From the NCBI GenBank assembly GCA_052327205.1, contig CM126202.1:118668001-118732000 (forward strand): a DNA stretch of 64,000 nt, written 5' to 3'. The notes below the pieces were generated by a model. It was given only the letters and a program-made list of their open reading frames with translations. It had not been told where the DNA came from and ran no database searches. Each line of letters begins with the position of its first letter. Positions within the stretch are counted from its first letter, which is position 1. Shown here one piece after another: positions 1-64,000 of this stretch. This DNA is from Somniosus microcephalus. Taxonomy: Eukaryota. The translations under genes and the position numbers were made by a program.

Positions 1-992
1 CCCTACTCTTTGTTTTATGTCTGTTAACCAATTCTTAATCCATGCTAGTATATTACTCCAATTCCATGTGCCCTAATTTTGTTCACCAACCTCTTGTGTG
101 GGACCTTATCGAAGGCCTTCTGAAAATCCAAATACAGCACATTTACTGGTTCCCCTTTGTCCACTCCACTAGTTACATCCTCAAAGAACTCCAATAGGTT
201 TGTCAAACAGGACTTCCCTTTCATAAATCCATGTTGACTCTGCCCAATCTTACTATTAGTTTCTAAGTGCCCAGTTATTGCATCCTTTATAATAGATTCC
301 AGCATTTTTCCAACTACAGGAAACTCTTTGGTATCCGGCACCGACGGGACCGGGATGGTGCCGGTTGATTAAAAATTCCAGATGACGGAGAGAGTTATCT
401 ACCGAGGCTATTTTTAACAAACAAAAATAAAACAATCAAGAAATGTGCAGTATACAGTAATTGGGTACTCACCTACAGAATGTTGTGTTAAATGGATGGT
501 GGAAGATGCTTGATTAAGTACAGTACTGCCAGTTGAGGGTAATCCATAACTCTTTAATTACTTAACAGTAAAACAAAACTTATACAGTAAACAGAAAAAT
601 GGCGGATCGGAAGAGACTACCGGCAGCGCAGGAGAGTCAGACTCCTGTTATTGAGGAGTTCGGACTTCCGACAGCACCAAGAAGCTGAGTAGTGGCAGCT
701 TGGAGAACTACCCCCACTGACTAACTTGGCCACCGCGGGAGACTCGGACTTGGAATCGGCAACATTTCCGGTTATTGAGGTGCTGTTTTCGGAGTATGAA
801 TTTTGCCAGTTAATAGAGAATTCCGGATATTTAGGTGCCGTTTAAACGAGAGTTTCCTGTACTGATGTGAGGCTAACAGGTCTGTAGTTCCCCATTCTCC
901 CTCTCCCTCCTTTCTTAAATAGCGGGGTTACATTTGCTATCCTCCAATCTGCAGGAATCATTCCAGAACCTATAGAATTTTGGAAGATGGTT
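1..992 (-). mobile_element. CR1-type LINE ORF2 (reverse transcriptase) fragment, interrupted by a MITE at 317-859
   Basis: ORFs 842-1030 (DWRIANVTPLFKKG..GNYRPVSLTSV) and 45-341 (VGKMLESIIKD..QHGFMKGKSCLTNLLEFFE..YLDFQKAFDKVPH) are contiguous CR1 RT sequence once 317-861 is removed. Confidence 0.9.
317..859. mobile_element. Tc1/mariner (pogo/Tigger-like) non-autonomous MITE
   Basis: TIRs CAGGAAACTCT...CGGCACC / GGTGCCG...AGAGTTTCCTG; TA duplication at 315-316 and 860-861; splits the LINE reading frame cleanly. Confidence 0.85.
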
Positions 993-1090
993 AAAACCGG
1001 GTAAATGGAGTTGAGGTCCAGATCAGCCATGATCTAATTGAATGGCAGAGAAGGGCCTACTCCTGTTCCTAATGTTCCTATGTTCCTAAA
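993..1090 (+). mobile_element. CR1-type LINE/SINE 3' tail
   Basis: GATCAGCCATGATCTAATTGAATGGCAGAG..GGCCTACTCCTGTTCCTAATGTTCCTATGTTCCT; resembles the reverse complement of the tail at 31078-31170. Confidence 0.7.
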
Positions 1091-2303
1091 AGAACGGCGA
1101 GTTGCCAACTGATCCATTCTTTCAACAATACCTGTACTTATCTAGGCAACTGGTGTAAAAATGTGAATACCCTTTATAAATACATTTTTAAAACAAAGTG
1201 CAGAAATTATTACAATTACTGAATAAATGTAACTATTATTAACATTCTTTAATAACCATAAATAGGAAAACAATGATGTGAGATACCAGTTTTCAATTAC
1301 TGTGCATGGGAAGAATCAGCCATTTAAAATGCTGATAACAAGATGTGATAGGGTGTCTATCTTTAACAACTCACTTCTATCTATCTCAGTCTTGATGAGC
1401 TGTTCCTTCTTGCAGTGATCACGCCATATTGCCTGTAAGTGGATCTTGTGTCCATTACGAGCTAGAAGATGAAGCCCTGCATAGGTTTTGTACCCTTCAG
1501 GACTTGCATAATCCTAGATTGCGGTTATCCACTGAACTTAATTTTTCTCCAAGAACACAGTATTCTTAACATGGCACAATCAAGCAGGACTCCTGATTCT
1601 GAATTAACCAACTAATTTATTTACAGAAATTAAGTAAGTAGGAAATATAAAGAACAAAGTAAGATTTTATACAATTATAGCAGTAAATGGCATGATCTTT
1701 TAAAATGACACTTTTCTCCTGACAGCAGGGAATATAGTGACAGTCTCTTTACTACCAGATTGTAACACATTCCTGCACTAGCTTTCCATTTCTTTCCTCT
1801 CAGGAAAATCCTGCTTCCCACACTTCCAACTTTTCAGTCTTTCTTTCTGTTTGTGGAGCCCCCACCTCCCCAAATGCAACTTAAAAGTAGCACTTGCCTT
1901 TGAATTCATGCTACAGCAAATTCCAGGCAGACATAAAATAATGCATATGTTACAGTAATTTCCAGATAAAATGATCCACAGGAGGGATCCACAATGTCTT
2001 CTTGGCTTAATTAACATATTAATACTTTACAGAGTTTGAAGACAAAAGCAATCTTCCAGAAGCTTGGCATGCTGTTGCTGGGTGGCCATCTTAGAGTTCA
2101 CTCAGCTTCAACATTAAATTTATACAGCTCCCAATAAATTCATAGGTACATTTATACACAAAGCTAGTTTTACTCTATCTACATTACACAGTGACAATAC
2201 CATACAGATAGAGATAAAAATGCAAAAGATGATAAAATAAAGTAGATTCAGTTTATTTCCTTCCTAGTGGTCTGTGTTATTCCTATTTCCTTCCTGACAC
2301 TTT

Positions 2304-5047
2304 GGGCTCCATTTTGCCAAGCACGAGGAGGCGGGTTTGGAGGCATGCGAGGTGGTTAAATCGCAAAAAATGGTGAAGCGGGCCTGATCCTGCCTCCATC
2401 CCGCCTTCGAGCAATTTTCCCAAGTGTGTGTTTTCTGAACCCCTTTCCATCCCGCCTCCAAGAGGCGGGATAAGCCCTTAAGTCCCTTAACAGCCCCTTA
2501 ATTGCCTCTATTATCCCATTTTGAGAGGCCTTTCCAATTTTTAAACATTTCCCCCATCCTACACGCCTCCTCTGGAACACGCCAGTTAATCCTGGTGGCC
2601 TCACAATTGGATTGTTTACTAACAGCTGCAGCTTCACCATTACAAAGGAGTTTTCACCAATGATCATTTGCAGGTGGCAGAACTTTGTTGTCTCAGGTCT
2701 GGGCGAACTTTTAACATACCTACTCATTGTTGTGGAAGTTTGGAGCCTGACACCCATCTCCAGTGTGACCTCCTGGGAAACCCCACTCCCCAACTTGACT
2801 GAGCGCTTCCTCAACTGAGGCATATATCAGAAGCATGACGACCTCCTGGGAAACCCCACTCCCCAACTTGACTGAGCGCTTCCTCAACTGAGGCATATAT
2901 CAGAAGCATGACGACCATTTAATTCCTTTCCTCCTGGACATCAGATTCGGACGAAGACCAGCCGCGGCAGCAGCAGAACCATGAACAATAGCAGCACTAA
3001 CAGCAGGAGCATCAACAGGAACGCCAAGCTGCTAGTCACCCATCTGAAGCTGCACAGGCCAGAAGGCGCCAGCGCGTGACCACATTGCTGCCCGGGATGC
3101 AAGGGATGCACTCATCCTGGCCAGATTTGGTGAGCCTGCACAATCAAACACTTTTGTCTCGCACCTTCTTACCAGGGCATCCACAATGGACAAGAACCTG
3201 TGGATTCCTATCACTCTGACCACCATACTGACAATTGCAAGGCACCCTAAGCCCTCAATGTGAGAGTCCCATTTGCGAAATGACACAGGCCACAACTTCA
3301 ACAGTTTGCCATCAAATCTGTTTATAATACAATGACAATGATGGCTGGTACAAATACAAAACATCACAGCACCCAAGTGACTACCCTTGTGACTACTTGT
3401 GCTTTATCTTCTTCTTACACGTGCTCCTACATGGTGCTTCCCCTGTGGCTTCAACAGATGTGGAGGCCCCTTGCTCACTTTCTTGCTGCTCCTGTCTCGA
3501 CAACTTTGGCAGCCGTCCTGTGGGGTGGCGAACATGTGCAGGATCGCCAACAGTCTGCTGCTCCTGCGGCTATGCAGGGACTAAGAATCCCATCTCAATT
3601 GGGTGGGGACTCTGGTGGGGCTCTGACCAAGGGCTCTGCAGTGGCATGGTCGTGTGAGTGCTTGGACAGGAGACCCGATTTCCTTGTTCTCTGCCACAAA
3701 CATCTCTCTCATGGGTCAGCCCCACTTCAGAGCTAGCAAGTGGCTTGACAGCACCTTGCTGCAATTCAGTGGGGCCATGAGGACCCATTTCTGCACTGGA
3801 AGTCCTACTCCAGAGGACTTCCATGAAGGTCTGGTTTCTATGCTCAATAGCTGACCATCGCTCCTCAAGAGATGTCACTCTAGTCTGAACAATTACCATG
3901 TTTCCCATACCCTGGCAACTAAGCTCCTCCATGGCCATAGCCATCCTCTCCTCTACCGTAGCCATCCTCTCCTCTATGGTAACCACGGAGTTAGCCATCC
4001 TTTCCACGGAGGTTGCCATCCTTTCCGCGGTGATGCGTTCATGCGCCAATGCCTCCACAAAGGCTCTGTCAATGTTTGCGATGGACTCCTCCATTCGCTC
4101 CACACTCACAGCAACCCTGGAGACAAAACCTGCCAGAGACTCCTGCACCTGTTCCTGGAGATCCAGCACCACTCTCCTTCTGGGTGGACCCAGAGGCACA
4201 GGGTCGACATGCAGCTGAGTCGAGTTGGCAGAGTCCTGCGCCCTCCGATGAGGACTCTCTACTGCTGTCCCTGCTGATGCTCACTTGTGAGCTGTGATAC
4301 ACCAAGTGACAACACGATTCTATCTCACGAAGGTCCCACCGAGGTGTGAGTGTCTGCGCTGGTGCTGGGTGCACTGAATTCTGCTGATGCTGTGCCCTCA
4401 GAGGTTATAGCTTCCTCTGAGGAGTCTGGAAGCTCAGGCTGTTCCTCCAGGACAGTGGAGACGGGGGCTTTCGATGGTCCTGTGGGGGAGTAAAGGAAAG
4501 AGTTAGAGATGTGAGGTCAAGGTTACATGCACATTCAATAGTGCAGATGATCATAAGTCAATCTGTTAGAGCATCAGATTCATTATCGGTGGCTCATGCA
4601 ATATCAATGAGAGATGCCAAACTATTCTGTCACCAGCTTGCTGTGATGTGCCCATCTGTCCCTCCCCCACTTGGGTATCGTCCTCACTTCCAGTGATTTC
4701 CAGGGCTGCCTCCTCCCAGGGGGTGAGCTGGGCTACTGAGGTGGCCCTCCTCCTGTCATGGCTCTTTCCCTCTTATTGTGAGCTCTCTTTTTCTGCAATG
4801 AGGGACACAAGTGGAGTTTGAGTGAGAATGAAGGAGTGAGTGTAGAGAATCCATAGCATTGATGACGTCATCGGAGGCGACTTTCTGTATGAAAAGACTC
4901 AATGGGTCAGGGGTTCCCACACACAGGAAATCAATTGCCCAATTAGGGGAAAATCCCACTTTTTCAACACTTCACTTAGGAGTCGGGGTCCTGACACGAT
5001 TTCCACCTGACACGTCCCAGCCCGCCCACACTGGCAAAATCCAGCCT
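2304..5047. mobile_element. Decayed PIF/Harbinger-like DNA transposon (Myb/SANT-like accessory gene remnant on - strand, transposase C-terminal remnant on +)
   Basis: Imperfect TIRs GGGCTCCATTTTGCCA (2304) / TGGCAAAATCCAGCCT (to 5047); - strand ORF 3570-4199 with coiled-coil ERMAT repeats; putative GT-AG intron 4480-4687 (-); + strand ARDARDALILARF near 3090-3128. Confidence 0.55.
2767..2916 (+). repeat. Perfect 73-bp tandem duplication
   Basis: GACCTCCTGGGAAACCCC...AGAAGCATGAC at 2767-2839 and 2840-2912; GACC microhomology at the junctions. Confidence 0.95.
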
Positions 5048-5499
5048 GAACCTCTTTCTGTCAAGTATAGTGTGTGTCTTCTGCTTCCTAATCTATTGCT
5101 CCCTCAGTGGGTGGAGCAAATATGGTGGTAGACTTCTGGTCCTCAATGGCGGCCTCATGGGATTAATTGGTCATGTACCTCCTTATGCTGGGTCATAAAA
5201 TGCTCCAGCAACTACAGCAAGCACTTCAGATCCCACATTGGCTGGTCAGGTCATGGTTGTTATCTGGCCCTTCACAAGTCCTTCTTGGGGCTGGCTGAGT
5301 TTGACGGATGTGGCGGCACCATGAAAGGTAGCTGTCTCCTCCTGCCATGCCACTGGCTGGTAGGCATACCTTCTGGATGGCCAAAGAATTTTATGGGAAC
5401 AGACCATTGGCCACCACTGAGGAGTGTGAAGTCCACTAACAGGCTTCCCTCATGCCGATCCCCTAATCTGCATATTCCAGAAATAAGAGCCTCCTGTAA

Positions 5500-6330
5500 A
5501 TTGGAGATCCTGGTCTCAACAGCCTCATGATGAGCATTCGTGAGATAAATTGCATTTATGCTTTAGATTTCTGTCCTCGGGGGTTTCCCTGCCTGGAATT
5601 GCCACTTGCTCCATTCTGTACCGCAAGTTTACGAATGCCTTAGAAATTGCTGCAAGGATGTTGGTGCTGCATTTCTGCAGAGTCTCCGATACACCATGCA
5701 GAGTGCAATGAATATTCTCAAAAGACTTCATGAGCACTTTTGTTCATTAATGCAATCACTATAAGGTAAGAATTCAGGGTCCCTGTAGAGGACAAATACC
5801 TAAGCCACGACCTCCATTCATCTGATTCCTGCTCTTCTGTTGTCATCTCCACTTACTCCAGTTCATTTGTGCTGGTGCATCACCAGGTGCTGCCTCCTGA
5901 CCCTAACTAAGTGAATCCCCTGATTGCATATAATTGAGCTTGTGCTGATGTTTGTGAAGGTACTTGAGTAATGGCCTAGCTTCTTGATGCCCTCTGGTGC
6001 CAGGTATGTCATCTTGGGAGATCACAACAAAATGAGAAAAGGAACATATGTTAGCATAGTGCCTGCAGAAAATGGCTGGTCACAGAGTTCCAAGGTAAAT
6101 AAGCTGAGTGCCATCGTGTGGAATCACCCTTGGTCTTATTGAGTGAATCAATTTGAAGGGGGAGCAAAAGAGGACACTTGCCTTGTTGCACTGGTATGAA
6201 ACCATCAAGCTCTTCCTCACTCGTACCTTCAATCATTTTCACTCCAATACTTTGCAGGGCTGCCTCCTCTAGTCTGAATTCTAGTGGTGTCATTGCATGG
6301 CTGGAAGTGTGGTGAACTTCCATCTGCTGC
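5500..6330 (-). mobile_element. Highly degenerate Harbinger-type accessory (Myb-like) gene fragment
   Basis: Short - strand ORFs 5525-5737 and 6051-6323 with composition similar to the 3570-4800 remnant; no intact domain. Confidence 0.3.
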
Positions 6331-6799
6331 TCTCACCTCACCCTGACCCTGACCCTGCACAAAATTCTGGAGATTGGCTCATTTAAATAATGGGGCTGGG
6401 AACTTGGGCCTGTAGTGACATAACTAAGACAGTGGAACCCAGAGTGCCATTGTTCCAAGAGGGAGAGCCCCCAACATGCGTCCCCTCCCCCAACTGCCAG
6501 TTCAACGTACTGGTGGCAGGCAGAAGAAACGTCTGCTCCCAAAGTGCAATTTGCTGGGCTGTGGAGAAGGGGCGGAAACCTAACAGATCTGGGTTCCACC
6601 CAAACTTCTATTCCCAAACACACCCCCTTCCCCGCCGCCACCAGATTTACACTCAATTTGGGCTATTTTCAAGGCATAATTTCTACCCTAGTATTTTCAG
6701 TTGATAAAACTGCCACTAGTCCTTGCTGTCTGTCTATGGTTATGGGCAGCTTTGTTCTTTAAAGTCAGACAAAAGATACTGCTTTTTTTTCCATTCTAG

Positions 6800-7060
6800 G
6801 GTTTCGGCATTGTGGGAGAGGCCGGTATTCATTGCGGGTTTGGGAGGTGTTGCCGAAGAAGCCTTGGCAAGTTGCTGCAGTGCATCCTGTAGATAATACA
6901 CACTACAACCACAGTACCCCAGTGATGGAGGGGTTGGATGTTTAGGCTAGTGGATGAGATGCCAATCTAGTGGACTGCTTTGTCCTAGATGGTGTCGCAC
7001 TTATTGAATGTTGTTGCAGTTGCACCCATCCAGCCAAATGGAGAGCTTTCTCTCACACAT
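6800..7060 (-). mobile_element. Old 3' fragment of the LINE family seen at 31901-35161
   Basis: Reverse complement resembles 34660-34870 (e.g. TACAGGATGCACTGCAGCAACTTGCCAAGGCTTCTTCGGCA). Confidence 0.75.
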
Positions 7061-7214
7061 GTGTCACATAAATGAAAATCAAATGCAGACAGTATATGTA
7101 TATTGTATAAAAACAATTACACAAGGCAGGTAGTAATAATTCAAGATAGCCTTATCACATCAAAATAAATTTGAAATCTTTTGAAAAGAACTGTGATTTT
7201 GGGGGAAACAGACA

Positions 7215-8445
7215 AGAATCATAGAGAATCATAGAGATTTACGGCACAGAAGGAGGCCATTTGACCCATCGTGTCTGTGCCGGCCGTAAAAGAGCGATCC
7301 AGCCTAATTCCACTTTCCAGCTCTTGGTCTGTAGCCTTGTAGGTAACGGCATTTCAAGTGCATATCCGAGTACTTTTTAAATGTGATGAGGGTTTCTGCC
7401 TCTACCACCCTTTCAGGCAGTGAGTTCCAGACCCCCACCCTCTGGGTGAACAAAGTTCTCCTCAACTCCCCTCTAATCCTTCTACCAATTACTTTAAATC
7501 TATGCCCCCTGGTTATTGACCACTCTGCTATGGGAAATAAGTCCTTCCTATCCACTCTATCTAGGCCCCTCATAATTTTATACACCTCAATCAAGTCTCC
7601 CCTCAGCCTCCTCTGTTTCAAAGAAAACAACCCCAGCCTATCCAATCTTTCCTCATAGCTAAAATTCTCCATTCCTAGCAATATCCTCATAAATCTCCTC
7701 TGTACCCTCTCTAGTGCAATCACATCTTTCCTGTAATGTTGTGACCAGAACTGTACACAGTACTCTACCTGTGGCCTAACTAGTGTTTTATACAGTTCAA
7801 GCATAACCTCCCTGCTCTTATATTCTATGCCTTGGCTAATAGTATCCCGTATGTTTGCTTAACCACCTTATCTACTTGTCCTGCTACCTTCAGGGATCTG
7901 TGGACATGCACTCCAATGTCCCTCTGTTTCTCTACACTTCTCAGTGTCCTACCATTTATTGTATATTCCCTTGCCATGTTAGCCCTCCCCAAATGCATTA
8001 TCTCACACTTCTCCAGATTGAATTCCATTTGCCACTTTTCTGCCCACCTGGCCAGCCTATTGATATCTTCCTGCAGTCTACAGCTTTCTTCCTCACTATC
8101 AACCACACAGCCAATTTTTGTATAATCTGAAAACTTCTTAATCATGCCCCCTACATTGAAGTCTAAATCATTGATATGTTCCACAAAAAGCAAGGGACCT
8201 AATATTGAGCCATGCAGAACCCCACTGGAAACAGCTTTCTAATCTCAAAAACATCCATCGACCAATACCCTTTGCTTCCTGCCGCTGAGCCAATTTTGGA
8301 TCTATCTTGCCACTTTCCTTTGGATCCCGTGGGCATTTACTTTTCTGAGCAGTCTGCCATGTGGTATCTTGTCAAAAGCCTTGCTAAAATCCATGTAGAG
8401 TACATCAAATGCACTACCCTCATCAACCCTTCTTGTTACCTCCTT
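7215..8445 (-). mobile_element. 5'-truncated CR1-type LINE (RT C-terminal half plus 3' UTR and tandem tail)
   Basis: ORFs 8302-8505 (YMDFSKAFDKIPHGRL), 7825-8193 (INDLD..KFSDYTKIG..WAEKWQMEFN), 7304-7804 (LYKTLVRPQVEYCVQFWS..ALERVQRRF); (TCTATGATT)-like tail near 7215-7240. Confidence 0.92.
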
Positions 8446-8584
8446 TTCAGAGTGTAAATTACTGGCATTTAGCAATATTTTTACAGTATATCCTGTTACT
8501 TCCAAAACTTGATTGGCTGATCAGAGGTGGTCTAATGACTGTAAGTGTCAGTAGTGACATGGCAATGCAATCTGTATAAGTATG

Positions 8585-9205
8585 GCAGGCTAGTGGTTAT
8601 GGTACTGGATGTTCAAATCCCCCCCATGGCATGATATAAAATAAATGAATAAATCAGGTAATTTGTGGGCTAGCACTAGCAAGAATAACCATGAAAACTA
8701 CTGCAACAATACAAAAGCAAAATATTGCAGATGCTGGAAATCTGAAATAAAAAAAGAAAATGCTGGAAATACTCAGCAGGTCAGGCAGCATCTGTGGAGA
8801 GAGAAACAGAGTTCATGTTTCAGGTCGATAACCCTTCGTCAGAACTGGAAAAAGCTGGAGATCGAACAGGTTTTTAAGCAAGTACAGGGGCAGGGAAAGT
8901 GGGATGGGGAGGAAAGAACAAAAGGGGAGGTCTGTGATAGGATGGAAGGCAGGAGAGATTAAGAGACATTAAGAGATGGTGCAAGGCAAAAGGAGATGGT
9001 AATGGGTAATGAATGGTAAAGGATGGTAATGAAAACTACTGGATTGTTCTAAGAACCCTATTGGTTCATGAACGTCCTTCACTAATGCCTACATTCTCAC
9101 ACTACATTCCATTCTCACACTACATCATTGACTCAATGTCCTCCAGCAACAAGGGATGGGTAATATATTCTGCCTTGCCAGTGTTTTACCCACACCCTAA
9201 GAACA
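8585..9205 (+). mobile_element. Degenerate tRNA-headed Deu-domain SINE (SacSINE1-like), interrupted at 8704-9028
   Basis: A/B-box-like TAGTGGTTA..GTTCAAATCCC; CCATGAAAACTACTGGATTGT..ACCC..GGTTCA core matches 32030-32080; tail GGGATGGGTAATATATTCTGCCTTGCCAG matches 35098-35130. Confidence 0.7.
8704..9028. mobile_element. Penelope-like/retroposon terminal fragment inserted in the SINE
   Basis: GCAGATGCTGGAAATCTGAAATAAAA..AATGCTGGAAATACTCAGCAGGTCAGGCAGCATCTGTGGAGAGAGAAACAGAG (recalled abundant shark repeat); 13-bp TSD ATGAAAACTACTG at 8691-8703 and 9029-9041. Confidence 0.7.
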
Positions 9206-10749
9206 AATTAACTTACTTATGTTCAGATCAGCCCATGCCCAGTGAGTAAAATGTTACCTAGTATCAATGCATGTCAAGTTAGTTGGTACAGTATCACTTC
9301 TATTAAATTACACCGTTCAAGCATGGGAGCCTACAGTATCTACCATGACACCCTGCTGCTATTTTTTTGTTTAATGAAATCAGAAATGGTAATCAATCAG
9401 TACGCCCTTGAAATTACACTGTGGGATAAGGAATTTCAGGCCAATCTATCCCAGCGCCTAACTTTAAGGCCCACATTTATATGCATTATTACACAGCAGA
9501 AAGTACTCTGGAGAGTATTGGAAGGCAGCAGCACATCTCAGAGTGATGAATCAATTAATTTCAATCTCTCCACATTTGTTAACTGCCTTGTGACTACAAT
9601 GCCTATTTATGGAGGGCAGGTGAACGATGATTTTAGATCGATTAATTAAATCTGGGAATGCCACATTCTCAGGGGAATTATCTTTCAGTCAGTCAGCAAA
9701 GCTGGGCCAAGCCCGACCCTGAGCAGTGAGCCAGACTGGGGCCATGTGCTCCCTGCTCGGGGAGAATGTCCGACACCGGCCTTCGCCTCCAGGCCCGGGG
9801 AGCTATTGGCGGGAATCGCCGTCTTCTACCAATTTCACCCAAGTCGTCTCCATTTAGTAATAGTACGACATTACACAAAACAGCATATTGTTTCAGTTAG
9901 TGTGACTGTTATTCGAAAAAGAGAATGATTTCACTTTTGTCCCCCATGTGAAAGTATCTCAGTGTCTTCTCTGTCAATCTCCCGCTGAACTGTTGCTACA
10001 ACACGTTTCCATTTGGCCAGCCCTGCTTGGCCATTGAGGCCGCGAGTCTGTGACTGGGAGATATTCTTCGACAGATATTAAAGGCTGTTGTCCGTGTTTA
10101 CTGGCAGTAAGATTTGTTTAAGTTACTTTAATGAAATGTCACAAAAACTACGAACCTGGTTAGAGACCGACCGCACAAAACTACATGGCCAAATCAAGGA
10201 AATCCGAAATGTTTAATAGTCTGGGTTAGTCCAATTAGAACAGACGCATTTAATTAGGGTTAAAATGAGCTTTTTTCCTATTGTCTTCCATCTCTGTCTT
10301 CTCGTCTCGTAGAAAAATGCAATTAAAGTAGCTCAAAACATACTCTGACATCTGTGGAGTGTTTTCAGCTTCGAGGATGAAAAGAGTCCTCTATAACTAA
10401 AATAATCGTTTAAAAATTATTAACGAGCAATAATGGTTTCCCTTTTTTAATCAAATAACATCTTCTCTAAAAACGAATCAGACCCAGCGTCGCCTTGTCC
10501 TCACACTATGCGTTTCTTGTGATGAACAAAATTGCCATCATTGATCGCCGCTCAGCATGGAATGAGGTTGTAAGGGGACAGCAATCTGCTGTGGGTACTG
10601 TACAACCATGCGCAACTAACAGTACAAAAATCAAGAATGCCTGGTCTGCAATTAGCCCTGTATTTCTTGGCTCTGGTACATAGGTAGAAACCAATCTATG
10701 TCTTGTTTAACAAAAATGAGCTACTACAAATTGCACGTAGATGTATTAT

Positions 10750-11140
10750 AGTTGATCTCTTTCGCACACGCATTTTCAAACTGATTCCTTTACTCACTTG
10801 TCTCTGTGTGTCTTATTCTCTCACACCCACACACACGCTATCACAGTCTAACTATATTTGCTGTGTCTCTCTCTGCGTTTCTTACATTTTCTGCCTTTCA
10901 CTCACTGTGTTTCTGTCTTGGTGTCTCATTATTTCTGACAATGTTTTTCTGCCTTTCACGTATTGTTGCTCGGTGTCTCGTTCTCTTCCTGTATCTCGTT
11001 TTCTCACATATACACATCTTTTTCTCCCCCTTTATCACACTGTCACACATCTTTTTTCCTTGTTGCTACCATTGTATTGAATATTGCGTCTTCATCTCAT
11101 TCGCTATTATTCATCTCTTCTCACCTCTTCCCCTCGCGTT
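10750..11140 (+). repeat. CT-rich low-complexity tract
   Basis: Pyrimidine-rich degenerate (CT)/(CA) sequence; produces spurious Leu/Ser/Phe ORFs. Confidence 0.7.
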
Positions 11141-11731
11141 AGAGTTCTTAACTAATGTTATGAATTATTAAACGATAAAATAATGGTAAAATATTTAACT
11201 CCTAAAACATTGAAATCCCTTTGACGAATTGTGTCAGAGCAGAGCATTATAACAATTCACACCTAATGCAGCGTCTGGATTGGGGCGGATAACTGCTCAA
11301 GTAGTTAAGGCTTATCACAGTCATTTTTTATTGACCAATATTTTAGGGTGTTTGAACTGCTGTTATGACAAGAGAGGGACTAAATGGCTCTCTCACATAA
11401 ATGTATTGGTGTAAAGTATACAGGTACACAACAATTTCATCTTTTCAAACCGAGTCATCATGTCTGTGTAACAATTGTTTTCTCATTCAATATAGTACTA
11501 TTTATTTTTCCCTTCTCACAAAGAATTGGTTCGTGCAATTTCAAGCAGTGGATAAATCTGTCCTATTTTAGTTGTCAATGTTTCGGAGAGCTTCGTATGG
11601 ATTTCACAGCAACTGAATACATGGTTCCTGATGGTTTGTGCTATACTGGCTGTTTACACAGGACTGATAGCATGCTAGTTTAGTTTAGATTTAAGTTTAG
11701 TTTATTGTGCAGGAGGGGGGGTGTTGGGGCA

Positions 11732-11777
11732 GTCACGTGACGGTGACAGGTCCTGCCTATTGAGAGCAGACCACCCA
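11732..11777 (+). promoter_or_regulatory. Distal PTCH1 promoter elements: palindromic E-box GTCACGTGAC (11732-11741) and perfect GLI site GACCACCCA (11769-11777)
   Basis: Direct motif matches at the start of the alternative first exon. Confidence 0.8.
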
Positions 11778-11989
11778 CCTCGAGGATCGAGCTGCTTAAT
11801 AGAAACAGGCATGTAATTGTGAGAGCTTCCAGCACACAGCAGAATGACTGCAACCTAGCAGGATTATTACACTCCCTGTTCCTTTAAAATCACCTTTTAA
11901 ACCTTGTGAAAAAAAACATCGTACAGCTCCTGAAAATATAAAGCAAAGCAAGACCAGTACGGTCATACAGGAGAGCCTCGAGGAAGATG
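11745..11989 (+). other. PTCH1: PTCH1 distal alternative first exon (5' boundary approximate); contributes only the ATG
   Basis: ATCGAGCTGCTTAATAGAAACAGGCATGTAATTGTG resembles the human distal exon (MELLNRNRLVIV); ends AAGATG|GTAAGT, phase 0, in frame with exon 2 GGA AAG GCT. Confidence 0.75.
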
Positions 11990-14702
11990 GTAAGTAAAAT
12001 CACCTTTGATTAAAAAATAGACTGCAGGGCTCTTGGAGTGAACTCTTGGCAGATGGCATGGGCTTGTTGTGTTACTGATATAGTTAATTCAGCCACTGCT
12101 GCTGTAGCTAATAGTGGGATTATTATGGTTGGGTGGTATAACAGCGTTGATATGTTTCTGAGGCGATTTTGTTTTGTCACTGTATTCGAAATACTCACTG
12201 TTAGACTTGGCTGGCTGCTGAACAGACGGGTGGTTGATGGAAAACCTGACAGAGCTGGGGGTCCTCTGGATCCCGCGAACCCATTTCACGCTCCGAGGGG
12301 TCGCCCCCAGCTTCCGTTCAGCGCAATTCCTATAGAGATGCACCTCTGGGACAAAAAGAAATCCCTGATCACTGCTGTCTCCTAACAGGAAAAAGACATC
12401 TATATTTTCTTCAATTGAACCTCTGTAAGTAGTGTGGCGTGTCATAAGATTGCTGTTTTCTTTAATCTATTGCCGATTTATAGAAGTGCCCATTTATATT
12501 GTACTTTCTTATTTGCTTTACTTTCAGCAATTTAGTATTTAACACTCAAATTGTATTTAAAATCAGAATCTAATCTAGTTAGCCTGTCCATAAAAGTACT
12601 CCAAAGCGTGGGTGATAAAACAAAGTGAATCTTCACAGATGAAAAACATTCATAAAAATAATTTACTTCTGATCAAAGGCGACAGCATATAGTGAAACCA
12701 GATAATTATATTTAAAGCGTAGCCCTTTGAAAATAAAATCTTGCACCACGAAAAGGGATGGTGGAGATCGCTGCGTGTAAAGAAATGTCTTAATCTTAAT
12801 CTTTCTCATTTTCACTTAAATAGTTTTTCCCCTTAGACATCAGCTTCCCCCCCCCTTTATTTTTTGCTGGTAATAGTCCTATTGAGTGATGTAGGCGTGA
12901 GGTGTAAACCGGATTAGCAGAGTCAAAGGGTGAGCACAATGAGGCGGAATTGTTTTACTTCCTTTCATTTCTCACGCCTATATATCTAATAAATTTGTTG
13001 CTACAGCGGTAGGTCAAAGGATCGTGTCGCCAATCGTGTTCGACAAGACGTGATGCTAGGTTGTCAAATGAATGGCCCCTGAAATGATTAAAATTACTTA
13101 CTGAAAGCAGAATTTTTGTGTGTGTTTGTCAGTGTATATATGTCTGTGTGTTGTATCCCTAATTCGGTGTCCATGCTCTGGACAGCATGCAATCCACTTC
13201 TCTTTCAGCTCGATCAGGGGTAATTAGTTGCATTATTTTGACAGTTTTTGTGAGTAGTGCTTTTCCCCCCATCGTGTGTGGGAGAAGCAGAGGGGGAGGC
13301 TTGACATATTGAAACCAGTTACAAGAAAAACTACTGTGTGCTGTGTTTGAAGATTAAAGCTCATTGGAGGACAATATCTACTTCAGTTGAAAAATCTCTG
13401 TTAACTGAAAATAGTTCAAAGAAAAAAGTGCAAACATCTTTCACAATCTGATCAATCCTTATTAATTAGTCCTGACAAAAACAGCTACACTGAAAATGCT
13501 AAATATGTTGCACTCTGAGAAGAGTCAAGGTGATGTGTAATGTCTTTTCCCTCAAAGTGTTCCAGAAGTAAAACCATTGTACAAGAAACCCAAATGAAGC
13601 TAAAGCAATTATATATTTGTAGGATAGTTCTAATTCAAATTCAGTAGTTATTATCAAAAAGCTCCAAAGAAACACTTGGTGCGAGTTTGAAAACGATGTC
13701 GAAAGTCCCAGTTCACTCATGTTCATTGGAATTGAAAATGGGATGAATGATCCATGTCAGTCAGTGAGTCATTTATAGAGAGCCTGCATTTTTTGTACCG
13801 TTGGCGCCAAAGCTGTATAGACATGAGTGGTGTCTTTAAATGCTAAAGATTTAAACCCTATATATGTTGGATTTGGAAGAGTCCAATACGATGTCTAAAT
13901 GTACCATAAATGCATACCTGCTGGCATTGCCTGTTTAGCAGGAGGAAATAATGAAATACTTCAAAAATCTATAGACTGATTATAGCATGGACTGATGGAC
14001 GGAAAGCCATGGCATATAGTAGATGGATGGGCGGATAGACTGAAAAGGGAAACAGCTAAAATAAGTCATAATCACAATATACATTAATTTATGCAAATAT
14101 ACACAATTGGTTAGATTACTAAAACTTGTAGCACAGATATACTTAACAGTCTAAAAAGTTTAATCCTTATTGTAAATTTAAATCGCTGCAAATCAGGCAA
14201 TGATGTTCAAAGAAGGATTATCTAACAATTCAGGGTATTGGATTTTACGTATGTCTCCATCTAACCATAATGTAAATGAAAAATAACATAGTGAAGTTAA
14301 AAAATCTACATAACGTAAAAAGTACGTATCCTTTTAATGTATGAATGAATGGTTGATTAAACATACAGAAATCCTGTTAATAAAACACCATTACAGAAAG
14401 GGCCAAACGCAGGAGAGCCAAAGTAGCTTGCTAGTTGCACTGTGTAATACCCAACTGACAAATAAAATTGATTAAATCCATTTGAGAAAACGATTCTGAC
14501 CACTATGAGGAGACCTTTAGTGATTTGTTGAAGTTAACCCAACCGGGCGTCGAGCGCCGTTTACATGAGCAAGGCATGCATATTAAAGACAACAATGCTT
14601 CCAAATGTAAATAAGGCTAGATTGATTACGAACAACATTATCGCTTCGGAATGGAACACTCGCATGCATTAGCAATGAGGCAAATTGAGGGCATCCATAG
14701 CT

Positions 14703-14711
14703 GACCACCCA
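14703..14711 (+). promoter_or_regulatory. GLI consensus site GACCACCCA between the two promoters
   Basis: Perfect 9-mer. Confidence 0.6.
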
Positions 14712-17682
14712 AGTTGAGAGTTTGTGCTCACACTTCTTCCTTTCTCTCCAGCCATACAGAAACAAGGCAATTATATGCCAAATGTACTCCATCCATCCCC
14801 TTTGCCTTTAAAACAGTTAACTATGGACCACAAGATTAAAATGCACCGCCCTTTTAAACATTTTCCTCTTTTAAATAGAAAACCGTTTATAATAAATTGG
14901 AGGAAGAACTGTCATTGTATCTTAAACATTTTGTCAAAAACGGGCCCCTGAACACATGGAGCCATTATATTTTACCATCAATCAAATGTTTAACATATCA
15001 CAGATTTGCACACAAACAATCAGTACATTTGTCAATGGGTGCGTGGAAATTAGGTTCGCGGCAACTATTGATTAATAACATGACAGGCTAGATACCCGTT
15101 TCAGATAATTGTGTAATGTTAAGATAGAAAATAAATTTCTCATTTAGGCCAGTGTCATAATCTCAGATTCAATTAAAAAGAATTTTCTAGTTAATCTTAT
15201 GAAGCTTTAAATGGACAGAAGTTTAATGATGCCAACAAAATAAATTGATCTTATGCCCTTGACAGTTCCGATATAGGAAACATTATATTTTGTATATAGA
15301 TTAAAATTCGCAGACAAAGAAGACATCCACTTGAACGGATAATGTTCCTTTAAAGTGTCGTGGTACTATTAAATGTGGAAAATTATCAGTTAAGATGGGT
15401 TGGTTTTTACCCGGATTACATTTATCTCTTGAAATTGGATATTACTTTATTCTTCTCTCACGTTTCATCTGTTGTGACGATATTCGATATTTATAAATGT
15501 TTATTCTAAATAGAATACCAAGACTCATAACACACAAACGCCGTATTAAATGATATTTATATACACGTATCACGAGAACATAAAACCCATTTTGAACAGA
15601 AACAGCTGTCGTGGTAGTAAATGCTCGTTCAGAATTTAGATTGCAATTCGACCAATTCATCAATCTTCAAAGTGGTTCGTTGCAGTACCAATTGGGATCT
15701 CTAAGGGGCGTAGTATAAAATATACTTTGGGGGAGAGGTACAAGCATATAAATGTATTCATTACAATAGTATGGTTAAAGATATCGTGTTGCATTACAAT
15801 TAACACCAGCCAGATGAATATTGACCATGGTTTAAATATGTGTGTGTGTTTGCATGCCATATATTCATAATTGGGACCATATTTGCTTTCACAGTCCTAA
15901 TACCAACATTAATACTAATCCATGAAAATACATATTTTACCATATATCTGTAGGTTAGATGTAAATACAGTCGAACTAAATTTAAATAGACAATGATTAA
16001 ATAAAACTCCCTTGTACCTAAATGTATAAATTGAATAAATTAAATAAGTAAAAGTGATAATGTTTAGTTATTTATAATAGTGGAGAATGAGTCTTCCATT
16101 TACTCAAAATATGTATGAATTATGAAATCCAGCTGTTCTAAGAATGAAGATATTTGCTTCAAAGTAAAAATGCGAAATGTGTAAACATTCGTTGTATAAA
16201 CGGATTCGATTTATATTTAATATTGTAGTAAATAATGCTTTATTATGCAAAATATGTTCAATTAATGGTAATTGCTACTTCCTATTTTTGGATTTATAAA
16301 GCGCGACATGTTAGATTTATCCTTTCTCTGGTGTTTATGTATTGTTATTCTACTTCCGTTTGATCTCATGTCAAAACGTTAGCAATACTGAGCAAACAAT
16401 CCCGTACGCCTACCCGATCCACCGTGTGCATTACCCACATGCCCATATTTCAGCCCGTACATACCATGTGATTTCTGCCCCCCCCCGTCATTATGTACTG
16501 TTATTCCAATTTAAACTTGAATTTGTTATAACATACTGTAGTGTCACGTTACAGTATTGCGCACGATAAAATAATACATCTCAATGAGCCCAACTTAAGG
16601 CCTTGAAATACTATATAATTGTGACACTGAATGAAAGGACGATTGAAAAAAAAAATTCCTCCTAAAGTGGACTATGCCTCTTCAAACTTCCACTCGGAGT
16701 ACTGGTAAATGGTACAGTATTGGATAACGGCGAATGGATAGATCTTGTTAGGAATGCAGGCTTGTCTCAAATGCTATACGCGCCAGCGCACATGAAGGTG
16801 AAATTCAACTTAGCAGGTTTCCTTCCCCCGTCACCTCCTTCCCTTCCAGAAATTAACAGAAGTCTGTTAATTAGCCATGCAAATCACATTGATCCTGATG
16901 GAGTTTGACAGGACCACTGAGGGTTTTGTTTTCTTCCTTTGCTACTACTGTAATTCAGCCATTCTCACATTGTTGCAGCGCGTCGCCCTGGGTACGCCGG
17001 TCACATGACCTCCAGTGAAACTCCCCTATCTCTCAATGAATAAAATGAAAACGTGTATGTGTGTGGTTTGTGCGGGGGCGGGCTGGAGGGATGTGGGAGA
17101 TTTTTTTGATTAAAAATGAAAGATAACCTTATTTGTATCTAAAGTCCCCGGTGGAAAAAAATAAGGTTTAATCATTTTCCAAAAGATTTGTATCTAGTCG
17201 GATAACTTTCCCATATATTCTGGGCGTTATTTAAAAGTTTATTTTGTTTTTGTGTGGTTTGGGAAAGAACAGCTATTAAGATTTCGAGTGAAAGCACACA
17301 GAAAAAAATCTGGCACTTCCCACTGCACGATCCAGAGACTGTCATTATTTGTGCAAGCCTGGCGATTCAACTGAGACCTCCCAGCATTTGTTACAACTTG
17401 AGGCCAAGATACCGCTAAAGAATTTTCATTTAAACAAGAGCAAGTGCCTCAAAAAGTTCAATCTACTCGCGAGAATCGGCCTCTCTGTAATCTACAGAAA
17501 CCCCGATGTGTGGCTAAAGGAAGAAAAATAATCCTAGGATCGTATCTTTATATATGTTTTTTAAAAACTCTTGTTTTACCAAGTGCGTGCGAAAGAGAGA
17601 GAGGGAGCCGGGAGTGAAGGGCTATGATTTCTTTCAGGCGAACCGCGGCTCCCCTGAAGTGGGGATGGATGCATTCACAGCC

Positions 17683-17770
17683 TGGGTGGTCTCTCTACTT
17701 TGGTGAGCTGTTGCTAAGCAGCTAATAATAGTCGTGTTTGCTGAGTAATTTCTGCCTTCCTCAGCCAATC
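17683..17770 (+). promoter_or_regulatory. Proximal PTCH1 promoter: GLI site TGGGTGGTC (17683-17691) and CCAAT box (17765-17769)
   Basis: CTGGGTGGTCTCTCTACTTTGGTGAGCTG matches the recalled mammalian PTCH1 promoter GLI element; AGCCAATCAG follows; about 520 bp upstream of the ATG. Confidence 0.85.
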
Positions 17771-18206
17771 AGAGCCAAGCAATACAAGCCTTCTCCCAGC
17801 CATCTGACGGCCCTGGAGGCGGGTTTTTGCTTTCCTTCCCCCCTAAATGGAGAGAGAGGCTTTTTTTCTATTGAATCAAGGCTCACAGAGTTCCAGGGCC
17901 TGTTGCACAGAATGGTTCAAGCGAGTGATCGGTGCGGGTAAACTTCCGAGTCTCTGTAAGAAGGTGAACATTTTCAAGCTCCCCTCTCCGATCTCTTTTA
18001 AAGCGCACAGCTCCCCGTGAATGTAGAAGATCGCCAGGATCCCCCAGATCGCGAAATGTGGGAATGGAAGGCGCAAACTTTGACTCGCCATCGCTACGAG
18101 GAGTATGAAGTTTGCCAGACAGCATCTACTTTGTTGAGGATTAAAGTGGCCGTTTGGTGGAACCTAAGACGGTGTGTGATTATACTACCCCAGTCCCATC
18201 AACAAC

Positions 18207-18374
18207 ATGGCCTCGGCTGTTAACATTACGGAGCGCCGAAGGACAGAGGAGGACCATGTTCAGCAAAACAGGAGGAGGATAAGGAGAAACCTGCGGCATC
18301 CGACAGCGGTTTTAGATTATCTGGAACGGCCGAGCTATTGCGATGCTGCCTTTGCGCTGGATCAGATCTCAAAG
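18207..18374 (+). CDS. PTCH1: Patched homolog 1, coding exon 1 (1B-type)
   Basis: AACATGG Kozak; MASAVN...DYLERPSYCDAAFALDQISK; AAG|GTGCAT donor; 168 nt. Confidence 0.95.
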
Positions 18375-19525
18375 GTGCATTTCCAGTTTGTAAAACCCTC
18401 TTTTTTTCTTCTTTTTTTGTGCACCGGGGGCCTTTTGTGTTCCCCATTATTATCCATAAGCGGTAGAGTGGGAGCTGAACGCCGCCGGATCATTGCTTAT
18501 TACCCGTGTTATCACCGAATATCTAAAAAAGGTGAAAGTTTTAATCAAGAGTAAACAAAGCTCAGCTCTCCGAGCGGTGTTTCCAGAGTTGCTGCAGCAC
18601 AAGTAGCACGGAACATCGACACACTTGGATGTGTGTGTGGGATTTCTTGTTTCTTAACACGCCATTTTTTGCATATAAATACTTTAAACCGAAGAGGATC
18701 CCGGAGTATCTTTAAAAAAACACAAGAGACAGAAAAATCCCGGCTGCGTGTTTAAGTTTTAAAGTAAACAAAAAGCGAAACATTCTTTAAGCGATCGTAT
18801 CTGTTCAGAGTAGGGTTATAAGCTGAAATCCATGTGGCTGCCCTCTTCCGTTCGCAAATATTGTCGTAACTCTCAGATGGCTGCTTCACTTCCTAATTCA
18901 GATCACAGCGTCCTGATACTGCTATGGAAATGAATTACTCCAGCTTATGATGTTACAGCAGAGCAACCACGTGGATGTACTATTTGCTACTATGTATTCC
19001 ATTAGATGGTGACCCTATAAATGTGGTTGTTACATTGAATATGCTAGTTCCGAAAACTTAACACGTTGATCCTTTTAGGGGTTTAACTTTTATTTTTCCC
19101 TGAAAAAGAGCATATATGCATTTCTGTTGTCCTCTTAATTCATTTGCTTTAAAAATATATAACGATGGATTTCAAACCATCAGAAATCAATCTTTTTACA
19201 ACATCTGTATTTCACTCCCCATAGTCGCCTGTCACCACTGCAGGTTGGATTGCAACGATATTCAACTCAGACAGATGAAGTGACAGTCGCTGCAGAGACT
19301 TGCCGTCACCTTTAGTAATATAATACGTCTGCGCCAATATGTAGTGAACATTGTTTAATGGTGCTAGTTTAGGTACAAACATTGCGATGTAAAACATTAT
19401 TTTCTAACAGAAATATTATTGCAACTGGAAATCGTCAATCAAAAGGAATGCTGTCTCTTTAAGGATGCGGTTGTCCGCTGAGTTCTCTCAGTTCCTCAAG
19501 TATCTCTTCTGGTCTTTTTTTTTAG

Positions 19526-19852
<327 letters not shown>

Positions 19853-22800
19853 TAGCTATTTGGCCAAGAGCCAAGGAAAAGTTACAAAGAACTTGCTGTA
19901 ATCCATTATGATGAATTTCTACATTTGTGTAAACCTTGCGGAGTCTGGTGTTAGGGGTGATGATAGTGATTTGTGGCATATTGTTTAGGGGAGGGGGGCA
20001 TTAAAAAGTTTTTTTTAAGTAGAGTTTGTCAAAGCCGCCATTTTGTGAGTGCCCCCAGCAGCAGAATTTGATCAGTGCAGCTCTCTGTGAGTGAGTGTGT
20101 GTGTGGTCCTGTTTTGGACAGCTTTCAACTTTCAAAAAAACATTTGTCTCAGGAAAAAAGTGAAGTCGTACAGACTGGAACGCATGTTTGCAAAGTAGAT
20201 TAATGTAACCTAGCGGGTGGTGACGTATGTTTAATGTAATTGCAGTTAGTATTGCATTAAAAAAAGTTTTCTATAAGTAGTGTTTTTTTTCTGTGGGAGA
20301 AAACTAAATTCAATGAAGAACGATTTTGTGAGCTTTGATCAATATTCTAGTGGTTAAAACAATGGGGCAAAAATGGTGAATTGTTAATTGATGCATGAGT
20401 ACTTCAGGATCTGAAATGCAGTTCGTGAGCTTTTAGTACTGCAAATGAACAGTTTTTATTGTTTGGGAAAAATGAAAACATTGTTATTTGTCTAAATACT
20501 GTCAAATGTTTGACACACAGTACTATCTTACAAATTAAAAGTAGACTGTGAAGCGTATGATTAATAAGCTGTGTAGGGGTAAAGTTTTTTTTATTTACAA
20601 TTTTAGTGTAATATTTGTGTATATATCATATGAAACCTCATTTCATCTGTTAAAGAGGTTTTATTTATATTGTTAAAGTCTCATGAAAGAACAACATTTA
20701 ATAAATGCTTAATTTTATGCTTTTTAATATAAAAGTTTCAACATACACTATTTTAATGACTATCCCTCTATGTTCTTTTTATTTTCACCTTGTTTACAGT
20801 TTTTTGCTACCTGTAGCTGCTTTTATATGATTTTGTCTTCTCATTTGCTTCACATATTGCCTTTGTCCCTCTGTCTTCCCTCCCCCTCCCCAAATGGCTG
20901 ACAGCAGCAGGAATCTTGTGTAGCTGTGTGTGTTCTCAGTGGAGTGTGTAACGCTTTGGTCACGAACATGGGCACTGCACAAATAAACCAAATGAGCAGC
21001 AGTTGCATATTTCTGTGGTTAAATGTATAAACAGAAGGGAGTGCAGAGTGAGGAACTGAACAGAGGAGTTATGGGGGGTCTGTATGGGGACCAGTTTTCC
21101 TGGTTTGCAAAAAATTGACATTTTAAATGGCAGGAGATAAAAATCATCACTAATGACAGTTTGACAACCTTTAATGTTCAGTCCATCAATTTTTAATCAA
21201 AAAGCTTTGAAGCATTTCAGTGTAAAGCTAATTTGACCTAGTGTAGAAAAGTATTGCTTTGATAGTCTACAGATCACCAGGTGTTGATGAAATACAGTTA
21301 ATATACCTTGCTGATGAGATTGTGCTCAGGGTTTCATTTAAAAAACTGTATTTCAAATTGATGTGCGGATACAAAATCATTTTAATTAATTAAGTTATTG
21401 TTTTGACCATTTTAAAGATAGTTATTTACCGGATTCTCATAATTCATGGCAGCAGTGTGTGTGGATTTTTGTGTGCATATTGAGAAATGTGTACAATATC
21501 TATCCCATTGAATGAGGATGGATGAAGACAACATTTACTATATCTAGTCTTCATAAGATTCTGGTTTCTAAAGGAGTGTGATGCTCACTAAATACAATAG
21601 GATTCTGTAAATTTTCAGTTTCCTCCCAAACAAACTCTTAAAAGTTATAATATGGTTATTCCAGAAGTGAATAAATGGTACTTTTTAACATACCCTAACA
21701 TATGAACCTTTCTACACACAAAGACATGGATTTAAATGTTATACAACATTTATAGCCAAAGATTATCATAATGGACTTTTGGAACAGTGTTAGGAGATTT
21801 ATAACATATTGTTTTAATTTTTTCTTTTAGCCATTTGTGCCGCCGCCATTATTTACCTCTTCAGTATGTGACCTCACTGTTTTTTGCTCCACACTTTATT
21901 CACCAGCAGGCACACTTGAGTAATATGGGATGGTTACCATCCAAATTTTCTCTTCTTTCTTCTGACCATGATTGACAGATGCTCTCTAGGAGAAACTTGA
22001 GTGTGGATGTCATTTGTTACTGAAATTGATGTAGTTATAGGGCTTCTTGTGATAATTTTAAAAAAATCAATGGATTTTCTTTTGCAATTGGTCAATTGAT
22101 AAGAATAATTGGGTATATTAAATCATCACTAAGTTTATATTCTGTGTCTGGCACTGTTAGCATCCTTCAGAACAAACTACAGCTTATTCAGATCATGTAT
22201 CCAATTGAAGCAGCCAGTGCCAACTGCCTTGTTAATGAACAAAAAGACCAAAAATATTGTTCAGTGTTTGGTTAATATGACAATGTTCACAGTCTTCTAG
22301 AAAAAGGACCTCACTGACCAGATCAAACATGTTTCTTGTACTGTGCCATAACATACTAAGCCACATCATACCCTTTGACATTGAACCGGGTGCTTTCAGT
22401 GCAAATTAATTAATTTTCTTCTGGAAAAAAATGTAATTGATTACAAACATAACTGATCCTAAAACAAAATTTCAAACTGGGGTCCTTGCACCTTAGATCA
22501 TCAGATTTTGATGTTTTTCTCTATTTGTTGACTATTACTATTTATTTCTGCTAATCAAGCTATTTCAGCAATGATAGTACTGTTTGATGACCACCATTCC
22601 AAAAGAAATAATATAATTAACTAATTAGTTGAATACTCAATATTTGTGAAAAGCTTAAAATTTACATTAAGTTAAATGTATCTGTGATTACATGTATAAA
22701 ATACTAAACATCTGGGAGCAGGTTAAGTACATAAGAAAGGACAAAATGAGAAAAAAGACCACTTGGCCCATCAAGGCCATTCCTTCCACATATCCACTAC

Positions 22801-23429
22801 AAATTTAGCTTTTTTTGTTTTCAAATTGTTCTTTACAGAGCTTCCCAGTCCATACGGAACAATCCACCTGCAGAATAAACATCAATCAATCTACCACTAC
22901 CAAAAATAATTGTCACTAAAGTATGGCAGATCAAAATTAAAAGTATAATAAGATTGGTAATTTCACTACCAGTTTACACAACTACCATTTATTAGACATG
23001 GATTATAATTATGGCAGGTCAGTCAGTGTCAACAAAATTGAATATAATCAATGAAGAATCCAGCTGTACAACATGTACTAGCATGCAATAAGCATTAACA
23101 CTTCCTATAATCTACCCTGGGCAGCACTATTACAGTAGTATATAAACTTAAGATAGCACAATGATGAGTAAATTACTTTTTTCACTGAAGTGTTTTCTGC
23201 CAGTTCATGCACTCACCATACAAAAATACTGGGATCAGACCTTATTATCTTCTACACCTCTTAATTCGCTAAGTTTGGTTTGGAAGTTGATTTGGGTTCT
23301 CCGAGACAGTATAAATTAGCTCTCGAGAACCATAGTGAACTCAAGAGTTATTCACTTTCAGTTCACATGGTGTAGTGTAACTGCACCTTTTGATCATCTC
23401 AATGTGTACGTTCTCTTGTAACCTTCAAT

Positions 23430-23870
23430 TGTGTTCCAAACTCCAGGTGTTTATCCAGCTTTTATTTTGCTGGGAGTTGTTTTCACATATCCAGTACACA
23501 TTGGGGTGGGGGGGAGGTGATGGAATTCTTCTGTTCTCCAGACTTGTTTTAGGCTTGTTAATTTTAAATTGTATCCTCTGGCTCTGCACTCACTATGCTG
23601 GTAAAATAGTCTGCTCATATCTACATCATGTATGCCTCTCAACATTTTAATGACCTGGACCATGTCCATCTCAAGCTTCTCAAATGAAAACAAGTTCAAC
23701 AAATCTCATAACCTACAGCTCTAAATCCCAGAAACATTATTGTTACTTTTTTCTGAACGCTCTCCAACATATCAATGTCCTTTTGTAGGTAAGGTACCCA
23801 AAGTTGCACACAGTATTTAAAATGTGACCTCACCAGTGGTTTGTACAAGGTAGAATAATCTGTTTTGACT
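23430..23870 (-). mobile_element. Old CR1-type LINE fragment
   Basis: LYKPLVRSHFKYCVQLWVPYLQKDIDMLESVQKKVT, then degenerate LNLFSFEK..RARGYNLKL. Confidence 0.75.
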
Positions 23871-26800
23871 TTAATCAATTTCATGAGATACAAAGTTGGC
23901 AGAGCAAATTTTAATAATTCAGCTGAAACTGCAGATATTATTCCATATTCAACCTAAATAATAACATCATGTGACATCAACACTGTAATACTGTACATAT
24001 AGGTTTCAGCCACTTTTCCAAACGCCTATTTCTCTTGCTTGAGATTTCTAACTCCCCATACCCCATAAAGCACCTTGGAAAGTTTCATTATGTAAAAGAT
24101 GCTATAAAAGTTGATATTGCAGTATGCTATTGGAGGATACACAGTTGTGCAGTTGCTTCTTGAAAAAAAATTGTCCATGTTATTCCATAATAATGCACAG
24201 TTCACACTAATGGGTATTGCATTCTTGACTACTGTTGCGATCTCAAAGCTACATTTGGCTATACTTTCAGTTCTGCAGGGGTGTCCTCAGACCAAAACTC
24301 CCTTGGCCCAGGGAATCTTTGGTTGAAGTAATGGCCAATACTTCAGTAAACCTTCAATGCATCGACAGTTCTAAAAATGGAATTTCTAGCCATATGAAAT
24401 GCTGGCCTTTAAAAAAATGTTGTTTATTCTCATTTTAAAAAGTTGTAAAACATGTCTGTATCTACTGTAATAAACGGGTATAATAGGTATTGAAAAATAA
24501 CTCACAATCCACATCACCAGAAATCCATGCGAAGGTGTGTCTATTACATTGACACATTTTATTATAGAGGTTGGGCTACCAGTTCACCCTCTTTGGGATT
24601 TGCAAATACAAAAAGCCATTTTGCTATTGTGCGTATTAATTCTGCTTTAAGCAAAGTCCTTTAAATATGTTCCTGATTTTAGTCAATGCTGTGAAAGTTT
24701 GGTTGGGAATCATTTTGTTTGTTTTCAACTCTCCGAAAATAATTCGACTGCTTTACTTACCTGTTTAGTCTTTATTAAGAAGCTCCACAATGTATTAGTC
24801 ATTTCTAGTTTGGGGTTCAATATTGAAACATCAATTTTAGCATCTTTTTGATACTGGTAAATAGGGACGAGTCTTCTACAAGAATACAGTGTAACATCTA
24901 ATTTCTTGTGCTTCGCAGTACAGTAGCACATTGGAATATCCACTCATCAGAGACTGCTTTCACTAAACTAGGCATCTTAGACATTTACATGTTGAATCAA
25001 CTTCTGTTGCACTGGTATCCTATATATTTCGCCTTCTTCAAAATTCAGGTCAATGGAGCAGCGTTTAAGTTTGGCAGAAATGCCAATTGTGTTAAGAGTA
25101 GTTTTGAAATAAAATTCCTTTTTAATATTGTGTTATAATCAATTACCTCACATTGCATAATATGCAGTTAATAAAAAGCATCTTATCTGACACATGCAAA
25201 GCCCTCCTCATTGCAGTATTGGACAATACAGGACAACATATAGTTATTCTTTTAAGCACATGTAGATTTTAGGATTTATTTTACAAGGCTCTGACCCTCA
25301 TGCATGTAAAAAAAAACAGTTTGTATGCTGGACCAGTGTTTAAACTGTACATATCTGTGCTTGAAGACTAAAAGAAGACAGCTTCCAGATGTATGAACTG
25401 AGTGATCCATTTGTTTAGATTATGCTCCACAGCTGATGCTTAGATTAGTGCTGGCTGGACGAAGCTATGGGAGATTTGTCTGGTTTCCACGATGCCATGT
25501 TTATATTTCATTTGGATTCCTCCTTCAAAGCTGACCTCCCTGTGACCTGCTGATAGGCTATGTCCACTAGGATACTAGCTTCATCTTGGCTGCAACTGAT
25601 CTCAAATTGAAAAACTCAGGTTATGTCTTTTTTTTCTATTCTGTTTTTATTGTCCTGTTTTGGGATTAACTTTGTCCAAATAATTTTGACCTTGTGCTGA
25701 GATGTTGCTGATGGAAGTTGAAAGTAACCGGTCCATTACATCTTGTTGCACTTTGAGAATGTATTGTGACAACAGACTGGCTTACTATATATGAAGATTA
25801 AGATGTGCAGTCCTTTGTGTTTATGATTTAATTAGATTAAAAAGTAGTTTAATTCCATTGTTTATGGGATGGAGGGCAAAGTGGTTGATGCTATCATTAT
25901 ATTTAGTGATAAATATCAAAATAAAAGTATTACAAAAGGGAAAAGGAAACAAATGGCTAGTGTACAGTTTTTAAAATAGTATTGCTTAAAGGCTTTTGGC
26001 CCAAGGCTAAGGAATCCTACCCAAAAATGCCATATGTATTACACAATCAAGCACTGCAATGTAAACAGAATACTGTGCCATGGAAGCAGGGTGGTCTAAA
26101 CCTCCATCCCACTCCCCCCCCCCCCACTCTTAAAAAATCCTCTCTGCTGTGAAATGACCACAGTAGTTGTAGTGTTATTTCTGTTTTGGCTGCTGAGCCA
26201 GGTTTTGGAACAAAACTGACAGTGAGCATTTGAATTATTATAAGGCTCTGCACTGCCAAAGAACTGCAACTGAATTCAAAATCCAGTAGAATCTGGGTCA
26301 GATGTAATTGTCTCACTGTTTTTAAACAATTTATAATATACATATATGAAATTCTAGTAACATCATGAATTTCACCTGTTTTATATATATATATAACATT
26401 TTCTGCAAACAGTATAGCCCAATTTCAAGGTGTCTAAAACCTCATTGCCTTTGGTCTAGGATGTCCCTTTAGTAAAAGGGAATTCTATTTGAAATGTAAA
26501 TGTCTTTAAACTGCTTCTAAATATGCAGCCTTTGTATGATTTATTCTTCAACAAACTCTGAAGGTGTTTGATATTTAAGTGGCTCAAAATGTGTGTACCA
26601 TTTTTTTCTTTAAAAGTAGACGGCTGCCTTTCCCCTGAGCATTCTGAAGGTGATTGTTGCAAAGTAGCTTTGACAAGTCCAAAATTATTTTATTGTTAAT
26701 TGGTAATTCATTTATTCTCTGAAATAATGGAGGAGGTGAATTCTTTCTATAAGCTTTTCTTACTACTTTTATTGTTTTAATACCTGCTGTAAAAGAAACA

Positions 26801-28721
26801 AATGCTCTTCATTCTGGAGATCTTGGGAAGAAATGGGTGGACTTAGTGGTTTTTCTTCTTTTTAAAAGCTACTGTTTCACATGGCTTGCAAAATATATCT
26901 CTCCTTTTTTGTTTCCCACACCAATTGATTTATCATTTTGCTTGCAAGCAGACTTAGAATGTTAGGGCAGGGACACACTCACTTTTTTCTCGTAACTTTT
27001 TTGTTGCAGGCCGAAACCAGTTGACTTGAATAAATTTTTCTGCAGTCTGAATGAAGCCAGCAACGTGGAAAAATCTTGCCATTCAGGGTTGTCTGAATGT
27101 ACATTTCAGCCACACAGTAAGCTGTATTTGTAGGCAGTGGACTGCTAAATACAACCATTTTTCGCAGCGGAGAGTTAGACAGGTGATTAGCATAATTAGC
27201 ACAGACCAAGCTATACATATGGAAATGCTAAGTGTGTAAATGCCAGCTGCGGTGTAAAATTTATGTCAGGGGGTCGACAGGGCTGTGTGAAAGTATTGTG
27301 TTACAGCTGCAGGTCAAAGCCTCCATTGCTTACCCCCTTTCTTTTGATAGTGAATGCGCTAAACAGAAGAGAGGAGAGAAAGAACGAGAAAGAGAAGAGA
27401 AAAAGAAATATAACAGATAAGGCTTTGATAAAACATTATGATTGCTCTAAAAGTTTCTGTTTTCTTTAGTGGGTTTGTCTTTACTCTTTTTCCATCTTCA
27501 GTGCATCCCTGCATTTGTTGATCGTTGACCATTTCTCATCATAATTTCTATGCAATGTTGCACCCATTTTAGTTTCTAAAAGATATCTCAAATTTGTGAA
27601 ATACTTTTGACGGGTAGCATCTGTTTTAATTTGCAGTGAAATGCAACAACAACTGCTTGTAAACATTTAAAACATTTTTTGTGTTTAAACATTTCTTCCA
27701 TGTGCATATATATCAATTTGGTGGCAAAACTGAATGAGTGCTATCTCTACTGTATCATAATATGTGATCTCAATTAATATTTTTTGAATAAAAATGTCTA
27801 GATTTCTTTTTTGTTTTTTCATGTGGGTTAGTAAATGTATTTCTAAAGTTCCTTCTTGCCTTCTGATGGGAAAAAAACACTAGGAGAATATATTTGGATG
27901 TTTGAGAGGAAGCCATAAATTTTGTTTGCTATAAATTGTTCATTCAGTTTTTGGTTTTGTATCTATTTTATGATAGACTCGCGATGTTGGTAGTAGAGTA
28001 TAGTTAACATCACACTGACCCTGTGATGAAACTTCCTCATGGCTACAGGGGGTCCTTATGAGTCAGCCCCTAATCCAGCTAATCCTAGTCGCAACAAAAT
28101 CATGAAAGTGGCCCCCAGTGATGTGTGTTTCCCTGCACAGATGCAGAGGAAAAGTGTTGGTTATAAATCACTCAGAAATGATGTTCCATACAGACTGGGG
28201 AGCTTGTGTGAAGCTGGGGGCGACCATTGTGTTTGCCCCATGTGGCCTACAGTGGAAAACCAATGAAAAGAGACTTTGTTGCCTGGAGGTGAGACCTGCT
28301 CAGAACTGATCGGTGATGTCAGCTTCACAGAATGTGGATAAGAGGAGTGGGGTCAGTGTGACGCAACAAAAGTGAATGTAGTGACATGAGGTTGCAGCCT
28401 TTAAGCAGAGATTGTATGTTTCCTGAGACATTTAGTTCAAGTTTCTACAACACTTGTCATATGTAATAAGACTAGTCATGTAGATAGATGTTTGAGGTAA
28501 ATATTTTTTGATACTTTGATGGAATTTAATTTTAATTTCTTTGACGTTAATATTATTATTAAATGTTGCCAACATAAATTCAGATATATTTTTGCAAGAG
28601 GATCACGATAGTTAATTTTGCATGGTTTTACAATTGTGAATATTTACCGTTCAAGTTTACATTCAACAAATTTGTAAAAATTGAATTCTACAAAATTGTC
28701 ATTTTCAGTTTTATACTCTTG

Positions 28722-29060
28722 CAGTGGGTAAATGCACTGAATGGTGGTGTGCACAGCCACACAGACCAAGCTCTCAAGTCCGATCTCTGATCTGTGCTGA
28801 GTTAACTGATCCAGTTAAGCATGCACTGCAGTTGGTCTTCGAACCAGCAGTTAGGGTGGAAAATCAGCCCAAGGTTCCTGCTCGTGATCAGAAACACTTG
28901 CTGGAAAGTAGGCATGTCTGAACATTGACTGAAGACGGCATCAGTTCAGTTATGTGTCAGTGCTGAATAGCCTGCTGACACTCACTTGTGCATGGTACCA
29001 GAGGCTGCTAGCATTCATGGAATGGTACCACAGCATAACTCGTCTCCTTCAGGAGAGAAA
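28722..29060 (+). mobile_element. LF-SINE-like element
   Basis: Collinear blocks TCTGTGCTGAGTTAACTGATC, AAATCAGCCCAAGGTTCCTGCTCGTGATC, TGCTGGAAAGT, GAATAGCCTGCTGACACTCACT, CCTTCAGGAGAG match the recalled LF-SINE consensus. Confidence 0.75.
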
Positions 29061-29223
29061 ACTGAAATCTATTTTGAAGTTATTGAGATACAGAATCTTA
29101 ACATCGCTTTTGACTAGAGTGGTACTGGTTCAGGTGCGGTGGTGTAGTGAACCAGATCACTAGCTTTGTAAAGATGGTAAAACTTGATTCTTTCATTTTC
29201 ATATTGTGTTGACTGAAGAATGT

Positions 29224-29759
29224 GGGCCCAAAATTTACCCAAACGACACTACTGGGGTGGAAGTCGGGCACGGGAGTCCGTCTAAGGTGGGGTATCTTCC
29301 AAGATCCAGGGATGCTAGATCGCCACTCAGAATCCTGCCTGCTGGTAATTCAAACTGGGGCCTGGTTGGGGAAGAACTTGGGTCTGCCCCAAACATCAGT
29401 GGCAGAGGAGCTGAGGGGAGGGAATTCCAACCACTGGTAATTTCTCAGCTCTTGGCTTTCCTACTGCAGAGCAAACTGAACTCGGTGTACAGGTCTGCTC
29501 AGTGGCACAAACGGGACCCACAGGGAGTCCAAGCTTGGTCCCGGCCCGGATCTGGTAGCACGTCGGGTATCGGGCCTCAGCACATCATACAAGTTTTTTT
29601 GAAGACTGTCAGCGAATGACTTGCCATCCCTCCTCTAGAAAGATGTGTCCATCGTGGCAAACGCCTCCACAATTTGAATACAAATCAATTGACCCAACTT
29701 TACTTTGGAAACTTCAGCAGGCTTATGCTGGCAGAGCAGGGCCAAGGATTTTTGGCTCC
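29224..29759. mobile_element. Probable degenerate non-autonomous DNA transposon
   Basis: GC-richer block bounded by weak inverted ends GGGCCCAAAATTT / GGATTTTTGGCTCC. Confidence 0.35.
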
Positions 29760-29899
29760 ACTTTAGTTTAGTCATGATACTATCACATATCAGAATGTGG
29801 TTTTCTGTATAAGTTGATTTTGAAGCCTCTGTTATTAGTACTGAAGCAGAGTGGAATAGCAGGAGATATTAACTACTGAAGATATATTTCCCCGTGTCC

Positions 29900-30218
29900 A
29901 TTTTTGGATTTCCAAAAGGTATTCGATAAGGTGCCACATAAAAGGTTGTTACACAAGATAAGGGCTCATGGAGTTGGGGGTACTATATTAGCATAGATAT
30001 AGAATTGGTTAACGGACAGTAAACAAGAGAGTACGGATAAACAGGTCATTTTCAGGTTGGCAGGCTGTAACTAGTGGGGTGCCGCAAGGATCAGTGCTTG
30101 TGCCTCAGCTATTTACAATCTATATTAATGACTTAGATGAAGTGAGCAAGTCTAATGTATCCAAGTTTGCTGACGAAAGAAAGCTAGGTGGGACAGTAAG
30201 CTGTGAGGAGGAGACAAA
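29900..30218 (+). mobile_element. CR1-type LINE RT fragment
   Basis: DFQKVFDKVPHKRLLHKIRAHG...PQGSVLVPQLFTIYINDLDE..VSKFADERKLGG. Confidence 0.88.
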
Positions 30219-30985
30219 GACTCGATTTTGTCAATGGGGAGCTTTTGGAGGCGGGACTCCCACTTTTTGGGTTGTAGTCCCGCCTCCATCGACTTGTGGC
30301 CAACCCACGCTATTTTCCCTTGATTGACCTTGTTAAGCCCGCCCAGCGGGCTCAGCAGGCCAATTAAGGGACACCTGGTTACTGGTGACGTCAGCGATTG
30401 ACCTTTCATCTGTCAAGAGCTTTTGACAGCTGAAAAATCAGCGTTTGACAGCTCTGTGAAGCGGTCAAACACTGACAATCTGTCTTCTAACTTGAGTCCT
30501 TCTACTCAGACTCAGAGAGCTCTCCAGACCAGAAAGCAGAGGCTGTAGCTTTTGACAGTTCAGCGGCCATTCTGCTTTCTGTGCCGGTGAGCTGAGGGAC
30601 TCCCGAGAACTGAAGGAAGGAAGCCTGCAGGAGAAAGTAAAGGTAAGTAAAACTTATTAAAACACTTTACACTTACCTCACACACTTACCTCTGCACACA
30701 TGCACCCATCACTCACCTGCACAACGGACATCTCGACCCCTCTAACCCCTGCAGACCGACGGTCCACCTCGCTAACTTGGTGTGGTTCGGAGCCGTCGGA
30801 CAGCCCACACTTCAGGGCTAAAAATAGGGATTAGGCAAAAAACTGCCTGTCAACTACCTGTTAACAGGCAGTTAATTGGCACTAATCCCCTTCCCGCCTC
30901 AGGGAGGCTGCTCCCAGCACAGGTCGGGTACCCGCCTCCTGGGACATTGGCATCAAGATACCTTATTATACAAATATTGACTGCG
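30219..30985. mobile_element. GC-rich interspersed repeat of unresolved class abutting the CR1 fragment
   Basis: Abrupt composition change; motifs (GGCCAATTAAGG, CCCGCCTC) shared with the subterminal regions of the 2304-5047 element. Confidence 0.35.
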
Positions 30986-31077
30986 GTTAAGGTAGTAGTT
31001 AACTATTGACCTGAGGGTTCCTGAAGTGACAGAGTGTGAGGAAAACTTGGGTTGAAATTCCTCTTTATGATATTATT

Positions 31078-31615
31078 AAGAACTTAAGAAATAGGAGCAG
31101 GAGTATGCCATACAGCCCCTCGAGCCTCCTTCTCCATTCAATAAGATCATGGCTGATCATCGACCTCAACTCCACTTTCCAGCCCGATCTCCATATCCCT
31201 TGATTCCCCTAGAGTCCAAAAATCTATCTATCTCAGCATTGAATATATTCAAAGACTCAGCATCCACAGCCCTCTGGGGCAGAAAATCCCAAAGATTCAC
31301 AATCCTCTGAGTGAAGAAATTCCTCCTCATCTCGGCCTACTCCTTATCCTGAGACTATGCCCCCTAGTTCTAGACACACTAGCCAGGGGAAACAACCTCT
31401 CAGCATCTACCCTGTCAATCCCCTTCAGAATCTTGTATGTTTCCATGAGATTACTTCTCTTCTAACTAAACTCCAGAGAGCATAGGCCCATTCTACACAA
31501 TCTCTCATCATAGGACAGCCCTCTCATCCCAGGAATCAATCTAGTGAATCTTCGTTGCACCACATCCAAGTCAAATATATCCATCCTTAGATAAGGAGAC
31601 CAAAACTGTGCACAC
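31078..31615 (-). mobile_element. CR1-type LINE 3' end
   Basis: AAGAAATAGGAGCAGGAGTATGCCATACAGCCCCTCGAGCC tail; the upstream part encodes the ORF2 C-terminus (CAQFWSPYLRMDI..) on - strand. Confidence 0.88.
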
Positions 31616-31724
31616 TAATTAACGTGAAAATGACTCTGGCCACTCGACTTTGGCTTTGGGTAGGTGGCTCGGGCGCCTCACCGTTATTGCGCCCATTTTG
31701 TCCCGAGCGAAAACTCTGCCCTGT

Positions 31725-34700
31725 GGCTCATGTCATCAGCATACATATGGAAGCTGACACCATGTTTGTAGATTCTGTCATAAAAGGGCTGCAGGTAGAT
31801 GAATAAGAGGAAGGACTCCTAAGGTGACAGTGTAGGGATGGGAAGGGAACCCGTTGATAAAGATGCTCTGGTTATAATTGGATAGATAAGAGTGGAACCA
31901 AGCATAGTGGTTACGTTACTGGACTAGTAATCCAGAGATCTGGAGACATCAGTTCAAATCCCATCACGGCAGCTGGGGAATTTAAATTCAGTTAATTAAA
32001 TAAATAAATAGCTAGTATCAGTAATGGTGACCATGAAACTACAGGATTGTCATAAAAACCCATCTAGTTCACTAATGTCCTTTAGGGAAGGAAATCTGCC
32101 GTCCTTACCTGATCTGGCCTATATATGACTCCAGAACCATAGCAATGTGGTTGACTCTTAACTGCCCTCAGAAATGGCCTAGCAAGCCACTCAGTTGTAA
32201 AAAACCTCTACATAAAACAAGAAGAATAAAACCGGACGGACCACCCGGCAGCGACCTCAACTATGGATACGACAATGGCACACCCAGCCCAGTCGACCCT
32301 GCAAAGTCCTCCTCACTAACATCTGGGGACTTGTGCCAAGATTGGGAGAGCTGTCCCACAAACTAGTCAAGCAACAGCCTGACATAGTCATACTCACAGA
32401 ATCATATCTTTCAGCAATGTCCCAAACTCCTCCATCACCATCCCTAGGTATGTCCTGTCCCACCGCAGGACAAACCCACCAGAGGTGGTGGCACAGTGGC
32501 ATACAGTCGGGAAGGATTGGCCCAGGGAGTCCTCAACACTGACTCCAGACCCCATTAAGTCTCATGGCTTCAGATCAAGCATGGGCAAGGAAACCTCCTG
32601 TTGATTACCACCTACCGCCATCCCGCAGCTGATGAATCAGTACCCCTCCATGCTGAACACCACTTGGAAGAAGCACTGAGAGTAGCAAGGGCACAGAATG
32701 TACTCTGGGTGGGGGACTTCAATGTCCATCACCAAGAGTGGCTCGGTAGCACCACTACTGATCGAGCTGTCGTGAGTCCTGAAGGATATAGCTGCCAGTC
32801 TGGGCCTGCGACAGGTGGTAAGAGAACCAACACGAGGGAAAAACCTAATTGACCTCGTCCTCACCAACCTACCTGTCGCAGATGTATTTGTCCATGACAA
32901 CATTGGTAGGAGTGACCACTGCACAGTCATTGTGGATACGAAGTCCCATCTTCACACTGAGGACAACCTCCATCATGTTGTGTGGCACTACCACCGTGCT
33001 AAATGGGATAGATTCAGAACAGATCTAGCAGTTCAAAACTAGGCATCCAGAAGGTACTGTGGGCCATCAGCAGAAGCAGAATTGTATCCCACCACAATCT
33101 GTAACCTCATGGCCCGGCATGTCCCTCACTCTATCATTACCGTCAAGCCAGGGGACCAACCCTGGTTCAATAAGGAGTGTAGAAGAGCATGCTAGGAGCA
33201 GCACCAGGCGTACTTAAAAGTGCGGTGCCAATCTGCGGAAGCTACAACACAGGACTAAATGCATGCTAAAAAGCAGAAGCAGCATGCTGTAGACAGAGCT
33301 AAGCGATCCCGCAATCAACAGATCAGATCAAAGCTCTGCAGTCCTGCCACAACCAGTCATGAACGGTGGTGGACCACTAAACAACTAACAGGAGGCTCTA
33401 TGAATATCCCCATCCTCAATGATGGTGGAGCCCAGCACGTGAGTGCAAAAGACAAAGCTAAAGCGTTTGCAACCATCTTCAGCCAAAAGTGCTGAGTGGA
33501 TGATTCATATCGGCCTCCTCCTGAGGTCCCCACCACCACAGAAGCCAGTCTTCAGCCAATTCGATTCACTCCACGTGATATCAAGAAATGGCAGAGCGCA
33601 CTAGATATAGCAAGGGCTGTGGGCTCTGACAACATCCCGGCTGTCGTGCTAAAACCTTGTGTTCCAGATCTAGCCATGTCTCTAGCCAAGCTGTTCCAGT
33701 ACAGCTATAACACTGTCATCTATCCTACAATGTGGAAAACTACCCAGTTATGTCCTGTCCACAAAAAGCAGGACAAATCAAATCCGGCCAATTACCGCCC
33801 CATCAGCCTATTCTCAATCATCAGCAAAGTGATGGAAGGTGTCGTCGACAGTGCTATCAAGCAACACTTACTCACCAATAACCTGCTCACCAATGCTCAG
33901 TTTGGGTTCCACCAGGACCACTTGGCTCCAGACCTCATTACAGCCTTGGACCAAACATGGACAAAAGAGCTGAATTCCAGAGGTGAGGTGAGAGTGACTG
34001 CCCTTGACATCAAAGCAGCATTTGACCGAGTGTGGCATCAAGGAGCCCTAGTAAAACTGAAGTCAATGGGAATTAGGGGGAAAACTCTCCACTGGCTGGA
34101 GTCATACCTAACACAAAGGAAGATGGTTGTGGTGCTTGGAGGTCAATCATCACAGCCCCAGGACACCGCTGCAGGAATTCCTCAGGGCAGTGTCCTAGGC
34201 CCAACCATCTTCAGCTGCTTCATCAATGTCCTTCCCACCATCATAAGGTCAGAAGTGGGGATGTTCGCTGATGACTGCACAGTGTTCAGTGCCATTCACA
34301 ACGCCTCAGATAATGAAGCAGTCCATGCCCGTATGCAGCAAGACCTGGACGACATTCAGGCTTGGGCTGATAAGTGGCAGGTAACATTCACGCCACACAA
34401 GTGCCAGGCAATGACTCTCCAACAAGCGAGCGTCTAACCACCACCCCTTGACATTCAACGGCATTACCATCGCCAAATCCCCCACCATCAACATCCTGGG
34501 GTTACCATTGACCAGAAACTTAACTGGACCAGCCACATAAATACTGTGGTAACAAGAGCAGATCAGAGGCTGGGTATTCTGCGGTGAGTTTTTCAACTCC
34601 TGACTCCCCAAAGCCTTTCCACCATCTACAAGGCACAAGCCAGGAGTGTGATGGAATACACTTGCCTGGATGAGTGCAGCTCCAACAACACTCAAGAAGT

Positions 34701-35760
34701 TCAACACCATCCAACACAATGCAGCCCGCTTGATTGGCACCCCATCCACCACCTTAAACATTCACTCCCTCCACCACCGGCGTACATTGGCTACAGTGTG
34801 TACCATCTACAAGATGCACTGCAGCAACTCGCCAAGGCTTCTTCAGCAGCTCCTCCCAAACCCGCAACTTCTACCACCTAGAAGGACAAGGACAGCAGGC
34901 GCATGGGAAGAGCATCACCTGCAAGCTCCCCTCCAAGTCACAAACCATCCTGACTTGGAAGTATATCGCTGTTCCTTCATTATCGCTGGGCCAAAATTCT
35001 GGAACTCCCTCCCTAACAGCACTGTGGGAGTACCTTCACCACACGGACTGCAGCAGTTCAAGAAGGCAACTCACCACCATCTTCTCAAGTGCGACTAGAG
35101 ATGGGCAATAAATGCTGGCCTTGCCAGCGACGCCTACATCCCATGACGAATATTTTAAAAATGGCAGTTCCGTGGAACTGGACAACATGAGAAGCTTTGC
35201 AGGAGAATGGCGTGGTCAATCATTTCAAGAGGTCAAGGAGGATTAATGCAATATGGTTGGAGTCATTGAGATATGCATTCACTGGTACGGGGGAAGGAAG
35301 CCGGATTGGAGGGATTGAAACAGAGAGTTGTGTGAGAGATGGCCATGGAACTGGGAGGCAAAAGCACAGAATGGGTGATAGTTGGTGAGAAGAGAGGGGT
35401 CAAGAGTAGGTTTTTAAGGAGGAAGTAATGATGGTGGTTTTCAAAGGGAGGAGGACAATACAGTGCTCAAGGACAGCGAACTATTTACAATGCCAGCTAA
35501 CTTGGGGCAAGCAAGGGATATGGAATGGTAAGGAGTTTAATGGGAATGTTGTCAACAAACCAGGGGGAAGATAAGCTTGGAGAGGACAGGGTGTGATGGG
35601 GGAAGAAACTAGAGGGAGATAGGAGTTTATGGCTAGAGTGGAAGGGGGCTGGCATAGGGGGCACAAGGAAGGGGCTTGGGTGGTGGAACAGTGAGGGCAC
35701 TTGAACAGATGACCTCGATCTTAATGTAGTAAGAGCATCCTGGCCAACTTGTTCCAAAGT
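31725..35760 (-). mobile_element. Old L2-type LINE fragment (31725-31900 and 35162-35760), split by the SINE-headed LINE
   Basis: Reverse strand VSFHMYADD RT motif at ~31733-31758; purine-rich L2-like sequence resumes after 35161. Confidence 0.6.
31901..35161 (+). mobile_element. Near full-length, disrupted CR1/Jockey-group LINE (APE endonuclease + RT) with a tRNA/Deu-SINE-like 5' head and no ORF1
   Basis: Head 31901-32197 with TAGTGGTTA and B-box GTTCAAATCCC (31952); EN motifs PDIVILTESYL, VGDFNVHH, IDLVLTN, SDH; RT NYRPISL, LDIKAAFDRVWH, PQGSVLGP, FADD; tail GATGGGCAATAAATGCTGGCCTTGCCAGCGACGCCTACATCCC; several stops and frameshifts. Confidence 0.9.
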
Positions 35761-36088
35761 AAGGGTACAGTTTTTGACTTCAGATGTTATTATGGACTCT
35801 TGATAATTTCAGTAACATGAAAAACAATTTGTTATAATTACAGCCTTCTGTTACAGTCAATGTTAGGCATATAACATATGACTGTATGTACTGTAAAGTT
35901 ATTTTTTTTAACAGAGAAGTCTCTATTTGCCTGCTTAGATTCTTCTATACATTGAGCTGAAAATGAATGATTTCATGTTCATGGATAGATATATCAGCCA
36001 GCAAAGAAAAGTTTCTGAACAATCTGAAATCCATGGAAATGTTCAGAGCAAACAGTGTAGAAGAGAAAAGCTGATCTTCCTGTGCTGG

Positions 36089-36442
36089 TGTGGCGGAGCC
36101 ACTGAATGACTCTGGGCAACTGTATATAATTCCCTTTAACGATGTTCTAACACCAGCCTAAGCCGGTACCATTGTGTTAGACATTACTTCGTTTTGTATA
36201 TAGTGTTTGTATGCACGGGGCGTGGCCCCTTTAAGAGCGCGGGAAAACGCGGGCAAGCGCGATGACGTCATGTCGCAAACCACGTGACTGCCCAGGCAGT
36301 CCTCGTGGAAGCTCCATCTTGTTAAGACCTGTTTCGTGGTTCTCCTGTATCGATCTCATCAAACTGTTTGAACTCGTTTAGTTTTACATTTGATCTCCTG
36401 AGTCGACCTCAGTTATTAGTTAGGAATTTGTCAATTCCTACA
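36089..36442 (+). repeat. 5' LTR (354 bp)
   Basis: TGTGGCGG...CCTACA, near-identical to 40286-40641. Confidence 0.97.
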
Positions 36443-36489
36443 TTGGTGACCCCGTCTTTTGTGAACATTTTTCACAAAAAGGACACAGC

Positions 36490-39400
36490 ATGGAGGCCAA
36501 CGCCGTTTCGCTGAAGCTACCGCAGTTCTGGGAGCAGCAAGCGACCTCGTGGTTCATTCAGGTCGAGGCCCAATTCGCCCTGACGTACATCGTTGCGGAT
36601 CGGACCAAATATCTCTATGTGGTCTCCGCCCTCGACAGTTCTACAGCCTCGCGGATCGTCAGCCTCCTCGAGAACCCTCCGGAGGACCACAAGTATGAAA
36701 CCCTCAAGGCGCGGTTGCTGCAAGTTTTCGGGCTCACTAAGGCGGAGCGCGCCCGTCGATTGCTCGCTATGCCCGGGCTCGGGGACTCCAAGCCTTCGGA
36801 GTTAATGAGCCAAATGCTCACACTCCTTGGCTCCGAACCAGAATGCTTCCTATTCCGGGAAATATTCCTCAGCCAGCTACCGGAGCAGGTGCAAGCCGCC
36901 CTGGCCAGATCCGAAGTTGAGGACTGCGCCACACTCGCGGCAGAGGCGGACAAAATTTTCGCGGTTACTCAGCAGAACTGCGCTACCACGAGGCGCCCAT
37001 CCCCCACAGATGCCGCCCCAGCTCGTCAGCCTGCTGGGCTGTGTTTCTACCACGCGCAGTTTGGCGCGAAAGCGAGACGTTGCCGCCCTCCCTGCAGCTT
37101 CCCCCAAAAAAAACAACTGCGACCACCGAGGAACGGGTCTAACGGGCGCCCCGCGGCCGCGATCGGCAACGCGGGCAAGTTGCTGTTTATCACCGATACT
37201 CTCTCCGGTCGTCATTTTCTGTGCGACACTGGAGCGCAGTGCAACATATTACCCGCGTCCGCCCTCGATGTGCAGATCGGGATTCATGGCCTCGCCCTTG
37301 AAGCGGCCAATGGCGGAGCAATTCGGACCTTCGGCAGACGGCGGGTGCAGTTGTGTTTCGGGGGCCAACGCTTTTACTGGGACTTTGTTATGGCCAAGGT
37401 TTCGCAACCCATTCTCGGCGCGGATTTCCTGTGCGCCAACAGCCTCCTGGTCGACGTGCGGAACCGGCGGTTGGTCAACGCGGCAACTTTCCATTCTATC
37501 CCTTGTTACCACAGTAACACTACATCGCGCACCGTCGCCTGTGCTTTTCCGGCTCCGGATGAGTTCACCCGCCTGCTAGGCGAACTCCCCGACCTGACCA
37601 GACCCACGTTCTCCTCCACAGCCATGGAACACGGTGTGGAACACCACATCACCACCAACGGTCCCCCGGTCTACGCGCGGGCCCGGCACCTGGAACCTGG
37701 CAAGCTGGCGGTCGCAAAAGCGGAGTTCGTGACCATGGAACGGTTAGGGATTATTCACCGGTCGAATAGTCCCTGGTCTTCACCCCTCCAAATCGTCCCG
37801 AAGCCTGGCGGCGGTTGGCGGCCATGCGGCGACTATCGACGCCTAAACGATGCCACCACTCCTGATCGGTACCCGATCCCCCACATCCAGGATTTCTCCG
37901 CCCATTTGGCAGGGAACACTGTCTTCTCGAAAGTCGACCTCGTCCGGGGCTACCACCAGGTCCCCGTTCATCCCCAAGACGTCCAGAAGACCGCAGTCAT
38001 CACCCCATTCGGCCTTTTCGAGTTTTTAAGAATGCCATTTGGGTTGAAGAACGCCGCCCAGGCTTTCCAACGCCTGATAGACTCCGTTCCTCTCAAGTTC
38101 CTCTTCGTCTACCTGGACGATATTCTCATTGCCAGTCCCAATAAAGAAGAACACATCTGTCACCTACGCACCCTCTTTTGACGTCTCAGCCAACATGGCC
38201 TGATTATCAGCCTGGCCAAGTGTCAGTTTGGCCTGCAACAAATTGATTTCCTGGGGCATCGCATCACTTCAGAGGGAGCGGTTCCTTTACAAGCGAAGGT
38301 AGAGGCGGTGACAGCCTTTCCACGCCCGGAAACCATTAGGGCCCTGCAGGAATTCCTAGGCATGGTAAACTTTTACCACCGTTTCGTGCCTAAGGCAGCA
38401 CTACTCATGCAACCCCTGTACGAGACCCTCAAGGGCAAGACTGGCAAAGATAAGGTAGACTGGACGGATGACATGGCCCGGGCGTTCGCTGACACCAAAA
38501 GCGCCTTGGCCAATGCAACTATGCTGGCGTACCCGCTACCAGGAGCCACCATCGCCCTCACCACCGACACGTCAGATTACGCAATCGGCGCCGTGCAGGA
38601 GCAGTGGGTGAACGGGACGTGGCAGCCGTTGGCATTCTTCAGCCATCAACTACGGCGGAACGAGAGAGCGTATAGCACTTTCGACCGGGAGTTGCTCGCT
38701 CTTTTTCTGGCCATCTGCCATTTTCGCTTCCTCCTCGAAGGACGTCCCTTCACCGTCTTCGTGGACCATAAACCGCTCACCTTCGCCATGGCCAAGACCG
38801 CCGAACCGTGGTCATCCCGACAGCAGCGTCAACTGACCTATATATCCGAGTTCACCACGGATGTACAGCACGTGGCCGGTAAGGACAACCTGGTGGCCGA
38901 CTGCCTCTCCCGCGCGACCGTCAATATGGTTCATTTAGGCATCGATTACGCCCTCATGGCAGCGGATCAAGCCTCGGACCCAGAAGTCCAAGCCTACAGA
39001 ACCACCGTCACTGGCCTCCAGTTGGCCGACGTCAAGCTCCATGCGGCAGGTACCACGCTCTTGTGTGACGTCTCCGTACGGGACCCTCGCCCTGTCGTAC
39101 CGGCCGGCTGGCGCCGCAAAGTGTTCGACGCCATACATGGGTTGTCACACCCAGGAATGAAGGCCTCCCAGAAGCTGATGTCAGTGAAATTCGTATGGCA
39201 CAGCATGCACAAGGATGTCCACGACTGGACCAACACCTGCGTGGTCTGCCAAAAGGCCAAAGTGCAGCGTCACATCAAAGCTCCGTTGGTCACCTTCACA
39301 GTGCCGGAGCGACGGTTTGACCATGTCAATGTGGACCTGGTGGGGCCACTCCCACCCTCCCATGGTTTTTCACACATCCTGACCATGGTTGACCGCACCA

Positions 39401-40264
39401 CCAGATGGCCGGAGGTGGTTCCCCTATCGTCCACTACTTCGGCGGACATGGCCAGGGTGTTCATTTCCACCTGGGTCGCCCGTTTCGGAGTGCCCGCTGA
39501 TATTTCTTCAGACAGGGGACCACAGTTTTCCTCCGAACTCTGGAATGCAGTGGCCCAAGGACTCGGTGTCAAATTACACCGCACCACAGCCTACCACCCA
39601 CAGGCGAATGGTCTCTGAACGTTTCCACCAGTCGCTGAAAGCCGCCCTGAGGGCCAGCCTCCAGGACGCTGGATGGGCAGACAAGCTACCGTGGGTCCTG
39701 TTGGGCCTTCGCACGGCCCCCAAAGAAGACCTTCACTCTTCATCCGCGGAGCTGGTGTACGGACAACCGTTGCGAGTCCCAGGAGATTTCCTACCAGAAT
39801 CGACGAAGCCTTGGTCCGCGTCTGAACAGTTTACTAGTCACCGGGAGGCGGCCAGCTGTTTTACGCCGGTGCCCACTTCGCACTACGGGCTGCAGAGTTC
39901 GCACGTTCCAACGGGGCTTCACAAGGCAGAATACGTCTTTATCCGCCACGATGCTCACAGGAATCCACTCAAGGCCCCATATACTGGTCCCTTCCGCGTG
40001 TTGGAGGCAGGGGACAAAACCTTCACCATAGATGTCGGTGGTAAGCCGGACCACATTTCAGTCGATCGATTGAAGCCGGCACATCTGGACCTCGACCGCC
40101 CCGTCGAGACAGCACTCCCGCCGAGACGAGGTCGGCCACCCATCGCCGTTCCGGCAGACCAAGCGCAACCGCCCGCCAGTCGCCCAGCAGCCTCCACCTC
40201 AGGAGTACAGGAGTCGTTCCGACAGGCTCATCAGACCCCCTCGCCGTTTGACTTTTTCTGTTAA
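36490..40264 (+). pseudogene. Gypsy gag-pol polyprotein (Gag-CHCC, protease, RT, RNase H, integrase) with one nonsense codon and one frameshift
   Basis: [18 protein letters not shown] zinc knuckle; LCDTGA protease; YLDD; TTDTSDYAIGA RNase H; H-x3-H..C-x2-C and D,D,E integrase; GPF motif; TGA at 38179-38181 with the frame continuing; frameshift near 39616. Confidence 0.95.
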
Positions 40265-40285
40265 AGCGAATTCTGGGGGGACGCA

Positions 40286-40641
40286 TGTGGCGGAGCCACT
40301 GAATGACTCTGGGCAACTGTATATAATTCCCTTTAACGATGTTCTAACACCAGCCTAAGCCTGTACCATTGTGTTAGACATTACTTCGTTTTGTATATAG
40401 TGTTTGTATGCACGGGGCGTGGCCCCTTTAAGAGCGTGGGAAAACGCGATGATGTCATGTCGCAAACCACGTGACTGCCCAGGCAGTCCTCGTGGAAGCT
40501 CCATCTTGTTAAGACCTGTTTCGTGGTTCTCCTGTATCGATCTCATCAAACTGAACTCGTTTAGTTTTACATTAAAGACCTGTTTGATTTGATCTCCTGA
40601 GTCGACCTCAGTTATTAGTTAGGAATTCGTCAATTCCTACA
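40286..40641 (+). repeat. 3' LTR (356 bp)
   Basis: Matches the 5' LTR apart from about 4 substitutions and 3 indels. Confidence 0.97.
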
Positions 40642-41507
40642 CTGGTAAAGCAGTCTTGTAAAGAGATCTGAACATAATGAAAAACTTGGCAGAAAGTTTT
40701 GTCACACAGACTGCAGTTCAGTTTTAAATTGGTTGGAGTTCATAATTTATAATCTGAAGTAACTGGTGATGTTCCACCACACCTGTATTGAACAGCACGA
40801 GATAATCAAATCTCAGTGCATAGGGGAGCCTCAGACTCTTGTAACTGAGTAAAGTGTGTATAATCTGGGCACATTAAAAGTGTGTCCAATTCCTAGGAAC
40901 TGCCACTTAGTTAAGTATTGCTAAGTTCCTATGAAGTAGTATCAAATGTGAATGTTTTTTGGCAGTGGTATTAAGAATCTGTAAACTGCGACATGGCTTG
41001 AGTAAATGTAAGTAAACCAAAATGTGTGTGGTGGAACTATTAAACAGCTGTGCAATGTAACATTTACATCAATTTAAAACTTTTTTTGTTGAATTGCTTT
41101 AGAAAAAAGATTGATTTGAAATGATCCTGTATTCTGAGAAGTGTAAATTCTACTATGCTTCCACATAAGTTGCTGCTACATCCCATTTGAGATCTGGAAG
41201 AGTGTAATATCCCCAGGTACATGATATGGGAATGTTTTACTCTCCAGATAGCTGAACATCAGTATATGTAACCTTTAAATTGTATTATTTAAATTTTCAG
41301 TTTCCTACTTTTCATGATGCTCTATTGAAACTTACAGCTTTCATAAAATAAAAGTGCACTGTGCTCAAATTACTTTCTGTCTTCCATTTTTAAAGGTAAT
41401 TTAAATTTTATTGTGGTTCCCCATTATATACATGATGAAGACAACTAGTTGGCATAATTTTGAATATACTATATCAGACTTCCTCTGTGGATAAATACAA
41501 AATTAAT

Positions 41508-42248
41508 GGCCCAGATATTCTGATCGCAGGCCTCCCGCGGGCGGAGGACTGCAATCTGGAAAAATCTGCGCACTTACCTGAGGGCTCCCGCCATGCACAA
41601 TTCCAATGCTGGGCCTCTCCAAACTGCCAGTGCGCAGGGCCCACGTATCCCAGAGGTGCAGGTAGTTTGCAGCGTCCCTGGGATCACATGGGCCATGGGG
41701 AGCCAATCACAGAAGGAAATCTCCCTTCATACACTTGACAGGAAGACCTGTCAAATATATGAATGGAGATCACCCCCAAAACATAGTAAAACTTTAAATA
41801 ATTTTTTTTTAAAGATCACATTTTTAAAATGACTTGAATTACAATAAATTAACTATTTAAACAAAAAATAAAATTTTTGAAAAAAATAATTAAAGATTTT
41901 TACGGGGCTAAAAATAAACGTACCTTTTTTAAAGTATTTTTAAATGATAAATCAGTGAAAACTTTTTTTTACTTTTTTCAACTCTTAAAACTCAGTAAAA
42001 GCAGGCCTTATGCTAGGCGCAAGAATTGTAAGGGTTTTCTGCGGGCGGAGGGTCTCCTAAAGCGGAACTATTTGCCCGCAGAGGCCCTTCCCTAGGGCAG
42101 GTGGAGGATCTGTCAAGAGGATTCTTGACAGATCGGAAATGCCGGTTTCCAGCACATGCGCAGTGCATGCCTGAAACTAGCATTTCCGATGTCCCTACGG
42201 GTGGGTACACAGCGCGTACCCACCCGTAGGCATCGGAATATCCAGCCC
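41508..42248. mobile_element. PIF/Harbinger-type MITE
   Basis: TIRs GGCCCAGATATTCTGAT / ATCGGAATATCCAGCCC; AAT 3-bp TSD; GC-rich arms around an AT-rich core. Confidence 0.75.
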
Positions 42249-42899
42249 AATACTCCAGTTTAACTTGTATTATGTTGATCTTGAACAGAAGACAACTTAT
42301 TGGCAAATGTACAAAATGATTTACGGGTGTTACGGTATGCACTTGCATCTATCTGAGAGGTCTGAGCAGTGTTTGACATTCAATCACATCTTATTGAATG
42401 CTCAACTTTGATTTGCTGAAAGACCTTTGGGTATTGAGGAGCCCTTGATGTCTTCATGGTGGTGTCTGTCCTATTGTCAAAAGTATAGAACTGAACTATA
42501 ATTATTTGCAAGATGTTATTGAAGACCAATAATGGAATGTATGTCTATTTTCTCTCATAGGACTGTATATGTAATGTCCTCTCAAATTGATGTTAGGCTC
42601 AAAATGGACAGATTGTTCAGCCTTCCGGCCTTTCCTCCATTTGGCAAGATCCGACAAACATGTCTATTATTGCTGAATTATAAGGTCTTTCCAGTGCATT
42701 GTCCAAATGGGAATTGTAACATGTTCAAATCAAATACTAATTGGTTTGGGTTGAGTTAATGGCTTTGGGGGCTCCAAAAACATTACAGAGCATTGATACC
42801 ATCTTACAACTTTGTAACACCCTATCCAATCCACCTTGTGTTTTCTATTGCCACAAGTTTTATATCCGCTGCTATCATTTTTTGTTGTTGTCAAATTTA

Positions 42900-42976
42900 G
42901 TTTTATAATGCTTCTGTGTAGCACCATGGGACGTTTTACTGTGTTAAAGGTGCTATATAAATACAAGTTGTTGTTG
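42900..42976 (+). mobile_element. L2-related SINE/LINE 3' tail
   Basis: GGGACGTTTTACTGTGTTAAAGGTGCTATATAAATACAAGTTGTTGTTG. Confidence 0.6.
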
Positions 42977-45391
42977 CTTTGGTTTTCCTAAAATCAGCTG
43001 TCAAGAGAAGCCAGTTTGATACATCGCCTATTATAAAATCTACACTTTTGATCTGAATTTCTGTCCTGGATTTAAGGTCATACTCATCTGAAAATTACAG
43101 ATGTAGGTGTTTATTAAAACCCTGTACTGGAAGACCATGGGCACCCATGTAGTTAATCACTAAAGTTCTGGATAGTGAAAGCAGATGGACCTAGGCTGCA
43201 GAGCCAAATGCTTGTGTCATATTTGTAGTAAATTCAAATGGAGCAACTGATGGTGGGATTTAGAGTTGTCCTTTTTTACGTGTTGAGGCAATGTCATATA
43301 ACATTGATCAACAAACCATGCTTTTCAGATCATTAATGGAATTTGACAGGAGCTTGTTTGGGAAATAATAACTAGTGTTGATAGTAAACAGTTGGCCAGT
43401 TTGAGAAAAGATGAAGAATGACTTGTTTGTCCTGGTCAGGATTTGTCTTTGATGCAAATTAGTGTTAAATTCCATTGATCCCAAAAGGAAATATCATCTC
43501 GAGCAGGAATTCCTAATAGAATACCTTTGGTATTGAATGAAAGACTGGCTTCTGCAGTTGGTGAAGCTTTTTTTTGTCTTGACCCTGGTGGGGATTTAAC
43601 ATATCATATTAGGCAATACCTTATCCGTATGGATGTCAGGCTCTCCACTGTTCCAGCTCTCAGTATTTCTTTGATTAGGGTGATAGTGCTGGAAAATGTT
43701 AACAGCTGTACTGATACTAAGCACTGGTGCAGACTGTCTCATTGCTGGAGTAATGGAAGCTATGTACTGGTGATTGTTAATGAACTGTGTAAGTGGATCA
43801 TTTTGGCTCCTTTTGTACAATGCTGATTGCTTTACTATTGCAAAGCCTTATGTTTTACAGAAGTGGAAAAAACAGGTTGAGAGTAGAAAAAAACATGCAG
43901 TTTAAGTTCCACAATATAGTGATTAATGAGAACCAGGAAGTAATTGTCATGATGGGAAATAATGACATGTAGTGCACAAAATTACTTTCTAGGCCCCTAC
44001 AGTAATTTAGATTTAAAGTAAAAGAAAGTAATTTATTATAGTGACTGCTGAGTATCTTTACCTTATTTTACTTGTATTACTCATTTGTTCTGGTAATAAC
44101 CTGCAGCATTTCCTACAACAGTTTGTCAAGTGGACCATAAGTAAAATTGTCATTGGTGCAGAATTTTACAAAGATATTTATGGCATAAAATAGTGAAGTT
44201 TTGCTGGGTAAACAGTAAATTTATCATTTGTTGAAAGTGCTGTATTTAGGCAGAAAAATATTCAAATTGCATAAAATGTTAGTGTTTTTTCTACTTGGAA
44301 AGCGGGACAAGTCAATTTTGGTGCAGGGTTTTCACAAGTGCTATAGAATATAAATTGAAAATAATTATCATTACACATATTGTATGTAGCCCATTTATTC
44401 TTGTGGAAGGTTGAGGGGAGGCCGAGTTCAGTGCCAAAATCATGGTTCTTTGATCTTGGACAATAATGGTAACATTGTTCTCAGAGAATTTGATCTAATG
44501 CAGAAAAACATTTTAAATGACTTTTTTTTTAAATAAATTAATTTGACCATTGCATACTTTGGCGATGTTTATTCAGGCTACAGGTACACACCAACCATGT
44601 GCCGGCTGTGGGAATATTGTCATAATTTCAGCTACTTTAACTAAAATGCACTTAGCAAGTGAAGGAGTAGCAGTAATTTTCATACCATTTATACATTACT
44701 AATCCTAAAATTTAAAATTATAAACTATTTCATATTCACTTCTATATAATTTACCTTATTTTGTGTTGCAATAAAGCTTGTTTAATGTCCCGTATTCTTC
44801 TGGTACTCTGTAAGCCACAACTAACCTGAATTTAAAAAATGAAAATATAATTAGATCTTTTCATACCTGGTCTAGGTATGAATTACCCTGTCATTAACAC
44901 CATGAATAAATTATTTGTGGCCACAGAGTTAATCTTTTAATCCCTTCACACCTGTTTTGCAAAATATAGACAATCAACATTCTCATTTCTCTTTTTTTTA
45001 GTCTTCTGTTATTTCTCATGCTTTTTCTTGTGTGTGCTGTTTTCAAAGATCTCTCAGTCCACCTAATATCACACATTTGGTGAGAAAATCAAATGATAAT
45101 AAGAGAGCCTCATTGTGTTTAGTGCTGAAATTTTATTTCTGTCCTGCAGAATGCATTTTATACACCTCTTTGTAATAAGGATCTCTAGTATAAGGCTATC
45201 TGACCTTAACTCACAATTTTACCATATTCCATTTAATACTATATTCTGAAAAATTCACAATTTTTGAGAAGCATTTAACTCCAAAGGAGTGCCTTCCATT
45301 AAGGATGGAACGTACAATACAATTGATCTTACATTCTGTTGTTGTCATTTTTAAATGGTCGGTGGCAAGAAAAGTGCTTAAAAGAAAGTGC

Positions 45392-46080
45392 TGTGGCGGT
45401 TCCACCGGGTGTCCCTTACTATGTATATATACATAATTCCCTTTAACTTACCTTTGTATTACATAACTTACCTGTTTGGGCCGTTGCCCCTTTAACTTAC
45501 CTGTTTGGGCCATTGCCCCTTTAAGAACGCGACATAACGTACTGACGTCACGTCGTGCGTCGCATAACTCACCAGATGCGAGCCGACCCAGCGCAGCCTT
45601 CCACTTCCTCGACGGTCGCCGGCACAACTCGGCCTCCCGCTCCTGCGGTGGCCACCGGCCCGGTTCGGCCTCCCGCGCCCGCGATGGCCGCCGGCCCGGT
45701 TCGGCCGCCCGCTCTCGCGTCTTCGGCCGCAACGGCCAGCCACAGTTACGCGCCGATGCAACGACGCAGGTCACGTGCCCGCCCAAGCGTGGGTAAACGC
45801 GCTAACGTCACGACGCGGTCACGTGACCACACGAGCGCGGGAAAACACGGCCGAGCGTGATGGCATCATCACGCTCTCCACAGGACTGCGGAGTCAGTCC
45901 TCGTGGCGTCCCCGCTGGGGAAAGACCTACTTCACAGTGCTCCTGCATCCAGCCGCCTTACCTGCTGTATTTCGTCTGTTCTTGTAAATAAACAACTTCT
46001 AGATTGTTCTCCTGAAGTCGAACTCGATTATTTAGTAGTCATTCGTCCGATACCTACCTAGGTGAACACGAACTGCTATG
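45392..46080 (+). mobile_element. Solo LTR related to the Gypsy LTR at 36089
   Basis: Starts TGTGGCGG; shares in order GCCCCTTTAAGA, GCGCGGGAAAAC, AGTCCTCGTGG, AAGACCT, TCTCCTGA-GTCGA; GTGC on both flanks (45388-45391, 46081-46084); the 3' end reads TATG rather than TACA. Confidence 0.7.
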
Positions 46081-47819
46081 GTGCAAGCTTTTCAATCTTG
46101 ATTCAGAGACCTGAGCAAATTCAAGGCACTTCCTAATAGCTGTGTTAAACTGAATGTGGGCTGTGCTGACATATCTAACACTGTGGAGGAACTTTACTGT
46201 TACACTAGCACATCCCCCATGGCGTTGCTCACAGTCAGTTGGAGGTTTTATATGAATAGGTATGTTGTTTCAAGTAATATTATCAGGAACACTGATTAAA
46301 CAGGATTGGGAACAGCCTGGGGTCTGACATTAATGTGGTGGGGTCTCAGAATCTAGGACTACTTTGGCGGGGGTTCAGGGTCTGGAAGTACTGGGAGAGG
46401 AGATCCCGTGGTTTTGTGAACACTATGGGGGGTGGGGGTGGTTTTAGGAGCACTGCAACAGGTCTTGGGATCTGGGATCATTGTGATAGAGGTCCTGGGG
46501 ATTGATAACGTTTGGGAGGGAAAATAATCCATTCTCAATAATAATCTTTGCTGACGGTTTGAAAAGAAAATGAACAAACCACAACTGCTATTAAGCACAG
46601 TTCTCAACTAACTGAGCTCTTTTAATAGAAAAGTTGTTAATACTTTAAATTAAATCTGCCTGAAGTAAATCTTTGAGAATTCATTCTTTGGTTAGTTTGA
46701 AAGTCTTTTGGAAAATCAAGAATCTCACAAATTCTCATGGGAATTCACCTTTCTGCTTCTAATGCATGCTGGGAAATTCTGCAAACAGCACATGCTCAGA
46801 ATGCACAGATGTAGTTGGAAGCTCTGTGCAACTTTTTCCTAAGATAAAAGTATCAAGTCCAAGTCCAGGCTTTTGAGATAGGCTGAGAGTAATGCTTTAA
46901 AGAAGGCTTTAAGACACAAAACAATGAATTATGATTTTAATCATGTTGTTGTGAAATACATCATTTTTATTAAACCTTATTTTGGACATTATAAATTTCA
47001 GTTACTGTACTAAGAAAAAATGACACGCATAATATTTTTGATAAACATTTTGATTGGTTTGACAGGCAAGTGTTTAAATTTCAAATTACCATTATAAATA
47101 TTTGTATAGGCAGTTTCAATTTTAAATGTTGACATAAAAATTCTGACAATAATTAATGTTTGTGGATACAAAATGCATGCATGCACAAGATTTTTAATAA
47201 GATAAACTGATATTCTGGAGTATATGCAAAATGTAATGTATCAAAATCCTGATGCAGTTCAGACCTAAGTTCCACATTGTTGGTCAGGAATTTGCTATCT
47301 GCATTTTGAAGCGGCAGGTAGGAAATTTCTTGTCAGCGATGTGAAACTTTGAAATGCATCTTTACTGCCTGCCTGCTCTCCCCGCCCCCCCCCCCCTCAA
47401 CCACCCCTATGCATGCACATGAGTATGTGTATATAATATATATATATAATATTAACACATGCAACAAAGATTTTGGTCATTTAAAAAACACAGTAGAAAA
47501 ATGCAATATTTAGAACTCTGTCTATGTAATCAATTGTAACATAGTAGAAGCGCACCAGAGTACTTAACATTAGTATCCAAGCAGTAAACCTTAAATAAAT
47601 TGAGGATAGGGGCATTTTGTAGGCTTGTTCCTGTAAGGTAATAAACAGTCTGGCCTATTGGTGCTAAACTGCCTACTTCAAACCATATCAGTGCACTAAG
47701 ATCCCCAACTAGGACAGTATCTTTGAGAGACATAAAGAAGTATTATTGGGAGTGTATTATAGATGATTTCTTTGTTAATGAAAGTGCTATAATCAATTCA
47801 TGATCTACCAAGAGACATA

Positions 47820-48059
47820 GGAGTAGATTTTCAACCTGGGAATTAAGCATTATCTGGATGTAGTGCGGAGTGGAAAATTGGGTGGGGAGGATTGCATGCT
47901 TATTACAGAGCCTGCCCCGTTATCTTCCCATTAATTTAAATGGAAGGAAAATTGGGCAGGCTGTGTTACCGGCGTGCAATCTTCCTCACCCGTGTTTACT
48001 CTCTGTGGTCCTCTCAGGCAGTGCTTAATGCCCAGGCAATAACGACGAAAATCTATCTG
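47820..48059. mobile_element. Palindromic (hairpin) MITE
   Basis: GTAGATTTTC / GAAAATCTAT ends; CCTGGGAATTAAGCA / TGCTTAATGCCCAGG; GAGGATTGCA..AGCCTGCCC / GGGCAGGCT..TGCAATCTTC. Confidence 0.7.
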
Positions 48060-48722
48060 GCAATATCTTGGAGAGTGTTATGGTGAAATGTTTGTGGGTG
48101 CACATAAAAAGAATAATGATGAGTAGAAGGAAGCCACAAGACAGTAATCTAGTCATGGGATTTAGTTAAAATGTGCAAAATGAGGTCAAAGAAGTTTGTA
48201 CAGAAGTTTTGAATATGATTGTCTGTTTTTAATTGTTCACCCTTTTGATTTTTATGACATGCATCATTTCAGGGACAGGTAATGATAAATGATGGTAGAA
48301 ATGTGCTACATGTATGATAATTAATGGTTGGAGTGGGGAAATTCTATTTGTTGCTATATTCTGAGTTTTTTATCGCCATGCATGTGCACCAGCCTGAACC
48401 TAATAAAGAATCCCTGCTTCTACAATCAATCATTTGTTTCTTTAATTTACTATATATATGTGCAGATGTTCTTCCTACTTGGCTTTATTCTTAAGGAAGA
48501 GTTAGTGCCACATGAAGTTAAGTCATAACATGGATAACATCAGAAATGCAGCATTGTGATCAACATATGAAGGAGTGTAGGAAGCTCTAATAACAATATG
48601 TAAATTATACAGCTAAATTCTATATATACCCGGGGAATCATTAATAAAGCATGAATTTGTAGAAAAGTTTTGTATCATACCAATATCATTAAATAACTGA
48701 AAAATGCCTTTTGTTCCCTTAG

Positions 48723-48912
48723 TTGGTGGTAGAGTGAGTCGAGAATTATCATACACACGACAGAAGATAGGGGAGGAAGCCATGTTCAATCCACAGATCA
48801 TGATTCAAACACCTCCTGAGGAAGGTGCTAATGTTCTAACAGTTGAAGCACTGCAGCAGCACCTTGACTCTGCACTTAAAGCCAGCAGAGTGCAAGTTTA
48901 TTTGTACAACAA
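48723..48912 (+). CDS. PTCH1: PTCH1 exon 3
   Basis: TTAG|TT; [33 protein letters not shown]; AA|GTAAGT; 190 nt. Confidence 0.97.
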
Positions 48913-49175
48913 GTAAGTGACATTGAATCACTCACATCTCTTTATATTTTCTAACTTTTGTGAAGAACTTTTTTCAAAACCAAAGGAAATATTTATAGGA
49001 ATTTGAACCTTTAACATAGGCAACTGTACCATAGTGCTACTTTTCAGGCCTGTTAAGTCTAGTCCAGTCGTCTTGTTGGATTGCCATCTGATCTTCCTGC
49101 TTTTTCATTTTTAACTTGTCTGTATGTTTTTACTAAGCCCATTTTTTTTGTTTTTTTTTGTCTCTTTTCATTTAG

Positions 49176-49245
49176 ACAGTGGACCTTAGACAACTTATGT
49201 TATAAATCAGGAGCACTTGTAACAGAAACTGGTTGGATGGACCAG
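49176..49245 (+). CDS. PTCH1: PTCH1 exon 4
   Basis: TTAG|A; [23 protein letters not shown]; CAG|GTGAG; 70 nt. Confidence 0.96.
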
Positions 49246-49396
49246 GTGAGTGTCGATCCCCCTTAAAATTTATAGAACATTTTTTATCAAACGTATGTTC
49301 TATTAGGCAAAGTAATGTTATATCTGTTTCATTTTTGATGCTTGCTATACTTACTACGCTAAGTGTGATGCCCTGCTTCTTCTATGTTTTTACCAG

Positions 49397-49488
49397 CTTA
49401 TCGAAAAATTGTATCCCTGTGTAATAATCACACCCTTGGACTGTTTCTGGGAAGGTGCTAAGTTACAGCTAGGAACAGTCTACCTGCC
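49397..49488 (+). CDS. PTCH1: PTCH1 exon 5
   Basis: CCAG|; [30 protein letters not shown]; CC|GTAAG; 92 nt. Confidence 0.96.
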
Positions 49489-49793
49489 GTAAGTAAATCT
49501 TAGTTGCCTTTAGTTTTAGTTCCTTCAGTTAAAATGCCACCTTTGGATTCATAGAAAATACTCCTTGTGATTATTTTATTTTTTAATTATAAATATGTGA
49601 ATCATTTAAAAAGCAAAGCTAACTGCAAGGTAAAGCACTGTCGATATATAGATTCAGAATTTTAATGAGGTCCTTCACTGTTGTAAGGGCCAGGAACTTT
49701 AAAACTATGAGGTTTAACAATGTTAGCCTGTAGACTACTGTTAATATTTGTTCAGCTATGCCCTCTTGAACTAACCTATTTCAAAAACAGGCA

Positions 49794-50367
49794 GGGATAG
49801 AAATTGGACCTTAATGCGCCTGCTTTACGGGCATAAAATGGGTGCAACAAAGCCCAATTTCGGGGACCAATATCCTGTGCCCCAAAGACACCTGAAAAGC
49901 ATCCGACCCAAAATTGGGTTGGGCCGTTTTTAAGCGTCCCTGGCAGCCACCTAAAGCAGGCGTTACATCCCTTAAATATGTAGGCTCAATGCCTATTTTA
50001 GGCACCCGTGCAGAAATTGGATATGGTAGGGCGGAGCAGGTGCCGATTCTTCAGTGGCCATTGCTGTTGAGCCAGAAGGAACAGGAGTGCTCCACAAACT
50101 CCACAGTGCACCGATTGCCACTCCACCACCCCCCAACCCCCTTCCTGGTACTTACCTTCGGGCCACTGCCAGCGAGACAAGCGGCCCGCTGTTCATTTCT
50201 TCAAATGGTTGAACTGCCTGTGGAGTTGCAACAGGAGCCAGCAGCTCGCCCAATTAATAGTAATGAGGCCTGAGGCCCAATTTCGTGCCAGACTCAGGCT
50301 TCCTGGTTCGGGTTGCGTGTTTTGGTCACATTCGCAACCAAAACCAGGCACCGACAAATTTTTACCC
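49794..50367. mobile_element. Degenerate non-autonomous DNA transposon (Harbinger-like ends)
   Basis: GGGATAGAAATTGG / CAAATTTTTACCC inverted ends around a GC-rich block; no clear TSD. Confidence 0.5.
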
Positions 50368-51874
50368 TACAATCTTTTTACCCAGTTCCCACAGCTAATA
50401 ATTTGGTGGCATCAATCTCTTCTACTGCCCATTCCCAGCAATCGATGGAGAATTTTTCCTGCTGACATCAATTAACAAGGAGTAGTGAAAACATATTTTC
50501 TCACATGTGACTGCTTATCAGTCAATTATGTTTAGTATTTTAGCCATGGAATATTATATAGATTTATAGGATCATGATCCCAACAAGAATCGTGGACTAC
50601 TTTTTCTCTCTGAGAGTCTGGAGGTTTGTTGGCAGGGTGGGCGGGCACAGGGAACTGATAATATAAAAATGGAATTGTAAATAAGGGTTTTGTGTTTTCT
50701 GGTTGGGAGAGTTGAAATAATGACTCAAGCCTGGTTAAGCAGATACAATGTGGTTTGAACCACAAAAAAACCCAGCCAAAAGCCTCTCCAGTCTGTCAGC
50801 ATCAGGAAGAAATTCAAAAGGGGGGGATGTTGGTCCATTGCCAGGTTGTCAAAGAGCATAAAGAAGTAAGGTATCATTAGCAGTAATAAAGGTCAGGTAC
50901 TATGATTGATTCAAGTATAAAAACAGTTATTATTATTATTATACAGGAGGACTGTAATCTGACATTATGTCACAATCTTTTGATGCTGCCAGATGCTAGT
51001 TTCTTATCCTGTTAATGTGTAAAAATGACATCATATTTTCACAGTGGAAAAGTCTCAGTGGGTGCAGGCTGTCAGCACTTTCATATTAAATACTAATTTA
51101 TCTCACAGTATCAATCAAAGTAACATAGAGGCAGAATTTGGAAGAGCTTATCTGGTAAAATATATATATTTCTTTAGATTAAACAGAAACAAATAACTGT
51201 CTTGGGAAAGAGAGAAATATTCCATTTTTTGGAGGGGGAAGGCAACCAATTTTTTACTGTTTTCACAGTTCCAATTTAAAGAAACTTAGATATGATCGTG
51301 TTTTTACTCCACTTTGATGTCTGCGCATATAAATGTTCATGTTTTTAGCCCCACTCGCAAAATGCGTTATTTTTATGAGAATATTTTTTGAGCAAGTTAT
51401 TCCTTTTATTTTTGTATTTTATTCTCTTCGTCTACTCAGCCTCCAATGGTGTTGGCAGCCGCCAGGAGGTGCTAGAGATCACCTAGGTGTGTCCTTCCCT
51501 CTGAATTTGTATCCTTTCTGCTGGGAAACACTTCAGCCTCCCACTTGATGCAGATTATAAATGGAACTTTATTGGACTCCGCAGCCCTGAATATTAGCAT
51601 GTGAACCCTCAATATCTCTGAGCCTTCCCAAAAATTCATTTTAACCCATTGTGCACTGAAGAATTTTAGCACAAAATTAAAATTAAAATTTTATTTTTCA
51701 AGGGTATAGTGAATTAAGAAATTTTATGCAGTGAATTCTTTGAGTATGATTCTAAATCTTTTGAAAGTGTTGTATTTATGATAGCAGTTCACAAAACTTC
51801 TATATGTTAAACTTCAATGAAATTGGTAGAAGACACTAGGCTAAATTTCTTGCTGATATATAACAGAAGATAGT

Positions 51875-52390
51875 GGGGTAGATTTTAAGTTTCACCGGGA
51901 GGGGTGGGTAAATTCAATATTGTGAATTGGCCGCCTTTTATACATCCCAGTGAATTTTCCTTTCCATTTCGATAGAAAGAAAAATTGAGCTGGGTGTATA
52001 ATGGGTAGTCGACATGCTACCGCCAGTTTTCTGCCTGGCAGTGAAAATTTAATTATATAATGAATGGAAAATCAGTGCCCCAATTTCCCAATATGTGCTT
52101 TTGGTGTGGCAAGCTCCGTGTTGAGAGTGCCAAAGATGAAAATTTACCCCACGATTTTGCACTTGCTTACAGCAGCAACATTACCGTGCTCCTCTCTCTA
52201 GCTATGAAGCAACCAGTGGGGCTCAGGGTTGAGATGAGATGGTCTACGGGGAGAAGGTTTACAGCATTACCATTCTGGCAGCCTTCAACATTGGCTGCTA
52301 TAAACGTTGCACATTTTAACTTTATTTTTACCACTACAAAGAGAAAACTGAGATTTCGCCGACTTGCTCTTTTAACATGAAAATCTAGCC
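51875..52390. mobile_element. Palindromic MITE(s) related to 47820-48059
   Basis: GGGGTAGATTTT start, AAAATCTAGCCC end; internal hairpin TTATACATCCCAG..AATTTTCCTTTC / GAAAGAAAAATT..CTGGGTGTATAA. Confidence 0.5.
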
Positions 52391-52694
52391 CACAGAGTAA
52401 AATATAATAATACGCAATATAATATGTGAATATTTGATGCCATGTAGTATCCTAATGAACTAACTATCTGAATAGTTTATTCCATAGATTTACAGCACAG
52501 AAACAGGCCATTCGGCCCAACCGGTCTATCCCGATGTTTATGCTGCACATGGGCCAATTATATTATTCTTGACCCATGCTCAACACTAACAATCTATTTT
52601 CAGTGAATTGGGAAATTAAGCTCATAATGCAACTCTATCTCTAGTAACATTTTTAAGTTTCTTTAAATTCAATATGGAATCTGTTTCTTGACAG

Positions 52695-52893
52695 AGGTAA
52701 ACCACAGTTGCAGTGGACGAATCTTGACCCCTTAGAATTCCTGGAGGAGTTGAAGAACCTAAAGTATGAGGTGGATGGTTGGGAGGAGATGCTGAACAAG
52801 GCTGGGGTTGGGCATGGTTACATGGATCGCCCTTGCCTGAACCCTACAGATCCTGACTGCCCACATACTGCCCCTAATAAAAACTCAACAACA
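52695..52893 (+). CDS. PTCH1: PTCH1 exon 6
   Basis: ACAG|A; [48 protein letters not shown]; |GTAAGT; 199 nt. Confidence 0.97.
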
Positions 52894-53156
52894 GTAAGTA
52901 ATAAATGTAGACCTTTTACCTATGTCTCTATATGGTCATTTCTTTTAAATCAGGATTTACACCATGGTGATTATTACTGTACTTTTATTGTGAAACATTG
53001 ACATATACAATTTGCCTTAATTATCATTTCCTCTAAGTGTTAACTAAAATGTATATGAATTATATATTGAAAAAATGTGGAAACTAATGAACCCTCTTGT
53101 TATCGTTTATAATCATATGGTACCCAGTTATCTAATGATGCTTACTATATTTACAG

Positions 53157-53278
53157 CCTCTTGATATTGCCCGTGTGTTAAGTGGTGGTTGCCAGGGCCT
53201 GTCGAAAAAGTACATGCATTGGCAAGAGGAGCTAATAGTAGGGGGTACCACAAAGAATAGCAGTGGAAAACTACACAG
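53157..53278 (+). CDS. PTCH1: PTCH1 exon 7
   Basis: ACAG|; [40 protein letters not shown]; AG|GTAAG; 122 nt. Confidence 0.97.
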
Positions 53279-53708
53279 GTAAGTAACCAAACTAGAATAG
53301 AACAGAAATCAATTTGTACAACCCAAGTTATAGCTAATTTCAGTTACAGTTTGTAGCAACCAGGACACAGAAATACACATCATAGAGACTGAACTTGGGA
53401 TCCTCCAGTCTCAGGGCCACACTATATGTTGTAAATATTCACCGAGCCATCATCTGGGAAGGGGAAACTCTCCAAATAGACTTTTTGTTAAAAGTGAAAA
53501 GAGAGCTGTCTTAATAGCTCGAATTGTAGACTTTTTGTAGACCAGAGAGGAGTCTTGTCTTAGGAAAAACACCTCTTTGCTTTTTTGTAAAGGCACAGCT
53601 ATTTACATAGATAGCCATATTTAAATGTATTTTTTTAAAGTAAATATATAATCTAAAGGAACATGTTTATTTACGATCTTTTAGTCTGGATGGCTCAGAC
53701 CACATAAT

Positions 53709-54395
53709 GGCCTAGAAATTCAGTAGGCTTTGCGCCCAGTTTTCGCCCAAAGAGGGCTTTTGCGCCACTTGCTGAGCTTTCGCCGATATTCAGCGCTGCG
53801 GTAATGGCGGCGTTAGCCAGTAGTGCTGCGCCGCCACCGATGACGTCATCGGTGTGCGCAGTGCCCCGCTACCGGCCCGACCGCCATATTTAGTTGTGGC
53901 CGCCTCTTCCGCAGCGGCCGCAAACAGCGATCAGAAAACGGGGCCGTACTGTAGCCTTAGTGGGGCGCTTTAAGGTGGAGGTGCGGCCGGCCGCTTTTTC
54001 GGCGGCCGCCTGCCCGCACCTCCTTCCCCGGCCTCCTCCACCCCCCCCCGCGGCATTGCCGGCTGCTTTCCGCGAACCCGGCACTTCTCCGTGGTGCCGG
54101 GCTCATTTGCCGGCACTATCCAGCGGCGATCTCCCCGTTGCAGGCACCTCCCCCTTAAGAGAAGGAGGAGGCCTGCAGTACCGCAGCCTGCCGCTCCGCA
54201 GCGGGTGGCGCAGCGGCGCCTAGAGCGCTGAAATTCAGTTTCAGCGCCCCAAGCGGGGGCGGGCACACCCTGGAATAGCGCCCGGTTCCGACTTGGGGCG
54301 CAAAAACCGAATATCTGACGGGCGCAACTGGCTCCGTGCTCACGCCAACTTTTGGGCGCACGCCAGCTGGCGGGCCCAAAGTGAATTTCTAGGCC
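53709..54395. mobile_element. Young PIF/Harbinger-type MITE, CpG-rich
   Basis: Perfect 14-bp TIR GGCCTAGAAATTCA / TGAATTTCTAGGCC; AAT TSD at 53706-53708 and 54396-54398. Confidence 0.9.
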
Positions 54396-55073
54396 AATAT
54401 GTTATATATATCTACTGAGCCATCATTTGGGGAGGGGAGACGTATTAAAACTGAAAAAGGGAGCAGTCTATCAGCTCTATTCACAGACTTCTGTAGACCA
54501 GAGAGGTAGGTGTTTTGTTTTGGTGGGACGGGGGAATGGCATTTACCACTTTGCCCTGCTTGAATCCCATCTTTTTTTCATCTGAGTACCATGATCAGAC
54601 CATCATTGACAACAATCATGAAGTCCACAGTTCTGGCTTCCTGCCTTGAGGATGCTACCTGTTAGCAAACAGACCATGGGGGAAAAAAGCAAAGAAAAAG
54701 AGAAAAACATTAAATCCCCCATCCCAAAAAATGCTATGTAAAAAAAAATTGGTTTCAAGTGGTATTCAATTTTACTTTGCACAATACAGAACTTAATGAA
54801 CTAATTCATAATAAAATAGGACTCCTAACTTTCAAAGCAAAAATACCCTTTTTTCTATACAGCTTCTAAGACTAACTGTGGACAGGCATATTGTATGTTT
54901 ATTCACAAGTTCACTTAAATAAGTGTTGCAGCATAATAAAAGTCAAGTTTTTAGTGGGTGAAAAAAAGTAGCTGAAAGATTTTGAGCTTTTCATTTATGA
55001 CTTCGTAAACTGAGTTCTTTTCCTGATAATGTTTATTTTTTCCCATCCCCCATCTCTCTGTGCCTCTGTTCAG

Positions 55074-55221
55074 TGCCCAGGCTTTCCAGACCATGTTTCA
55101 GTTAATGACCCCCAAGCAGATGTATGAGCACTTCAAGGATTATTACTACGTTTCGGATATCAACTGGAATCCGGACAAAGCTGCAGCCATTCTAGAGGCC
55201 TGGCAAAGGAAATATGTTGAG
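55074..55221 (+). CDS. PTCH1: PTCH1 exon 8
   Basis: TCAG|T; [49 protein letters not shown]; |GTAAAA; 148 nt. Confidence 0.97.
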
Positions 55222-55359
55222 GTAAAATGGAAAGAAAAGTAAATTAAAAGTGCTTTTGTTTATATGGTGAGGCCTGTATGTTGGATCAGGACATAACTAA
55301 CATTTCAGGATCTAAGGAAAGAGGTAACTACCACAATATATATTCACTGTACAGCACAT

Positions 55360-55495
55360 TGCCCATTCATCTGTCTGTGGGATCTTGCTATATGCAGAAT
55401 GATTGCTGTTTTAGCCCTACATAACAACAGTCACTGCACTTCAGAGTAGTATATTGTGTGAAGCACTTCGAAACATTTCTCAGAGACATGCAAGT
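55360..55495 (+). mobile_element. AmnSINE1/SINE3-like (L2-tail) SINE relic
   Basis: CTGTCTGTGGGATCTTGCT..ACATAACAACAGTCACTGCACTTCA..TGTGAAGCACTTCG matches the recalled 3' part of this SINE group. Confidence 0.55.
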
Positions 55496-56630
55496 TTTTC
55501 AGACCTTTTTAAAAATGTCATTTGATAATTTAACTTATTCTAATAAGTAAAATCCCATTTAACATTGTAAGTTTTTGTGTATTTGTTTTTCTTTTTAAAT
55601 TGTGCGTTGGAAATAAGTTGCATTTCAGTGTTTAGAAAACCGTGCATATAAGGCTATATGTAATAGGAAGGATGTGTCTGTCAAATGGTCAATTTAGCCT
55701 CCAGATGTGGCTTCCTGCAGTGAAGCCTGCTTCTGTCTCTTTTTGCTTGCACAGTTTTCAAAAAAAAGTCGATGCTATGCAATGCCTGATTTGAGATAAA
55801 CCTTTTGGGATTCAGAATCATTGGTATAGTTTTTTTTTGGAATACTACCTGTGGAGATTGTAGTTTTAATACAAACAGACGTCGTGTTAATATTTCAACC
55901 AAACTTAGAATAATATTTGTTTTCAACTGCATTTATAAACATAATATAGAAACAAACAAAGCCTACACTGAACTGAGCAGCAGTCGCCCACTGTGATTGT
56001 TACTCTGTTTATTAAAAAAAAGGTGTCTGGAAAACATTAGCTAGGCACAGAATCTGCTCACAGCTGCAGTCCCATTGGTAGGGTCATGTGACATCATCTG
56101 GCATTTGTTTCCCGGGCAGTGACCTTTGTAAAGCAGCCTGTGACCCTGTGTACTGGCCAGCCAATGAAGCATGAATGAGGAGCCCTGAAGAATTTTTTTT
56201 GTTTGAGTGAAGAAGAACCTGATGAATTGCCTAAGCTGTAACTTTTACTGTCGGGGGGGGGTGGGGTGGGGAGCGGGCGGGGAAACAAAGATTGTTTTGC
56301 ATATAGGCAGAATAGGAGGTTTATTAAATGTCTGTAAATCAGAAATGCAATTAAACTAAGGTGACAATGAATTAGTTTATCTCATTTTCTAGTGTTACTG
56401 TGCATTTTAGGTGGAATATACCCATTTAAAATGAGCGCATAGATAATATGGAGGCTCTAAATCTTTAATTCTAATTGATTAATTATTAACTGGTCTGATC
56501 ACTTTTTTAAGTTCTTTGTTGCAACTGTTTTAAGAAAACTATAGAATTTGGATACAACGTTCACTGAAAATGCTTATCGACAATCGAACTAATAATCTCC
56601 TTTTAAATTTATGTATAACACCTTCTGCAG

Positions 56631-56762
56631 ATTGTCCATCAAAGTGTTGCACAGAATTCGACCCAGAAGGTTCTTTCATTCTCTACTACTACCCTTGAGG
56701 ACATCCTCAAGTCATTTTCCAGTGTCAGTGTTATACGAGTGGCTGGTGGCTATCTTTTAATG
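56631..56762 (+). CDS. PTCH1: PTCH1 exon 9 (start of TM2/SSD)
   Basis: GCAG|; [44 protein letters not shown]; |GTAAGT; 132 nt. Confidence 0.97.
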
Positions 56763-57012
56763 GTAAGTCATTCTGCGCACCTCAGATTGCAGCTATGGCA
56801 ATAATAGCATCAATACTGCTTAACAATCCAAAATAATATTGGGGAAACTACTAGTTAAGAACCGGTTTGATCTTATGCTCATAAAGTTGTCACAATTTGT
56901 GGCATTCCTGTGTTTGAGTGGGACTAATGTATGAGTTCATTGTGCTGTTTTATTTTGAGTTGTATTTAAATAATTTTTTGTTTGAAAATCATCAGGATGA
57001 ATTGGATTTTAA

Positions 57013-57216
<204 letters not shown>

Positions 57217-59528
57217 TAATTTGTACCAAAATCTTTTCAGCCATATAACTATTTAAGTAATGTTATGTGTTATAATATCCATTAGAAGAGAAGTAATTTA
57301 TCCCATGGTGCATCCCATAGATTATTATTTTGTTTTAAAGATTAAGTCATAAATAACATTGTAATGGCTTCTCCATCAAGCTCTATGAATAATCAATTTA
57401 CACAGTAAAGCAGATGAGGTAGATGTCTTTTCCTTTCGCTGCCTCAGTAAAGTCAACCACTGGAATCCCATTGGAGTATTCCGAATTTCTATCACTGGCG
57501 ACAGTGCATTAATTTTGTCGCTTGACTGATTAGGAGACACTCTGCTGAGTTTTTGATTTTCTAATGTTTAGCAAAAAACTGAGTAAAACATTTTTAAAAG
57601 CTGCCCTGAAAATGTCACCAATACAAAGAGGTGGATGTGACCCAAAGATGTCAGCAGAACACATTTACTGCAATGCTTCACTCAGCAGCTGGATTACTTC
57701 AACAGCTCCTTGGAGAAGCTTAAAATGCAATCACTTAAAGAATAATTTTTCAGGAAAAGGAATTAAATGGGATGCTTTCAGAGGTTAGAATTTAATGTTC
57801 ATAGTACTTGCTCTTTGAGTAACCTTATCCTGAACAGAATTTATATGCCTTCTTTTTAATATCCACACATGGGCTCCAATTCCAAACTGTCAAAATTAAA
57901 AACAAATAAACTTACCTTTTCAAAATCATCTGGTTCCCAAAAAGTGTCAAAGTAAAATGTTCCTATTCACAGTATTGTTTTCTTCTCTCTTCTTAGACAC
58001 TTCGAATGCTAAACTGAAAAAATGTTTATACTTACACTTGTTTAACTTGGATTCCAGGACAGCAGCATCCATTAGCCAGATCCCAGCATTTATACTAGCA
58101 AACCAGGCGCCCTTATTCTGGGAGCAGAATAGTAAACCTAATTTTTGGTGGGCCTAGGATTGTGCTGCCAGAGTAAGGGAGCCTGATCTCCTAGTGCAAA
58201 CTATGGAAGTCATATTATGGACACCAATCTCCCTGAATCAGACCTGAACATGTGTCAGTATAACCACAACACAAAAGAAAATTGTGTAAAGTTGATTTCC
58301 AATACTGCAGTCAGATTAGCCTCTTAAATTGAGTCAGTCATGGACTATGACTACTTTTGATCCTGAAGCAGTGTTTCAATTATTCCAAGGAGTATTATCG
58401 TAGGTTTGCTAGTACTGGTGATCCTGAACTACTATTACCAAGGGAAAGTATTTTATTTCATCAGTAACTACGCAGTAAAATATTTTTACATCACAATCAG
58501 ATTGCATTGGACATTTTGATGTCATTACATATTGTTCATTGAACTATATAGCACAGGCAGTTCAGTTGTTGACTCAAGACTTAATCCTCATGCAAACTAG
58601 TTCCAAATTTGAAATCTAAACACAAAATTTAATTTCCTGATCTTAAACTTTACAAGCCAAGAAATGTACGGATGTGTCATTGAAGACTAAAACGGGACTA
58701 AATGCTAACATTTAGTTAGCCTTAATCTTGTATGCATATTATTGAGTTTAATGTCACTACTACTACAGCAGTAACTTTCATTTATACAACACCTTTAACA
58801 TAGAAAAATGTCTCAAAGTACTTATTCTTAATACTTAAATATTAAGGAACCCCAGCGGATCTCCGGACCGAAGGCCAGAGAATGGGGTGGAACCTGGTTC
58901 GTCTGAGATTCCGTCCCATATTTCAGGTATGGGAGGCTGTGGGAAAATCTTCAATCCACGTCCCCCCCCCCACCCCCAATCCCCCATGTCAATGGGGCGT
59001 GTCTTGGAGAATTCCTGGGCTACCTCGAAAATTGTATCCAGTATGCCCATATAAGGCCTTAGCAGAACTCTTGCCAGCTAAAAGCTAACATGAGGTTTGG
59101 AGGCCTTCAAAAAAGTGCCAAAGCTTTACTAAGCAAAGGTACTCAATCTTAATTAAAGGGTTCCATTAGAGGTGAAGAGCTTTAAATGTTTTTTAATCTT
59201 TGACCCCAGTGAGAGCCTCAAACATAACCGACGAGCAGAGTGGCTTTTGGCCAATCTGCTGCTAGATCAGGAAGAACACTACTGATGTGCCCTTCGAGTG
59301 CCAGTGGCCTGCCCCATCTGTGCAGATGATCTTCTCCCTGCAGTATGAGATGGGGTTGAGGGCTCTGGGCACACTTACAGCCTGCTCTACCATACTTCTG
59401 CCAGTGAGCAGGCCAGTCAGAATTTTTGTCCCTGAAGTCTTTGTTGGATTTTGCACAGAATTAAGCATTGCAAACACTTCATGGAATAAAATAAATGGAA
59501 TAAAATACACATGAAAGGTATTCTGTGA

Positions 59529-59786
<258 letters not shown>

Positions 59787-61018
59787 TAATTTAAGGGAAG
59801 CTGGTAAATGATCTTTTTTGCATTCAGCTTATTTTATTTTCCTGTATTAGTATCCCACCGGGTAACACATTATGACCATATTTCAGAGCAGGTGTCATAT
59901 TTTTATAACTAGATTTATTTGCAACTGGAGATGGGGGAGTGCTTTGAATAGAAAGTACTCGCCTAGACTTTAATTGGCCTTTAACAAAGCTCATGTCTAT
60001 GTCTGTAACCTAGGTGTGGGCTTCTGGAGCTCAATGACAAAGTGGCAGTCTAAAAGAAACCTGTATTTACTTGGCTTCCTCGCCCCCCACTCCCCCCACC
60101 CCCAACATACACTGACTCCTCAGTTCCCAGTGTCTTTGTTAGAAAGCTTAAAGCATTTTGACTGTCTCATTCTGCTGTAGCTTTTATGTGGTTTAAATCA
60201 AAAAGTAAACAGTTCCTTTGGTAGAAAAACATTATCCCTCTGGTTTTGAATGACAGACTGGCTCAATGTGTGGTCCAGCATTTTATTGCTGCACCCTTTT
60301 TAAAAAAAAGGAGTGTCACTCTGTATTTGTAGCCCTGCAGATATACCATCAGCTGAGATATGAGGATAATACAGGAATAGTTGTATCAAAAACAAGGATT
60401 GTTTAGCTTTAATGAAAAAATGCTCACTATTCTTCTCCAGCATAATAGGGTTGGGGTGCATTTTGTGAGGGGAAGATTTAACATATGATTAGATTATCCG
60501 AAAGAAGTTCACTGTTTTCATACTGTGGAGGGGGTGGAGGCTGCTGTTCTGCATCCATAGAGTTTTTGGCATAATGAAGAGCTTACGACTTTCCTTCAAA
60601 AATGACAATTTGCTGTCATTTTTATGAGTTATCGTCCTATAAAACCAAATGCACAATTCTAGTTTTCAGAGCACAGTACATATTTTTGGTACCGGAATGT
60701 TGCCATAGCCTTTAGAGGGTTAACATGAATAGTATCTCTACTCAGGAAAAAAAAACAGATTTGCAGTTCCAAAGTTGGAAAGTTGATTGTAATTGGCGTA
60801 GTATTTGTGTACTGTTGGCTATGTCCACAACCAAGATGGTAATCTAAACTGCCTTCATTCACTAATTTAATTTTTATGAACGGTACTAGTGCTGTATGCT
60901 TTATCCATGTATTCAGAAAAAGTGTTTTTGTTTACCTTTTTCTATCATCCAATGTCTTATGGGAATAACCATCATAAATCTTGTTTTGATATTCTTCCAC
61001 CTATTATGTCCCCCAAAG

Positions 61019-61144
61019 GACCGAACAGGAGAATGTCTAAAGAGAACTGGAGCAAGTGTGGCCCTTACCTCCATCAGCAATGTGACTGCCTTCTTCATGG
61101 CTGCTTTAATACCTATTCCTGCCCTAAGAGCATTTTCCTTACAA
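61019..61144 (+). CDS. PTCH1: PTCH1 exon 12
   Basis: AAAG|; [42 protein letters not shown]; |GTAAGT; 126 nt; the gene continues beyond the window. Confidence 0.96.
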
Positions 61145-61479
61145 GTAAGTGAAACAATACTGTTCAGTCCATGTTTTTGAAAGTCATGTATGTTCTTATC
61201 ATTGTTGGTGAGGGAGCTCAGCATTAAATTGTGTAAAAACAAATGTTCAGTCTCTGAAATTGTGTAAGCAAATGAATTGTGATTTAATAAAGCAACAACA
61301 TGCATGCAATTCAGTGAGTCTTACTGTTTTATCAATACTGTTATTGTAGTAAGATGAGAACCGTTAGTTATCTTTTAATGGGTCATGGAAGAAATAATGG
61401 GTGATGGAAGAAATATAGCTGAAGTATGCAACATTGTCAATGAGCTGCCATTAGGAAAAATGCCAGAGGTGCCTTTACT

Positions 61480-61800
61480 CAGATTCAGATTCAGATTAGA
61501 TTTATTTGCCATACGTAACAAGTACAATGGAATGCTTGTTCCCCGTAGGGACGCGTCAGCTATACATACAGCGCCGCGTTCAAATTCAATACAATGGCTT
61601 CCCGTGGCAGTGGGAGCACGATGTCCCTCAGCCGCTCCGTCCTCCTCTTCACCGCGGCCTCCTCCTCACTGTTGCCGGCTCCACATGTGGTGGCCTGCTT
61701 CTCCCGCTCTGGCCACCATGCTCGGCTCCCATCCGGACTGCGAGTTACCCGAAATGGAGCTGCCGGCCGACGTGCTGCAGCTTACTGTGGTCGTCTTGTT
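61480..61800 (-). mobile_element. Short CpG-rich retroposon-like insertion with tandem (CTGAAT)n tail
   Basis: (CAGATT)3-AGATTTATTTGCCA at the left end, followed by an abrupt GC/CpG-rich block. Confidence 0.45.
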
Positions 61801-63698
61801 GTTAGAGAAAAATACTTCTGGTACATTTCCACAATTGTCATGAAACTATGGTAATCCTTTGTAGTTTGAAGGTGGTCAGTGTTTAATGGCATTTATAATG
61901 GTGCCTTGCTTGCCAGAACTATAAACACTGGGACTGAAATTCCTTGTGAAATCATTTAATGCTTTAAAGCTGTATGTATATGAGGCTGCAGTCACATTTA
62001 TCGCTACATAGATAGCTTAAAATGAGTTCTGCTGTTAAAATTATAATCTAGTAGTATCTTTTTAGACACTCTAAAGTGAACTTCCTTCTCCGTGTATCTG
62101 GAAAAGAATTATTTTTCTAAAATAATCTGACTGCTAAATAAAGCATCCTGGATCAAGTCCAGTCAAGGAGCTCAATTAACTGACACTGATCCTAACTAAA
62201 AAAACACATTGTAAATGTGTGCAAGAACTGCATGTGATAATAAATACATTTTTTGTTTCGAGTAGCCGTTTTCCAAAGCCAAAAGCATCAAAAGGTAGGT
62301 ACTACAGGCTAGCTGATATTGGTGAAATCAAGGAAGATCTTATTCATTTCTAATATTGCTTACTGCAGGCATAACGTGCTTCAGCTTAACATGGAGACAA
62401 TTTATGAGGACTGCTAACCTCTGCAGTGCAGATAAACTGTACTATTTCAGAAGAGTAATTTTGCTTTTCGTAACCTGTGTCTCCACTCATTTTTCATGCT
62501 GCTTGACCTGTAACCTCCCCAGCGGAAGTGAAGGGTTGTAATTTTTCTTGATACCTGGGATAATAATTCCAGCAACTAGATAGAACCATAAAAACAGCAC
62601 TTTGAAGCTAGGAGTGACAATTTGGTTACATTAATAGTTATTTCTAAATTGAGAGGGTGAGAAAATGTTTGGAGAACTGTATATTTTTTAAACACTTACA
62701 TGAAAGGAAATGTCAAAGTAGATTGTACAGAAGCAAATGCTCACTCTTCCAACTCCTTTGATGATATATGTTTGCGTTCCCAAAGCACCTGTTCAAATCA
62801 ATTTGATTGGCTTGCCAAGCAGAAGTTTAGCATTGAATGTAACTTTAAACAGAAAAAGACCTCCTCATTTTTTCATTTTGGTTTGACAGTTTTTTCCTAT
62901 GATTTAAAAAATAATAATTCCAGTTGATTTATGTGTTCAAAAAGGGAGTTGGCTTTGACCTTTTCCTTAAGACAGTGTGAGATAATTATCAAAGCGTCCA
63001 CGTCTTTTGAGGCCCAGTATCTGTAAAGCAATCCAGCCGCTGAGGGAGAATAAATGGTTTCCTGATTAGCTCTTGCAAATGCAGTCTGCTTTCAGTCTTG
63101 CATGTCAACGGTTTTTTCTTTTCTTTTTTCCTGTTATTTTGCTTGGAATGTTTGGCATAGTTTTCTCCTTCTGAATTGTTGGTCGAGTAACAAATCTATG
63201 TTTGATCAGCTTTTGGTGTCACAGTTGACAAACAGTGTGGTAGTGTATATTAAGGTAATCAGATCTAAGTTGGTAATTTTGTGGAACTTGCACAGGCCTG
63301 TAAAGAAGACTGGATGAAGCACTATTAAATACATGTATACATATTTATTTATATACACTATAGTATGAACAGGTTTCATTGGAAAACATTACAGTGTATT
63401 GAAGAGGGGGAAAAAATCCTTGACAAAGTTGTGGCAGATTGAGTAAGTGCAGTGAATGGCCTACATAGCCCCCCTTTCCCAATTCTTTAACCTTTGCAGA
63501 CCCCTGCCTTGGTTGTATGACAAATAGAATTGCACTCTGAAGAAAAGCTGTTGCAGCAGTTTAGAACTGGGTATTGAAAAGGACAACAAAGGGAGGATCT
63601 AGCAGAGTTGCAAGCAGGCAGAAGTAAGGTGGGAACTGTGGATGACAGGCCTCATCATCTGCTCATCACCTCTGGCTATGCAGTACACCCATGCTCTC

Positions 63699-63707
63699 TG
63701 GGTGGTC
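63699..63707 (-). promoter_or_regulatory. GLI consensus site in intron 12
   Basis: TGGGTGGTC = reverse complement of GACCACCCA. Confidence 0.4.
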
Positions 63708-64000
63708 TACCAGGAATGGTGGATACAGCATGTACCTTGGACTGGGCCCCTACCAACCAGTCATGCTGGCTTTTCTTTGTGCACCTCATGCACAGGCTTT
63801 CATTCTTTTTAACCTTAGCATGAAGTAACCAGTTTTCCTATGAACAGCTTATTGATGATGCATGTTTGATTGTTTGATTTATTTGATTTCTAAAAAAAAG
63901 TGAGAATAGATGCTGTGCTTGAAACCACACAGACATCAATCTACTTAGTACTTAAAGCTTAATCCCTCTCACTTTCAGAGTTGGTGTGTTCATTCAGAAA

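Follow-up and report, generated by a model that had tools for sequence, protein, structure and literature searches.

A dead, tRNA-headed Zenon LINE copy in the genome of Somniosus microcephalus and the possible transcription of its family by RNA polymerase III

Transcripts of RNA polymerase III (Pol III) are regarded as non-coding, and a SINE as a composite of three parts: a head from a small RNA, a tail borrowed from a LINE and, between them, a body whose origin is unknown. The closest described relatives of the element presented here are the elasmobranch Zenon LINEs (SquAca_Zenon-1/2/3 and the Zenon-1 elements of CarCar, ScyCan, RhiTyp and HypSab; PMC13343379), with which it shares a single ORF for an APE endonuclease and a reverse transcriptase (RT), a poly(A) tail and a length of about 3.3 kb. 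The T+ SINEs B2, Dip and Ves (PMC8466645) have a tRNA head, an AATAAA signal, a variably shortened T terminator and an A tail in common with it, but they are short and non-coding, whereas the Zenon family is 3.3 kb long and encodes its own EN-RT under purifying selection. The T terminators of T+ SINEs are graded in length, and the runs also lengthen after insertion (PMC8466645). Short elements that consist of the 5' and 3' ends of a LINE are known as Persaeus, which arose from a lepidopteran Zenon by internal deletion (PMC6740152), and as the bipartite derivatives of RTE and Vingi elements (PMC5786205). A LINE with a tRNA-like sequence that matches many SINE2 elements has been described as RTE-1_DAn and relatives, which belong to the RTE clade according to the accessible part of PMC5786205; our literature search returned no further paper on RTE-1_DAn. 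SacSINE1 and other DeuSINEs (PMC5499810, PMC4824008) likewise include a tRNA-headed shark SINE with a similar B-box region, but their body is of the Deu type and their tail of the L2 type. Finally, the intergenic (IGR, type 6) IRES of dicistroviruses (PMC12221177) is a structured leader of similar length with a stem-loop in front of an AUG-less frame, and the accessible part of PMC3894237 raises an IGR-type IRES as a possibility for LINEs.

The window, i.e. the whole 64-kb stretch of S. microcephalus DNA analyzed here, contains an element (Table 1) whose sequence identifies it as a dead copy of a Zenon LINE that is abundant in sharks and rays. It is 93.6% identical to the majority sequence of its family (full length about 3.3 kb) and counts as 9 nt short, because the 5' end of the family lies that much further upstream. 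As stated in the initial annotation, a head (31901-32200) leads with no tail or target site duplication (TSD) in between into the endonuclease, the RT and a 3' tail ending at 35161, and the unit interrupts a single L2 fragment: both flanks belong to one L2, and 17 alignments span the joint without offset (comparison with 29 L2 loci). Convincing TSDs are absent from the window copy and likewise from most of the 31 family copies checked. Two other statements have to be revised, since the ORF described as complete is broken in this copy by 7 premature stops and about 6 frameshifts, and the supposed linker of 100 bp codes for the basic N-terminus of ORF2, which has no AUG.

Table 1. Features of the Zenon copy, its insertion site and the related older SINE (positions in the window)
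Feature	Position	Strand	Remarks
Older head-plus-tail SINE, 5' half	8585..8712	+	score 150, shuffle maximum 93.5
Older SINE, 3' half: body, then Zenon-type tail	9020..9212	+	score 230.5, shuffle maximum 108.5
Older L2 fragment, left part, interrupted by the Zenon copy	31720..31900	-	
Zenon LINE copy, dead	31901..35161	+	9 nt short at 5' end
tRNA-like head	31901..31975	+	A box 31900-31910, B box 31952-31961
Structured leader, conserved	32054..32135	+	stem 32063-32067/32131-32135; inner hairpin 32088-32106
Upstream AUG frame	32145..32366	+	dispensable
Hairpin with 7-nt loop, directly before ORF2 start region	32169..32194	+	
In-frame TAA bounding ORF2 upstream	32198..32200	+	
ORF2, broken in window copy	32201..35095	+	endonuclease from 32297, RT about 33766-34416
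3' tail	35096..35161	+	AATAAA 35107-35112, T4 35153-35156, A5 35157-35161
L2 fragment, right part, contiguous with left part	35162..35480	-	TSD absent

The B box of the window copy is intact and its A box lacks the first base, which was lost at the junction; about 21 nt between the two boxes are deleted. Among 39 family copies, 24 match the A box, 27 the B box and 16 both, and 9 of these 16 have a spacing of 65 nt between the starts of the boxes; the same patterns gave no A+B pair in the 64-kb window. The 5' end of the family is at a constant position, about 8 nt upstream of the A box. With ARAGORN at a 90% threshold, 22 matches were obtained from the 39 better copies plus the majority, compared with none from 39 shuffled sequences, and at default settings one of the 40 head sequences matched. 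The window copy itself is too worn and gave no tRNA with either ARAGORN or Rfam. These results point, if weakly, to a tRNA-like sequence or fold in the family head and agree with the A and B boxes first noticed in the window copy. The host tRNA genes that we fetched belong mostly to one tandem array.

Seven published elasmobranch Zenon consensus sequences from five species, compared by eye over their first 400 nt, begin with the same head, and SquAca_Zenon-1 follows the family majority nearly base for base over this length. The B boxes are intact in the shark sequences and degenerate in the one from a ray (by eye). The head is absent from the first 400 nt of the hagfish and coelacanth Zenon consensus sequences (by eye); 80 distant homologous loci gave no head match, and none of the 57 with a long ORF has an A+B box pair upstream. 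The earlier proposal that a LINE captured a SINE-type promoter holds at this level, and the Zenon LINE appears to have gained a tRNA-type head. The head goes unremarked in PMC13343379, where the words "tRNA" and "polymerase III" do not occur in the main text, nor "tRNA" in the supplement. In the accessible part of this source we found neither an AUG-less ORF2 nor T-run avoidance nor derived SINEs described.

The window copy matches the Pfam families Exo_endo_phos_2 (E 3.7e-6) and RVT_1 (E 2.3e-36). Rebuilding the consensus from 21 copies restored an open core of 937 codons with APE endonuclease and RT in a single ORF, whose best protein homologues are 35-44% identical; recurrent stops are located at CGA codons. 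The ratio of synonymous to other changes is 47:29 for variants shared between copies and 492:1612 for private ones (P 3e-12), i.e. ORF2 evolved under purifying selection. Its N-terminus comprises about 34 basic residues without an AUG; going upstream from the endonuclease, the TAA in front of it is the first stop to be reached in 23 of 55 copies. The first in-frame Met is residue 252 of the core (33049 in the window) and lies past the endonuclease; of 18 homologues, 16 carry a Met no later than the start of the endonuclease.

The start of ORF2 is likely a non-AUG codon set by the structured leader. Two compensatory changes relative to an older SINE family (P 0.004) support the leader fold; this covariation was seen in the 5' stems, likewise retained by the non-coding SINE, and not in the 3' hairpin or the pseudoknot. 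The leader is not more stable than its shuffles (z -0.3), and Rfam returned no IRES family at E<=1 and no match in the leader for the worn window copy. The predicted hairpin directly before the start region is absent from the older SINE family; its loop could form 3-4 pairs with a downstream codon in the right frame, which are kept in five species (by eye) and show no covariation. Compared to the type 6 IRES there is no sequence or Rfam match, the pseudoknot amounts to these 3-4 possible pairs, and no PKII or PKIII was identified.

The proposed check for sense-strand Pol III terminators gave no T4 at all except at the 3' end (P 0.01-0.19, depending on the null model). The 3.3-kb majority contains 17 A4, 11 C4 and 9 G4 runs, and T4 is absent from all four subfamily majorities; a CR1 control from the same genome has 6 in 1313 nt, and none of 57 distant homologous ORFs is T4-free, these being T-richer and only 28-46% identical. 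With composition kept, zero T4 alone is weak evidence (P 0.014 for base shuffling, 0.19 for dinucleotide shuffling and 0.11-0.12 for synonymous permutation). TTT runs number 5 where 11.2 are expected under synonymous permutation (P 0.004), and the A, C and G triplet runs are not depleted under this model; C runs are somewhat depleted, too, by dinucleotide shuffling (P 0.02). A TTT score below that of the family does occur in 1 of the 57 homologues; Phe makes up 1.9% of the family protein compared to 3.2 +/- 1.0% in 74 homologues. At least four Ts directly precede the A tail in 16 of 53 LINE ends; of the 53 flank windows used as a control, one has such a run (P 8e-5). The run lengths are graded from T1 to T10, with a single T in 23 of the 53 ends; 25 SINE ends gave 4 T runs versus 1 in the control, which is not significant (P 0.35). 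The family copies carry a poly(A) tail, and the frequency of AATAAA is biased by the choice of ends.

Because of the A and B boxes, the lack of internal T4 and the missing normal start codon, the family is a likely case of the rare protein-coding Pol III gene. We put it slightly above even that the dead element in the window comes from a Zenon LINE of high copy number with a single ORF and a tRNA-derived head, whose masters would be transcribed by Pol III and would start ORF2 at a non-AUG codon. For these masters we infer Pol III transcription together with cap-independent translation. TFIIIC would bind the two boxes, Pol III would read 3.3 kb up to the T run behind AATAAA, and the RNA would be polyadenylated as in T+ SINEs. 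This uncapped RNA might recruit ribosomes via the leader and start just behind the hairpin; more speculatively, the hairpin loop could pair with the in-frame codon about 20 nt downstream, similar to pseudoknot I of the dicistrovirus IRES. In the most far-reaching version, a vertebrate LINE would be autonomous and itself a Pol III gene that codes for protein, with a tRNA promoter, a 3.3-kb body free of terminators, a dicistrovirus-like, factor-light IRES that starts ORF2 without AUG, a T+ type 3' end and one-step formation of tRNA SINEs; this version is tentative and as a whole rather unlikely. If true, vertebrates would naturally possess a long Pol III transcript with coding capacity for a protein. 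The AUG-less ORF2 also bears on how LINE ORF2 proteins are initiated, a question which the leader of 330 nt makes testable, and a cap-independent leader working on Pol III RNA would be a useful tool.

It is possible, if doubtful, that despite its tRNA-derived head the LINE is transcribed by Pol II like other LINEs, the promoter being internal or lying further upstream. The boxes would then be kept for another role or for SINE partners, and ORF2 would be translated from a capped RNA through reinitiation or readthrough. AATAAA and poly(A) suit Pol II equally well, the absence of T4 is not significant under the nulls that keep composition, Zenon elements elsewhere lack the tRNA head, and LINE promoters are regarded as atypical Pol II (or Pol III) promoters in the accessible part of PMC3894237. 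However, transcription by Pol II leaves the T-specific depletion of TTT, the T run before the A tail, the fixed 5' end above the A box and the intact B boxes of the shark consensus sequences (by eye, with the degenerate ray box) unexplained.

A second alternative, which we consider improbable, retains the Pol III RNA but has ORF2 translated by readthrough from an AUG at 32174 or, beginning in the upstream AUG frame, after a -1 shift. Readthrough is an alternative because this AUG is in frame and in good context: it opens a two-codon mini-frame (AUG, one codon, stop; 32174-32182) inside the hairpin, which lies in the frame of ORF2 and recurs in 7 of 7 published Zenon consensus starts (by eye). 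A single stop separates it from ORF2 in three other species, and the linker lengths keep the frame, with one phase common to 34 of 55 copies. In this genome, however, at least 80 of 99 copies have a second in-frame stop behind the mini-frame, and purifying selection nevertheless maintained ORF2 in those lineages. The upstream AUG frame, which begins at 32145, is dispensable, because 41 of 55 copies do not have it in the frame of the endonuclease and it is stopped at codon 20 in a subfamily of 16 copies, 9 of which group in one clade of 13 tips (support 0.93); the latter also speaks against the -1 shift. A frame of 1014 codons from the same AUG in our first majority was an artefact of aligning the A-rich linker; only 14 of 55 copies have this AUG in frame.

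Returning to the tRNA-headed LINE as a unit, the junction search gave 5771 first-look candidates, and the junction between head and endonuclease is present in all 39 scored non-self matches (89-91% identity), as expected for a true family. Among 40 copies ascertained by their RT, 10 clearly reach above the endonuclease and all 10 continue into the leader or head; no alternative 5' end, ORF1 or other shared upstream sequence was found in any of the 40. Neither a junction unique to this locus nor an ordinary ORF1 and 5' UTR, the two outcomes that would have spoken against the initial annotation, was encountered, and the unit of head, leader, ORF2 and tail is the full-length form of the family. 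The absence of ORF1 is real but not unusual as supposed, since all Zenon elements lack it (PMC13343379). For the end and junction counts, duplicates were removed by flank, and rows L001-L030 were dropped as duplicates of L031-L059; L054/L069 (same flanks) remain in the 21-copy majority and L090/L092 among the 39 heads. Contigs from four runs of other organisms (run type guessed) also contain the head, the junction and the short joined form and are not readable for start, strand or level; a 24-nt body pattern gave no match in metagenome contigs.

The young short elements end their heads at 296-344 and begin their tails at 3181-3241; the two LINE ends are joined at many different points. They are repeated internal deletions of the Zenon LINE with several origins, in line with the earlier idea of the LINE as the parent of the SINE. 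Unlike Persaeus, which lacks tRNA homology and a Pol III promoter, these shark elements inherit the head from their parent LINE and for this reason look like full tRNA SINEs. A LINE bearing its own tRNA promoter would allow a one-step origin of SINEs with the LINE's own leader as the body and, if true, a direct route from LINE to SINE that delivers head, body and tail together.

In the reverse order, the SINE would have come first, and the long form would be a chimera of SINE and LINE mobilized in trans by another element, a master with a normal 5' UTR or ORF1. This is very unlikely and for the young family already largely refuted. The older SINE family, about 20% from its own majority, does predate the LINE copies, which are 4-7% divergent, and all 20 old LINE copies fetched are cut before the head, so that their 5' end is not visible (a search for old copies with a 5' end gave young ones). 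However, no other 5' end occurs among the RT-ascertained copies, ORF2 was under purifying selection in head-bearing lineages, and the young SINEs have many junctions, some retaining N- or C-terminal ORF2 sequence. That head and ORF merely came to lie side by side here by chance, or through a single template switch, is refuted, since the junction recurs in all scored non-self matches and the head in the published consensus starts.

A Deu-like core, as initially ascribed to the head, was not found: the young body compared to the Deu-type SINE of this genome (17 copies, pulled by a motif from a bivalve Deu alignment) gave P 0.02-0.39 depending on the scoring and an nhmmer E of 0.05, and a very remote link may exist. 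This Deu-type SINE, which we take to be SacSINE1, is a separate family without a convincing match; the older SINE body does not match it (P 0.56-0.90), nor does the tail match an L2-type or Deu-type SINE tail (P 0.68). Three short motifs of the UCON3 and Meta domains had no match in the published supplements searched. The sequence at 8585-9205, regarded at first as a short SINE with the same head and tail, belongs instead to an older sister family related to the Zenon head, and the copy (8585-9212) is split by an unrelated repeat of about 300 bp.

The head-leader-ORF2-tail architecture of this Zenon LINE family is near certain. In the window copy (31901-35161, +), the tRNA-like head does run into endonuclease and reverse transcriptase frames, as the initial annotation had read it. 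Furthermore, there is no target site duplication. A single older L2 fragment is interrupted, since the joined flanks align across the joint (17 alignments, 29 L2 loci). Compared with a majority sequence built from 21 long copies, the window copy shows 93.6% identity, but its ORF is not complete as described: it carries seven premature stops and about six frameshifts and is therefore dead.

The head-ORF junction is not unique to this locus. When 32100-32450 was used as query against the own genome, all 39 non-self matches covered the junction at 89-91% identity (40 scored among 5771 first-look candidates). The head alone detected 29 non-self loci, of which 15 continue into the ORF, nine skip to the 3' tail and five consist of the head only. 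A query with the RT protein, which is blind to the head, resulted in 127 matches, from which the top 30 and ten with long frames were fetched. Thirty of these 40 copies end inside the ORF or are ambiguous; the ten that clearly extend above the endonuclease all enter the same leader and eight of them reach the head. No alternative 5' sequence is common to the upstream flanks, and members with another 5' end, for which the annotation had left room, were thus not encountered among the ten informative ones. Judged by eye, about 30 of 39 heads begin 9 nt upstream of the position that corresponds to 31901, which marks the family 5' end. Two copy pairs on different contigs (L054/L069 and L090/L092) have identical flanks and are either segmental or assembly duplicates. 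There is also an older Zenon layer (loci L290-L309, 68-78% identity to the young majority), which is 5'-truncated throughout.

The family itself is already known. Seven published consensus sequences of elasmobranch Zenon elements, drawn from five species, start with the same head, and the squaloid one matches our majority nearly base for base (by eye, first 400 letters; PMC13343379). According to the same source, Zenon elements in general end in poly(A) and none has an ORF1; the absence of ORF1 stands, but it is ordinary rather than unusual. Since no such head is visible by eye in the first 400 letters of Zenon from hagfish and coelacanth (PMC13343379) and a lepidopteran Zenon derivative is described as lacking tRNA homology (PMC6740152), the head would most simply be a gain in elasmobranchs. 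The word "tRNA" is absent from the main text and the available part of the supplement of PMC13343379, and the accessible parts of PMC11481361 and PMC7245038 treat Zenon or CR1 as tail donors only. In the largely open-access literature covered by the search, the promoter and translation anatomy appears to be undescribed.

The young SINEs are 86-96% identical to the LINE majority. Since head and tail are joined at many points (head ends 296-344, tail starts 3181-3241) and some retain ORF2 sequence from either end, their sequences identify them as repeated internal deletions of the LINE, comparable to Persaeus (PMC6740152) and to RTE or Vingi derivatives (PMC5786205), as far as these are described there. 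The SINE at 8585-9205, which had been taken for the same element, belongs to a separate older family, whose copies differ by ~20% from their own majority and share one single junction positioned before the hairpin. This older SINE may have donated the head to the LINE or may have been cut out of an older LINE; all 20 old LINE copies fetched are truncated before the head.

Several features of the family suggest that the LINE is probably transcribed by Pol III. Among 39 copies, 24 match the A box pattern, 27 the B box pattern and 16 both; the paired pattern is absent from the 64-kb window, the window copy's own A box being damaged. ARAGORN at default found one tRNA-Thr in the better copies and at the 90% threshold 22 matches in heads vs none in shuffles, while neither ARAGORN nor Rfam detected a tRNA in the window copy. 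Dozens of near-identical tRNA genes are repeated in tandem every ~1.59 kb at G000:C24:42.90-43.16 Mb (loci L201, L203-L229).

The reference for judging the proposed Deu-SINE-like core was the Deu-type SINE of the same genome, of which 17 copies were pulled with a motif taken from the Deu alignment of bivalves in PMC4824008. A Deu body is not supported, with P 0.02-0.39 over four scorings for the young body, P 0.56-0.90 for the older SINE body and no match at all for the Zenon tail. We take the pulled family to be SacSINE1. SacSINE1 is reported to have an L2 tail (PMC5499810).

The rebuilt 3.3-kb majority, in which the initial annotation had proposed to test for T4 depletion, contains no sense-strand T4 run, next to 17 A4, 11 C4 and 9 G4 runs. 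However, since the significance depends on the null (P 0.014 with base shuffling, 0.19 with dinucleotide shuffling, 0.11-0.12 with synonymous-codon permutation), the zero taken alone is a weak sign of Pol III. Within ORF2, depletion is seen for TTT runs (5 observed vs 11.2 expected, P 0.004) and not for triplets of A, C or G, and Phe content is 1.9% vs 3.2 +/- 1.0% in 74 homologues. The CR1 majority of the same genome has six T4 in 1313 nt, and none of 57 long homologous ORFs (80 metagenome loci), which are distant and T-richer, is T4-free. The A's of the 3' tail follow a T-run of 1-10, with AATAAA ~45 nt ahead of the tail, as in polyadenylated Pol III SINEs, whose T-runs also lengthen after insertion (PMC8466645, in the part available). 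Runs of T>=4 precede the A tail in 16/53 LINE ends vs 1/53 flank windows (P 8e-5), in 4/25 SINE ends (not significant) and in 4/19 unclassed ends.

Zenon masters needed the ORF2 protein, since among variants that 15% or more of the copies share, 47 are synonymous and 29 other, vs 492 and 1612 among private ones (P 3e-12). From the endonuclease start, the ORF2 core has 937 codons and its first Met is residue 252, beyond the endonuclease; 16 of 18 distant homologues carry a Met at the endonuclease motif or upstream of it. Upstream lie ~34 basic residues back to an in-frame TAA, which is present in at least 80 of 99 copies and is the first upstream stop in 23/55, the remainder being interrupted by indels or by stops at CpG sites. 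Only 14/55 copies have the AUG at 32145 in frame, and in a subfamily of 16 copies the frame of this AUG runs into a stop. We give about even chances to a non-AUG start of ORF2 combined with Pol III transcription.

Between head and ORF2 lies the leader, for which an IGR-like IRES is a rather unlikely reading. By eye, the leader is near invariant over the five species (PMC13343379 consensus starts), with 3 to 8 differences in ~150 nt in the two species pairs counted. Among nine differences from the older SINE majority, two compensatory changes, one tolerated and one broken pair fall in the predicted stems (P 0.004), while the folding energy is ordinary (z -0.3). Speculatively, the loop of the predicted hairpin may form 3-4 base pairs with a codon that lies in frame shortly after it, in a geometry like that of dicistrovirus IRES pseudoknot I (PMC12221177, as outlined there); IGR-type IRESs in LINEs are named as an open possibility in the available part of PMC3894237. 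The sequence also allows readthrough from an in-frame AUG, given the AUG-codon-stop mini-frame inside the hairpin in the ORF2 frame, but in S. microcephalus two readthroughs would be needed. A non-AUG start remains our preferred reading.

Coordinates of the Zenon copy and of other features in the window
Feature	Position	Strand	Remark
Head	31901-32200	+	runs into endonuclease and RT frames (Pfam)
Predicted hairpin	32169-32194	+	7-nt loop, 3' end of leader; missing in older SINE
3' tail of window copy	end at 35161	+	final letters T4-A5
Zenon-family piece	6832-7040	-	209 bp, 81% to window copy
Unrelated ~300-bp repeat	8712-9020		inserted in older SINE; 47 BLAST matches among fetched loci; reminiscent of a Penelope-type terminal repeat
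3' end of high-copy CR1-type LINE	31100-31620	-	9426 candidates, ~91% identity; T-run control
Weak SNORD14 match	63577-63674	-	E 0.89, far under gathering score; probably chance
Tandem duplication	2767-2912		73 nt, perfect
Duplicated unit	36089-36458, 40286-40657, 45507-45964		~4.2 kb apart, 92-99% identity; third copy more diverged
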